Source: Cystobasidiomycetes sp. EMM_F5 (Eukaryota). From it: a DNA stretch of 64,000 bases. Position 1 is the first letter of the stretch. Each line of letters begins with the position of its first letter. This document shows positions 1-64,000 of this stretch, one piece after another. The translations under genes and the position numbers were made by a program. Below the pieces are notes generated by a model. It saw nothing but the letters and a program-made list of their open reading frames with translations, had not been told where the DNA came from and did not search any database. The DNA is taken from the NCBI GenBank assembly GCA_051047955.1, contig JBPGPT010000001.1:310001-374000 (forward strand), read 5' to 3'.

Positions 1-1385
1 CCATAAGTGACCTGATGTGGCTCACTCCATAAACAATCCCATACACTCCTGCATAGGCAGCGATGCCAGCCCAATTGTGCAGAGCGGGAAATACCCAAGC
101 CAGAAGCTAAATTGAAGCGGTGAGCACGGGTTGAGAGGACGTCATCAGGGTCAACGTACACATGCACTGAAAACTGAAGCCACGACTACGTTGTGGCAGC
201 CGACCCAGTCAGCCACTATTGGTGGGACACTATTGTTATGAATCAGCCATTATAGCCTAACAATAAAATCCCGTCCCAGAACACTCACACACGGCCAATC
301 ATGCTCACACCGTTGAAGATTGCTATTGACCAAAATGCAGTGTCCTTATCGACGCCCTTGTATCGAGCGAACGATTGAATGTAGAAGACGGGATAGAATA
401 TGCCCAGCACAGTAGCCATGTAGGCAAAGACTGTGCAGGTATAGGAAGGAGAGCGGAAGACGGAGAAGTCTAAGAGGGGTCGATGGTTCGGAGGAAGTTT
501 CTTTTGCTTCATCACCAGCCAAGCCAGTCCTTGGAAGACAAAGCAGAGAAAGCCGGATGTGCGCAATGCCCAATCCAGACCAATCTTGGGATTGTTGATC
601 ATTTTAGAAAGATATATAGGTATAACAAGACCAGATACAGCCGAACCGGATGACAGCAGGGCATTTGCCAAACCTCTTTTCTTCTTGTAATAGCTTGTCA
701 CGCAGGCTACAGATGGAGTGAAGCTACTGCCCAGGCCGACACCAAGAACAACGCCTTGGGACAGGATGTAATGCCAGTATTCGGTGGACAACGATGCCAT
801 CATGAACCCGAAAGTTGTGCAGATGCAGCTACAGCCCAAACTGCGCGGGTATACGGAACTCAGCTTGGCAAAATCAGTACTGACTTTCCTGCTACTCACA
901 TTGTCCTCATCCAGCCAGAATCGTATAGACGTCCTGTAAACACACTCGATGAATACACCATGAAAAGCTGAATGGATCCAATCCATGCGATCTGACTAGC
1001 CGTGTGGGAAGACAGTCGCGACTCGACATAGTGACTTTGGAAGACGCTCCAGGATCCGACGAAGCCCCAGGTACAAAAGCTGATGCGATACCAGAAAGTC
1101 ATCAAGACCCATTCGGCACGTCAGGTATACGTCGACGTACTAGACTGCCCATGCACCCAGAATCGCCCTCACTCCAAGTGCTCCTCCTTCCGGATCGTCT
1201 ACCAATGTCTTTGCGGCATCTTCAGAAGATTTTTCGCTGAACTGAGCAGCGTTTCCTTTTGTACTGGTCCCAGCTTCCTCGTTCATAATGTCTTTGGCAT
1301 CAACTCCGATGCCGCAGGTGGCAAGGACTCCTTCGTTAGCGGGCACAGAGGCTGCTGTGCGTGCAACTCCATGATTGCGACTCAT
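1..1385 (-). CDS. MFS monocarboxylate transporter-like (MCH/MCT family), multi-exon, 3' end runs off the window
   Basis: Exons encode 'PEGG...WAV', 'WGFVGSWSVFQSHY', 'IAWIGSIQLF', 'GRLYDSG', 'SQGVVLGVGLG', 'YYKKKRGLANALLSSGSAVSG' and 'LLDFSVFR', all typical of MCT-type MFS transporters. Confidence 0.9.
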
Positions 1386-1558
1386 CAGGACATTGTTTTT
1401 AGTTAGTTAGTTGAAAGGGAAGCACATCGCATTGAAGGCCTCCTTGATATATTAGCCGTGCCGAAAGTAAAGAAGTTGCCGGTTTCTGCGACAGATGTTT
1501 GGAAATTTCCAACATTCAACGGATCGCTCCTCAGTTTGATCCTGCAAGACCTCATGCC

Positions 1559-2791
1559 ATGTCTTCAGCATTATCGCAACCGACGTTTGCGCAGTCCTTG
1601 ATTGTGCGCGACCTCCCATCTATCTAGCCACTGTGCACGTCATGAACCGAATGTCGCACCGAGAGGCTCACACAGATAGACTCGTACTTTGACCAGGCAG
1701 GCGGAATCGCTGGGACAAGTGTCGATGTGGCTCTTTTCCCTCTGGATACCTTGAAGACTCGGCTTCAGTCTGCAGATGGCTTCTTGAAAGCTGGCGGTTT
1801 CAACGGCGTATACAGGGGATTAGGGAGCGTAACAGTAGGATCAGCGCCCGGAGGTATGTCAGCGTACGGGTCCTTCCGTGGGTTCGTCCCCATCTAATGT
1901 GACCGGCTTGCCATGTCTAGCGGCATTTTTCTTCACCGTATATGAGCAACTCAAGATTGCTTTGCCGCGAGCATTTCCTGCTCTTCGAAGTCCCGATGCC
2001 GCTCCAGCGATCCACATGCTAGCAGCCAGTGGGGGTGAAATCGTAAGTGCGTGTGCTTCGTCCTTTACGAGAGTGTAAATCTGACCAAGTGATCCGATGA
2101 CTGCGACAGGCTGCCTGTTTGATCCGCGTTCCAACAGAGGTTATAAAGTCTCGGCAACAAGCAGCAATTTATGGTACCACAGGCGGATCACTTGCTGCTG
2201 CTCGAAGGGTATGGCAAATTTCTGGATTGAAAGGCTTCTATCAAGGTTTCGGCAGCACTATCGCTAGAGAAGTAGGTCAAGAAGTGCTTGCAGGCAGTCT
2301 CTTCCTAATTGATTTGCATGTCTCAGATACCTTTCACTTGCATACAATTTCCGCTATATGAGAGACTGAAGCTCGTTACCGCCAAGCAAGGTTTGTCATT
2401 ATCAAGTGTCGATGACTTGCCCGCAAGATATGCTGCGGCCTGCGGAAGCGTAGCCGGAGGTATCGCGGCTGCAATCACTACTCCTTTGGACGTTGCGAAA
2501 ACGCGCATCATGCTAAGTACACGTGTAAGTCAAAGCCATGAACAGCATGTAGCAGAAAATTGAATGTCCAATGGTCGTCGCTTTCTGCAGGACGCCTCAT
2601 CTACCATTAAGCCGTACTCAACAAACTTCGTTACTACCATCTCGCGGATAGCGAAAGAGGAAGGGCCGTCAGCCTTGTTCAGGGGAGTAGCGCCCCGAGT
2701 GATGTGGATTAGCATAGGTGGAGCAATATTCTTGGGAGTTTACGAACGCGCTAAGCAGATCTTAGTCCGCACCAAAGTGTTGGCACAATAG
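1559..2791 (+). CDS. PET8: Mitochondrial carrier, S-adenosylmethionine transporter
   Basis: Spliced start [39 protein letters not shown]. Carrier motifs '[11 protein letters not shown]' and '[12 protein letters not shown]' are present, and the C-terminal '[18 protein letters not shown]' is characteristic of Pet8/SAMC. Confidence 0.9.
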
Positions 2792-2958
2792 AAAAAGAAT
2801 GTCGCATGCTCAAGTCGCAGCGTTGTGACACACACTTCAGTATGGATAATATGTTTGCAGGTGCTATGGATATATGCGGCAGCCTTGATGAACTCCCCGT
2901 GATATAAAGCGACTATGGCTACATAATGTTTCATACAATGACCTAAAACCCTGTACCC

Positions 2959-5900
2959 TCATCTGGCAATTTCAGCCTTCGGATCGCCTTCAGAACTTCC
3001 CTGACTGCTTGACTGTGCACCTAACACATCATGCTCGGTGCCAGCAGGGGTCGTGGCGCGAGAAGGCTGTTCCGAATAGATGGTTGACAAATAGCCATTA
3101 AGGCCGTGTGGTTTCGGCTCACTCGCTGAACGGCTACGGTCATCAGTTGCAGCCGTCACGTCGACGGAGGGCTGGCGTGTGCGACTGGCATCGAAGGTCG
3201 CTGATCGTGGCGCTTTGAAAGCCTGCTCGGGAACACTCGGTCGTCGACTGTGTAGCTTTCGCAGCGTACCGCCTCCGGTGTTCGATCGAGAGTCTGAGTG
3301 GGGACCAAAGTACTGCTCTGCAGCGCTGGCATTGTTCTGGTTATCTTCCATTGTATTGGTACCTATCCGCTGCAAGCTCCGAGTATTTCGCATAGCTTCG
3401 ATATCAGAGGGTCTGTGCGAGGTCAGTAGTTAGCCAAAATACAATCTTAGCACGAACTGTACTGACAGTAGGATGGATCGGCTAGCAAATGTTGCAGGTT
3501 AGCCTGAAAGATGCATGTCATCAACTGTATTGCTTACTCGATAGCAACAGGCAGTCCACGATGGCGACCACGGATCATCACGGCGCATACAATCAACTTA
3601 GACAGTGTCCGGAAGCCACCGCATAGTGAAAAATTTGCCTAGCACAGGCCGTTAGCCCCCAATTATCAGAGCTTGCAGCGAAAGCTTACATAAGGCACGC
3701 CAAGTGATAATCCAACTGTGCCATAGGCAGAGACAAGCTCGAACATGATTGTGAAGACCGTGAAGTAACCATCGGACTCTGGATTGTCAATCTCATTTCG
3801 CTGGTAGGCATGCCAATTTTCAGTCCGAGTTCAAGACACAGCAGTAACTGAGGCTAGCACCAACCTCGATAATACAGACTGTGAGCATGTACTTGTCAGT
3901 AATTTTTCGTTATTGTTCGGACATATCGTGGCGTACTAGCCCAAAGCGCAAGCGCGAGCCACCAGATGTCGAAAGCTAGTTGTTTCCGAGCGTGATGAGC
4001 TGCGCTGGCTGTCAGTGGTGCCTCTGCATACGATGAGTGCTTCGAATTACCGAAGTACGAGCCCGCTTTGTGATTCTTCGCAAAGTCTGCCTCCAGCTGG
4101 GAATCAGTGTCCTCCTCGTCATGGAACACGCCCCTGAAAGAAGTATCAAGCATGGTCAATGGGTGTTTATTCCAGGCACAGGCATTCACTTACATCGATC
4201 GTTCTTCGTACACATTGGTTGCTCTTATGGAGATTGCGACGGGATACACAGCCACATACCTGAAAGTGAAAATTGCTTAGTATGTTTGAACGTATATTAG
4301 CGCGGACAAACTTGCATCATGACGACGTAGAGAACTTTGACGGCTGGGGCCAGCTCCGCCAGAGGTACAATAGCAAAGCCGGCTGACCGCACGGCGAAAG
4401 ATTGTAAGAGTCCATCGATCATTCGCGTGCCCACACCTAGCGCATCCAACGTCGCATTGCCGATATCAAGGACAAGGAAGCAGACCCAATCGGTGCAATT
4501 GAGGATGACGAGCATTCCGAGCAGAAGCCACGTCTGATGCGACGGGAATAAGTAGATGTAGCAACGACGGGGGTGATCCAGCAAAAACTGAAGAGTCTCG
4601 TGTAACCTCGATGTTTTAGGAACGAGCTTGGAGAGTACCCAGATACTAAAGCGTAGAAATACAGGAAAGGCGGTGTTGCCAGCCAGGATACAGAAGCCCA
4701 GGACCAAGATCCATCTGCACGAGTAGCGGGTCAGCCTTTGATTGACACACGAATCGGGTATTACTTGCGAGTATGCAGTTTGAAAGGTTATCATTGAAGT
4801 GTCCAGCAAAGACAGCCCAGAATTACTATACGCAGAAACAATATTGAACGCGGCATACCAGCCGCCGCTGTTGGTAACACTGCCGACATCGGCAAATTGC
4901 CAGGCATATAATGTCTTCATCACTGGCGCAAATATTATGATGGGAATCAGTTGCACCAAAACGTAATAAGCTGCCACGATCTTCAGCAGAGCCGACAGAG
5001 CCTGTATATCCATATTACTGTTAACTCAGGCTATCGGACTGCCAGGGTTTCACGTACTCGATATTCCACACCACCAAGCTCATCTCTTTGCGCAGCCGTC
5101 AAGCTATAGAAGTATGAATTGCGCCCGACTGTCGCATCAAAGGTGATATAGCTGACAGCTCTGGTGGGTCCACCGGAAATATTGTCAAGGCCTCTCTCCG
5201 AATGCACGCTTTGTAGCGTATTCGTACGCGGAACATCCAGAGTGGCGGTTTTGGCCAATATTCTATCTCTTGCCGCGGTAGCTACAAATTTGACGGGGTT
5301 CGGAAATCCACCAAAGCCCTGTGTCATAGCAGTCTGACGCGTTACTGTCCGTGGGAAGTCTCCAGTATTGCCCTTGACAGCTTCGACCCCTACTCGTCTC
5401 GAAGCAGCTATTGCAGGACAAGTCAGCGTTTTTACTCTCTAAGGCTGTTACCAACCGCATACTTCGCTCCAGGGCTACTCCAGTAGTCCGTCTGCGCATG
5501 CCATCGCCAAGACCAGCGCCGATATGCGGAATAGCCGTAGAATGTGCACCTCCTCTGTGCACTGGCCTGTCGGGCTCGCGAATGTCGATAGTCTGGGTAC
5601 GCGGAAAGGTACTTGTGTTTGGCGCAGGAGACAGCTTGCTAACCGGCCCTGGCTCGAGTGTCCGTACCCTTTTGATGTTACGGCTCAGGCTTGCTGCTCG
5701 AGGCCTGCCCACATCGGCTACGGAATCGCTCATGCGGCGATCTCGACTTTGTATTGATACCCTGGACCGCCCAGCGGGACTGCCTCGATGCCGTGCTGTA
5801 GTCGTATCGTCATCACTGTCCCCTTCGCTCTCATCCTCGTCTTCTTCGGTTGCGTCTGGGTCACTGTCGTCAGCTGTAGTGCGCTGCCAACGACAACATC

Positions 5901-7372
5901 AGAATTGTGCGTCGCTCAGGATAATCGGAGACAGGCAAGGCTCACGCGTCTCTGCCTTATCAATGCGTCTGGCTCCTCTATTGAGATGAATCTCGATCGC
6001 GGGGTTCCTTGCAGTGCAAGGTCTCGTTCTGGCAACTGCTCTGGGCTTTCTGTCCTTATAGGCTCGTTTTCCTGTTCCTGTTGAAATCGTCCCTCTCGCT
6101 TCTCGTCCGATGAGGACCTTCTCGGTTGTATACCGTCAAGTCCAAGAGCGGCGGCTTGCATCTCCGACATCTGACCAGAGAGTTCTCTACTGGGTCTACG
6201 AGGCGACCCTGGTTGATCCGATAGGAAACCTCCGACATTCATCTGGTTGACGCGAACAGGTTCATCTATCCGCCTGATCATGCTTGTGCTCAATTTTGTC
6301 CGCTTTCGCTTCTTGTTGGCCTGCGCAGCAGGGACAGGTCTCGTATTGCCTGGCGAACCCATTGTCGGGAGATTCGAGCCGTTCTTCTCGCTCAGTGCGA
6401 ATGGATTCAGGACATTGTGAAACCGCTTGCCTTCTTGTCGCGACTCGACATCTTGGACTCGCTTTCTGATTCGAGCATCAGATTTGACAAGACTTTCAAA
6501 CCGCTTGCGGAAGAAATGCCTCCTGATGAGGATGGTAATGAGCGAAACTCCCGTCTGACGCAGCCGAAAAGACAAAGATGGTTGTTCAGTGTTGGGTCGT
6601 GATTAAACAGCTGTGTACATATAGACTAACAGTACTTCCGATGCAGGAGAGAAAGAAAGCGATAGCTTGCTGCCACGTTGCAATGTCTTGCATGAGTATC
6701 GGGTTAAGACCGGTGACCGTCATTGCGGAGACGCTGCATGTAGCAAAGGCGTAATTCAAAGGTATGCGACGTCAGTGTGTGCGAATGCAACCAGTCCCTT
6801 GGCATTGCAACCCACGCCAGTGTAAGGTGGTTTGCGAAATCATTGTTGGATTCGTCCCAGGCATACATGAAGGCAGCAGCTATGATAGGGGTAATTGTGA
6901 AGAATAAAAGGTGGATCTGAAGAGCGAGAACATTGTCAGTCGCAGGAATCCTGTAATTGTCTTATTTTGGATTCATCGACGTACTCGGTAGAAATTGAGG
7001 GATCTTGGGATGGGGAAGCGCGAGTAGAGAAACAGAAGACATCTTGTCAGCAGAAATAGAAGCTTATTGCGCGTCTGTTATGCTAGCGCACTCTCCACAC
7101 CAGCGTATGAATCGTCGTAGAATACGATGCGCTTTTCCGCGGAACGTTGGCGGCGACTCTTCATCATCCAACTCGTCTCCATCCTCTTCATTGTCGTTGT
7201 TGCGTCCAGTCGCCTCTGCATCCCCCCGATACGACCTGCTTCTGGTCAACTCGGGTCCCGACAATGTGGCTGCAGACCGCGGCGGCGGCGGCGGCGGCGT
7301 CGGTGCGCTCTCCTCTTCATCGTCCCCATCTTCCGGCGGCTCAATGACCTGCGTTCGCTCAAGCGGAGGCAT
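2959..7372 (-). CDS. TRK1: Trk-family potassium uptake transporter, multi-exon
   Basis: Contains 'SAMTVTGL', 'IRRHFFRKRF', 'VGRNS...QRDELGGVEYR', 'SAYSNSGLSL', 'FLLDHPRRCYIYLFPS', 'VRSAGF', 'SAYGTVGLS' and 'RGRHRGLP'. Confidence 0.93.
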
Positions 7373-7745
7373 GTATGGGCAGATTTACGCAGCGTCGTCG
7401 AAGTTGGCAGGGGTGCTAAAGCTGAAAACGCGCCCAGACTTGTAAATGGATCGGAACGGGCTTCGTCCGTCAAACCTCAACAGGATTTGTTGAGCACAGT
7501 ATGCTGATGTCCGACCATCCAGTCCGCAATGAGTCGCTGTTCAGATCATAGTACAATGATCCTTTGTGACCGCACGTGCTATCTGGGGAAGATGACGATA
7601 TTTGTCATAAAAGAAAATACGATAGCGGTATCCATTTGCCTTTGCGAAAGTACTGTAATGCTGTAGTGATACATTGCTACACATGATATGTTACTCTGTG
7701 CCCGGTATGCTTCCTTTGCGTACTTTATGCGATTTATAGAATTGC

Positions 7746-9066
7746 TCATTTGTGTAAACATGGCTGGAGGAAGGCAGCACTCGGCTCAGTGGTGCCATCC
7801 TGTCTGCGGTTGACCGCAGGAAAACGCACCATGCTTCGTAATTGCTCAGATAATGCTTGCGAAGGCCCGGCTGGTCGGACTAAAGCGGATTGGGTTTCTC
7901 TTTTTTGTCGGCTATCAGGCGAGACCGACAGGGTCTCCCACTCATGCGGCGCCTCCCATGACTGCGCATTTGCAGACCCATCCGCCGTCGAATCGTGGCC
8001 TTTCTCGGCCGTGACTATGGTGAATTGGCGGACGTGTGCGCACAGGCAAGGAGGCACATTTTCCACCTCATCCTGTGATGAAACTGAGGGACTCAAGCTG
8101 CGTGCGCGTCGTGTCGTGGCTTCCAAGCAGTACACAAAGCTCAAAAGGTACAGCGATGGCGTGACAGCTGTGCGGTGTGATAACTCAAGATTCAGCCAAA
8201 TAATCATCTTGAGCGTTTGCCGATGCAGCCACGTACCGCACAACGCCCAATAAGTCGCTCTCAAAACTACAAACTTGAAGGCGATACCACCGACAATGCA
8301 GGACGCGAGTACCAGAAACCATGGAATAGCGCATGTCTCGAAGGAAACGCGGATAAGTCCATTGACCAGATTCTCGGCACGTTTGGGCAAGCCGTCCTGT
8401 TTCCTCATCCTTAGGTTGTGCACGAGGACACAGGTTATGAGCGTATCGACGCATAGACTGGCCCAAGAGAACAGCTGGGGGCAGACGAGAGAGGCAGTAA
8501 AGTTGCGTCCGCCAGTGAAAGCGGGACCAAGTACTACAAGAAAATATGTCAATGCATCCACTCACGGAAGCGCGAAGGTTTGCACAATTGCACAATCACG
8601 TACAAAGACCTGAGAACGTCAAGGCGGAAGCGAGACTGAGGGTTATGAGGATGGCAACAATAACCCCGAAGAATATATTGCTACGAGCTAGACGCCAACA
8701 CCGAAACGCCATGAAGCTCTGGGTAATCGCAGCAGTAAGACCGATCGGGATGGGTGCCATAGCTCGACAAAGTCTTGCCCCAGACATGATGCCAAATGAG
8801 CGATCTTGTCTAATGGAGAAATCGGCAAGCTCCCAGAAGCAAACGAGCATTCCAAATGTATTGAAAAGGATAGCCGCCAGTAGCATCGGTCTAGCGTAAG
8901 GTATAGTAGAAGTCATGCTCCTCCTGCCGTGCCCGATATTGAGCATATCCCATGCCCTCGTCGTTGCGTACGCCCCGACCATCATCTGGAGACCCCATGC
9001 TATCACAGGAGGAACCAGAATCTGCGTTACGTACTCCTGGCTTGCTGTTGGTTGTAGTGTGTCCAT
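7746..9066 (-). CDS. Hypothetical multi-pass membrane protein (basidiomycete DUF6534-like), 2 introns
   Basis: ORFs 8596-9066 and 7746-8561 join through a GTACGT..TAG intron. Hydrophobic helices include 'QSFMAFRCWRL', 'DTLITCVLVHNL', 'LIRVSFET' and 'PSLYLLS'. The family assignment is from pattern only. Confidence 0.65.
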
Positions 9067-9786
9067 CTTCTTCGGCCAAGAAAACCCGTTTTAGCCGACT
9101 TGATCTTGACTGAATGGTCAGTGCAAATGTGGTCACAGGTTGACTTGACGCGACATTGGTGCACCGCAGTATGTAATGCAGGGTACCGAAATATGGTATG
9201 TTGTTTTGAGTATGGAAGCAAGCTTCGTTGTGCTAGATCTCCCCGTAAAGTGCTCAATCATGCAAGAAAGGCACGATCGCGACTTTTGCACGCGTGGGCA
9301 TGTTTACTCCCCGCACGCCTCTTGGACATATGCGAAAATCTTGAACGCATCCTACAGTACTACAGTAGTACTATGTGTAATTTCCTGTACGTTATCACCC
9401 AACTACGCCAGGATGACTAGCCGCTACATCAGTCCCCGGGCCCTCGTAGGAATGGTGCGTCTAGAACAACATCCTGCAACACTCTGCGGAGACAGCTAAT
9501 CGACGACGCAAGTCTCAGACCTATGCGTGCTCCGGCAGTCTCGGCGCGTACACACAATGACCTACCACAGCATTCGAACCATTCGACTGTGACAGGCTAA
9601 ATCCTGGCCGCGCGCGTCCAGCGCACTTGAGCCTGATAGCACTGATTTAAAGTTGTAAACCGGCATGCGTGCGCCTGAGCCATCGTAATACAGAAGGATG
9701 CCACTCACTGTTGACGTTGTCTCCTTCAAAAGCGGATCTCACAGCATTGTGCCGGGCGAGAACCTCTGCGTTTGAGAGTATGCTGC

Positions 9787-10387
9787 CTACGATTCGGAAG
9801 ATCGCTCCACAAGACGGTTTGCTGCAAGAACTTCATCCTTGCTGCATGCCAGGTACGTTTGGAGTACAACTGGTCGACTAAAGCCCATTGCCTCCAGGCG
9901 CTCCACACTGGCACTCTCCTCGACAGTCAATCCGTTTTGTGCGCGTGTATTCTCCACGGCAGCATCACACTCCAGGAGTTCCTTTGCGTTACTCGCAATA
10001 GCAGCGGACAATTCAGGATTCTCTTGTTCCAGTTGCGCCAACAATGCCGGTACAAGCGATGGATTCTCGTATGTCAGACTCCTCAATTGCAAGACCGCCG
10101 GACTGTTTCGCAGCTTCGCCAAAACCGTCTCATTATCATCAGCGCTTGTCTTGGCGTGGTTCTTCTGGACAGCCTGAGGCGCTGTTCCCGTAGCGTCGAC
10201 TCCGACTTCCACGTGTACACCGACCTGTTTTGACGATTGAGATATGCAACGGAAGCGCTAGCGCGGTGATCTGCTCACGGGTGCGCCGGTTCTGACTGGC
10301 TGAAGAGTATCCTGGACGAAATAGTCAGGTTGTTGCGCGCGACGGCGGACTCATTTCCTTAACCGCGAATTCAAGACTTACAGACAT
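9787..10387 (-). CDS. Truncated RAD23 paralog with XPC-binding (STI1-like) and C-terminal UBA domains only, about 158 aa
   Basis: Exons 10387-10382, 10311-10279 and 10224-9787 have canonical GTAAGT..CAG and GTGAGC..CAG introns. 'LRNSPAVLQLRSLTYENPSLVPALLAQLEQENPEL' and 'VERLEAMGFSRPVVLQTYLACSKDEVLAANRL' align with the neighbouring RAD23. Confidence 0.8.
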
Positions 10388-10683
10388 GATGGTGGAGACG
10401 GCTAAGTATCAGTAAATGCGAGGTGCAGGGCCGTATAAGAGGGCAGGGCCAACCTGCGCCATCGTTGTGGGCGCACGTAACTTTCGATGTTTCTGCCGTA
10501 ACTCGGAGCATCGCTCAACGGCTCTCGAAAATGACAGAATCAACAATGAATGAAGGTCGACTTGAGGTCGACGAGTCGCTGAAGCAAGCCCATGTGTAGG
10601 GTATGGAGAAAGGGGAAATCTGCCCATTATGACCTTAACCATTTGACGATCACGATACAGCTAGGATTACTACATTCCAACGT

Positions 10684-12238
10684 CTATTGCTGCGGTTCGT
10701 CTTCAAAATCATCCATCCCGTGTTCAATGAGGTAGTTGGCAGCAAGCTCTTCGTTCCTATCGCATGCAATGAATGCTTGAATGACCTGTTGACGGTCGAA
10801 ACCCATAGCTTGCAACCTCGTCAAAGCTTCGCCCTCAGCTTGGGAAACCGCGATCTGAGTTTGGCCAGCCGCAGGACCCGCTTCCCCTCCTTCGAAGTCG
10901 TCATCGCCCAAAGCGCCCAGGTCTACTCCGCTTCCTTCAGCTAACATCTCGAGGAAAGCTTGCTGATTCCTAGAGATGAGCTCAAACAGGTGTGGATTCG
11001 TTTCCCCTAATTGCGCTAGGAATGTTGAGAGTAGTGCCGGATTCTGCTGGACAAGAAGCCTCAATTGGCCAACTAGAGGATTATTTCGCAAGGCTGCAAT
11101 CTCGGCAGCATCGTTGTTGGTGGCGCCTCCTCCACGTGGAGCAGGAGTTGGTGTCGCCTCAGCTGCACCAGGGTTGCCCCCTCCTTGTGCAGCCTGCGCT
11201 GCTGCTTGGAACAAATTTCGAGGCTGGGGAGCAGGAGCTGCAGGAGGCTGCTGGGTTTGCGTCGGTGCTGGCGTAGACGGAGCGGCGGAGGTATTTGGCG
11301 TGCCTTGCGGACCACTTTGCGGTGGACCTTGTGTAAGCAGATGAGCTGGTATGCCCTGTAATACACCAGGAGGCAAATCAGCACCGGCTGTCTCGATGTC
11401 GGTAGGCGATGGAGACTTACGGTCATGAGATATTCTACCGCACGATCTGGATTATTGTAGGCGGCTCGTAATGCTCGCATGACTTCGTCACGGGGAAAGC
11501 CCATAGCCATCATTTCGTTTGTGGCGTTTTCCAACGCACTTCCGGTCACAAAGCCCGTGCTACCGAATCCAGAGTCTCCTGCCGGCGCGGCCGTGGAAGA
11601 GGCGGGCGCAGCTTCTGTAGGAGCAGGTGCAGTAGTTGTTGCGGTTGCCTCAGTCATGGTTGCGTCGCCGGATTCTTCGGATTTCACTGGAAGCTCGACC
11701 GCGGCAGTAGTGGTCGGTGCGCTTGGTGCGGCGGGCGCCGTTGCTGTACTCGTAGGCTTGCTTTCAGACGCGGTCGGTGCAGTAGGTGCTGGAGCCGCCT
11801 TGGGCTGAATCAACAGGATTATAAGGTCTCAGTGCCGTCATCTTGCAATTGCGCATTGGCTTGCACACACCTTGCTGACCATGACGACCATGAAGTCTTT
11901 CCCTTCCTTGAAGTTGAGCGATTCGACCGTCTTGTCATCGGCGAGAATCTTGCCTGAGCGACGCCAATAATACGTTTGGCGAGCGTCAGTTCACGAGATC
12001 CGACGTGACAGCATACCGGACTGTGAGCGTGCTCACCCGAGAATATGAGCTTCTGCGAGTCTATAGTGAAGGACTGGCTGTCCTGTACCTTCTTTTTGAT
12101 GTCCAGGACCTGCAAAACCATGACCAGCCGCGTCAGTTTGGACGTAGCCTCAGGCAAGGTATCATCGCACACCGTCTCTGACGGCTGGACATCGACGGTG
12201 AAGACCTTCTGCTGAAGGGTCTTGAGCTGTATCTTCAT
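10684..12238 (-). CDS. RAD23: UV excision repair / ubiquitin shuttle protein Rad23
   Basis: UbL 'MKIQLKTLQQKVF..QKLIFSG', UBA1 'MMAMGFPRDEVMRALRAAYNNPDRAVEYL', XPC-binding 'LRLLVQQNPALL' and UBA2 'LQAMGFDRQQVIQAFIACDRNEELAANYL'. Confidence 0.96.
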
Positions 12239-12465
12239 GGCAGTTTTCGGTATGTGTGTAGAGACAAGCCCCGGTAGGGTGGCGGATGTTGCAGTGATGT
12301 CGGCGCAATATACCGCAGACGGCAGCTACAGTACCGCACTATGCCCTTGTATGCTATACTGATGAACGCGGATTAATGATGACAACAATTCCAATATGTA
12401 TTCCTCAGCAACAAACTCCGTAAATAGCCAAAGATTAGAGGCCGCGATAACAGGATTGCAGCACC

Positions 12466-14702
12466 TCACAGCTTGCTGGCTGGCTGCGGCTTTGTAAAGT
12501 CTCGAGCGCGGAGCCCTTCGTAATTAGCGAAGAAGAGACGGTCCCTGTACGTCACGAGCATCAGCATTTCCGAAACGGCAACACCCCCAGCAAGCAATGC
12601 CTACTCGACTGAGCCAGAGTTGTGTTGTGTGATATTGGACGTATCAATCATGTCGGCGGTCACATCTGACAAGTTCGGCGCACCTGCATATGAAACCCAT
12701 GGTGAGTTCAGGTAAGGCGCACAAATGCGAAAGCAAGACTTACCGATCAGGCGCATATTCATCTCCATCTCGTCTTTCAGGATCTGTATCGCTCTATCGA
12801 CGCCATCCGTGCCGTATGCCGAATACGCATACAAAAACGGCCGACCTAGCATACGGAAGATTAGTATGTCGTCCTTTCAACAACGCTCCTCACTCACCAA
12901 TACCGACACCTTTTGCGCCCAGCGCTATCGCCTTGAGAACATCGCCTGCTCTCCGGACACCACCGTCAATGTATACTTCGAATTTATCGCTGAACAGATT
13001 GCGTTTTTTAAGCTCCCTGACGACTTCTACGAGAATCTCGATACCAGAGCGAGCAAAGTCAAGCTGTCTGCCACCGTGATTGGAGAGTACGACTCCCTGC
13101 AAGCCAGCTTCCGCGGCCATAACTGCGTCTTCCCAGCACTGCACGCCCTGTAGAGCATACTTGTCTGAGCTTTGAACCGTACGTCAAAGAGTCAAATCAG
13201 CACACCTTCAGAATGATTGGCATTTTGGTCCACGTTTTGAACTCCTCCATATCCTTCCAGCACAGGCCGGGGTCAATAAATGACGAAATGGCCCGCGCGG
13301 CTCCTTGAGACTTGTCTACTGAACCATCGCCTTGCTGTACGTTTGATCCCGCGTCGGCAAACTAGATGCCCGACCGTCAGCCGATCTCGAAGCCATTTGC
13401 GAGAAAGGAGTTACCTTCATCCGCATATCTTTCTCGCGTCGACCGAGTTGTGGGGCATCTACAGTGACGCTGCGTGCACAAGATGCTCAATATTTTGACC
13501 AGAGCATCACTAATCGCTTCAGCAACTCACAATAATCCCTTGATGCCGACTTTTTCGGCATGTTCGACGATTTTCTTCGTGATGGCTCGATCCTTGTTGA
13601 CGTAGAGCTGCATCCACTGAGTTTGACCAGGTGCGGCAGCTTCACGAATTTCGTCGAAAGAGCAGGATGCGAGAGTTGGGATCATTTGAATCACATTATG
13701 CTTTGCGGCTGCCCAAGTCAGATTCTTTTCGCCATCCGGATGACCAAGCTTCCCAAGCGCGGTTGCGGTAATGTATATAGGCAGCGAAACTTTGGTACCC
13801 AACATCTGCAAGACCGGCCGTATGTACGTCAAGGCGACGTTGGCTTGCAGAAAAGGATTCCACTCACAGTGCAGGAAAAGTCGATATTTGTAACATCGCG
13901 CAATACACGCGGTCTGAACCACAACCGCTGGTAAGCGACCCTATTCTCGCGCATAGTTACTTCGTCGTCCGCTCCACTGGAGTAATACGCCCAAGCGGCC
14001 TGCGTCATCGTCTCCTTTGCAACCGTCTCGAAATCGTGTAGAGACAAGCATTCGCTGAGTGGAGGCTTGTCTGCAAGTTTGCCTTGTCTTTCTCGGTCCG
14101 CATCGGATAACTCCGCTTCCTGTACCTTAACACCCGTCATATCGACAGTCCCCATGTGCTTGTCCTTTGTGAGATACTTTTCAATAGTCCCTTTGGCTGC
14201 AGGTAAGGAAGAGTCTATCAGACGGTTTCATAGAAGTCAGAGTCTTGGTACGTACGATGTATAGGGTCGTAAGCAACGGTGGCATCCTTTCCAGCATACT
14301 TCAGGATGATGTTCATTCCGCCAGGATGCTCCGGAGCGAACTCTACATCGTAAAAGAGTCAGCGTTCTATCGAATTTCTGAGTCTTCCAGCTAGCCGAGT
14401 TCCCCGTAGCCAATTCCAGCATAAGCGAACATTGCTGCGTTCTCTCGAAAGACGGGACGAAGTCATTGAGAGAACGTTTTGTTCACGACGACGCGTCTTT
14501 GTTGGAAACGGGTGTAAACCTATCATTCGCTACGCCGATGGAGCCCCATCCGGGTACTTGCAGTGCAATGGAAAGATTGCGACTTACCGGTAATATCGAA
14601 AGCAGCGCCATGTATGATTACCCAGAGATCGTCTTTAGTGTTGTGCGATGCAACATCCGCTGCCTTGAGCGCCATGCCGGCAGCGCTGCTTTTGGTCGCC
14701 AT
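12466..14702 (-). CDS. CYB2: Flavocytochrome b2-like FMN-dependent alpha-hydroxy acid dehydrogenase with N-terminal cytochrome b5 domain and C-terminal PTS1 (SKL)
   Basis: b5 domain '[19 protein letters not shown]'. FMN domain '[14 protein letters not shown]', '[14 protein letters not shown]', '[11 protein letters not shown]' and 'IDGGVRR'. The last exon ends ...[10 protein letters not shown]. Confidence 0.93.
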
Positions 14703-15149
14703 GGTTCAAGATCAAGCGGTAGATCCTGTCAAGGTGTGTGGCCACAGTAGCGTGCGATACCAGAGGCTGGTCAGATTATGAGGTTGCAAAGTCTCAACCT
14801 GTAACTTTCAGAAAGGAGGAGTCCTCGCCTAGCAGCGGTTCCGGTATTGTAACCCCGCCGCGCGGGCGGTGGCGACTCGGAAATCATGTCCCGATACAAC
14901 GCGGGGTTGTTGGAGTAGAACGACGAATAATAATGTACTCAGGCAGCTGAACATGCTTGGAAAAGCAGCTCTTGGAAAGTTATCGAACCGGGACGTAATA
15001 GAAATTTCATTTCTGACGAATGAGCGCTCTCAAATATGCATACGTTTGACGTACACACTTGAACTACGACTGATATGACACTCCTACCATCGGACCTGGG
15101 TGTGCTCCCTGCCCCTTTTCATCGCTGCGTTATAGGTATCGGTATCATC

Positions 15150-16157
15150 CTACCGTTTCTTTGGCGCTGAGGGGGGCGGAGCGAGCAATGGGATAGGACC
15201 GCCAGCGTTTGATGAGCTACTCTTCTTTGTGGTGACAGAAGGTCCAGCTCCTGATCCAAGCTTGACGCTGATCGTTTCTCCTGCCTTGAGCGTAAAGTCG
15301 CGCTTAGGACCGTCTGGTATATGCGGAGATTTGGATGATGAAGTCGCAGAAGTCGAGTCGGAAGGGTCAAATTTCGGTGCTCTCTGTTGTCTGCGCGTGT
15401 GTATCCCGCGGAGTTAGCCTTATACCCTGCTATGCAAGACGAAGATGAAAGCACCTACTTTTGCCAATCTTGCAAGGCGACTTGAAAGTCGAATGCCTCT
15501 GGCCGCTCGCGGAAACCCATACCAAGATATGCTGATTTACCGCTATTGACATCGATTACCCGCAAGGCAAAGTAGCGGGACGAGTCTAGCGTCGGCTCGA
15601 CAGCCTTGCCTGCCAAGTCATACGGGCATTGCGCAAATAGTTCGCCTGGGTAAGGGAAGTCGAATCCGAGAGAATGAGGCGACACCGCGTCAGTTGAACA
15701 GGATGAGCATAACGGAGGATCCTCGAGGATCATTTACCTGTATTGCTGTCTTCAAGCTTGATAGTTAACGTGCTTTTGCCGGCCTTTGTAGTTTCGACTA
15801 CGCGACATCGGCCTGTATATATTGGCACGATAGCAGCGAAAGTCAAACTAATGATTCATGGCACTGTTGCTTGCTGCGCTTGCCTTTCCACAGAAAAGCC
15901 TCCATGTCGCCCCTGGTTTCGTGACGCGACATTTGTCAACACAGCACTCGTTGAGAATATACGCCTCTGCAGATTGCGCACCATTCTGACGCCTTGTAGC
16001 CAGCAGTCGACGACCTCGCAGGCAATCTGTACACGTAGCACTCCCGCGCTACGTACAGAACAGAATCGAATTCATCAGTGCTCAGGGCAGAGGTGGACGC
16101 TGAGCTCGTCGAGTTTCCAGCAGTCTGTACTGGCACATCGCCAAACAGGTCATCCAT
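15150..16157 (-). CDS. NECAP / adaptin ear-binding coat-associated protein (PHear domain)
   Basis: Spliced sequence 'CYVYRLPARSSTAGYKASEW|GDMEAFLWKG|RCRVVE..KLEDSNTG|ELFAQCPY..VEPTLDSSRYFALRV..AYLGMGFRERPEAFDFQVALQD' and 'KRDFTLKAGETI'. Ends PPPSAPKKR*. Confidence 0.9.
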
Positions 16158-16371
16158 GACTTACATTGAGGCAGACCTGGATTGTTTGGCGAGCATAAAT
16201 ATGGACATCAATGATCGCACGAGTGACAGCTGACTTTGGACAATGCTTGACTGCCAAACCCATGTTATCGTCTATGCTCTTCTGCAGACATCTCGTACAC
16301 CATGAAGCCAGACTTGCGCCTGTTTAGCTGTAGATTATACCGTATACGCGTACAAGGTTAGGCAGGCAGTC

Positions 16372-19034
16372 ATGCCGGCAAAGACAAAGAACGGCTACGA
16401 AGCATTGCCGGCACACGACGAGCTAGACGAGGACAGGGACGACAATGGCGGGTACATGGTCGCATCCCAATCAGTGCCAGAGCTGCCTCGCGCTTCTGCT
16501 TCCGCGACAGAAGTACTCGAACAACGCGGCACAGGCATTCGGTATACGGCGCGACCGGGAGGGCCTATTCATCAAAGAACCCTCTCAGGACACGGAGAGA
16601 GGATAGTAAACTCGCTAAACATCGACATTCGAAATCTTGATGCGAGGCTAAAGGAGTGGACATCAAACGTCACTCGTCGCTTTCAGCATATCCGAAGTGC
16701 GTCTGTACTGCGCTTTCGCGCTTTTTCCAAACTGAATGAGATCCTATATCCATCTAGATAAACCCACGCGCGATACATCTGTGCCGTACCAAATCGTTGC
16801 AAGCGCTTTCGGACCTGTCGAACCCAACAAGAATCCAGCTCGGCATGTGATGCCAAAGACATTAGACCACAACTCTCCGATACAAGACTCTGATGTACAA
16901 GCCATTGTGGAGCAAGTCAAGGCGGCTATCCGTCTCGGTGTCCATCCACGCCTCAATCGCGCAGGAACTAGCGGCAGCTATTTCGCGAAGTCGACAGAGG
17001 GCAAGACTCGTGCGATATTCAAGCCGAAGAATGAAGAACCCTACGGTTCCCTCAATCCCAAATGGTCGAAATGGTTTCATAGGCATCTACTAGCTCCATT
17101 TTTCGGATTCGGCCGGGCATGTCTCTTGCCAAATTTCAGCTATCTTTCCGAAGCTGGCGCATCACTACTGTCTGAACGTCTGGCGCTGTATATCGTCCCG
17201 CACACATCCCTCCAATCTCTTTCGTCTCCATCCTTCTTTTACGATTGGCTCGATCGACACGCGTACAAGCAAAAGAAACGACCCCTCCCGGACAAGATTG
17301 GCTCATTTCAGCTCTTTCTTGACGGATACAAGGACGCGAGTGAGTTTTTGAAGGCCCATCCCTGGCCCGGAAGGGCAACAAGAGATACCTTAGATCTAGA
17401 AGGCAATCCTACCGGACGAAAGCGAAGGCGGGGTAATTGGACGCGAAAATTCAGACTCTTATGCGGAGCTGCTGGCGTAGACGATGATAGCGACGACGAA
17501 GATGATGGATACGAAGATACGCCGATCGGCTCGCGAACACCAGAACCCGCCTCTGCCTTTGTCTGGACAAGGGAACTGATGCAGGATTTCCAGCTGGAAT
17601 TGGTAGGCCAGCTCTAGCTCGGAATAGGCTGTGCTTACTGAGCAATTTGTGCATTGCAGGAAAAGCTCGTCATTCTTGATGTATTGATGCGAAACACTGA
17701 CCGCGGCCTCGACAAGTACGGCCTTGTCTTAGCACGTTTTGATGAATGCCTTGCTGATACCCTAATATCGTCAGCTTCATGATCAAAATATGCCGTGGAG
17801 AATGCCTCTCGAGGGTGCCTTCGACGGCTACGCTCGACAAAGACAGCGAATCAGTAAAGCGGGCCCAGCCAGAGGCGAGAAAAGGCCTCGCACTTGACGC
17901 TGATGGACGGATGAATGATGGTCCATACGAACAGCGACCGCATGTGCACGTAGCTGCTATCGATAATTCGTTAAGCTTTCCGATACATCACCCAAACAGC
18001 TGGCGTAGCTACTGCTACGGCTGGCTATTTCTGCCATCTTCCCTTATCGGACAGCCCTTCTCGTCCAAGACCCGCGAACATTTCCTTCCGCTTCTGACAG
18101 ACCCCGAGTGGTGGGCGCGGACTGTATTTGACCTTCGGAAATTGTTCAGCATCGATCCCGACTTTTCGGAACGCATGTTTAGGAAACAGATTGCACTCTT
18201 GAAGGGACAAGCGTGGAATATCGTCATGAGCCTGCGTAACCCTGCAGAAGGACCATTGGAACTATGTCGACGTCAGGCAAGAATCGTGCATGACGACGAA
18301 GTAATAATGGCCGATGATGAATTTACGCAAGAAATGATTGAAGCTGCTCGCTTGCCTATCAAGCGGACGCCCGTCAGGCCAACTGCCGTTCGAAATCATA
18401 CGGAGAATATTTCGACGTCTCCTCGCCGCACACCAAAGCCCACACCAACGCGGCATACGTCTGAGCTGCATGTAACTCGCATCAGCGGGATGCCAGCATA
18501 TACAACGCGCTTATCGCCGCGCCCTCTACCTGTATCAAAGCAATTGGATCTCAATCGCTCAACATTCGGAAATGCTACAGGCGTGTCATTGATGGCGCAC
18601 ATGGAACGCATACAGCAGCAAGAAGAGGACGCGGCAAAGTCACTAGGAGTCAATCTTCCGACAGATCTTGATAATGACGATTCAGATGGAGGCGACGTCA
18701 ATGAGACAGACGAGCAGACCCCGCTTCCGGCACGCATCGACTATGGCCTATCCACAAGTGCGGACAAGCGAAATCAGCGACAGGGTGTCAGTTTAGATTT
18801 CAACCGACGAGCCAGTGCCCCGCACGTTCACGTGGAAACCAGGTTGAGGAGCGGTAGTATTGATGCGCCTTCAGCTTCCAGACGATCCGGTGAGGCGTCG
18901 ACAGGGACAAAAATCGTCATAGTCGAAGTGGGTGGTGTCTTGGATTCGAACGGCAGCTTTACTGACAGATGCTCCATCACTATTTGCAGCGGATGGAAGA
19001 AGTCGATGCAAGGCCGTACTTTGTGAGGTGTTGA
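16372..19034 (+). CDS. LSB6: Type II phosphatidylinositol 4-kinase
   Basis: Contains 'GTSGSYF', 'IFKPKNEEPYGSLNPKWSKW', 'YLSEAGAS', 'KIGSFQLF', 'LVILDVLMRNTDRGLDN' and 'AAIDNSLSFP'. The last exon ends RPYFVRC*. Confidence 0.93.
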
Positions 19035-19191
19035 AGCGTCATACGATAGTGCAGGAAGTTGTGCATAAGCAGAAGTAGCTGTCATTCAATGTAACGTAGT
19101 ATTGTCCCGCTTTGAGTGCGATATGGCGTATCATCGCTTTGTCCGCTGTTTCTTTCTGTTCCGCACCATGAGACGATCCTGACCCGCAAAT

Positions 19192-20045
19192 ATGAGCGCA
19201 AAGCCCGGTGCTGCGGCTGCGCCTACTGGTAACGAGCGGTAAGGCTGTCACTTTCGATGGGTGTTGCGTCAAGTCTGCCTGCACGGGCGATGATTGACAT
19301 GTACAACACAGAAAAACATGGGACAAGGCAGAGTACGCCGAAAAGGCGCGACAGAAAGATGCAGAGTACGCAGAGCGGGCAAAGGAGAGGGCTGAGGCCA
19401 TGAAGAGCGGTGAGCAGATCTGCTGGGTACGATGCGTGACACCGGACAGCGGCTGATCTATCCATATTCCGCACATGAATGTCGACGATACACAGGCAAA
19501 AAAGTACGACGGAAAGTCGAGATGCCAAAAGCTACAAAGCTGCTAGAGGCTCGAGACGCTCCACTACAGCTCGACAAGAATGTCAACAAGACCATGATTG
19601 TCGCTAGTGGCAGGCCTGGCTTCTCATGCGAGACGTGTCGGAGGACGTTGAAAGACAGCGCTTCGTATCTTGATCACGTCAATGGTCGATTTCGTAAGCT
19701 GCAGACTTGTCGCACACAAGCCGCCCGATGCTGACCATGAAAATCATACAATCAGACCTACGAATGCTCGGACAAATGACCAAAGTGCAGCGATCCACTC
19801 TGCAAGAAGTACAGGCAAAGATTGAAGAGCTGCGGGAGTTGACAAGAAAGAAGCTGGAAGCCAAACAGTATGACTTTGAGCAGAGACTGAAGGAATTGCG
19901 AGATCTGGAAGAAGAGACGAAACAGCAGCAAAAGGAAAGGCGGAAAGCCGCAAAGGAACAGGCACAAGAGGAGAGTAAGAAGCAGCTGGAGGCTGGCGTT
20001 GATCAAGATATGGCGTCCATGATGGGCTTCTCTGGCTTTTCGTGA
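19192..20045 (+). CDS. SNU23: U4/U6.U5 tri-snRNP zinc-finger protein Snu23/ZMAT2
   Basis: Contains 'RKTWDKAEYAEKA', the matrin zinc finger 'GFSCETCRRTLKDSASYLDHVNG', a coiled coil and the C-terminal 'MASMMGFSGFS'. Confidence 0.9.
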
Positions 20046-20619
20046 CGATTCTCGATGCAAGGATGTCAGCCGTCTTGACAAAAATCCTACGAGTGTAGCC
20101 AACAAATGCAATGATCACGAGTATGCAGTAAACAAGCTGTCGTTGTACTAGACTTCCACCGTCGAACCAGAGCGAACGTTCATGGCAGCTGCAGGAGGTC
20201 TGTAAATCGCACAGTCTGATCTTTCAGCTCCAACGGTTCCGCTCAAGGCTATATCCTACATCTAATGCCCTGCAGCAGGTCTTGTCGATGTCTTGCAGCA
20301 ACAAACAAATTTTTTGCGTCTGTTGCTGTTTATAGCGTCCTTCGCACCATCGGTTGCCCCCTATAAATTGCCCGGGTACCCTGCAGGTTATGACTGTCGG
20401 AGCATGTGCGCTTCCCAATTTTGACGGACGCCAGAGCAGCTTACGACCAAGTGGTTGCTCAGCGTCTCATATCTCTGCCTTCACCTATACACCCGATCTC
20501 GCTTGTCTCTAGCTCTCCCGTTCTGAACAATCTAGCCCTCCATATCCGAGACAAAGTTCAAAGGGCCAACGGTCGTGTAAGCTTTCAGCGAAGAAGTCCG
20601 ACAGTCTCTGCATATCAAC

Positions 20620-22100
20620 ATGTCCGATACTACGGATCCTACTGGTGGTGACCCGAGCGCAGCTGACCTCGGCGGCTGCAACGATGGATCCCCTTACAAT
20701 GGTTCCTTCGGTTTGCGTGTCGGCGGAATATTCATCATTCTGGTTGTAAGCAGAATGACATACGTTGGGAGAATGGGAGATACTGACGCACGACGACAGA
20801 CCTCAATGGCCGGAACTCTCTTCCCAATCATTTCAAAACGCGTACGAAGGCTAGCAGTACCCAAGCTAGTTTTTGAATTTGCAAAATATTTCGGAGCAGG
20901 GGTGTAAGTCTGTCAGGCCTTGCCCAATAGAGTGTCTTCTGTGATTGACGTTTAATTTGCTCCGACACTTGGCTTTCGTCTAATAGTATCATCGCCACTG
21001 CTTTCATCCATTTATTATCTCCCGCCGTGGAGGAGCTGGGTAGTCCATGCCTGACTGGCGAATGGACAGTATATCCATGGGCTATTGCGATTGGTGAGGC
21101 TCGAGATCGTCCTTGAGCAGATTTTGGGCTATAGCTGACAATATGCAAAATGGTCTAGCAATGATGTCCGTGTTTGCAATCTTTGTCCTCGAGTTATTCG
21201 CCTATCGAGTGGGCGTCAAGTGGATGGAAGGGCTCGGTGTTGATGTCCATGATACTCACGGTCCTGGTGTTGCTCATGTGCGGCGATTTTTCCCCTTGCT
21301 GCAGGTGAATACGCTGATACTGATATTCTCGTCTTCTCGTAGGGTCCGGAACACCCAAACAACCACTCCGACTTACCAAGTCACGATCATCAAAGGCATG
21401 GCGATGAACAAATCATTCCCTCCGCGCCTGCGGAGAAGAACGGTCAATACGATGTAGAGATTCAAAGTACTTCGTCAAGCCAGACCACTGCAGCAGCAGC
21501 CGCTCAAATCGTAGGAGTTGCTATCCTCGAATTTGGTAAGTCGGGTTGCTGCGTCATACAGTGTTCTTGACTGCTGACATCTGGACGCTTGCACAGGTGT
21601 CGTCGTCCACTCCGTCATCATTGGCCTAACACTGGCGGTGACTGATGAGTTTGACACACTCTTCGTAGTAATCATTTTCCACCAGACATTCGAAGGCCTC
21701 GGTCTCGGGACACGTCTTGCACAAATGCCTCTTCCTCGGACACTCAACTACGTGCCCTTCGTTGCCGGTGCCGTCTATGCTTTATGCACGCCAATCGGTA
21801 TGGCAATTGGTCTAGGCGTGAGGGAGACGTACAACCCCAACAGCGTCACCGCAAACATCGTCTCGGGTGTCCTCGATTCGATCTCAGCTGGCATCCTGCT
21901 CTACACTGGTCTCGTCGAGCTTCTCGCGCACCAGTTCCTCTTCAACGAGGAAATGCGAAAAGCGCCACTCAAGGTGGTTGCATTTGGCGTCATTTGCACA
22001 ATGTTTGGGTGAGTAACGTACTGGGAGAGTGTCGTCGAGCCAACAACTCATACATCAATACAGTGCTGGCATCATGGCCTTGCTCGGGAGATGGGCGTGA
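20620..22100 (+). CDS. ZIP-family zinc/iron permease (Zrt-like)
   Basis: Contains 'AKYFGAGV|IIATAFIHLL', a His-rich loop, 'ILEFG|VVVHSVIIG', 'FHQTFEGLGLG' and 'SAGILLYTGLVEL'. Ends ALLGRWA*. Confidence 0.93.
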
Positions 22101-22368
22101 AGTCCGTGCGATAAACACTGTTACAGTGCACGCAAATCTTCGGATAAAGGATCAAGAGAAGTATCATCAGAACACATAATCATAGAGGGGTTCCCAATTT
22201 CGCAAAGACATTCTGCCCATTAGTGTAGAAGAAGCATGGTACCAACAGAACAATACTGTAGTTGACCCGACTCTACCACGATTGCCACATTTTGCATGAC
22301 CTTTCTCACTGACAACAAGGAATGCCTTCAGAGGTAACCGGAACCACTCGCAATTACCGCAATTACTA

Positions 22369-25300
22369 CTATTGCTTCCCAGCTTCAAGTAAGACAATCT
22401 TGAATTTTGACCCGCCGACTTCCTGCTCCTCTTCGTCTTGCCAATATACAGGCCGTTGCTTGTCTCGGCTTGCATCGTCTACTGGCGCATCTGCCAGAAC
22501 TTTCGTAATGACGTGCGACTTTTCCGCCAGGACTGTTGAAAGCTGCTCCCGCGCTTCTTCGTCGCTGTACGCGAGATATACTTCCATGTCGTCTGTCGCT
22601 TGACATCCCGCTGCTTTCCGCGCTTTTTGCACACGGTTGACGATGTCTCGTGCATACGATTCCAGTATGAAATCCGGAACAATTTCGGTATCAAGCAGAA
22701 TGACAACGTCATCATCTGTATCCGTGGCAGGGTTGGGCACCTTCTTCTCCTCATTACTGTATTTCGGATTGGCAAACTCGACGTATCGCTGGGTGGTCAG
22801 ATCGCCAGCGACAAGATTGATGCCATCGATAGTGATCTTGCCGTCGGAAAGGTACGCTTTGACTTGCTCCGACGTGACGGTGGGAAGCCCCTTTTTGAGA
22901 CGTGGCAGATCCTTCCTGAGCTTTTTGCCGAGTACTGACCAATCCGCATCCACCTTCCACTTCACCCCGCAAGCATTTTCGTCACTGGAAGTACGCAGAT
23001 CTTTGATGTTGAGCTCCTCCTGAATGTACTGCTTGAGCGACATGACGTCGTCGAGGTACTGTTGATCCGGATGGAAGATGACGAGCTCCCGCAGAGGAAT
23101 CTTAAGACGTAAAGTGTACTTGTCTCTTAGCACGCGACCCAAGTTGATGACTGCTTGCATGCGTTGTACTTGTCGTTCGATGACTACATCATGATACTCT
23201 TCGCGAGCGACCGGGAACGGTAAGAAGTGGACAGAGCGCAAATCATTGCCTAAGCCGAGACCGTCGGTTTTCGCAGGCAAAAACGGTCGTAATGACTGGT
23301 AAATGTTCTCAGCAAGGAAAGGAGTGAAGGATGTCTATGGAAGAATGCATATTAGCCAAGAAACTTGGACGAAACATATCTTGCCTTACCATGGTACGGC
23401 ATAGTGTAAGAAGGGCTTCGAACAAGGATTGTAGGGCAGAAATGGTTTCATCCACACCAGACTCGCCCTTGAGTCGTTTCCGGTTGAATCGAATGTACCA
23501 GTTTGTCAGTTCGTCGATCAAGTTTAGCAGAGGCTTGACGACTGCGAAGAGTCGGTACGCTGTATCCTGCATTAGTCTGATGTTATAACAGTCCTAGCGA
23601 GGTTTATGCATACCTTCCATTTCCGTCTTAATTAATTTGATGAGTGTTTGGCATCTTGCAAGGATCCAGCGGTCCATGACGTTTCTTGACAATGGCGCAT
23701 CGTGATTGTACTTGAAATCGATATTCTTCTGCTTTTTCAGCAAAGCAACTTGCTGAAGCATGAAGCGGAAGGAGTTGAGCCAAGGGGCTAGAACACGATA
23801 TGTAACTTCCTTAACGCCGTCCTCACGGAACTTTAAATTGTCGCCTCGAACCACCGGAGAATCAATGAGGAACAGGCGTAAGGCATCGGCGCCAAATTTG
23901 CTCATCACACCGTTGGGATCTGGGTAGTTCTTTTTGCTTTTCGACATTTTCTGTCCATCTCTGTAGGGCAATTCAGCATATGATACCACCAATACCCCAA
24001 TCGATTGTACGTACTCTGCTAGAACTAATCCGCAAACAATCAAGTTCTTCCACGGAGCGCTTTCGAATAAATGAGTCGCAAGTACCAAAAGAGTGTAGAA
24101 CCACCCTCTAGTCTGGTCGATGGCTTCTGAGATGAAATCGGCGGGGAAGGAAGCTTCGAACTTTGCTTTGTTCTCGAACGGATAGTGTACTTGGGCGTAG
24201 GGCATGGATCCGGACTCGAACCAGCAGTCAAAGACTTCCTCAACCCTTCGCAAAGTCCCTTTGCCTTGCTGGGATTGAATTTTGATGTCGTCAATCTTGT
24301 CGCGATGAAGGTCTGTGATGTCTGAGCGGCCCGACAAACGTTGAAGTTCCTCGATAGAGCCAACGCAGATCATCTCCTCATAGTCATCGCTGACCCAGAC
24401 TGGCAAAGGAGTACCCCAATACCGATTTCTTGATACATTCCAGTCGCGGGCATTAGCTAGCCAGCTACCGAAGCGATTGTCTCCGACGCTCTGTGGTACC
24501 CAGCGGGTTACCCTGTTGTTTTCGATAAGCTCGTCAACCTTGTCTTGTACCTTGACAAACCAAGCGGGAATAGCTTTGTAAATGAGGGGGGTTCCTGACC
24601 GCCAGCAGAAAGGATACGAGTGCATAATACTATCTTGGCGAATGAGGTTTCCGGTAGTGTCGAGATGCTTCATAATGGCTTTGTCTGCAGCCTTGACGTA
24701 CTGACCGGCAAAGTCTGTCACTTCGGCCGTAAAGATACCAGCCTCATCTACCGGGCATGGTGGCATCTCGTCATTTCTGATAATACCATTGGCGATGGAA
24801 ATGCGATGATCGTCCTCTCCGAAAGCAGGAGCCTGGTGTACGATGCCAGTACCACTGTCTGCTGTGACATACTTGTCGTTTAGTACTTTGAATGCGCGAT
24901 CTCCGTACTACCAGCGTCATAGTTTGCGTTAGTGACATTGAAGTGCTATATGTTGCTCATTACTCACGCGTTCGACGAAATAGGGGAAAAGTGGCTTATA
25001 CCGCCAGCCTGCCATGTCTTTGCCCAACACGGATGCCAATTTCTTGTATTTCGGAGCCTTCTGTCTCGGATAGAGTGTTGAAAGAAGCTTGTCGCAGATG
25101 TAGAAAGTACGGCCGGTCTTCTCGTCGACAATCTTGAGGTAAGTCAAATCTGGATGTACGCAAAGCGCCAGGTTGGATGGCAATGTCCAGGGCGTCGTGG
25201 TCCAAGCCAGTAGCGACACTCCGGGCTCGTCAAGAAGTTCGAATGCAATGGTCACGGCCGGATCAGGCACGTCCTTGTATGCGGACGTCGCTTCGAAATT

Positions 25301-26201
25301 TGATAACGGCGTCGTGCATCCAGTAGAGTATGGCATAACGCGCAGACCGCGATAGACCAACTTCTTTTCCCACAGCTGCTTGAAGACCCACCACACCGAC
25401 TCCATGAATGGCGTATTTAGCGTCTTGTAGTCGTTGTCGAAATCTACGAATAAGATTGACTGTCAGGGTCTAGGAGACGGTAAATTGAGCTTTGCAATAC
25501 CGACCAATCCATCGACCCATCCGCTCTACTGTAGCGCGCCATTCACTCGAGTATCGCATGACGATTGCCCTGCATTCGGCGTTGTACTTGTCGATACCCA
25601 TCTTCATGACATCGTCTTTCGAGGTGATGCCGAGCTTCTTGTCAATCTCGTGTTCTACTGGCAGGCCGTGACAATCCCAGCCGAAGCGTCGCTCGACATA
25701 GTAGCCATTCGAATGGGCGAAACGAGTCACAATGTCCTGCAGCGCACGGACCTTCAGTATGCAAAGTGCCTGAATGTGTCAATAAATTGCAGACCTTGAC
25801 AGTGCCCATGAGCAGATGGCCTGTCACGAACACGCACATCAGTGCATTAGAAGTCTCGCTTATCGCCTTTACGTACCGTAATGTGGTAATCCCTAGATGA
25901 AACACTCATCAGTTATTAGCAATGGGCATAATATATGTCCTCTCACGGTCGCAAAGGGAGGCCCATCGTAGAAGGAGAAAGCAGGCCGTCCTTGAGACTG
26001 GCGTACACTCTCCTGGAATGTGTCATTCTCCTTCCACATCTTCAGGACCTTGAGCTCCTCTGCCGGCCAGTCAAATTCGCCTGCAACAGGAATAGGTTCC
26101 AATTGACCAATGGGGATATCCGGGACTGCTGGCACCTCCGGTCGGTCGACGAGGGCATCAGCAATGGCTTCCACGTCACCGTTCATCTTTACGTCGTCCA
26201 T
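22369..26201 (-). CDS. ILS1: Cytoplasmic isoleucyl-tRNA synthetase
   Basis: Contains '[15 protein letters not shown]' (HIGH motif), '[10 protein letters not shown]', '[12 protein letters not shown]', 'DQTRGWFY' and 'KMSKS'. Confidence 0.97.
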
Positions 26202-26894
26202 TTTGCGTAATTTATGTTTTTTCAATGCGAGTGCCTAGCCTCTCTGGCTACGAACAGCTAGTGACGCCAGAGCCAGAGTAGGAGCGGGCAGTCTTTAGAC
26301 ACCGCGTTCACAGAAGATGAATGTGCAGAATTGCTGAATTGCAAAGTCACAAACCCCAGCTGGCTGCGCGAGTCATGACACTGATCAATAAGCTTATGAA
26401 ACAGGTTCAACAGCTACCAACATGCGAAAAACAAATAGAAGCTGAATGGACAAGCTTTAATCTGGTCGCATCCCGCTAGGCAACGCGCCAGATACTGTTG
26501 ACCGACTCCAATGCACTCCATCGTACTCGCCCATTTGCGCTTGACCGGTCCAGCATGTGCTCTTGAGCGTGGCTCAGCGAGATGCACTACGTTCACCATG
26601 TATTCACATCGCCTCTCGCGGTAGTGGCCCGCTATGTCGAAGCGTTGGCCATTTTGACGGGAGATGCGACGTCAAACGCAAGTTTCTGCTGCACAGCTCG
26701 TACGCATCGGACGGGACACCTGACATTTTGAAATGGCTGCAACGATTCCCTAGTCTGTACTGGGTCTTGCCTTTCTGATCTTCCCTCGTCAGACGACCTC
26801 TACCCGCATCCTCCAGACAAGACCATTTTGGCGACAGCAACGTCTGGACATCTCCACACCTCTCCCTGTCTTTTACGTACCTGCTGTTGCAATC

Positions 26895-27245
26895 ATGCGC
26901 GCTTCGACACTACCGCTCCTCTTTTCCAAGTATCTTTCGTTGATCGCGGTTTTCATGCTTCATCTCGCTACAATGGCAATTGCGTTTGCCGTATCGAAAG
27001 ACGCCGCTCAGACAGGCAGCGCATTACTTACGCACTATCGAAGAGCAAAAGACGATGATACTGCCGACAACGCTGGCGATTCTAGCGGCGGCTTGCCCGG
27101 CTGGGCAGTAGGCGTCATCATTGGGGCAGTGATTCTGATTGTACTAATCATTGTTGGCTACTTGGTTTACAAACGTCGCGGCAAGAAAGACGACAAGAAG
27201 GGCAACAACAACAACAACAACACCAATACGACCAATACCACGTAA
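26895..27245 (+). CDS. Small single-pass type-I membrane protein (family member 1), intronless
   Basis: Hydrophobic N-terminus, 'HYRR/A', acidic linker, 'GGLPGWAVGVIIGAVILIVLIIVGYLVY' TM, KRRGKK and an Asn/Thr tail. Confidence 0.8.
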   Translation: MRASTLPLLFSKYLSLIAVFMLHLATMAIAFAVSKDAAQTGSALLTHYRRAKDDDTADNAGDSSGGLPGWAVGVIIGAVILIVLIIVGYLVYKRRGKKDDKKGNNNNNNTNTTNTT

Positions 27246-27642
27246 GGCATTGAGGCTCACCGACCGATTTCGGGCAAACAGCTTGTTTTCATAATGTAAC
27301 ATAGCGCTTTTGTGTGCCTATGTCAATACCTCCCCTATCCGGGGTCTGACCAAATATCAACATCAAACTGAAATTAGTGACTTTCCTGTGAGCAAACTTC
27401 CACCCAACGGCTGCGTTGTGTCTATTGCTGCCACTCGTTCCCATACTTACCAGATATCGAGGGTCGCGTCATCACAGATGACATGTACCGTACTGCGAGT
27501 CCGTCATTTGTATGCACCGCGCTGACCGCGAAAAGTGTGTCAACGGTCGTGCGGCGAGTGAGGGAGCCTGGTAGCGCGAATTCATAACATCGCAATGAAA
27601 ATTGGGATTGAGTGCATGTTTACGTGGTCACATCAATAAAAA

Positions 27643-28197
27643 ATGGCGACGATGTCCACATACACTTCTAGCGAACTGCGGTCAAAAACCTTGTACTTGG
27701 CTCTGCTGGTTCATCGGATTACTGTCTGCCGCGCGTATGCCATTGCAGATGGACGTGGTGACATTGGTATTGGCAGGTTGGCGAATGAGACAGCATATGT
27801 CAAGCGCGCTTCGTCTATTGACAATTATACGGGAGAAGACCCAGCAGATGAAGGCGGGTTGCCGCCATGGACAGTCGGACTCTTCCTCGGTGGAGGACTC
27901 TTCGTCATTGTTGTCGTCGTCACCTTCTTGACCTGGTCGCGCCGTAGCAAGATAAAGTCCAGAACTGTGTCCAACAACACTGCAACTCCAGGCACAGGCT
28001 CCGGAAAGTCCGGAGGGTCCGGAGGCTCTGGAGGATCCGGGGGCTCTGGAGGGTCAGGAGGCTCTGGAGGGTCCGGAGGTGCGAGTGGATCGGGAGGGGG
28101 AGGTAATGCAGCGGGTGGCGGAAGTGCTGGTGGTTCAGGCGGTAGTGGTGGAGCTGGAGATGGATCAAGCGGAGCAGCAGGAGGCAGCGGAGCATGA
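27643..28197 (+). CDS. Small single-pass type-I membrane protein (family member 2) with Gly/Ser cytoplasmic tail, intronless
   Basis: 'YVKR/A', 'GGLPPWTVGLFLGGGLFVIVVVVTFLTW' TM, SRRSK and a (GGS)n tail. Confidence 0.8.
   Translation: MATMSTYTSSELRSKTLYLALLVHRITVCRAYAIADGRGDIGIGRLANETAYVKRASSIDNYTGEDPADEGGLPPWTVGLFLGGGLFVIVVVVTFLTWSRRSKIKSRTVSNNTATPGTGSGKSGGSGGSGGSGGSGGSGGSGGSGGASGSGGGGNAAGGGSAGGSGGSGGAGDGSSGAAGGSGA
28009..28080 (+). repeat. Degenerate 9-bp coding tandem repeat encoding (SGG)n
   Basis: tccggaggg / tctggagga / tcaggaggc units vary at synonymous positions, which supports the + strand reading frame. Confidence 0.85.
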
Positions 28198-28621
28198 AAT
28201 ACTGCCAGTGGTGGCAACACAGGTCCTTAGCATACTGTACCATTTTGTCAACGATAGCTGCTCAAAGCTCGTGGTGGATCGTTTCAGTCGAAGATTGTGT
28301 GTCTCGAGCGATAATTCAGATCAGTCGACAAAGACGGGCTTCAGCGTATGCTACTGTATATGCTGATCAACGTTCACTCTGTTCACTGCTGTTTGTCTCG
28401 CAAAGTAGTCTGAGTATCTGAGCTGCTGTCTTCGTACTGATCTGAAGTCACTGCCCTCTCTCGAATTATAGCGGGGCATCCATAGTATGAAGGGATCGGA
28501 GCTAGACCGGCAATGGCGATCACTTTGCGGTGCGCATCACGATGCTGCGTTTCCATGTGCGAGAGAGACTGTCTTGCTCACTACCATTCCGAATCCGACA
28601 GCTGGTCTGTCCTTTGCGTCA

Positions 28622-28993
28622 ATGATGCGTGTTTCGCTATTTCGGAGCGCGATCATCACAATGCTTGGCTTGCTCGCGCAACAGGTTCCTATTGTAGCTG
28701 GATACGCGGCACCACAGCCGGAACCGGCAGCAGTGGCCCATCGCTGCGTAGCGCGGCGCGATCAACTTGTCCGCCGTGCCAAAAAATCAGAATCGCCGAC
28801 ATCTTGGATCGATGGCAAGACCAATGGCCTGGAAAACAAGAAAGTCTTAGCTATTATCATCTGTGTAGGCGTGGCATTCGTTGCCGCTATCTTTGCAATC
28901 GTCTTATGCATGAAGCGACGCAACGCAAGAAAGAATGTTTCAGCGGGAGTTGGTCAGGAGGATCGATACCAATATCCGGCATACACCAGCTGA
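28622..28993 (+). CDS. Small single-pass type-I membrane protein (family member 3), intronless
   Basis: Signal 'MMRVSLFRSAIITMLGLLA', 'LVRR/A', TM 'VLAIIICVGVAFVAAIFAIVLCM' and KRR. Confidence 0.78.
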   Translation: MMRVSLFRSAIITMLGLLAQQVPIVAGYAAPQPEPAAVAHRCVARRDQLVRRAKKSESPTSWIDGKTNGLENKKVLAIIICVGVAFVAAIFAIVLCMKRRNARKNVSAGVGQEDRYQYPAYTS

Positions 28994-29175
28994 GCGCCTT
29001 GGTGAAGAGCCTAAGCTACTGGGCGCCTCAAAGTCCGCTATGACCGGATTGAGCCGAAGCACATGCTCGGATCTTGCTCACAACCGCGTTTTCAACTTGG
29101 ATTCATATCATTACAGTCGCTGTTGACGAATGCATGATATTCAACGCTAGCTGTAGGCTACAACCGATCATCGAT

Positions 29176-30602
29176 TTAAGCTTGACCTACAGCAGACTGT
29201 GCAGCCTGTCTTGCTTTTTTGCCGGCGTTCGTGATGGCGTCCAGGGCTGCAAAGCAATTGTGAGCTACATTGCCTGAATAGCTGGTCAATTGGGACTCGA
29301 TCTTACCGCTCTTGTACGCGGGCTTCTCGTCGGCGAAAAAGACGTATCCGAAGCTTGTGGAAGGATCATTGAAGCGCTTGTTTTTGTCGATACTTGCTAT
29401 CTTCTCCATGTCTCCGGCGGCTAGCTCAATGAAATCCATATTCTGCTTCAGTCTATCTTCGTTGGTGCTCTTTGGAATGACTGATGTGCTCCGCGTTGCA
29501 CCCCATCTATTGACAATGCGCAAAGTATTCAGTACGTGTCATTCAGAAATATTGCTTGCCTCACGAGAGTAGGATTTGGTTCGGGGTCTTGCCATATTCT
29601 GCATGAAGGGAATACATTCAGCATGATCGCATCGGTGTTCCGCAGACTTTACGAACTCTTCGCCAGCTCTTCTATGACTGGGTGATCTCGTACCAAGTTC
29701 TTATCTCCATATATCGGATTTTGCTAACCGAGAGTTTCTTGTTAGCGCAAGAAAACGGATTGAACATATGTCAACCCTCACATTGCCGCTAGAAAGACAG
29801 ATATCATTATGTTAGTCCTCGGCAAAATCGAAAAGCTTTAAACGCACAATGGGGAGTAAGCCGTCACTTGAATATCATGGCTTTGAAGCCACTTGACGTA
29901 TTCGGACTGCTGCAAGAATGGGTGCAGCTCGATTTGCATAACGTCTGGCTTGTGCTTTGCTGAGCGCAAAACTTCCTCGACCTCGCTCTTGGTGCAGTTT
30001 GAGAGACCAATAGCATTGACTTTGCCAGTTTGGAGGAGATCCTCCATGGCCGCCCATGTCTGCGACAGGGTGGTATTGTTGTCTCTGTCCATGACGTCTG
30101 CGGTCTTTGGGAATAGGTCATCTCCTGCTTTGAAAGCTGACGGCCAGCTGAAGATATGAGAGTTTAGTCGACGAAAAGTCGTATGCCTCTGCCGATAGCC
30201 TACTGCATGAGATACAGATCTAGGTAATCCAGACCAAGATCTTTGAGCGTCTTGTCAAGTGCTGCTTCTACGCGGGCAGGAGAGTGGTTGTTGTTCCATA
30301 GCTGGGTTTCGAATACAAGCAAGTTGAATATCAAGTCTTTGCACAATAAATTTGAAGATGCTGACCTTGCTTGTGATCCAGATCTCATCGCGCTTCACGC
30401 CAGATCTCTTGATACCCTCGCCAACTTCCTTCTCATTGCGGTAGATTGCCGCACTGTCGATATGCTTGTAGCCTAGCTTGAGAGCAGTCTCGACAGCATT
30501 CTCGACTTCGCCTGCCTTGGCTTGCCAGCAACCGAGACCAAGAATGGGAAAGGCTTTCGAGGGATTTCGCGAATTGAGGAGTCTCAAACTTTTGGAGGCC
30601 AT
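29176..30602 (-). CDS. Aldo-keto reductase (Gcy1/Ypr1-like), multi-exon
   Basis: Contains 'LGLGCWQ', '[18 protein letters not shown]', 'ITSK|LWN', '[12 protein letters not shown]', 'IGLSN', 'QIELHP' and 'VIPKS'. Confidence 0.93.
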
Positions 30603-30815
30603 GATTCTTGTGCTACGATTTAATGCAAGGATACGTAACTGTTGGTGTAGGTGAGGAGACAAACCTTTTGTAAAAACGGGTGGGCGGCACGGACCTGAAG
30701 TGGCAAAAACGAATGACGTGCATGTAGCATGCCTGTCAAGTCCCTTCCCTTCTCTAAAAGTCTCGAGAACGCTAACACAAGCTCGACATCATGTCTTCAA
30801 GACATTGCAACTTCC

Positions 30816-31857
30816 TCATACAAGATTACACAGAGGAGCCAGCGATGCAATAAGCACTAATACGAAACTAGGAGTACATCCGCGAGTGAAGAACTCAACG
30901 GTGGCCGCCAGTACGAACAGTAGAATGGTGCGGCTGAATTTGATTGCGTCACTCGGGCACCGTGTGCGAAGGAGAGGTATAGCAATGACCAAAAAGACAA
31001 GCATTGTGTAGATTGGGAGACCATCGGCGTGGAGCGCATGACCCAAAATCATCATGGGCATTGATGCAGTCGCGATCCATAACTGATGTGTCTCCAGAAT
31101 GCTGGCGGCGGGTTGGAAATCTGCTTTCAATAAGGCCATATTTGCGATGTACGCCGCGTATAACGCCGGCCATCGATATACTTTCCATCCGCCGTACGAG
31201 GCTATACCCAAGCATGCGAGAGCAATCTGTAGCTTGCCCTTGTGTTCTCGCACAAATGTATGCTGTCGGACAGTCTCAACGTCCAAGATTATCAGGCTGA
31301 TTGTAGCTGCCAGGGCCAGGCTAGCGGTCCTATTCCAACCAAAATATTTTTCGTAGGTTACCGCAGAGATACTAGTAGCCGCGAGACGAATACACTGTTG
31401 TGGATACGTGTCGTAGAAGGCGTAGAGAAACGGCCAGCTAGTGAATGATCTAATCACTGTCCAGGTATTGCGGATTTCACGATTTGATGCCACGAGTGCA
31501 AGGAGGGCATTGATCACGAAGGCAACGATCGCCGATAATGCTGTCCAGCCATGGAAGTGTATACCAGTCTGTTCCTTTATCATCGCATAGGTGCCGTAGG
31601 AGCTAGCAATAATGTAAGTGATGCGAAAGGTGAGCTGGATAGCGAAGTTGTCAAGGATGGAGGTGAAGAGCTGCGATGTCCAATGTGCAGTTTCTGGGGC
31701 TGCTGTGGATGACGCAGCTGCTTCGCCAGCGGACGGTTCTGATTTCTGATAATACGATTTAGATTATACCGGCTCCGGAGAAGGCCAACAACATCAGTCG
31801 CCTCACGCTGCCATTTTGGTCATGGTTTGGTGTGTCGGCTTTGCGCTTCTTGGCCAT
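30816..31857 (-). CDS. Hypothetical multi-pass membrane protein, 1 intron
   Basis: Exon 1 MAKKRKADTPNHDQNGS splices (GTGAGG..CAG) into an open frame continuous with ORF 30816-31583. It has many hydrophobic segments and no family that I recognise. Confidence 0.7.
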
Positions 31858-32113
31858 GCCTAGCCATATTCAATATTGTCAGAAAGGAAAGAGAGCGGCA
31901 ATGATATAATCATTGCGACTCAAATTATCGGAACTCTTTCAATGATCTCGCAGAGACCCACTTGTCAATCTCTCCAGCTTAGCCGTACGCTGCCGATACT
32001 TCCAGCACTATTTCCACTTCTGCATTGCAATTTTAGCGTTTTCCGGCTGGTCGGATTGGTCCTCGACCCTCTCAAGCAGAGTCCGGAGCAGTGTGCCTCA
32101 CCCTTTGCCCAAC

Positions 32114-32921
32114 ATGTCACTCTTCAACCCAAGGAATATGACTATGCTCAGCCGAGTTGCAGCGCGTTCGTGTAACCTTGCGCCCTTCCGGTGTCCTTGC
32201 GGTCATATCATACCATCGGCATTACAGCATCGAACGGTCGTCACAGCGAGGCTACGTTTCAGCCAGACTACTCCGCAAGTCGGTACAAGCAGTAGTGCTA
32301 TCGATGCAGCCGTACTACATCCTCTCGACGTATCGCGGCCCCCTCCGCCAGCTGTCGTAGCAACGCACAACTCGCCAAAGATCAGTCAGCCAAAGTCGGA
32401 CGTGACTTCACCTCGCAAGCAAGAACCGCCGGCTGCGAAGCCAGCGAGGAGGGAGATCAAGGCAGCTAAAGCGGCAATCACGATGGTAAGTGCTGTTGTC
32501 CGGGAAGTCATCCTAAAGATCCGCAATCTCAGTAGCTGATACTATTCCAGACTCCAACCGCTGTCGAGCAATTGAGAGGCTTGCTAGATTCGCCGACGCC
32601 GAAACTCATTCGCATAGGTGTACGCAACAAAGGCTGTGCGGGAATGTCGTATCATCTAGAGTATGTCGACAAGCCTGGGCGATTCGATGAAGTCGTCGAG
32701 CAAGAAGGCATCAAAGTCTTAATAGACTCGAAAGCTCTGTTCAGCATAGTCGGAAGTGTGATGGACTGGGTGGAAGACAAGATATCGGCAAAGTTCGTCT
32801 TTAACAACCCAAACATCAAAGAGCAATGCGGTTGTGGCGAATCTTTCGTAGGTCGAGTTGATATTTCAGCCAAATGCAGGTCGAGCTGATCTATGTTCTT
32901 CAATGTATTCAGTTGACCTGA
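32114..32921 (+). CDS. ISA1: Mitochondrial A-type Fe-S cluster assembly protein Isa1
   Basis: Basic presequence, 'IGVRNKGCAGMSYHLEY', 'VLIDSKAL' and 'FVFNNPNIKEQCGCGESF'. Confidence 0.95.
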
Positions 32922-33025
32922 ATGGGTGATTTTCTCTGTGTAGGACTGTTGTTGTAGAATGGGTAATGTTGCAAACAAGCCTTTGGACTAACGTGTTCCT
33001 CAACACAACAATCGCTAACCGCTTA

Positions 33026-33655
33026 TCACGATCGGTACGGTGGGTTGGATGGCACGCTCAAGAAGGAGCTCTGTCCAGGATACGACGCCGAAACCGACGG
33101 GTCATGTCGATTGGGGTCTTGCTCATCCTCAAAGTCATCCTCGTCCAGATCACCGTCATCATCTTCATCATGCTTGATTCCAGCTGCCTTCTCGGCTTCC
33201 TGTAGGCGTTTCTCCTCTGCCGCTTTCGCTTCGAGTTCGGCTTGTTTGATTTTTCTGATCTTGTTGCGTCGCCAAAAGTACAGAACAAGAAACGCAGCTA
33301 CCATGATGGTGGTGCCGATACTGATCCAAACGTACGCTGGCAATCCACCAACCTGTACCATAGCATAATGTCGGTACCATTCTCCGCCATCTTGTTCATC
33401 ATTGCCATCCTCCTTGCTTTCATCATCCTTGCTGGCTTTGCCGCCATCACCGCTTTTGGCGGTACTACCGCTCGAGGCGCCTGTCGCTGTCGCTGTCGCC
33501 GTACTCTTCTTCGCCCCTTCCGTAGTGCTGGAGGCAGTATCGCTGGCTCTCTGCAGTATCAGGGGCACGGCTACGGCTGTCTCAGTCAATATGCACAAAA
33601 TTGCCAATATTGAAATGAGCGTGCGCCGCGATTCGTGTCCAGCACCAACGGGCAT
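33026..33655 (-). CDS. Small single-pass type-I membrane protein (family member 4), intronless
   Basis: Signal 'LISILAILCILTETAVA', 'LILQR/A', S/T/acidic ectodomain, 'GGLPAYVWISIGTTIMVAAFLVLYFW' TM, RRNK, then a coiled coil and acidic tail. Confidence 0.82.
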   Translation of the reverse strand: MPVGAGHESRRTLISILAILCILTETAVAVPLILQRASDTASSTTEGAKKSTATATATGASSGSTAKSGDGGKASKDDESKEDGNDEQDGGEWYRHYAMVQVGGLPAYVWISIGTTIMVAAFLVLYFWRRNKIRKIKQAELEAKAAEEKRLQEAEKAAGIKHDEDDDGDLDEDDFEDEQDPNRHDPSVSASYPGQSSFLSVPSNPPYRS

Positions 33656-33905
33656 GGTATAGAAAGTTCTGGCTATGGCTTCAGTGTGAGCATCTACCAA
33701 TTACAGAGCGCGTGCAGGCTGTCTCGCTCACAAGTCTACGGATTCAGTCAGCACAGCCTCAATGGACATTCCTTTCTCATTGGACCGGATGTCGAGCGGG
33801 TTTGCAAACGCTTCTATGGGTCAAAGGTGCGTCTTTGTGGTTGGAAGAGCTACGATACATTTTGAACTTGTGCAGCTCGTCAGGCCGCTTTTCTATTCCT
33901 GAAAC

Positions 33906-34343
33906 TCAGAAGGCTTGCTGACCGAACGGGGACGGCAACGCAAGGCCCCCATTATTGAGTGGCAAAGCAGGCTGCTTATTCTTATTGTGCTTTTTGTTGC
34001 CGGACGTTGGCTTTGAGCTTTCCTTCTGCGACTTCTTCCAGTCCAGGTATTCCTCACCACTTCCAAGACAGTACCAGTACAGAAAGTAACCGAGTATGAG
34101 AGCGAGGAGAACCGTCAGGACGATGATTACGATGAGATAGGTCTTGGTGCCAGCAATACTGCCTTCTAGCATGGAACTACTGGCATTTTTACCGGCTTTT
34201 GCAGTAGGGGTAGCATCGGCCGCGGCCGCACGAGCCACCAGGCTCACAGTATGAACGGCATCAGGTACAGTAATAGCAAGTGAGCGGGTGACGACGAAGG
34301 AGACGATGAGTAGGAGAGGGGAGCTACCGATGACGCTCAGCAT
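33906..34343 (-). CDS. Small single-pass type-I membrane protein (family member 5), intronless
   Basis: Signal 'MLSVIGSSPLLLIVSFVV', 'LVAR/A', TM 'YLIVIIVLTVLLALILGYFLYWY' and a basic tail. Confidence 0.8.
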   Translation of the reverse strand: MLSVIGSSPLLLIVSFVVTRSLAITVPDAVHTVSLVARAAAADATPTAKAGKNASSSMLEGSIAGTKTYLIVIIVLTVLLALILGYFLYWYCLGSGEEYLDWKKSQKESSKPTSGNKKHNKNKQPALPLNNGGLALPSPFGQQAF

Positions 34344-35164
34344 GAGGAAGTTGAGAGATTTAGAGGTAACTTCTCGATATCGGAGGTATGTAAGCGATGA
34401 AAGTTGGCTAAAGCTTAGGATCCCGGCGAGTTCTGCAAACGCTGTCGTTGCGACGACCCGTCCCGGCGATGATGACGCGCATTACAGATTAGTCTCGTTG
34501 ACACGTCAAATCGTCATTGTCAGTACTCTCGACTGACAATTCTACGCACCGCCGCCATGTAGATATCACAGATGCGCAGCGGGATGTGTGGAGCTAGACA
34601 CGCTGGCAGCTTGATTGGCCAGGGATCGAGTCGATTGATATGTTTCCGCTTGTTGACTGACTTCGCAGAAACAGTCCTCGATTTCGTCAGCACGCGCATA
34701 ATCAGCTCCGAAGTTTTGTTGGGCAAGGGTCTGACGTCCAGCAGGAGCGCATGGCGTAGTGGGCACTAGCTAACAGAGCCATGGTGTTGTACGCCTATAA
34801 TACAAAAGTTTCTCGCAACTCACTCATCATACGACACATTGTGACCGACAAGGCAGTATGCCTGAGGACGCGCATTATTGGAAAGCACCGTGTCTTGCAC
34901 AATGAGGATGAGCGCATATTGAAAGTGGTAAGGCCACTCATCATACCATCACATCGTTGCTGAAATATGTACGGTGAGAAGCCTTGCACAAGTTGATATC
35001 ATGCAGCAGGCCACTCGCAAGCTTGTAGCAGAATGCATTCGCGATAGCTGCTATCTAGACGACTTGCTTGCGCATTCCTCCTGACATAAGCCGTCATTCA
35101 AGCAAGGCTCCAAAAGGAACATTGTGACTGGTTGTTTCGGCGTGCTTCATCAAGAGTTTCGCAT

Positions 35165-35758
35165 TCATTGCCCCTTGAGATAGTTGGACGCCTTACGAAT
35201 CGTTCAGTCCAAATGTCGCTACTTTGCGTTTTGGCCGGTATCTCACCTTTATATCTTCCCTATTCTTCTGACGTAGACCCCGCTTGTTTATGTGTACCGG
35301 ACCGTCTCTTGTTCGCACTGTGGCCTGAAAGCCATCCGCTGTGCTTGATTGGGGTACCACTTTTGTAGCCTTGTTCGCGGGTCCTTGCGGCTGAACGCCA
35401 GCTTGCGGAGATGTCTCCAAGAGCTTCCAGAGCCATGAGGGATACTCTTCGTCTGGAAGTGCGACAGGTTCCGGTCTATCTTGATGATAGCCAATGCCTC
35501 TGAGAATCGTTCCAGCAGGAACGCTGGATTGAGCGGTCGGACTTGATGGACCAGCTACTGGCGTAGGATTTACCAAGTCCGGTACTGCTTTGGTGTTTGC
35601 AGATGCATCTGCAGTCAAAGTATTGTCTTCATTTCAGCCCCCGAGACCGGACCCTATGTCGAAAAAAAAGCACATCGGACACCAGCAACGGCAAGTTGCG
35701 CACACCGCCTGCAGCATCTCGGACGAAATTTCGATACAGACTGGCGGATGGAATTCAT
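35165..35758 (-). CDS. MRPL37: Mitochondrial ribosomal protein mL54 (yeast Mrpl37)
   Basis: Spliced presequence MNSIRQSVSKFRPRCCRR|YAS, 'ILRGIGY..PVALPDEEYPSWLWKLL' and 'LRQKNREDIK|ASNYLKGQ*'. Confidence 0.85.
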
Positions 35759-35849
35759 GGTTGATGCGAGTAAAGCCGATTCAAACGCAACTTACAAAAG
35801 CCGGCCAATTTGATCATTTGCGAATTCAGCTCTCGGACAACCAGAATCC

Positions 35850-37297
35850 ATGGATTCATTATGCGCTCTGAGGCTACCGAAAGGCCATTCCTCACTGCAA
35901 TCTGCTCGGGCTATTGATATTGTCGACTGCCTGCAGCTGCCGCATGTCATACAATGGCACACAATTGGCGACTGCTCGGCGGCCTTTGACGCCATTAAAA
36001 GCATGAAGATTCGCGGGGCGCCAGCAATTGCATCCCTAGCGGCCGTGGCTATAGCTTGCGAACTGCTGAATGCTTTGGACTCTCCTACCTCGTCAACAAT
36101 TCTGCAGTCCCAGTCAAGTCTGCAAAGTTGGCTAAATGACAGAGCCACGTTCCTCTTGAGCAGTAGGCCGACGGCTGTTAACTTGCGAGAGGCCATGCAT
36201 CGTCTACAGCATCTCGTAGCGTCTAGCAATCCAGAAGACGTCTCGACAACTGCCAGAAAAATCGCACAGGCCGGCGAGCTTGTCTGGACGGAAGACATTG
36301 AGCGCAATGTGAGGATAGGAGACAACGGAGCGCAATGGTTGCTGGACAGTCTTGAACGAGACGGTTCAATCCAAAGAGGAGGCTCCATAAACGTTCTGAC
36401 CGTATGCAACACTGGCTCGCTGGCTACATCGGTTAGTCGCATGAACAGCAATCGCTACATTGTCAATCAGCTATACTCAACTTAGTCTCTTTTTGTCTAC
36501 AGGGATATGGAACTGCTCTAGGCGTAATCTCATCTCTACATCGAATGAAACGGCTTTCGCATGCATTCTATGCCCAAACAGGTCCATATCAGCAAGGAGC
36601 ACGCTTGACATCTCTGGAACTGCAGTCTCAGGATATCCCATGCACAATGGTATGCGATACAATGATGGCATCATTGCTTGCGGGCAACTCACATGGCCGC
36701 CCTATACACGCTTTCGTGCTCGGCGCCGACCGGATAGCGGTGAATGGCGACACGGCAAACAAGATTTCTTCATACCAGATTGCCCTCCTAGCTCGCCATG
36801 TGCCTCCTCCGAGGGGAAGCCAGCGAGCTCGTACCCTGGTGTGCGCACCAGTAGCGACGTTCGATCTGAGTATGGCTGACGGGTCCAGCATTGTCGTGGA
36901 GGAACGACCAAATTGGGAGGCGTGTACCGTCAGAGGCAAAGTCTACCATCACCCGCCCGCCTCCAAACCTGCAACGAGCGAAGCCACCAAGCTGTCGGCG
37001 CAACAAGGCGAAGATGTCCACGTCCATGCGAATGGGAACAGGGACGATGTCGTCACAGTCCTTGTAACACCAGAGAATACGCAAGCATGGAATCCGGCTT
37101 TTGATGTCACGCCCGCTTTCCTGATTGACGGCATTGCTTGCGAGCTTGGTGTGGCTCGGAAGAAGAAGTCAGGAATGTACAATCTCAAAGTTTTCGTCGA
37201 AAACAAAGGGTTAGAGCCGGCTCATGAAGAGGAAATGATCAAAGACTGGACCGATGCAGACAAGGCCGGCGGGGCAAACGGCGTGCATCGAGAGTAG
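35850..37297 (+). CDS. MRI1: Methylthioribose-1-phosphate isomerase (methionine salvage)
   Basis: Contains 'MKIRGAPAIA', 'SSRPTAVNL', 'LTVCNTGSLATS|GYGTALG', 'QGARLT', 'GADRIAVNGDTANKI' and 'WNPAFDVTP'. Confidence 0.95.
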
Positions 37298-37867
37298 GAG
37301 GCTCCCAAAACGTTACATCTTCGGGAGTCTGACACGTCCAGAATCTTGGAAGTGTGGAGGAAGTACAACGCACTGGGCAATGCCCTGCCGAGGTGATATC
37401 CCAAATTTATCTCCACCGGCGGAAAATCGCAACCGGGCGTGGCGGCCGTGCCATCATTCACCTCGCTTAAAAGTGCCCCCGGAACAGCGCGGCTCCTCTT
37501 CTTGACGGGCCTTTGTGCTGTGCAATAGTATATTCTCACCGGCTTAGCTGATATTTGCATCAAAGTAATTCGGCTTGTCTGAACGAAAGCAGCTGACAAT
37601 GACGTTGTAAAATTAGTAACATTGTAATGGTAGGAAGCATCAGATGATCACGATGAGGCTGGCGTAAACAGCAACGACCTGCTTTCCCAGTCGGTCTTGT
37701 TTCCAGCTACTTTCCACAGTGTTTCGGGTCTCGCTGCTGGCGACCAAATTATGCTGCAAGTGACCGAAACTTATCACCCAGGTCCACCGGTTGACAGAGC
37801 CAGCTGCTCCGACAGCTAGAGGCGGGTGTGCGTATGCAGCAGTACGCCATACTTGCGTCAGCAGTTA

Positions 37868-39709
37868 TGACGACGGAAAGGATCTCTACACCAGGTGGTC
37901 CTCCTGCGGGTCACGGCGTACAGCTCTTGAATATCGCGTGTGTGATTACGTACAATAACCACTGTGCGATGTTGATGTCCGCAAAGCATGATCTCAGACT
38001 TCTTCTTTCCGAAAGTCGGTGGAGTCGAAAGTCACGTATATATGCTGAGCCAGGCGTTGGTCAGACAAGGTCACAAAGTCAGTCAAGCACTCAAAGTAAC
38101 GTGTAACTGGACTGAGAGTATCGTAGGTGGTCATAATCAGTCATAGGTACGCTCCGGATCGCGTCGGAGTGCGATATATCACGTCTGGCATAAAGGTCTA
38201 CTATATTCCAATCCATACCATTCCTCCCCACAACTCGCACGCTACTCTTCCGCAATTCTTCGCTTTGTTGCCGTTGTTGCGGAGCATTCTCATCAGAGAA
38301 AACATCGACATTTTACATGGCCATGGCAGTTTGAGCAGCATGGCCTGTGAAGCAATCATTAGCGGGGGGACTATGGGTTTCCGTGCGGTCTTATCTGACC
38401 ACAGCCTGTACGGATTAGGAGGCAAGGGAGAGATGTGGGGCAACAAAATGCTGAGAGCCACACTATCAGACGTAGGAGCCGTAATCTGCGTCAGTCACAC
38501 AGGGTGCGTCACAATGACACCTGAGAATCGTATTTGGACTAACCACTGTGTATTTACAGGAAAGAGAACATTGTGCTCCGTGCTCATATCGATCCTCGCC
38601 TTGTATACGTCATACCCAATGCGGTTGTGCCCTCCAAATTCCTACCTGATCCCTCGAAAGCTCCTCCCATCTCCCAGAGAAGTCCGTTCTTTCGACTTGA
38701 AACCGCTTTCAGATGTGCTGATAGTGGCGCTCGTCAGTCCGAGTGATATGCATCAGCCGCCTCGTATACCGAAAAGGCATTGACCTCTTGATCGGCGCTC
38801 TACCTCGTATCTGTGCAATGCACAATGATGTAGACTTCCTCGTCGGTAAGCTGACAACAAATCTGTGGAAGTGCAGGATAAGCCTGATTGTCGCAAAAGG
38901 CGGCGATGGACCGAAAGTCGTTGAACTTGAGCAAATGATCGAAAAACATCGTACCCTTCTGCAACACCGGGTTCAGCTACTTGGCTCCATCAAACACGAA
39001 GAAGTCCGCGATGTGTGTCTGACATTGGAGCAGCTGACAGTGCGGACAGCTGACATATGAATAGTTGCTCGTGCGCGGACACATCTTTTTGAACCCGTCC
39101 TTGACAGAAGCTTTCGGAATCGGGATACTAGAAGCTGCGTGCTGCGGTCTCTTCATTGTCAGTACCCGCGTGGGCGGAGTGCCGGAGATACTACCCGACG
39201 GAATGATAGCCTTTGCAGAACCTGCTACGGATGGTGAGTACGGACCGTTTCCTTAGAAGATTGCTTGGGGTACTGAGGTATACGGTCAGATCTGGTGCGA
39301 GCTCTGGATGTTGGTATCCGACACATCAAGTCAGGCAAGCACGATCCCTATCTGGTACATCAGCAAGTGCGGCAGATGTATAGCTGGACAGATGTTGCCG
39401 AGCGCACCTCAAACCTATACAGAGAAGTTTTAGCAGCGCAGCCTCCGTCTCCTGTCGAACGTCTACAAAAGTAAGTCTACCACGACGCGAAAGAACGTTC
39501 ATTTTATTGATGCCAAGATGCCTAGGTATTACGAATGTGGCACGTACTTTGGCAAGATCCTCTGCATAGTGATAGCAGTACAGATGATATTTATTCGAGT
39601 ACTCGACTGGCTGTATCCAGCCGAGCGCATCGATCGATGTCCTAGAGTCCCTGTTAGCATAACATCTTCTGTCACCAGACACCCTCCATGCACAGATCAT
39701 TACATATGA
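37868..39709 (+). CDS. SPT14: GPI-GlcNAc transferase catalytic subunit (PIG-A/Gpi3), multi-exon
   Basis: Contains '[18 protein letters not shown]', 'HGHGSLS', 'ICVSHTGKEN', '[13 protein letters not shown]' and '[27 protein letters not shown]'. Confidence 0.95.
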
Positions 39710-39820
39710 AGACCGCATTGCCTGCTTGTTGTACGTTCAGCGGCTTCCCTGCGTCCGCAGCCTTTGAATGGATATGCGGTTTTTGCCTGTTTGCTCCCGA
39801 CCAGTTGCGTTCATGAAGCT

Positions 39821-40403
39821 ATGGAGGAACGGCCACACGTTTCTATCTTGTCTGACCTTCTCACTGCTCAGCTGGCAGAGATCCGAGACAATCAGTTGAC
39901 AGATGACAACATCGAATCGCTGCTCCTAACTTGCGGGGACAGCATGCTGTTAGCCGCATTGGATCTGGTAGACAGCAAAGAGGGTACGCATGGTCTTGAA
40001 GACGTTCAGGAATTCTCACATTGACGTGGAAGTATCACAGTGTCTAAGATTCAGCTCACTTCCGGTCGAAGTCTTTATCAAGTGCGGGGTCATTTCGGTC
40101 CTGCATGACATTTCGCAGCAATTGACTCTACCACCAGTGCGCCGGAACATCAACAACCTACTCGGTCACGCTTGACCCGCTCTTCTGCGCCTGCCCGGCC
40201 TTTTGTCAACAGACTCTGTATCTGAGTGCTCATGTCGTGGTGAGGAAGCGGCGCTCCAAGTGCGGAACACCACCGTACTGAATCCACTGAGGACGTGGCC
40301 ACAGTGCAAGCACTTGTTGGCATGCCTGCTTGCCCAGAGACTAGACCGGTTCGTTATCCGTGTCGGCTCTCTGGACCTCCTCGCAACTCTGGCATCATCC
40401 TGA
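39821..40403 (+). CDS. SWIM zinc-finger protein, Sws1/ZSWIM7-like (Shu complex)
   Basis: Contains 'LLAALDLVDS' and the spliced 'FCACPAF...|CKHLLA' (CxC...CxH SWIM motif). Confidence 0.85.
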
Positions 40404-40635
40404 ACGACCTTTACACGTACGACTGAATGTACGGCACATGTCTAAAGAAACAACACCTTCGAGGGTAGATTATCATTGCAGATACAGATTTCAGGAGGTC
40501 AAGCAGAATACGAGAAGCGATACACTTGGCACTGTGAAGCGGCAAGGCAGACTGCCACTAGGAATCCGGTTCGAGACTGCTACTTCAGGATCCTGTATAG
40601 CCTTCTCCGACGTACTTCATGAAAAGGAACTTCAC

Positions 40636-43600
40636 TCAAGCGGAAGGCCAGTATACGTTCGATGGCACGATGACTCCGTCTGACCGAACGAGCAGGAGTT
40701 GACGGGGTATTGTGGTATCCAAGGCATCGTCCACTGGTTCCAGGCACTCGAGCGAGTCTGGACAAGCAGACTCTGAACGCCCGGGACTGGGTATATCCCC
40801 GCTGTAAATCACACCTCTCAGTCCTTGTCTTCCGGCTATCACGCTTCTGCACTCACAACCAAACCGTCCATTCGGGGCCGAAATTCTCGCCATATAGCGC
40901 TATGGATCGGACAATAAAAACGCTCAGCTACTTGCGCGCACGAAGTCAAGGGCTCAAACACGCACTGATGGCGCGTTGGGCTCGGGTTGTTCGTTGGCGA
41001 CGGGGGTTGGAAACGGCTGGATTTGATACTAGGTAGCTCTTAATTGATGGTAGATTGCCGATGGGAATGGTGGGTATTGGAGTCAAGAAGCAATCGGGAC
41101 AGCCTGTAGCTTTGCACTTGTATGGCACTAGGCCGCTGAATAATACCGGCGGGATGTAGAAAGTGTGTCGAGCGATTTCTGCTCGTAACCTGTCAGTCCA
41201 TACTACTTGCAATCACTCTGCATGGTGCGCACCAGTACTAGCTATGGTCCAGCACCCAGCTTCACCGGCGTCTTGCTGCCATGATCCAGTAGCGTCATCT
41301 TCGGGCAATTCCGTTAGGAGAGAAGATGTGGATGCGCCGCGCTTGCGATTACGCATAGGTGTAGATAGTGGCGATGATGTGACTGTGGACAAGCGACGCG
41401 CCTTTTTGACTTTGCCTCCATCGTTCGTAATCGGAACAGCAAGCTCATTGTATGCATCTGTCGACACGGAAGTTGACCTTCCCCGGTTCATATCAACTGC
41501 TCGCGATGCTTGAAGTCCACTTTCGAACGGATTATCGTCTTCGTCTCCAGGCGAGCCGCCCGGATTGGGACTGCTGTCTTGCGAATACGGTAGACGCGGA
41601 CCATCTGACTTTCGGACTCCAACGTTCTCTCCAAGGCACGAGAGAAACGATCCACACCCTTCGAAGCCGGCATTGTCGCCTTGATCTGTGGTTTCATAGG
41701 CTCGTGTTGGGTCTGGCATGACTTCCAATGCGATCCGATGCAATCTGAAGTGCAGTCATAGTCAGTCGCAGTACATGCACGTCCAAAATATGCTTACTGC
41801 GCTACCGGATCGCCCAACGCTTCTCCAGGAGCGGCTGGAAGATCGCAGCCTGGGTGTGCGGACGCCCCATCGGATTTTCCACCTCCGATAGCGATGTTGC
41901 CCTTATCAACTCGCCGTACCAGCATCACGGGGCTCACGACTGCAGTATTCAAACACTGTAGGATAACAGGTTGATTGTAATAGATTGGCATCGGACAACC
42001 GGTCGTTGCCACGGGAAGCGCATTGTTTGGAGGTTGTGGGTAGCCTGGCTGCGATGCAACCTGACCATTGTCTTCTTCCGCAATTGCCGGTCTGCGTGGA
42101 TCTACTGCGTAAATCACAAAGCTGTCCCACGCAGATGTTCGAGCTATGAAGCTACTCTGTTGGTTGTGCGAGAAAGGCTTCTCCTCCTGTCCAGTCATGG
42201 ATTGCCAGTCCGCTTGTGGGAAGCTTGCTGCCGCAGACGATACGCAGAGGAAGCGGGTGCTGACGGTTTGTGAACGAAGTCGACTGAACAGAGCGACAGT
42301 TCCGCCATGTGTGACATACTGACTCGCTTTGCGTGCTGTATTCTGGACCTTCTTGGTCGGCTTGCTAATTATTTTGATCGGCGCGCTTAGGAATGATCCA
42401 ATGACACGGTCTTGATCCGGACCTAGGCCAGGAGCAATAATTTTGACTTCGGCTTGTACAGAGTCGCGCTTGGCATTGGTCTCGGCATCTCCGATGTCTG
42501 GTCTCTGAAAAGGATCGTAGGGCTTGTCCATCCCAAACGCAGAATTACTTCTAGCCTTCTTCAGTTCTTTGCTGAAATCCGGTATGAACAGCTGCTTTCC
42601 TACGACACGACCTGCCACGGAAAAGTCCTCGGCTGATGCAATTTTGTCCACAGTTCCGCCAGCTATGGTGGTCCATTCAAGGGACGTATCGCTTACAGAA
42701 CGGTGATCATGAGTCATGCTGACCTGCACAGACGGAGGCAGAAGCTGAATGGCGGGATTTGTTGAACCAAAATGACGCTTGGCGTTAGCAATATAGGCGT
42801 CGGGTAGATGCGTCCACCAGCTGCAACCTAGTATGAATGCTGAAGGTGGTGGCACAAGAAATCTCCGTTCGGAGCCGTATGATTTCTGCCCGACCGTTGT
42901 AGACATGACGACTACTGTCCTTTCGCCAAGCATTAGCTTATTGGACGTTTCAAGATATTCCGTAATATATGGTCTATACAGAGACACGTAATCAGATCAA
43001 CTGGGATCGGTCGTCGATTTGAACGATAGCGTGTACTCACTTCAAGATAGCGTGGGCTTCGGCATCAGATTCAGGTCTGGCTGGAAGTCTTGCCCAACTC
43101 TGCAGGGTAGCATTATGAAGTTGTTTTCGAACAGGCTGAGACCGGCCAAAGCCCTCGTCTCGCATATCATCAGCATTCAAGCTCGAGCGAGACCCTGTGC
43201 GAGACAGCATCATAGCCTGCTGGGTGATCCCGACAGACGAATCCCTCGATCCAGGTTGTGATAGCGCTAGCTGTTCGGCGCGAGCTTGGAGCGAATGTCC
43301 GGATTGATCCGCATACAGTCTCTGCTCGTACTGCTGTCGCAATGCGTCTTGCATACGCTGCAAATCCTGTTGTTGCTGGACTTTCTGTTGTTGATGTCGC
43401 TGGACCTGTTGAAGCTGACGTTGCTGTAGCAGAAGACGCTGCTGCTGCATCGCCTGCTGTTGCTCCTGCATCGCGAGCTGCTGTTGCCGTTGCTGTAGTA
43501 TCTGCTCTTGTTGTTGTTGCTTGTGCATCTTTTGTTGCATCTCCATCTCGAGATATTGTTGCTGCTCTTGCCATGCAAGCTGCTCCCTCTGACGCTGTTT

Positions 43601-45127
43601 TGGCTCTTCCTCTTGCCGCTGCAAATGCTGTGCACCAAGCAACATGGCATCAAAGTATGATCCGGAAGCATTAACCGGTGCTGCACTATCTAGCTGATTT
43701 GTGGGCAGCTCAGAAGTGGGGTATGGGGAATTAGGATAAGGCGAAATGATGGCTGATCCACCAGGACTAATGGGAGATGAACCATGCATATAACCCGAAT
43801 CCACAGGTTTTGCATACTGCTGATGCTGATAGTTCAGACCAGCACGTCCATGGAATTGCTGTCGGCCATTGCCGTAGGAATGCTGATCGACAGCGCTTTC
43901 GGGATGCAACAGGTCTGACGAAGCCATGCGCGTCATACTATTCGTATGGTTTGTGTCTGCCGGGGCGGACTGATAGAAATTGTATCGGTCCTGGCTCTGC
44001 ATCATCGCGAGCATTTGCGGGGTGATTGCGTTTCCAAAACCTTGCGCGTTCAGGCCAGCAGCGTCTATGGCACTGTAAGCGGACAGAGCAGAGCCAATTA
44101 CAGAAGCAGAAGCCGATGCGCTTGCAGACGGTTGACTGTGTGCTGCACTTGAAGAATTTGCAGAGTATGCATAGTTTCGCCTAGCATCGGTCGAGTCGGT
44201 GTTTGGAGACTGGAACATTACGCTATTCTCCGCGCTCAAGTGACCGCTCGACATAGAAGACGATACTGCACCTGGTTGAGCACTTTCTCCGCTGTTTGAA
44301 GGTAGACCAGCTTGCCCATGTTCGCTGCTCGAGCCATTTGAAGTCGACCATCCAGTATTGAGCGTACTAGGATCGGTGTACAGCGATAGATTGGGTCGCT
44401 TCACTGAGGGCGGTGTGCTCATATTGTCTAAGTTTGCATTCGGCGGAGAAGTCCCATTGTACGCAAACTCTTCCGCCTGATAATCTCGATAATCGTTGTC
44501 GGGGACGGAAGAAGAATTATGGGAAGAGGAGGAATGCGAAGCTAGTGAAGATGAAGAAGCAGAAGAGATGGACGAGGAGGAGAATGCCATTCCTAGAGAC
44601 TCTGCAGCGTAATGAGGATGCAGGCCAACAGCGTCATCGCCTGCTTGAGGTAGTTCGAGGTCAGCTCGAGAAAGAAAGGAAGCGACAGTGGTTGCTGCTG
44701 ATGCAGGAACGACAGTATATGATACTGAAGCACTACTGTCGCCGTTACTACTTCCTACTGAAGAGATCTGAGAGGACAGACTTGCGTGCGAACCACGCCT
44801 GTCGAGACTGAAGGAGGGTGTAAGGAGGTCGGGAGCATCTGAATGCAGATTGTGAGGCTGCGAGGTCGGTCGCAGTGCTGAGAGAGGAGAGGGACTTGGC
44901 TTAGGTTTTGCATCAGTGTGTTTTGTAGATGGATGAGATGCATTGTCGGAAACGGGCCACTCCCAGTCGATTAAAGGTTGCTTGGTAAGGGACGCGGCTG
45001 CATCCTGCTGAAGCGAGCGAGAAGCCATATCTGACCGAGGTAATTGACGATCCACAGAAAACTGATGCGAAGGTAGTCCAGCTACACCATGAGTCTGGTT
45101 GGGCGAGGCGTACTGCACGGTTGCCAT
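40636..45127 (-). CDS. Fungal CSL (CBF1/Su(H)/LAG-1) family transcription factor with about 700-aa low-complexity N-terminus
   Basis: RHR-N 'VGQKSYGSERRFLVPPP' and 'IKIISKPTKK'. BTD 'TVALFSRLRSQTVSTRFL', 'VVSPVMLVRRVDK' and 'DPVAQLHRIA'. RHR-C 'LYGENF..VWFGD..LLVRSDGVIVP'. Confidence 0.92.
43290..43630 (-). repeat. Glutamine-rich (CAG/CAA) low-complexity coding tract in the CSL N-terminus
   Basis: Encodes QQQQEQILQQRQQQLAMQEQQQAMQQQRLLLQQRQLQQ. Confidence 0.85.
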
Positions 45128-46370
45128 GGTGTTGAACGACGTCAATGATTATGCCCCGATAAGGGTAGGGCGACGCCCGGCGTTGAAGCCTGAGGTAATT
45201 TAATGCATGTATGGATGGCCAATGAAGGAGAACGCCAGCGCGTATGTGTGTAGAAGTGTATGCGATTTTGGAGCACGTGAGGGGTGAAGCAGCCGATGAA
45301 ATGTAGGATGAGCAACATGATTCAAGGTGCCTCTCCCATAATGTTTATTAACGAAACTCACCGTACGCGTACGCTGCCGTCTGCAGAAAGGCAACCTCAC
45401 AAGTCTGGCCGGCCTCGACAGGTTCCAAGTGCGATCGACCAGATTCAAGTTTCCGGTCGAGTCGGGTTGACTCTGGGGTCTCCAGACGATGACAATTCTG
45501 CTCTCAACGCGGGCTGATGAACTTTGACTGACGGCGTCAATACGATGAGATTTGTGTGGGTTTGACTAAAAAGTCGCAGGACGGTATCGTGCCTCTCCTC
45601 CACTGGCAATGCGAAAACATGGGTCTGGTTTCACGGATGCCTGCCTTGAGGGGTCGCCTCGCCGGATTCACTCCACAACCTCATATCCCCTTTCAACAAT
45701 CTAACGGGTGTGCTTCGGAACTCTGGCGAGCTCGCAGGGATGGGAAAGCGTTGTGCACGTCTCCGCCTCGAACTCATCAATTGCAAGCTGGGAATTCGAA
45801 GATGCAAGCGGCTTCTCCACCTTTTGTGTACATGTAATCGTGTACATCCAGTCACTGCTCTGTTCACCATCCTCCATGCCTCTACAGTAATGCCCGAGCA
45901 TCACTCCGCTGGATTTACCAACCCTTCGCTAGGCGTGTCTCTGCTGACCACGCCTCCGGAATCCGAAGCTCAAGCTTTCCGAAATGACTGGCGCTAGAAG
46001 GTTGGACACGGGTCAGTCTTTAGCTGTTGACCGTCGCATGAGGGCTGTGCGGCTAGAAGAACTGTACAGTATACATGAAGTAAATGATGATGAAGATTGA
46101 CTGTTGTGTACGTTACTTTGCAATCCTCGTCTCCAGCAGCAGCTCCACAAACCTACGTTGTCCCGTCGCGCGTTTGCCTAAAGTCCAACTGCGCTTTGTC
46201 CAATTTGCCACCTTGAACGCGCAATCACTCGATAAGGAAGCGTGCGCGCCTTGACTTGCAACAGAGACGTAAAGTCGGCAATTTCGACGCAAGCTGCAGC
46301 TCTTTTGAGTCTAAGAGGATTCTCCACACCTCACTCGCCCTCGCCCATCTTCCCCCCGCCAGCTGCAGTC

Positions 46371-48480
46371 ATGCGCTACGCCATCCTCGTCCTATCGGTC
46401 GTCGGGCTCGCATCAGCCGGGCCACTCAGCCGTCACCACGTCGCTGAGAGCGGCAGTCACAATCTAGCACCCATCTACACGCCTCCCAATCCATGGGCTG
46501 CGACTAACTCGGACATCCAGTCCTCGTCGGTGTTTGGCAGCTCGTCGCTCGCCGTTGACAACATCATTCCCGATTCGTACATTGTCGTCCTCAAGGAATC
46601 GCACAGCCACAGACTCCCATTCCACCTCGACCACGTACGCGACTTTATCAGCACGGCATCCACGTCTCGTAGACGATCACTCCGAGATGTCGGCGAGTCG
46701 TTCAAGCACGTCGTCGAGGATGTAAAGCACCACTTTGACGTGGGCGCGCTCAAGGGATATGCTGGCACATTCTCCGAACACACACTGGAATGGATCAGAC
46801 GAAACCCGGCAGTGGAATTTGTAGAGAGGGACTCGGTAGTCCGCGCAATGGATCTCGAAAAGGGAGCACCGTGGGGTCTCGCTCGCTTGTCTCATCGCAA
46901 GCCAATCAGCTTTGCTACTTTGTGAGCGGTCTCCTGCGTATATTCCCTCTCTTGCCCTCCACTAATTTCGTCGGTCATCCTTAGCGGCAAGTACGAATAC
47001 GAGCATGAAGCCGGAAAGGGTGTCGACGTCTACATTATCGATACGTAAGTGAAGAGCATGTCCACCTAGCTATACAGTCCTGATTTTGTGCATGTGTCGA
47101 ACAGCGGCATCAACATCAAGCACGTCGAATTGGAGGGACGCGCCAAATGGGGCAAGACGATGCCTCAAAACGAGTGGGTCCAATTCACACTTCTCATTCA
47201 ATTCCAACAACATGCTAATATACCCGCTTTAGTGTGGACGAAGACGGCAACGGACACGGATCTCATGTCGCTGGAACGATCGGATCCAACAAATATGGTG
47301 TTGCGAAAGCGGCAAACTTGATTGCCGTAAAGGTGTTAGGCTCGTCTGGTTCCGGTTCCATGTCGGATGTCGTTGGTGGTGTAGCGTGGGCTGCTTCCCA
47401 AGCAAAGGCCAAGGTCGAGTCTCAGGAAGCCAAGAACGGAACCCACAAAGGATCTGTTGCCGTGAGTTGGTCTTTTACCAGCACAAGACTATACCCGAAG
47501 TCACGCTGACATGGCCGCCTTGAAAATACCACAGAACATGTCGCTCGGAGGCGGTAAATCACCATCCCTCGACATGGCAGTCAACAATGCCGTAAAGGCC
47601 GGTCTTCATTTCGCAGTAGCTGCAGGCAACGACAACCGTGATGCATGTGCCTACTCGCCAGCAGCAGCAGAGAATGCCATCACCGTCGGAGCATCGACAA
47701 TCGGTGATGCGCGCGCATACTTTTCAAACTACGGTAAATGCGTAGACATCTTTGCGCCAGGCCTCAATATCCTGTCCATCTGGAATACGGGCAATACTTC
47801 TGTCAACGTGAGTCGCATTTCAATGTCCTGATTGAAGATGACACTTCGGCTTTACTGACGTCTTTTACCATTCAGACCATCTCCGGCACTTCAATGGCCT
47901 CCCCACATATTGCCGGACTTGCTGCATACTTCCTGTCCTTATACGGCCACGAGTTTGAGCCAACAGTCGAAGACTATGCAGCAGCTGGCGTACCCTTCCC
48001 AGGCTCTGCCGCAGACAAGGCTTCGCGAGAGCAGGAGTCTAGCAGGTTTAGCAATCTGTGGGGCAAAGGCCGTCAACTCGTCTTCCCGGGTGCATGGAAC
48101 AAGAAGGAACCATCTGCTTCCCTGTTCAAGGCTCTTGACCCCAAGGTCCTCAAGAAGGCTATGATCCGTCTCTCTACTAAAGATGTCTTGAGCGTGAGTT
48201 GAATTGACACAGATCTTCTTGCATTGTACTCATGCTTTTTGCCTTGATTTCTCAGGAAATTCCTTCCGACACCCCCAACTACCTTGCATTCAACAATTTC
48301 ACTGCCCCTTCCACCAAGCTTGTTGAGACTGTCGAGGAGGTCATTGAAGACCAGGTCGTCTCCTACCTTCCCGTATTTGAGAAGGGAGAAGCAATGATCG
48401 AAGAGGCCATTGACAATCTCGAAGATGTCATTGAGCGCGTCTTTGCAGAGGAAGTTGCTGCATGGTACGCAGAGCAGTAA
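46371..48480 (+). CDS. PRB1: Vacuolar subtilisin-like serine protease (proteinase B, S8 with I9 prodomain)
   Basis: Signal peptide, '[10 protein letters not shown]' and '[11 protein letters not shown]'. Catalytic triad motifs 'IIDT|GIN', '[10 protein letters not shown]' and 'SGTSMASPH'. Confidence 0.95.
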
Positions 48481-48785
48481 GCAGTCAACGACGATCTACC
48501 GGATATGGGACGCTCTACATCATCAGTCAAGCCATTCAAGAAGGTTCGTTTTCGGGAAAGCATGAGCAGATTTTTCATCGCTACACACACATCGCTAAAT
48601 ACAATCTACAAATCGAAATCCAAATCATGTAACTGCCCGCTCGCGATTTAGCACGCTCTCCAGCTCCTTTGTATCTGTTGTACGTTGATGTTAATGTAGA
48701 GTACTGCGTATGAACAGACGCGGCGGCTCCTCATGTCGCCACACGTACATCGTCGAACGAATTACCAAAGGTAGCCGGATAATGT

Positions 48786-49782
48786 CTACTTGGCTTTTCT
48801 CGGTCCACCCTGGCCACCGCGACCAGCCTTCGTTACTCGGTTTGGATGTGCATTCGGACGCCGTTCAGACCGAGTACGGCTCGACATCGGCCCGCTTGAA
48901 GTGTCAGCAGCGGGTAACGGTGGTGCTGCTATTGCTGCTGGCATCAAGCGCCTTGCTGGTGCTGACGCCAGTGGTCGACCTGCTGCTGGTGCTGCTGGCG
49001 CTATCAGGGGTAGTTGCGGAGACGACTGATTGTTAATGGTAGCTTGGATGGCCTCAATACGCCTTTCGCCTTGTGCACCCCGCCATTGCTGTTGAGCCCT
49101 GAGCTGTCGACGCTGGGCAAAGAGATTGTCAATCATCTGCCCAGCAGGGCTTGCGGGTACGTTCTGGTTGCTTGTGGGACGGAATCTAAGAGGACGTCAA
49201 TACCGCCTTCGGGTCTCCGTCCATGGCGTATGCCCGCTGGCAGGGGCCTGATAATATAGTGACTCGGATATGTTTTGGGGGATAGCGTGAGGGGCGAGTT
49301 CTCTTTCTTGTTCGCCAGGTAGACTGGTGGAGTGGCGATAGAAAGCAAACACTATTCCCGAAGTGCCGCCTCTTCTGACCGCCTCGCGCTGTACACAGTT
49401 GGATCAAATTCTCCTGCCGCCACTGTAGACCAAATGACAGTCAAAGCAACGGCCTGCGACGTACGATGTTCTCTCCGACAAATTGCCTTCGCTGATGTTC
49501 AAGCCTGGCTGCTTCTTCCCGGTCCAGCAAACCAGGCTGACTTGAAGGCAAAGGTCGAGCAGTTATTGGGAATGGATGGTCTGGCAAGATCGATGGCGGC
49601 ACAGCGTCTGGACCGTTGGCTCTCCGGTATTCCGCCAGGAACTGTGCACCCTACAAGCTGATTGCAGCTGCGGGGCGGTGACGCATGACACTGAAGCTGA
49701 TCCACACCGTCTGTGCATCACGATGCTCATAGAATTGGTTTGTTAGCTGCTCAATCTCTTCGCGCGATGGCCTGCGCGACAT
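48786..49782 (-). pseudogene. Orphan paralog A with 3 exons (49782-49708, 49650-49465, 49388-48786) and one in-frame TGA at 49199-49197; pseudogene or recoded gene
   Basis: The spliced translation aligns over its full length with paralog B on both sides of the stop, and the intron positions match. Confidence 0.75.
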
Positions 49783-49993
49783 ATTGCGGCGGTAAGAGTC
49801 TGATTGATGGATGTAAAGAAAAGCGCCATTGATTCGCTCGACGTCAGGTCAATTCAATAGAGGGGTGTCAGTGCAGTGCAAATGTATGAGAGACCGTCAG
49901 GTGCCTGTGGGACCGCCTCCAACGGGGCAGTGTCTCGGAGCAACTTTCAGTAGTGTAAGCCTACAAAGTTTGACATAGATGATTTGAATGCCT

Positions 49994-50996
49994 TCAACAT
50001 GGTGGATGTGCTGGAATATTGGCTTCAGATGGCTCTTTATGCGGCCTTCTTTGGGCCCCACCCCCCTTGCCGGGCTTTGTAACGCGACTTGGGAAAGGCG
50101 TATTAGGCCGGCTGGAGGAATGTCCCTGAGTCGATCCACCTGGCTGCAATGCCAAAGCTGGAGCAGCAGCAGCAGCAGCCGGAGCTGCAGCCAACAGTCG
50201 CATGCCCGACTGCGACGTGGCAGCAAGCAATTCCTCGATCGTCATTGCATTGACATGCTTAGCAGTAGTTGCTTTCTGTCGCTCGCGGCGGGCTCTTGCG
50301 TCTTTCTTCTGGCGAAAGAGTGCGTGGACGTTGTCTGCTGCCGGACTGAACGGAATACCGGAGCCTGGCGACCGGAGGTGTGACGGCCATATATAATCCC
50401 TGCGTGTTGAAATGATCGGTGTATGGTCATCCTTTACTACTTGACTAAACATGCGCTCCGATATGGATGGAAGGACAGCATGACCGGCAAGCTCAGCTTC
50501 CTGTGTTCGGGGAAGGCCGGTCGTGTTCTGACGGTAAGGGGAGAAGACAAATCCACTCAGACCGGCTTTGCGATGGGCTTCACGCTAATGAAATGTCAAT
50601 AAAGAAAAGATGGAAAGATGTTACCCGCATGTGTGGAATGCCACGAGTCTTTCGCTGAACCTACTGCATTCGCACCCAAAACAATAGCTCTTTCTGTTGA
50701 AAGTACTTCCTGCTTCTTTAGTGTCTGCCGACCGGGTTTTGGTAATGGCACTGTCTGAGCGGGAGATAAGAACGGATGGTTGGGTGTGATTGAGGGTGGG
50801 ACGGAGTTGCGTCCATTCGCCTGCCGATACGCTGTCAACGCGGCTTGACCCTGTCGATGTCGATCAGCATTGGCCAGTTACGAATACCGAGCCATGTATA
50901 TACCGTCTGCTCGTCCAGTCGACCATAGAAGTCAGTAGGATCTGCATCGGCTTGTGTGCGCTGTGGCCGAGCCTGTTTGTTTGATGAATGAGCCAT
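49994..50996 (-). CDS. Orphan paralog B with 3 exons (50996-50904, 50850-50665, 50584-49994), about 289 aa, basic, unknown function
   Basis: Canonical introns give an uninterrupted ORF that is homologous to the adjacent paralog A. Confidence 0.8.
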
Positions 50997-51530
50997 ACGA
51001 TTGGAAGATGCGAGTGTACGGTGCTGATCTATTGTGGGATGCTTCAGTCAATCTGCCAACTCGGTGGGCAGTATCTCGGGCCTTTCTGTCCTTGAGTCGC
51101 GTGGGTGCGGTGTCATGCGGCATCACCATTACAACGCTTTCCCACGGCCGTGATTTCAACGCAAGCAACCTCGCGTAATGCTTTGCGGTCGAAGTATCAG
51201 TGTAAAGCTCGTCTCCGCATCATCTCATTTACAACGCATCGAATGGCCCGCGAAGCATCGCTACATCGGGCGACGGTCTCGGTGACCGTGACGGACGGGG
51301 TGATCGGAGCAGTCCCGGTGGCCGAGCAAAGGGGATGGAGCGGTAGATGTACTGGTGGCCGGTCTGTGCCATTGAACCTCGCTGCATTTGAGGGAAAAAT
51401 TCAGACGGGCGCGACGTGGACGATCTGATCGGACCCAAAACGACGGTCGTTCCAGTCGGTCGCTGTACTCTATCACAGGTGCTGACAAGTTGTTTTAGTG
51501 ACATTTACAGGATGCGCAGCGAACTCTCCA

Positions 51531-54500
51531 TCAGCCTTTGGCTTTAGGCACGGTCGTGTCGTAACTTCGTATGATCCGTTCTTGACTTTCTTCTGTCTGG
51601 GAGAATGCAAAGCCTCTGTTTCGCCGCGTTCTTTGCAGTGCTCGGATCTTCTTGATTGCCTGAGAGAATTGGGTCTTCCGCGGACGATAATCCGGCAGAT
51701 TGAGCCTGTTCGGATGCGACATAAGCTGATAGCTTGTACGATTTCTGAATATACCTACTTCTGAATTTCTTGTATGATATGGTAGGGTTCAGGTCGAGCG
51801 AAATGTTTATAGCTCTTCCATGCAAAATCTCGTGACAAGCAGAGAACGGGCATGAGAATTATTGTGAAATAGAATATGCCGTTGCTCCATAGACGCGGAA
51901 CAATAAGCTGGTATTCAGTAGAGACTGTAATGCTATGAAGTCAGTTGTGGTCCCAGGGCTCCGTCAAATGCATAACCTACCTCCGACTTTCGGCGCAATC
52001 CATTGATAAAGCGGCAGCGAGACGAATGCAAACGCCAGAGAACCTGGTATAGCAGCAACGGTGTACTTTGTCCACAGACTGCGACAAATCTCAGTCGAGT
52101 CACCGTTTCGCTGCATGTTGGCTTACTCTGAGATCATGGCGGCCTTTGCTAAAACCATGACAAGCGTAGCCATGTACACTGTGGTGCCCCAAATCCATTG
52201 ACCAGCTAACCAACCTTGCGGTAAGATCAGCTCGTCGTAGAAGATTGCTACTCCGCATAGGTAGATAATCTGGAATATAAGGTGTTAGAGTGTGCTTTGA
52301 ATAGCGCATGAGGCCGACAGCCATACGACGCAGTGGAAGAGAGCATTCCCGATCCAAGTCCAGAAGATGCGGACATTGAACTGTGCGAGAGAAAACTTAG
52401 TGGTGAATGTAAGCTTCTCGTCTTCAATTCTGATGACTCACGAATGCGTTCATTTGACCGTACTGGTACTGCTCTGGGTATCGATCGAGCATGCGCGCGG
52501 AAACAAACTACGGTTGACGTTAGCTCCAATCTGCGTGCGCAGGCAAGCAGGAGATGGTCACCTGATCGAAGACACCCATCACGACTGGCGGTAGTACGGT
52601 AAAGATAACCTGGATCCACGGCGATTTTAATTATTACTTGTATAGAGAGTGACATTTGCTGCCTACATTGTAGAAGGTAAGGGTCCAAGACTCGAACAGG
52701 ACTTGTCCAGAGAATGCGTTAGAAAAGGCGAACTGCGCGCACGGTTAGAGTGGATGTAACGTCTTTCTAAGGCGCAAGCCTACCCAGAAGCTAGGACAGC
52801 AAGTCAGTCGACCTTTCACTGCTTACACAATACCTAACCTACTTGAGCATGTAGAGCACAATGTTCTTGTAGAATCTTGGTACACACAGTCAGAGAATCT
52901 GTATGCTGAATGACGAACCACACTTACGAGTATAGAATCAACTTGCTGAGGCGTTGATAGCTCCAAGTACCATGGACGAGTAGAAGCTTCGTCAAATAAC
53001 GGAATTGACTAATTGCAACATCGGCAGATCTTGCAGCTTGCAAACCTTCAACACCGGAAATCCCGATGCCGACATGTGCAGCTTGAATCATCGACACATC
53101 ATTGGCGCCGTCACCGATTGCCAGCAGTATACTTTTGGAATTCTTCTTGACTAGCTTTACTACGAGAGCTTTTTGAAGAGGTGAGACGCGACCTACGAAA
53201 GGTGATCAGGCAGGCTTCCTCCGCATGATCGCGCCAAAACTTCTTACAGCATATCACAGCTTTACACATGATTGCAAGTTCGAGAAAATATGGCGATATG
53301 TCCTTCTCCAGCGCATATGTCAGACTTTTACCATCTATGAACGAAAGTTAGCGCAATGCTACGAGAAGACACACTCGATCCTTACCGATAATTAGGGCTA
53401 ACTCTTCCAAATCGCCAGTGTCCTGCTGCGCTTTGATGGCTTGCAATTTCTGAGTAATGTACTTCTTGGTATCTTGAGCATTCTCTTCGTTGACGATGAC
53501 CTGAGGTAAATCTCAGTCACCGTTGACCAAACATTCGTACTCTGACATACCAGACTCATAGCTTCGGAAATCAGGCGACAAGACAAGCCAATGTTGATCG
53601 CCGTTTCCTGCTTGTCACCTGTGAGAACCCAGACTTTGATCCCAGCCTGTTGCAAAGTAGCAATGGCTTCCGGGACACCGTCTTGCAGCTTGTCCTCAAT
53701 CGCAGTGGCACCAAGAAGCATCATATTACGCTCGATGAGCTCAGCAGCCTTGTCAATCTCCTCAGACCGCCCATTGATGGTTGCCGCAGCCTTGTTGTAG
53801 ATGGCTGCCCACTTTGCGTACTCTTCGCTAGGGATTTCGCGCATGGCTATGCATAGCGTGCGTAGACCTTCAGTAGCATATTCCTGCGGTCCTTGATCTT
53901 AGTCTGGCGTGCATTAGTCCATGAAGGAAAAAGGCGCTTACTTCCAAATGCGCCAGCGTGACGTCCGTGAAGGCGTTATTTTCAGCTAGACGTTCGAGTA
54001 TGACTGTGTCCGCTCCCTTGCAGTAAAGCTTGATTTTGCCATCCGGACCTCTGACAATGGTGCTCATTCGCTTTCTAGTCGAGTTGAATTCGATAACATT
54101 GAGAATTTCGTATTCTGTTGGCTTTTCGTCGATCAACACTGTGACAGTTGTAGGTTTCCGGGTCTGCCAGCCGAATGCTAGTGATGAGCACAGTGGCCCA
54201 ATAAGTAGCGATACTACTCACAGTAAAGCGGTATCCAAGCATTTCTGCACCTTGTACCAAAGCCGCCTCGTCTGGACTCGACGCCTGATACACTGTCTTT
54301 TTGTCCTTGATTTCCGGAATGACGGTATGGCACGTCGAAAGCAGAGTCAGAAATTCGCGAATGATTGGCCCGTGTTGAGCATTCGCCGTGCTAATACGAA
54401 GATCAGTAAATTCCAGAACCTCGTCTTTTCTACTCTCATCGACATGCTCTGCATAGCGGATGCCTCCAATGGTGCACTCCCGGAATATCATGACATTCTG

Positions 54501-56665
54501 CGTGAGTGTGCCTGTCTTATCGCTGAATATGTATTCAATCTGCCCGAGCTCTTCGACTAAGCTGGACGTCCTGCATAGTGCCGGCGTATCCGTGGGAGCA
54601 TAGTACATGTCGAGATCGGAATTGATGAGAATGGCTTGTTGGAATTTGACAACTTCCATTGTGACAATCAAACTGCGCAGAGGAACTCAGCGTCTTCGTC
54701 TGCTTACAAACTGGATCTCGCGAACCTGATCGGGATCAAGTTGTTGTACAAGATGATGAAGGTCAAGATATCCTCTACGAAGGCCTTGACGCGGTTGTCA
54801 GTGTCGTCTAGAACGACATACCATAATTGCCATCCGTAAATATACTGCGGAAAAGCGACCTCAGCATTTCATCAGCTACGTCGTGGTATTCAAGCCTACC
54901 GTCCGAACAAAATTGCCAATAGATGACCCGACTGATAGGCCCAGCAAGATGAAGAATAGGAAAATGATCTGTATGTTTACCATCTTTTCGACTGCTGTTC
55001 GCTTTATAGGCGCGGCGCTGCTCAATGTTCATCAGGGTCTCCACATAAAGCATCGTATTCGAAGAGGTTGACTTACGTCGCATTCCGCATGAGCTTCGTC
55101 TCGTGTCCCGTAAAGACGATCAAGCCGTACATCCAGGCGGTATTCCGCAATTGCGCTCCTCGTAGCAATAACTGGTCCGGACTGAGCGGAATCTCCTTGT
55201 TGCCCATCTGCAGCGTTCCTTCGTACGTATATAGGGAGTTATTGGGCTGTTCTGACCGGAGATACCCAGTAAAGGACGATACAGTTTCTGGGCTGGTAAA
55301 ATGTGATGTCGCCGGGTTTGCTTGCTTGATCTTGAGATTCGTCTCTCCATCGAGATTTGACGTTTCGATATAACAAAGACCTTCCGGCTCGGACGAGGCG
55401 ACGATGACCAAATCTGCTGGGAAAAAGTCGTTTCCCTGCAGACGCACGATATCTCCCACGCGTACATTCCGCCACGCTTTATCGACAAAATGCTGGCCCT
55501 GCAGGACTTTAGTTTTCCGTGCATTCAGCTCGCTATCTGACTGATGTCGCTTGAAGTCTTCTTGCACTTCCTTCAGCGCAGCGACAAGTAGGACGAGTGA
55601 GAGTGGAAATAGTGTCGTATATCGATTCGTAGGCGAGACTCCGGGTATCTGCATGATGGCTGCAGTGAACAGAAAGAACAAGTTGGCGTATCTTGAGAAT
55701 TGTTCGAATAGGAATTTAGGCAGGAAGGTAATGAGATTGTATTTCGCCGTCGAGACGTAATTGTTGCAGAATTTGAACTGCGCATTCATTGTATGGTCAT
55801 TGATGTATATCGTTCTCTCGCCAGCCAGGTCTTTCGGCGCTCCGACGCCCGCAAGGCCTAGCACTTTTTGCCATACGTCCGATATCCGAGATTTCATGGA
55901 ACTTCTCGCTCGCGACACTCCTCGCATCCGTTGCTGTCTCTCCCTAATCTGCTCTTCGTCATCTTCGTCCAGGAAACCCTGCGTTCCCGTCAATGACTTG
56001 TTTGTCTGTCGTTTGCTTGAGCCATTGGTAGTCGGGCTTGTGTCGTTATAGGACAAGACAGGCATGACTGTGTTGCCAGGATAACCTGACGCGCCTTTCT
56101 TTGGCGTTTCAAAATAGTCCTCCTCGTCGCTGTATTCCGCAGCCCAATTGAGCGTACTTTGTCAGTATGTGCATTCCCATCGTGCGTATTGTAATATTCA
56201 GTACACTCACTCGGCATACACGTCGTAACGATTAAAGGTACCGCCTGCTGAACCATCATGCACGTCGCCCGCCGTTCCCTGGTCATATGCGGCTTTCCCT
56301 CCGGTATAATCCAAGAACATTGGAGAATCATCGTACGCCGTGTTATCGTCGTTGTGGTGCGCTGCGAGCAGATTACCTGCCGTACCTCCATTTCGAGGCC
56401 TACTCGTATCGTTCGCCGAGGATGATGAAGTACCGCCTACATCCTCAAACGGATCAGTGTACAAGTGAGGCTGCCGTGATGGTTTATTGCTGTTGTTGTT
56501 GTTACTGCCGCTGCTGCCAGCCTGCCCGAGGCCAGCAGAGTTCCAGCTCGAATGCCCGCTTCGAGCAGCTGCAGCTGTACGCGACCCCGACGCAGCAGTG
56601 TTATGCCGTGTCGACGGCGGAAACTCATCGCCAGAGTCGTCGCTGTCGCCCACAGCGAAGCTCAT
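51531..56665 (-). CDS. DRS2: P4-ATPase aminophospholipid flippase Drs2, multi-exon
   Basis: Contains '[22 protein letters not shown]', 'LDGETNLK', 'FSDKTGTLT', 'ASSPDE', 'LTGDKQET', 'AIGDGANDV' and the autoinhibitory tail 'RGFAFSQ'. Confidence 0.96.
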
Positions 56666-57042
56666 AGTAATCTAGCACGCAGGCCGGCCAGTCCGCAGGT
56701 ATGTTCAGTGTATTCAAAGTTGACAAGTATTCACGCCGTGGTGGTGGCGTTTGGAACAGAAATGGCCAAGAAATCCAAACACATTACGACTTGCATCCAC
56801 TATTACTGCTTCATTTGATTACAAGAACAATGGATACATGTTTGTCTTTTTCTAGTTATCCCTTTACAATGAGTGGTGATGTGTCATGCTTTATTACAAC
56901 CTGCAGTACGGAGCTAAGACGAGCAAACTGCAGAAGTCAGAAGGAGCGTGTACTGTATGACTTCAGCACAGGAGTGAGGCTGTTGCCTATTCAAGCGTGG
57001 AAGGACTGTATAAGGTCATCAAGTAGAAGAGGAAGATACAGT

Positions 57043-58003
57043 TCAACTCTTCTGGACATTCGGCGCAGGCGGCGGTTCAATCTGCCAGCAGAATTCATTA
57101 GCAACTAAGACGAGTACAATCGGATGCAGAATTACCATCATTGGTTGTGGGCCTGTCATTGAAGCACATGTCATTAGCCTCTTTGGACGCTGACCGAGAC
57201 TAACAGCAAATACGTACGATTCGTTTCGGCAAACAATCTTTGCATGAGCACCCCTACACCTTCAATGACGCCCAGTAACACTCCGCAAGCAATGCCGGAG
57301 GAGACTATCATTTTAGGTCCGCCTGAAATTTATCGGAAAGTCATCAGATCCTGGCAGCAGCAACAGAACGTAACGTCGCCATACCTCTCGCCGCGAGACA
57401 CCCTCCTGTCAAGAATCCAGACGTGATGGCATTCCATGGGTCCTCCTTTTGCCTGTAACCTTTGACTGCACAATCAAATGTCCTATGCTCAAGAGGGTCA
57501 GCATGGGAACGAGCAGTATCAGTGTATGAGACCCACGAGAACATTCCTCCCCACACCCCAAACTAGCATACACACAAATTCCACAATGTCAGCAGGAACA
57601 TGGCTGTTGGCACTTTATTCCATCACTCACGTTTCCACCCAGTACGGGCGCTCTCGCCTTGACTGCCGATATCGCGCCGATCCATCTATCTCCCTGTGGT
57701 GTGCGTAGTTGCATAATGCCATTTGGTCAGTCTACGACTTTTGCATCGACCCGGGGGTCATAGCTAGATATTTCCGTGCATGATGCAACCCACCCTCGGA
57801 CTGTTCCTCGCGCCCTTTATGCTATGCCACACCGTCCCACCGACTGCGCCCATTGCAAATGCGCCTGTCACAACCATCCATCAGCAGTCAGTGCGTGCCA
57901 TTCGATCCGACTTTTATACTACCAAAAAAGCTGTCGGCTCACCTCCAAAGTCCTGGAGAATGACCCATGGACACGGATCTCGAGACTGGTCGTGCCGCGA
58001 CAT
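57043..58003 (-). CDS. TIM17: Mitochondrial inner-membrane translocase subunit Tim17
   Basis: Contains '[26 protein letters not shown]', '[36 protein letters not shown]' and 'GVIEGVG'. Confidence 0.95.
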
Positions 58004-58586
58004 GCTTTAATGAGGGTGCTCCTGGTAGTTGGCGGATGGGCTGGAGGCAGACGAGGCGCTGATGTCGCAAGTCCGCACGGACGCTCGTGATCGTAGCAGT
58101 CTGCAACCCGGATGGCCTGTGCGAGAGCAAGTCGCGCTAAATGCAACGCTGGCTCAGCCTAATGAAGCACTATTAATTGCTACCGTGCGGGTTCAAGGGA
58201 TCCGCATCTTGCCGATGGAGCATGTGTACGGCGTTACATAGTAATTCTTGGGAATTATAACAGACACCTCTACAGCCTTGCAGCCATGTCTCTGCATGGT
58301 CGTTTATGTACTTGTACATGCTGCATTGCTCAGCGTCAAGCAATGCTACTCACTGTTTCGGAGTCTTGGTCTTTACCACAATACGTTGCCCTGCTTCCAC
58401 GCTCAATTGCCAGCTTGCCTCTGCCTTTCGCCAGCTTTGGATTTCAGCCGCGTTCATTTGCGTGGCAGAATCCCCCGACAGGCTCATACTGCAACTCGGC
58501 ATACAGTCACTCCCCGTCACGGTCACACTCGCGGACTCTGTTGGATATTCCGACCGCAAAGCCCCAGCCATCTGCCATCTATCGAC

Positions 58587-61500
58587 ATGAGCGACGACTT
58601 TCCATCTCTGAACGGTCAAGGCACTTCTGCCGGCCCATCTGGCAGTCACTACGACGCAGCTGGTAACTCGAGCTCAAATGCAGGCCCAGCCTTGTCGGCC
58701 GCACAAGCTCTCGAGCAGGCACACCATGGCAACGCAAACGACGGCAACACCACCGCTGGTCAATCCTCAAAAGCTTCTGGTAGTCGCAAAGGAGCAACGC
58801 CAGCAGACATTGACCTCAACTCCGAGTCTGCCTTTCCTTCGCTCGGTGGTGCAAGTCGCGCAGCCGCTCAGACTGGCGGATGGGCAGCAAAATCGAGGGC
58901 AAATGCACACTCTTCCAGTGTGTCTTCTGCAGTCGCCTCGCAGGCTGCCCTGTTGACCGAATCGGTGACGCTCCCAACCTCGAGCATCAATATCGGTCCT
59001 CCAGTCCCATCTTCGTCTTACCAAGGGCGGTCGAATAACAACAACGAAGCGTCTTCCCTCGGCGCAGTGCTCCAGATGCTGCGCGCAAAGTATCCGCAGG
59101 TCAAGCTAGAGGCTTCCACATCGACTGCAAAGGGAACTACCACTTTTCTCTTCAAAGCAAGCCGTCAACAAGATATCGAACGCGTAAAGCAGGAACTACG
59201 TACAAAGGTTGTCCGCAAGGTGGGCCAATGAAGAACGCTACGACAAGTCACGCCCTGCTAATCTCGTTCCTCGCCAGATTAACGACACAATCCAGGTACC
59301 AGCTAGCACAAAGGCATTCATTATAGGTGCAAAGGGTGAGCAATGCGCATGGCCGCGTTCTTCCTTCTCTTTCAAATGTCTAATGCGTTCCCAGGCCGCA
59401 TCCTGAAACAGATAACCGATGAGACGGGTGTAAACATCCAAATTCCTCGAGACCAAGCAGCGACAGCCGAAGTATCCAACGAGCCAGAGTATGAGAATGA
59501 CCAAGTGGAAGACCCACTCATCACCATAACACTCTTCGGTGATGCTTCGTCCATCAGCCAGGCCAAGCAACGTATCCTCGCGATTGTCAATGAGCGTACC
59601 TCGCGGCTATCGACCAAGATCACGACAGTATCGCATGACATCTATCATCTGCTCCACGGCCGGATGCAAAGAAATGAACTGGTCGCAGCTGAGGATGCAG
59701 AACACGTTCAGGTCAATATCCCACCTGTATGGCGAGTCAGATCAGGTCCATCCAGAGGAGCCTCTGCCAATGAAGCGGGAGAAGAGAATGCCGAGGCTGC
59801 GGGAGCAGATGCTCAGAAGGATCACGCAATCAGCGTCTCGGGCGAACGCGAGGCTGTCAATCGGACCGTTGAGGCCATCAACGCCGCTGCGGAAGACTTG
59901 ACACGAACGTCGCAATCAATTTCACTGAGCCTGTCCAAACGTCAACATCGCTTCGTATCGTTTGCAGTCATCGATCAGATCTTACTCGATACTTCCTGCA
60001 GTGTCGAAGTCCCACCTAGCCGAGAGCCTTCGGAACAGATCACTATTCGGGGTCCTTCCCAGCACTTGGTCAACGCGCTACAGATGGTCATGGAACGCGC
60101 CAACTCTGCTGCCGTTGACACTGTTGATCTCGCTACTATACACGGTATCTCGACTCCGCCGACCTACCCTCGCGCCGCTGCTCGCTACCTGATCAACAAG
60201 GCCAAGTTGCGAAAAATAGCAGACGAGGAAGGCGTGCAAATCTATATCCCTAGACAATCGGACACGCACGCCACGATCGATATTGTAGCTACGCAAGGTC
60301 CACGAGGTCCAGCAGCTGCGGTTGCCGATGCAAGAGCCAAAGTCCTCGATGCCCTGCGAAGTCTTCCACCGTCAGTCTTCAGTTCAGTAGAGGTAGATCA
60401 GCTCCTGCATCGCTTCCTTATCGGAAAGAAGGGCGCACGCATCTCGGCTCTCGAGGAGAAGAACAATGTTCATGCCGTCTTTCCGCAACAGCAGGGCTCG
60501 GGAACAGATGGAGACGAGCGCACCATCACGCTGATCTATGTTGGCTCGGCGCCATCCAATGCCTACGCTTCCTTAGCTGCAGTAAAGGAGGAAATACTAA
60601 AGCTCGCAAAGGACGCCGCAGACATTTCTACCCAGACATTGCAAATTCCAGCCAAATTACATCGATATATCATTGGACCTTCTGGCACAACACTCAACGC
60701 CCTCATCGGTACTAGTGATGATCGGATAGTCAATGTCCGTTTCGGATCGTCTGCTAATGGCAAGCAGGCAAATGGCGATCCCAGCATCAGCGAAGACGAG
60801 GTAGTCATACGCGGTCCCTCCGACGAAGTAAAGCGTATCGCTAAAGAGATTCAGCGCGTTGCTGAAGAAGGCAAGAATGAGGATATAGTCAACGGTCACG
60901 TACGTCCTTTGATGCTGTTTTTCCGCTCGCAAGAGTGCTCATATCGTATCCAGGTCGCCGAATTTGATATCGAGCAGCGATACGTTGCTCACATCGTTGG
61001 TAAGGGTGGTGCAGGTGTACAGAAACTACGGGAGGAGCTAGGTGTCCGCATCGATTTTGGCGATAACAGCGCAGCGCCTGTAACGCCAGTCGAAGGGACG
61101 GTGTTGAAAGGCAAGAAGTCAGCCAAAGCCAGTACTTCACAAAAGAGTCAAGTCAAGATTCAAGGACGCAAAGAAAATGTCGAAGAAGCGAAGCGACGTG
61201 TGTTGAAGCAGATGGAGCAGCTTGTATGTTGTTTGATGTTATGTGGGCATCTGATGTGGTCTAACGTTGCACCCTTAGGCGGACGAGGTCACTTTAAATG
61301 TGCCCGTCTTACCGGGACTCGATCGCGGCTCGCTCATCGGTAAACAAGGCATATACGTGCAACGATTGGAAAGCAAATACGAAGTCAGAGTGAATTTCCC
61401 GCGGTCCAACGCTGCCGAAGACGGCGAGCGTGATGATATTATCGTTATTCGTGGTCCAAAAAAAGGTGCAGAGAGTGCGAAGAAGGAGGTGCGCTGAATC

Positions 61501-63217
61501 TATTTCGGTGAATTAAGAGTGCATCACTAATGTTTGCTGCAGCTCGTCGACCTAATGGAGTATGAAAAGGAGCACAATCAATCTGTGACAATGAAAATAC
61601 CGGTCAAAGCTCTTCCACGCGTCTTTGGACGAGGCGGTGCAGCTATTCGGGAGCTGCAAGATCAAACAGGCGCGTCGATCGATGTCAACAGAGTGAAAGC
61701 CGATGATCCGTCGAGTCCTGGAGAAGCCGTCATTAAAGGCACCAAGCAAGCCATTGCTGCCGCCAAGTCTGCAATCCAAGCCATCGTGTCAGAGATTCAG
61801 GACGAGGTGACTCATGAAATCGAGATTGAGCGCTCATTACACACCGGCATCATTGGCAAAGGCGGTCAGAACAGTAAGTCACGCTGCAATGCTGGATGAA
61901 GTGGTTGTTGACAGTATCTGCAGTTCGCGATTTGATTGCTCGTTGTGGTGGCCCTACCGACCAAAAGGCTGCTGGCAATGTAGTGCGCTTCCCGCGTGCT
62001 GGTGAAGACGCCGAGACTGTAATCGTCCGCGCGGCCAGCTCAATAGCCGATAAAATAAAGAAGGAGCTGGAGAAGATCGTTGCTGAGCACCGCGACCGTG
62101 TTGTCATTGGACTGGTGTCGCCCGCTAACAGTGAGTGACGATGCTTATTGGAAGCGAAGACGCTTCTGCTGACGTCAACAACCTTCAACAGCGCATGCCC
62201 GTATAATCGGGCGTGGTGGAAGCGGAATCAATGAACTGCAGAGCAAACATAACATAAAAGTCATAATGCCGGGCAGAAACGAGTATAACCAGGTCGGCCC
62301 CGTCAGTAATGCCCATGAGGTAGGCGACGCGTCCGAGTCAGACATAATTAAGCTGGTCGGATCCAGTTCCGCTTGCGAGGCAGCTGCTAGCGAGATCAAG
62401 GTGCGTATGGCGGCGGACGACGAGATGATTCAAGCTGATGTATCGGGCTACATGACCAACAGGAGAGGGTAGCAACAGCACCAGCAGCTATTCGTGCGCC
62501 CAGAGAACAGCGGCAAGTAGCCTCCTCAGACGCCATTACCGCTACCGTGAATGTTCCCGCTCGGTACCACGCTCGGGTGACGCAAGGCGGCAAATTCTTC
62601 CGGACTCTGCCAGGCGGCGTCAAGGTGGACCATGGCGATGTCAAACCGCAACCTGCACGCGCGGCGATCAACGGAGCCGGCAAAGCTGCTAGGATAGATG
62701 AGGACGAATCCGATCAGTCTGGCGAATTCTCCTGGGAAATCACGGAATTGTCACAAGGCGGTGATGACGATATTGTGCAATGGAGTATTCGCGGCAATGA
62801 TCAGGAGAAAGTTGACAGGGTCGAAAAGATGATTCAAACGGCGCTGGAACGGTGCAAGCAAGAAACGCATCAAGGTGTCCTGACAGTGCCTCAAGGCCTG
62901 ATTCCGAGAAGTGAGCTTAATCGCACTGTTCGTGACCCACAGGAGTTGGGATGCTAATATACAATCCGACTGTGACAGTTGTTGGGCGGCAAGGGTCAGG
63001 TCTCGACAAACTGCGGGCGCTTGGCGTTTCGGTCGAAGTCGAAGGCCGTTCAGGAGCCAATACGGGTGAGCCGCTCGTGACAAATGTAGATGCAATGTAC
63101 TGACGTAGAGCATTGCGGACAGTCATATTCCAAGGCAATCCAAACGATCTTGAGAAGGCCCGGGAAGCCGTAGTCGAATTGCGCGAACAGCAGCGAAACG
63201 GTAATGACCGGCGGTAA
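58587..63217 (+). CDS. SCP160: Vigilin / Scp160 multi-KH-domain RNA-binding protein
   Basis: N-terminal 'SESAFPSLG' followed by repeated KH GxxG loops: IIGAKG, LIGKKG, IIGPSG, IVGKGG, LIGKQG, VFGRGG, IIGKGG and IIGRGG. Confidence 0.93.
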
Positions 63218-63762
63218 GGCAGTGTCACGCACAGCAGAGTAGCGCAGGAATGCTCGTCAGTGTGTCCAATCAAGCAGGGTAATGAAAATGTTATATTGAT
63301 CGCTTCAGGCCATCGAGCACCACCACCTAAGCATATGGCTGGCTAATCGGATGGCTCAACCTGCTAACGCAAACTTGAGGGGCATGCACGATCAACTTCC
63401 ATGGATCATGAAACTCGCTTGTTCGAAGATTCAAGTCAATCACGAGAGCAGCCATCTTAGAAAAGCAAAGTTTTCGAATGTGCTAAACGTCTATGGCTAA
63501 TATGTCACGGTCTATGTATCTAGGTTAAGTATTGCATCCGGCGTTTAAATCCATCCGGAATGGCTGCCACAGCTTGAGGTGGTTGTCCTGCAAGGTTGTG
63601 CCAGCGAGCGCGAAGCTCGCCAACGAAGCCTTTCTAAGGCAACACAGAAAAACAATTGGATGATGTACAATTTAGTTGATTTGGAAAAGAATGCCGCCAA
63701 TTGCAAAGTACGTGGTTAAGTAGTGTCCCATTGACTTGGCGTGGCGACGAGTTTTGATGACC

Positions 63763-64000
63763 TCAGAGGTAGGCCATATCCGACATTGCTCCAGCGGGAT
63801 TTGTCGTTCGGCGTTTCTTCGTAGGTCCAATTGGGAAGAGAGGAGAGGGATACCTTTGAGGGCTGGTCAGCGGCATGGAGAAGTCATCCGCGTCTGAACT
63901 GGAAAGGCAAGGAGGCTTGGCGATGTTCCAGGTCGATAAAGATGGCAAACGAGTATGCTGAGTGCCGAAATCATCGTCCATATCGTCGAGTACGGGTCCA
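63763..64000 (-). CDS. Probable 3' end of a gene that starts beyond the window, unknown product
   Basis: Open frame to the window edge encoding an S/P-rich sequence with 'KKRR'. Confidence 0.4.
   Translation of the reverse strand, partial: GPVLDDMDDDFGTQHTRLPSLSTWNIAKPPCLSSSDADDFSMPLTSPQRYPSPLFPIGPTKKRRTTNPAGAMSDMAYL

Follow-up and report, generated by a model that had tools for sequence, protein, structure and literature searches.

A lone in-frame TGA in one copy of a tandem orphan gene pair of Cystobasidiomycetes sp. EMM_F5, with a recent nonsense mutation as the favoured reading

When a gene appears intact in every respect except for one stop codon in the middle of its reading frame, is that codon a lesion, or is it passed in some way during expression? 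A gene of this kind lies on contig JBPGPT010000001.1 of Cystobasidiomycetes sp. EMM_F5, within a stretch of 64,000 nucleotides that was analysed as a whole and is referred to here as the window (all positions are those of the window). A preliminary description, made from the letters of the DNA, had placed programmed readthrough or stage-specific editing on an equal footing with a recent nonsense mutation or a sequencing error. Our analysis shifts that balance towards the nonsense side, and the recoding side was found to lack the signals known for it.

The interrupted gene (paralog A) and its intact neighbour (paralog B) form a tandem pair on the minus strand, with three exons each at matching intron positions, flanked on one side by a plus-strand subtilase gene that ends near 48645 and on the other by a P4-ATPase gene. 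No third copy was found within the window. The gene models were derived from paralog comparison together with GT..AG borders, and gave the following features.

49782-48786, minus strand: paralog A, 287 codons plus TAG, spliced coding sequence of 864 nt
49708..49782, minus strand: exon 1 of A, ATG at 49782, 25 codons, collinear with exon 1 of B
49651-49707, minus strand: intron 1 of A, 57 nt, GTGTGG..GTAG, position as in B
49465..49650, minus strand: exon 2 of A, 62 codons, 39% identity to exon 2 of B
49389..49464, minus strand: intron 2 of A, 76 nt, GTACGT..ACAG, phase 0, position as in B
48786..49388, minus strand: exon 3 of A, 63 codons, TGA, 136 open codons, and TAG at 48788-48786
49994..50996, minus strand: paralog B, intact, exons 50996-50904, 50850-50665 and 50584-49994, 289 aa (289 codons plus TGA)

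The introns of B measure 53 and 80 nt, and all four introns of the pair are phase 0 at sites corresponding between the copies. When A was searched against the window by tblastn, it matched exon 3 and exon 2 of B (E 2.9e-24), and the two proteins are collinear end to end with approximately 40% identity over 267 aligned codons. They share the C-terminal motif RVTKxGxGG, present as RVTKAGRGG in A and RVTKPGKGG in B. The approximate lengths given in the preliminary description (287 aa for A and 289 aa for B) agree with the 287 and 289 codons found, and the peptide strings that it quoted for both copies are present as written.

Several other features of the window were observed. One run, X1 (share 0.07), contributed seven contig records, located on 44546-44579, 47712-48645 and 53603-53646 only, with 48676-53351 left bare. 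Over the 3' end of the subtilase gene (47876-48645, plus strand) its contigs come from a relative that is 90-99% alike. One of them skips 48194-48255 (62 nt, GT..AG), which confirms this intron and shows that X1 contains spliced RNA from a related organism. At 41794-45148 (minus strand) an ORF in which a LAG1/CSL DNA-binding domain was recognised (E 5e-32) adjoins a 703-aa open frame with no Pfam match, and the two could belong to a single large gene as exons. A LAG1/CSL-type gene in the window, together with introns that are short and frequent, presumably fits a non-ascomycete fungus. We also observed a 9/18/36-nt tandem repeat at 27996-28097, comprising about nine copies of AGGCTCCGG inside an open frame, which would encode a Gly/Ser-rich run.

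Within the spliced coding sequence of A we found exactly one in-frame internal stop, the sole lesion of the gene, at the place first reported for it.

49197..49199, minus strand: in-frame TGA, codon 151 of paralog A, context TAT TGA CGT (...CGG TAT TGA CGT CCT... on the minus strand)

The reported continuation of homology for some 136 codons past the stop was also borne out, with 136 codons open beyond the TGA and collinear with B as far as RVTKxGxGG. Downstream of the TGA, frame 0 has no stops and the other two frames have six each, and the stretch stayed open in just 213 of 20,000 mononucleotide shuffles. In exon 3, the part of A before the stop is identical to B at 32 of 64 positions (50%, E 1e-16), and the 136 amino acids after the stop, searched alone, are identical at 37 of 117 (32%, E 1e-4). 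As a control we examined all six frames of the window and found 61 places with a single stop between at least 60 open codons on each side; open frames alone are thus unremarkable. Many of these 61 places are likely to be phase-0 introns or antisense frames, and they provide a baseline for similar findings of in-frame stops. Judged from the sequence, the site at codon 151 stands out by collinear paralog homology that spans the stop, with no room for a normal intron.

The collinearity of the copies, as described earlier, holds on both sides of the stop and needs correction at the stop itself. The TGA column aligned with an Ile codon (ATA) of B at four of four gap penalties, and the Trp codon (TGG) of B aligned one column later, with the next codon of A, CGT. 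A pairing of the TGA with the TGG of B was tried at both the DNA and the protein level and was not the optimal alignment. Since the stop column is Ile in B, the paralog gives no pointer to an ancestral Trp. The TGA is one transition away from either CGA (Arg, at a CpG site, in the Arg-rich setting RRRY_RPLRFR) or TGG. RIP-like decay was considered and rejected, with GC at 0.50-0.56 across 48000-51000 and a single stop only.

Relatives of the pair were sought in several collections. Three word-seeded searches for protein homologs gave one match among 1787 candidates for exon 3 of B (the window's own P0002, a 152-aa ORF within that exon), no match among 5163 candidates for exon 3 of A read with TGA as W, and no match among 1235 candidates for an exon-2 profile against longer proteins. 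A HMMER profile of both exon-3 sequences recovered P0002 only from 1.84 billion representatives, and no relatives of A or B were detected in 5.8 billion clustered proteins. Pfam contained no family for either copy; a match of Ribosomal_60s to the Ala-rich run of B was discarded as sub-threshold (15 bits against a cut-off of 28.1). Both profiles gave no matches to PDB sequences at E up to 1, exon 3 of B had no usable match in the Protein Atlas, none of 304 pattern matches in JGI metagenome contigs was confirmed, and an exact 33-nt stretch beside the stop had no match in metagenome contigs. Because no relatives were found in them, A and B are lineage-restricted orphans as far as these collections reach.

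The C-terminal halves of both proteins are low-complexity and very basic (pI 12.0 in A and 11.2 in B), and rich in Ala, Pro, Gly, Ser and Gln. An AlphaFold2 model of B exon 3, for which A was the only other row of the alignment, had a mean pLDDT of 48 and a pTM of 0.23, and its only moderately confident element was a long helix at residues 81-113 (pLDDT up to 77). This helix falls after the position of the stop in A, and a truncation at codon 150 would therefore remove the helix, the basic tail and the end motif.

To what extent has the part beyond the stop been maintained? By the Nei-Gojobori method, the proportion of synonymous differences (pS) between A and B was 0.81 upstream and 0.85 downstream of the stop, and that of nonsynonymous differences (pN) was 0.40 and 0.48, respectively. 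Synonymous sites are saturated, which makes the duplication of A and B an old one. Since pN downstream (0.48) is close to that upstream (0.40) in the presence of saturated pS, the post-stop region has been under protein constraint for nearly its whole history. A dN/dS comparison downstream of the stop had been suggested in the preliminary description; pN of 0.48 is far below pS of 0.85 there, and the stop itself is not datable in this way at pS above 0.75. A codon-usage model built from 2998 codons in Pfam-supported exons of the window ranked frame 0 first on either side of the stop in A, with similar margins. The scores were 0.026 and 0.002 for the halves of A and 0.093 and 0.121 for those of B, and the lower scores of A could mean that weaker constraint applies to the whole of this copy and not to its tail alone. 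Of the substitutions in the downstream stretch, 3.2% create a stop, and the chance of observing no second lesion is 5% at 0.10-0.04 neutral substitutions per site (for an indel-to-substitution ratio of 0.05-0.2). With no second lesion present, the stop must therefore be very young or the post-stop part must still be under selection; should the post-stop part now be neutral, the age of the stop is below about 0.04-0.10 substitutions per site.

The explanation to which we give somewhat better than even credence is a genuine nonsense mutation at the TGA, recent in evolutionary terms and confined to the strain or species, in copy A of an old tandem orphan pair. Three things are inferred in this reading: a correct base in the genome, an mRNA left unspliced and unedited at this place, and a recent origin of the mutation; this recency would follow from the neutral-decay argument and not from a comparison of strains or orthologs. 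Translation of A would normally end at codon 150, and the product would be a truncated protein that lacks the basic, low-complexity C-terminal half with its RVTKxGxGG end. Copy A would then be either a duplicate inactivated only lately (a non-processed pseudogene in the making) or an allele of reduced length, for which the intact adjacent paralog B could serve as backup, and ribosomes that pass the UGA-C would do so by near-cognate decoding as background leakage, not under selection. In support of this reading, the lesion is the only one in a three-exon gene that is otherwise intact and has its introns at the positions and in the phases found in B. Two features by which a duplicated pseudogene or nonsense allele is recognised were found here, namely an intact paralog with shared exon-intron structure and a frame-disabling lesion. 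Pseudogenes are also ordinary in fungal genomes, where they occur by the hundreds, with 436 analysed in F. graminearum (PMC12311193, cited in part). One point against this reading is that an intact, collinear and codon-biased downstream frame would also be expected from selected readthrough or editing.

Of the alternatives, the one that survives best is an error of assembly or base calling, or a collapsed heterozygous site, such that the true genome, the other nucleus or the other allele carries a sense codon and A is intact. One substitution would be enough for this, as eight of the nine single-base neighbours of TGA are sense codons, the rest of gene A is intact, and the TGA at 49197-49199 is covered by no read. 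Against it, the site lies outside any homopolymer or simple repeat, and the long Pfam-supported exons of the window run through approximately 9 kb without a frame break, which suggests a polished assembly. The large conserved exons of the window (400-703 codons) are intact, and errors are therefore not rife in the assembly. Among error classes, substitutions are the rarer one. We consider an error or collapsed site unlikely.

Rather unlikely as well is the broader proposal that A is conditionally decoded, with the UGA passed by either UGA-C readthrough or UGA-to-UGG editing in a hairpin loop, so that a stage- or condition-specific product of 287 aa would be made beside a constitutive one of 150 aa. 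Its two forms can be weighed separately. In the first, selected readthrough, a near-cognate tRNA (Trp, Arg or Cys) would decode the UGA-C and yield isoforms of 150 and 287 aa, and we give this form a low probability. That UGA-C is a leaky stop context, as noted earlier, agrees with the cited part of PMC4207609, in which C is the leakiest +1 base after UGA. The 136 codons that stay open, collinear and codon-biased are consistent with readthrough, as is the location of the sole moderately confident helix of the B model (pLDDT up to 77) past the stop position. In the same source, as far as cited here, the core readthrough motif of Ustilago maydis is UGA CU(A), and efficiency is set mainly by the first two bases after the stop. 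At the stop of A, the C at +1 is present but is followed by G, U and C at +2, +3 and +4, in place of U, A and G; the +2 base is thus G and not U. The 97 nt 3' of the stop showed no significant RNA structure, with a fold at z -0.45 (64 of 200 shuffles as good) and the first stem about 50 nt downstream. Further points against selected readthrough are that the sequence past the stop belongs to the ancestral protein body and carries no added signal (its end, ..PRKAK, is not PTS1-like), and that paralog B has no stop at that place.

Other ways of decoding the UGA found no support: for selenocysteine there was no SECIS match and the B column is Ile rather than Cys, a local suppressor tRNA is lacking since no tRNA genes were found in the window, and reassignment of TGA is unlikely because B terminates on TGA as a working stop. 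A search of Rfam at E up to 10 over 48000-51500 gave two chance-level matches only, both to other families, and no SECIS, and there were no matches at the gathering score in the whole window.

Removal of the stop from the mRNA, through a recently intronized segment or alternative splicing, is the next alternative. Several in-frame GT..AG pairs cover the TGA codon, with lengths of 54, 78, 93, 105 and 114 nt, in addition to pairs of 18 and 33 nt that fall below any supported intron length. The following candidates were considered in particular.

49203-49150, minus strand: candidate in-frame GT..AG intron over the TGA, 54 nt
49263-49186, minus strand: candidate in-frame GT..AG intron over the TGA, 78 nt
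49203-49099, minus strand: candidate in-frame GT..AG intron over the TGA, 105 nt

As a reference for splice signals we used the five supported introns, four from paralog comparison and one (48194-48255) from the spliced X1 contig. They measure 53-80 nt, with YAG at the 3' end in every case and a G at donor position +5 in four. This +5 G is missing from all of the candidate introns. The 54-nt candidate closes on AAG and lacks a yTnAy branch motif, while the 78-nt candidate starts from a weak donor (GTCACT) and its excision would cost the protein the conserved HTP..TRRxY block. The surroundings of the stop do resemble the branch-site and acceptor end of intron 2 of B, in that 49186-49205 (minus strand) and the intron end at 50585-50603 both read TATTGAC, 10 nt, TAG; this is probably chance, since motifs of this length turn up often. 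In fission yeasts, intronization has been documented at a low frequency (PMC3629103, in the part cited), but the segment in A still aligns as protein with B, where there is no intron. On these sequence signals, splicing out of the TGA appears unlikely, and we rate it slightly below readthrough.

An older stop was also considered, in which A has long coded for the 150-aa N-terminal part only and the downstream frame is open by chance or in some other role. The N-terminal part is indeed the better conserved (in exon 3, 50% before and 32% after the stop), and single stops between long open frames are common, as the 61 places in the window attest. However, the downstream stretch stays open in so few shuffles (213 of 20,000), is collinear with B to the last motif without a frameshift relative to it, and has a pN (0.48) so far below its pS (0.85) that a long-standing truncation is very improbable.

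The second form of conditional decoding, restorative A-to-I editing, would deaminate the A of the UGA at some life stage to give UGG (Trp), and only then would the full-length protein be made. We observed a predicted hairpin in which the stop is placed.

49176..49222, minus strand: predicted RNA hairpin around the stop, 8-bp outer and 4-bp inner stem, 7-nt loop GUAUUGA, marginal support

The last base of this predicted 7-nt loop is the A of UGA, a placement in line with the preference of fungal editing for hairpin loops, by which approximately 71 pseudogenes are rescued in F. graminearum (PMC11156358 and PMC10776026, both cited in part). UGA-to-UGG changes have been described in the basidiomycete Microbotryum in a 2026 paper (PMC13608869, in the excerpt cited). 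The hairpin is marginal (z -1.9): the 55-nt fold has -17.8 kcal/mol and z -1.90, with 8 of 200 shuffles as good, and the 161-nt context has z -1.97, with 7 of 200. The inner stem alone was no better than chance (z -0.59), and the hairpin is absent from the matching stretch of B (z +1.18). The sequence around the A also speaks against editing. Premature-stop correction in F. graminearum and N. crassa, as given in the cited parts of PMC11156358 and PMC10776026, changes UAG to UGG with U at -1 strongly preferred, as are hairpin loops. In A the codon is UGA, the edited A would not be preceded by U, and the -1 base is G, where the known stop-correcting editing has U (PMC11156358, cited in part) and Microbotryum prefers C (PMC13608869, cited in part). 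The loop base in the anticodon-34-like position, preceded by U, would be the A of the Tyr codon UAU and not that of UGA, and the column in B is Ile, not Trp. Reports of editing in basidiomycetes are termed artefactual in the cited part of PMC11156358, and in that of PMC7306014 the stop-correcting type was 'not reported' in basidiomycetes as of its publication. We regard restorative editing as the least probable of the explanations.

The observation is real and gives no positive sign of a new mechanism. If the favoured reading of a recent nonsense mutation is right, the locus would be a snapshot of a lineage-restricted tandem pair of which one copy has just been truncated, and would be useful only for annotation: A should then be labelled a pseudogene or a gene for a 150-aa product, and the stop should not be hidden behind an invented intron. 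If decoding or editing were true, the restorative recoding of pseudogenes would reach a new fungal group outside the filamentous ascomycetes, and at UGA rather than UAG. An extension of restorative recoding to basidiomycetes is currently debated, and copy A gives it no positive support.

Compared with known systems, the stop of A shares several features with the UGA CU(A) readthrough of U. maydis and other fungi (Stiebler et al. 2014, PMC4207609, cited in part), namely a nuclear gene of a fungus in which C follows the UGA and the frame is open past it. It differs in having G at +2, in being internal (codon 151 of 287) rather than a normal terminator, and in an extension of 136 ancestral codons rather than a short PTS1 tail. 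With the restorative editing known in Fusarium graminearum and in Neurospora crassa (PMC11156358, PMC10776026, in the parts cited) it has in common a lone in-frame stop, an apparent pseudogene and a target A in a predicted loop. There, however, the codon is UAG with U at -1, and editing belongs to the sexual stage of filamentous ascomycetes, whereas A has UGA with G at -1, and paralog B has no Trp at the column of its stop. The UGA-to-UGG changes of Microbotryum (PMC13608869, cited in part) are the codon change proposed for A, and in a basidiomycete, but they prefer C at -1, where A has G, and as described in that part they concern stop codons in general and not a rescued internal stop. Unlike a typical young duplicated pseudogene, A stems from a duplication that is itself old, and since synonymous sites are saturated, the pair does not represent decay straight after duplication. 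Like a young duplicated pseudogene or nonsense allele, A has an adjacent intact, parent-like copy, retained introns, one point lesion and a frame that is otherwise open.
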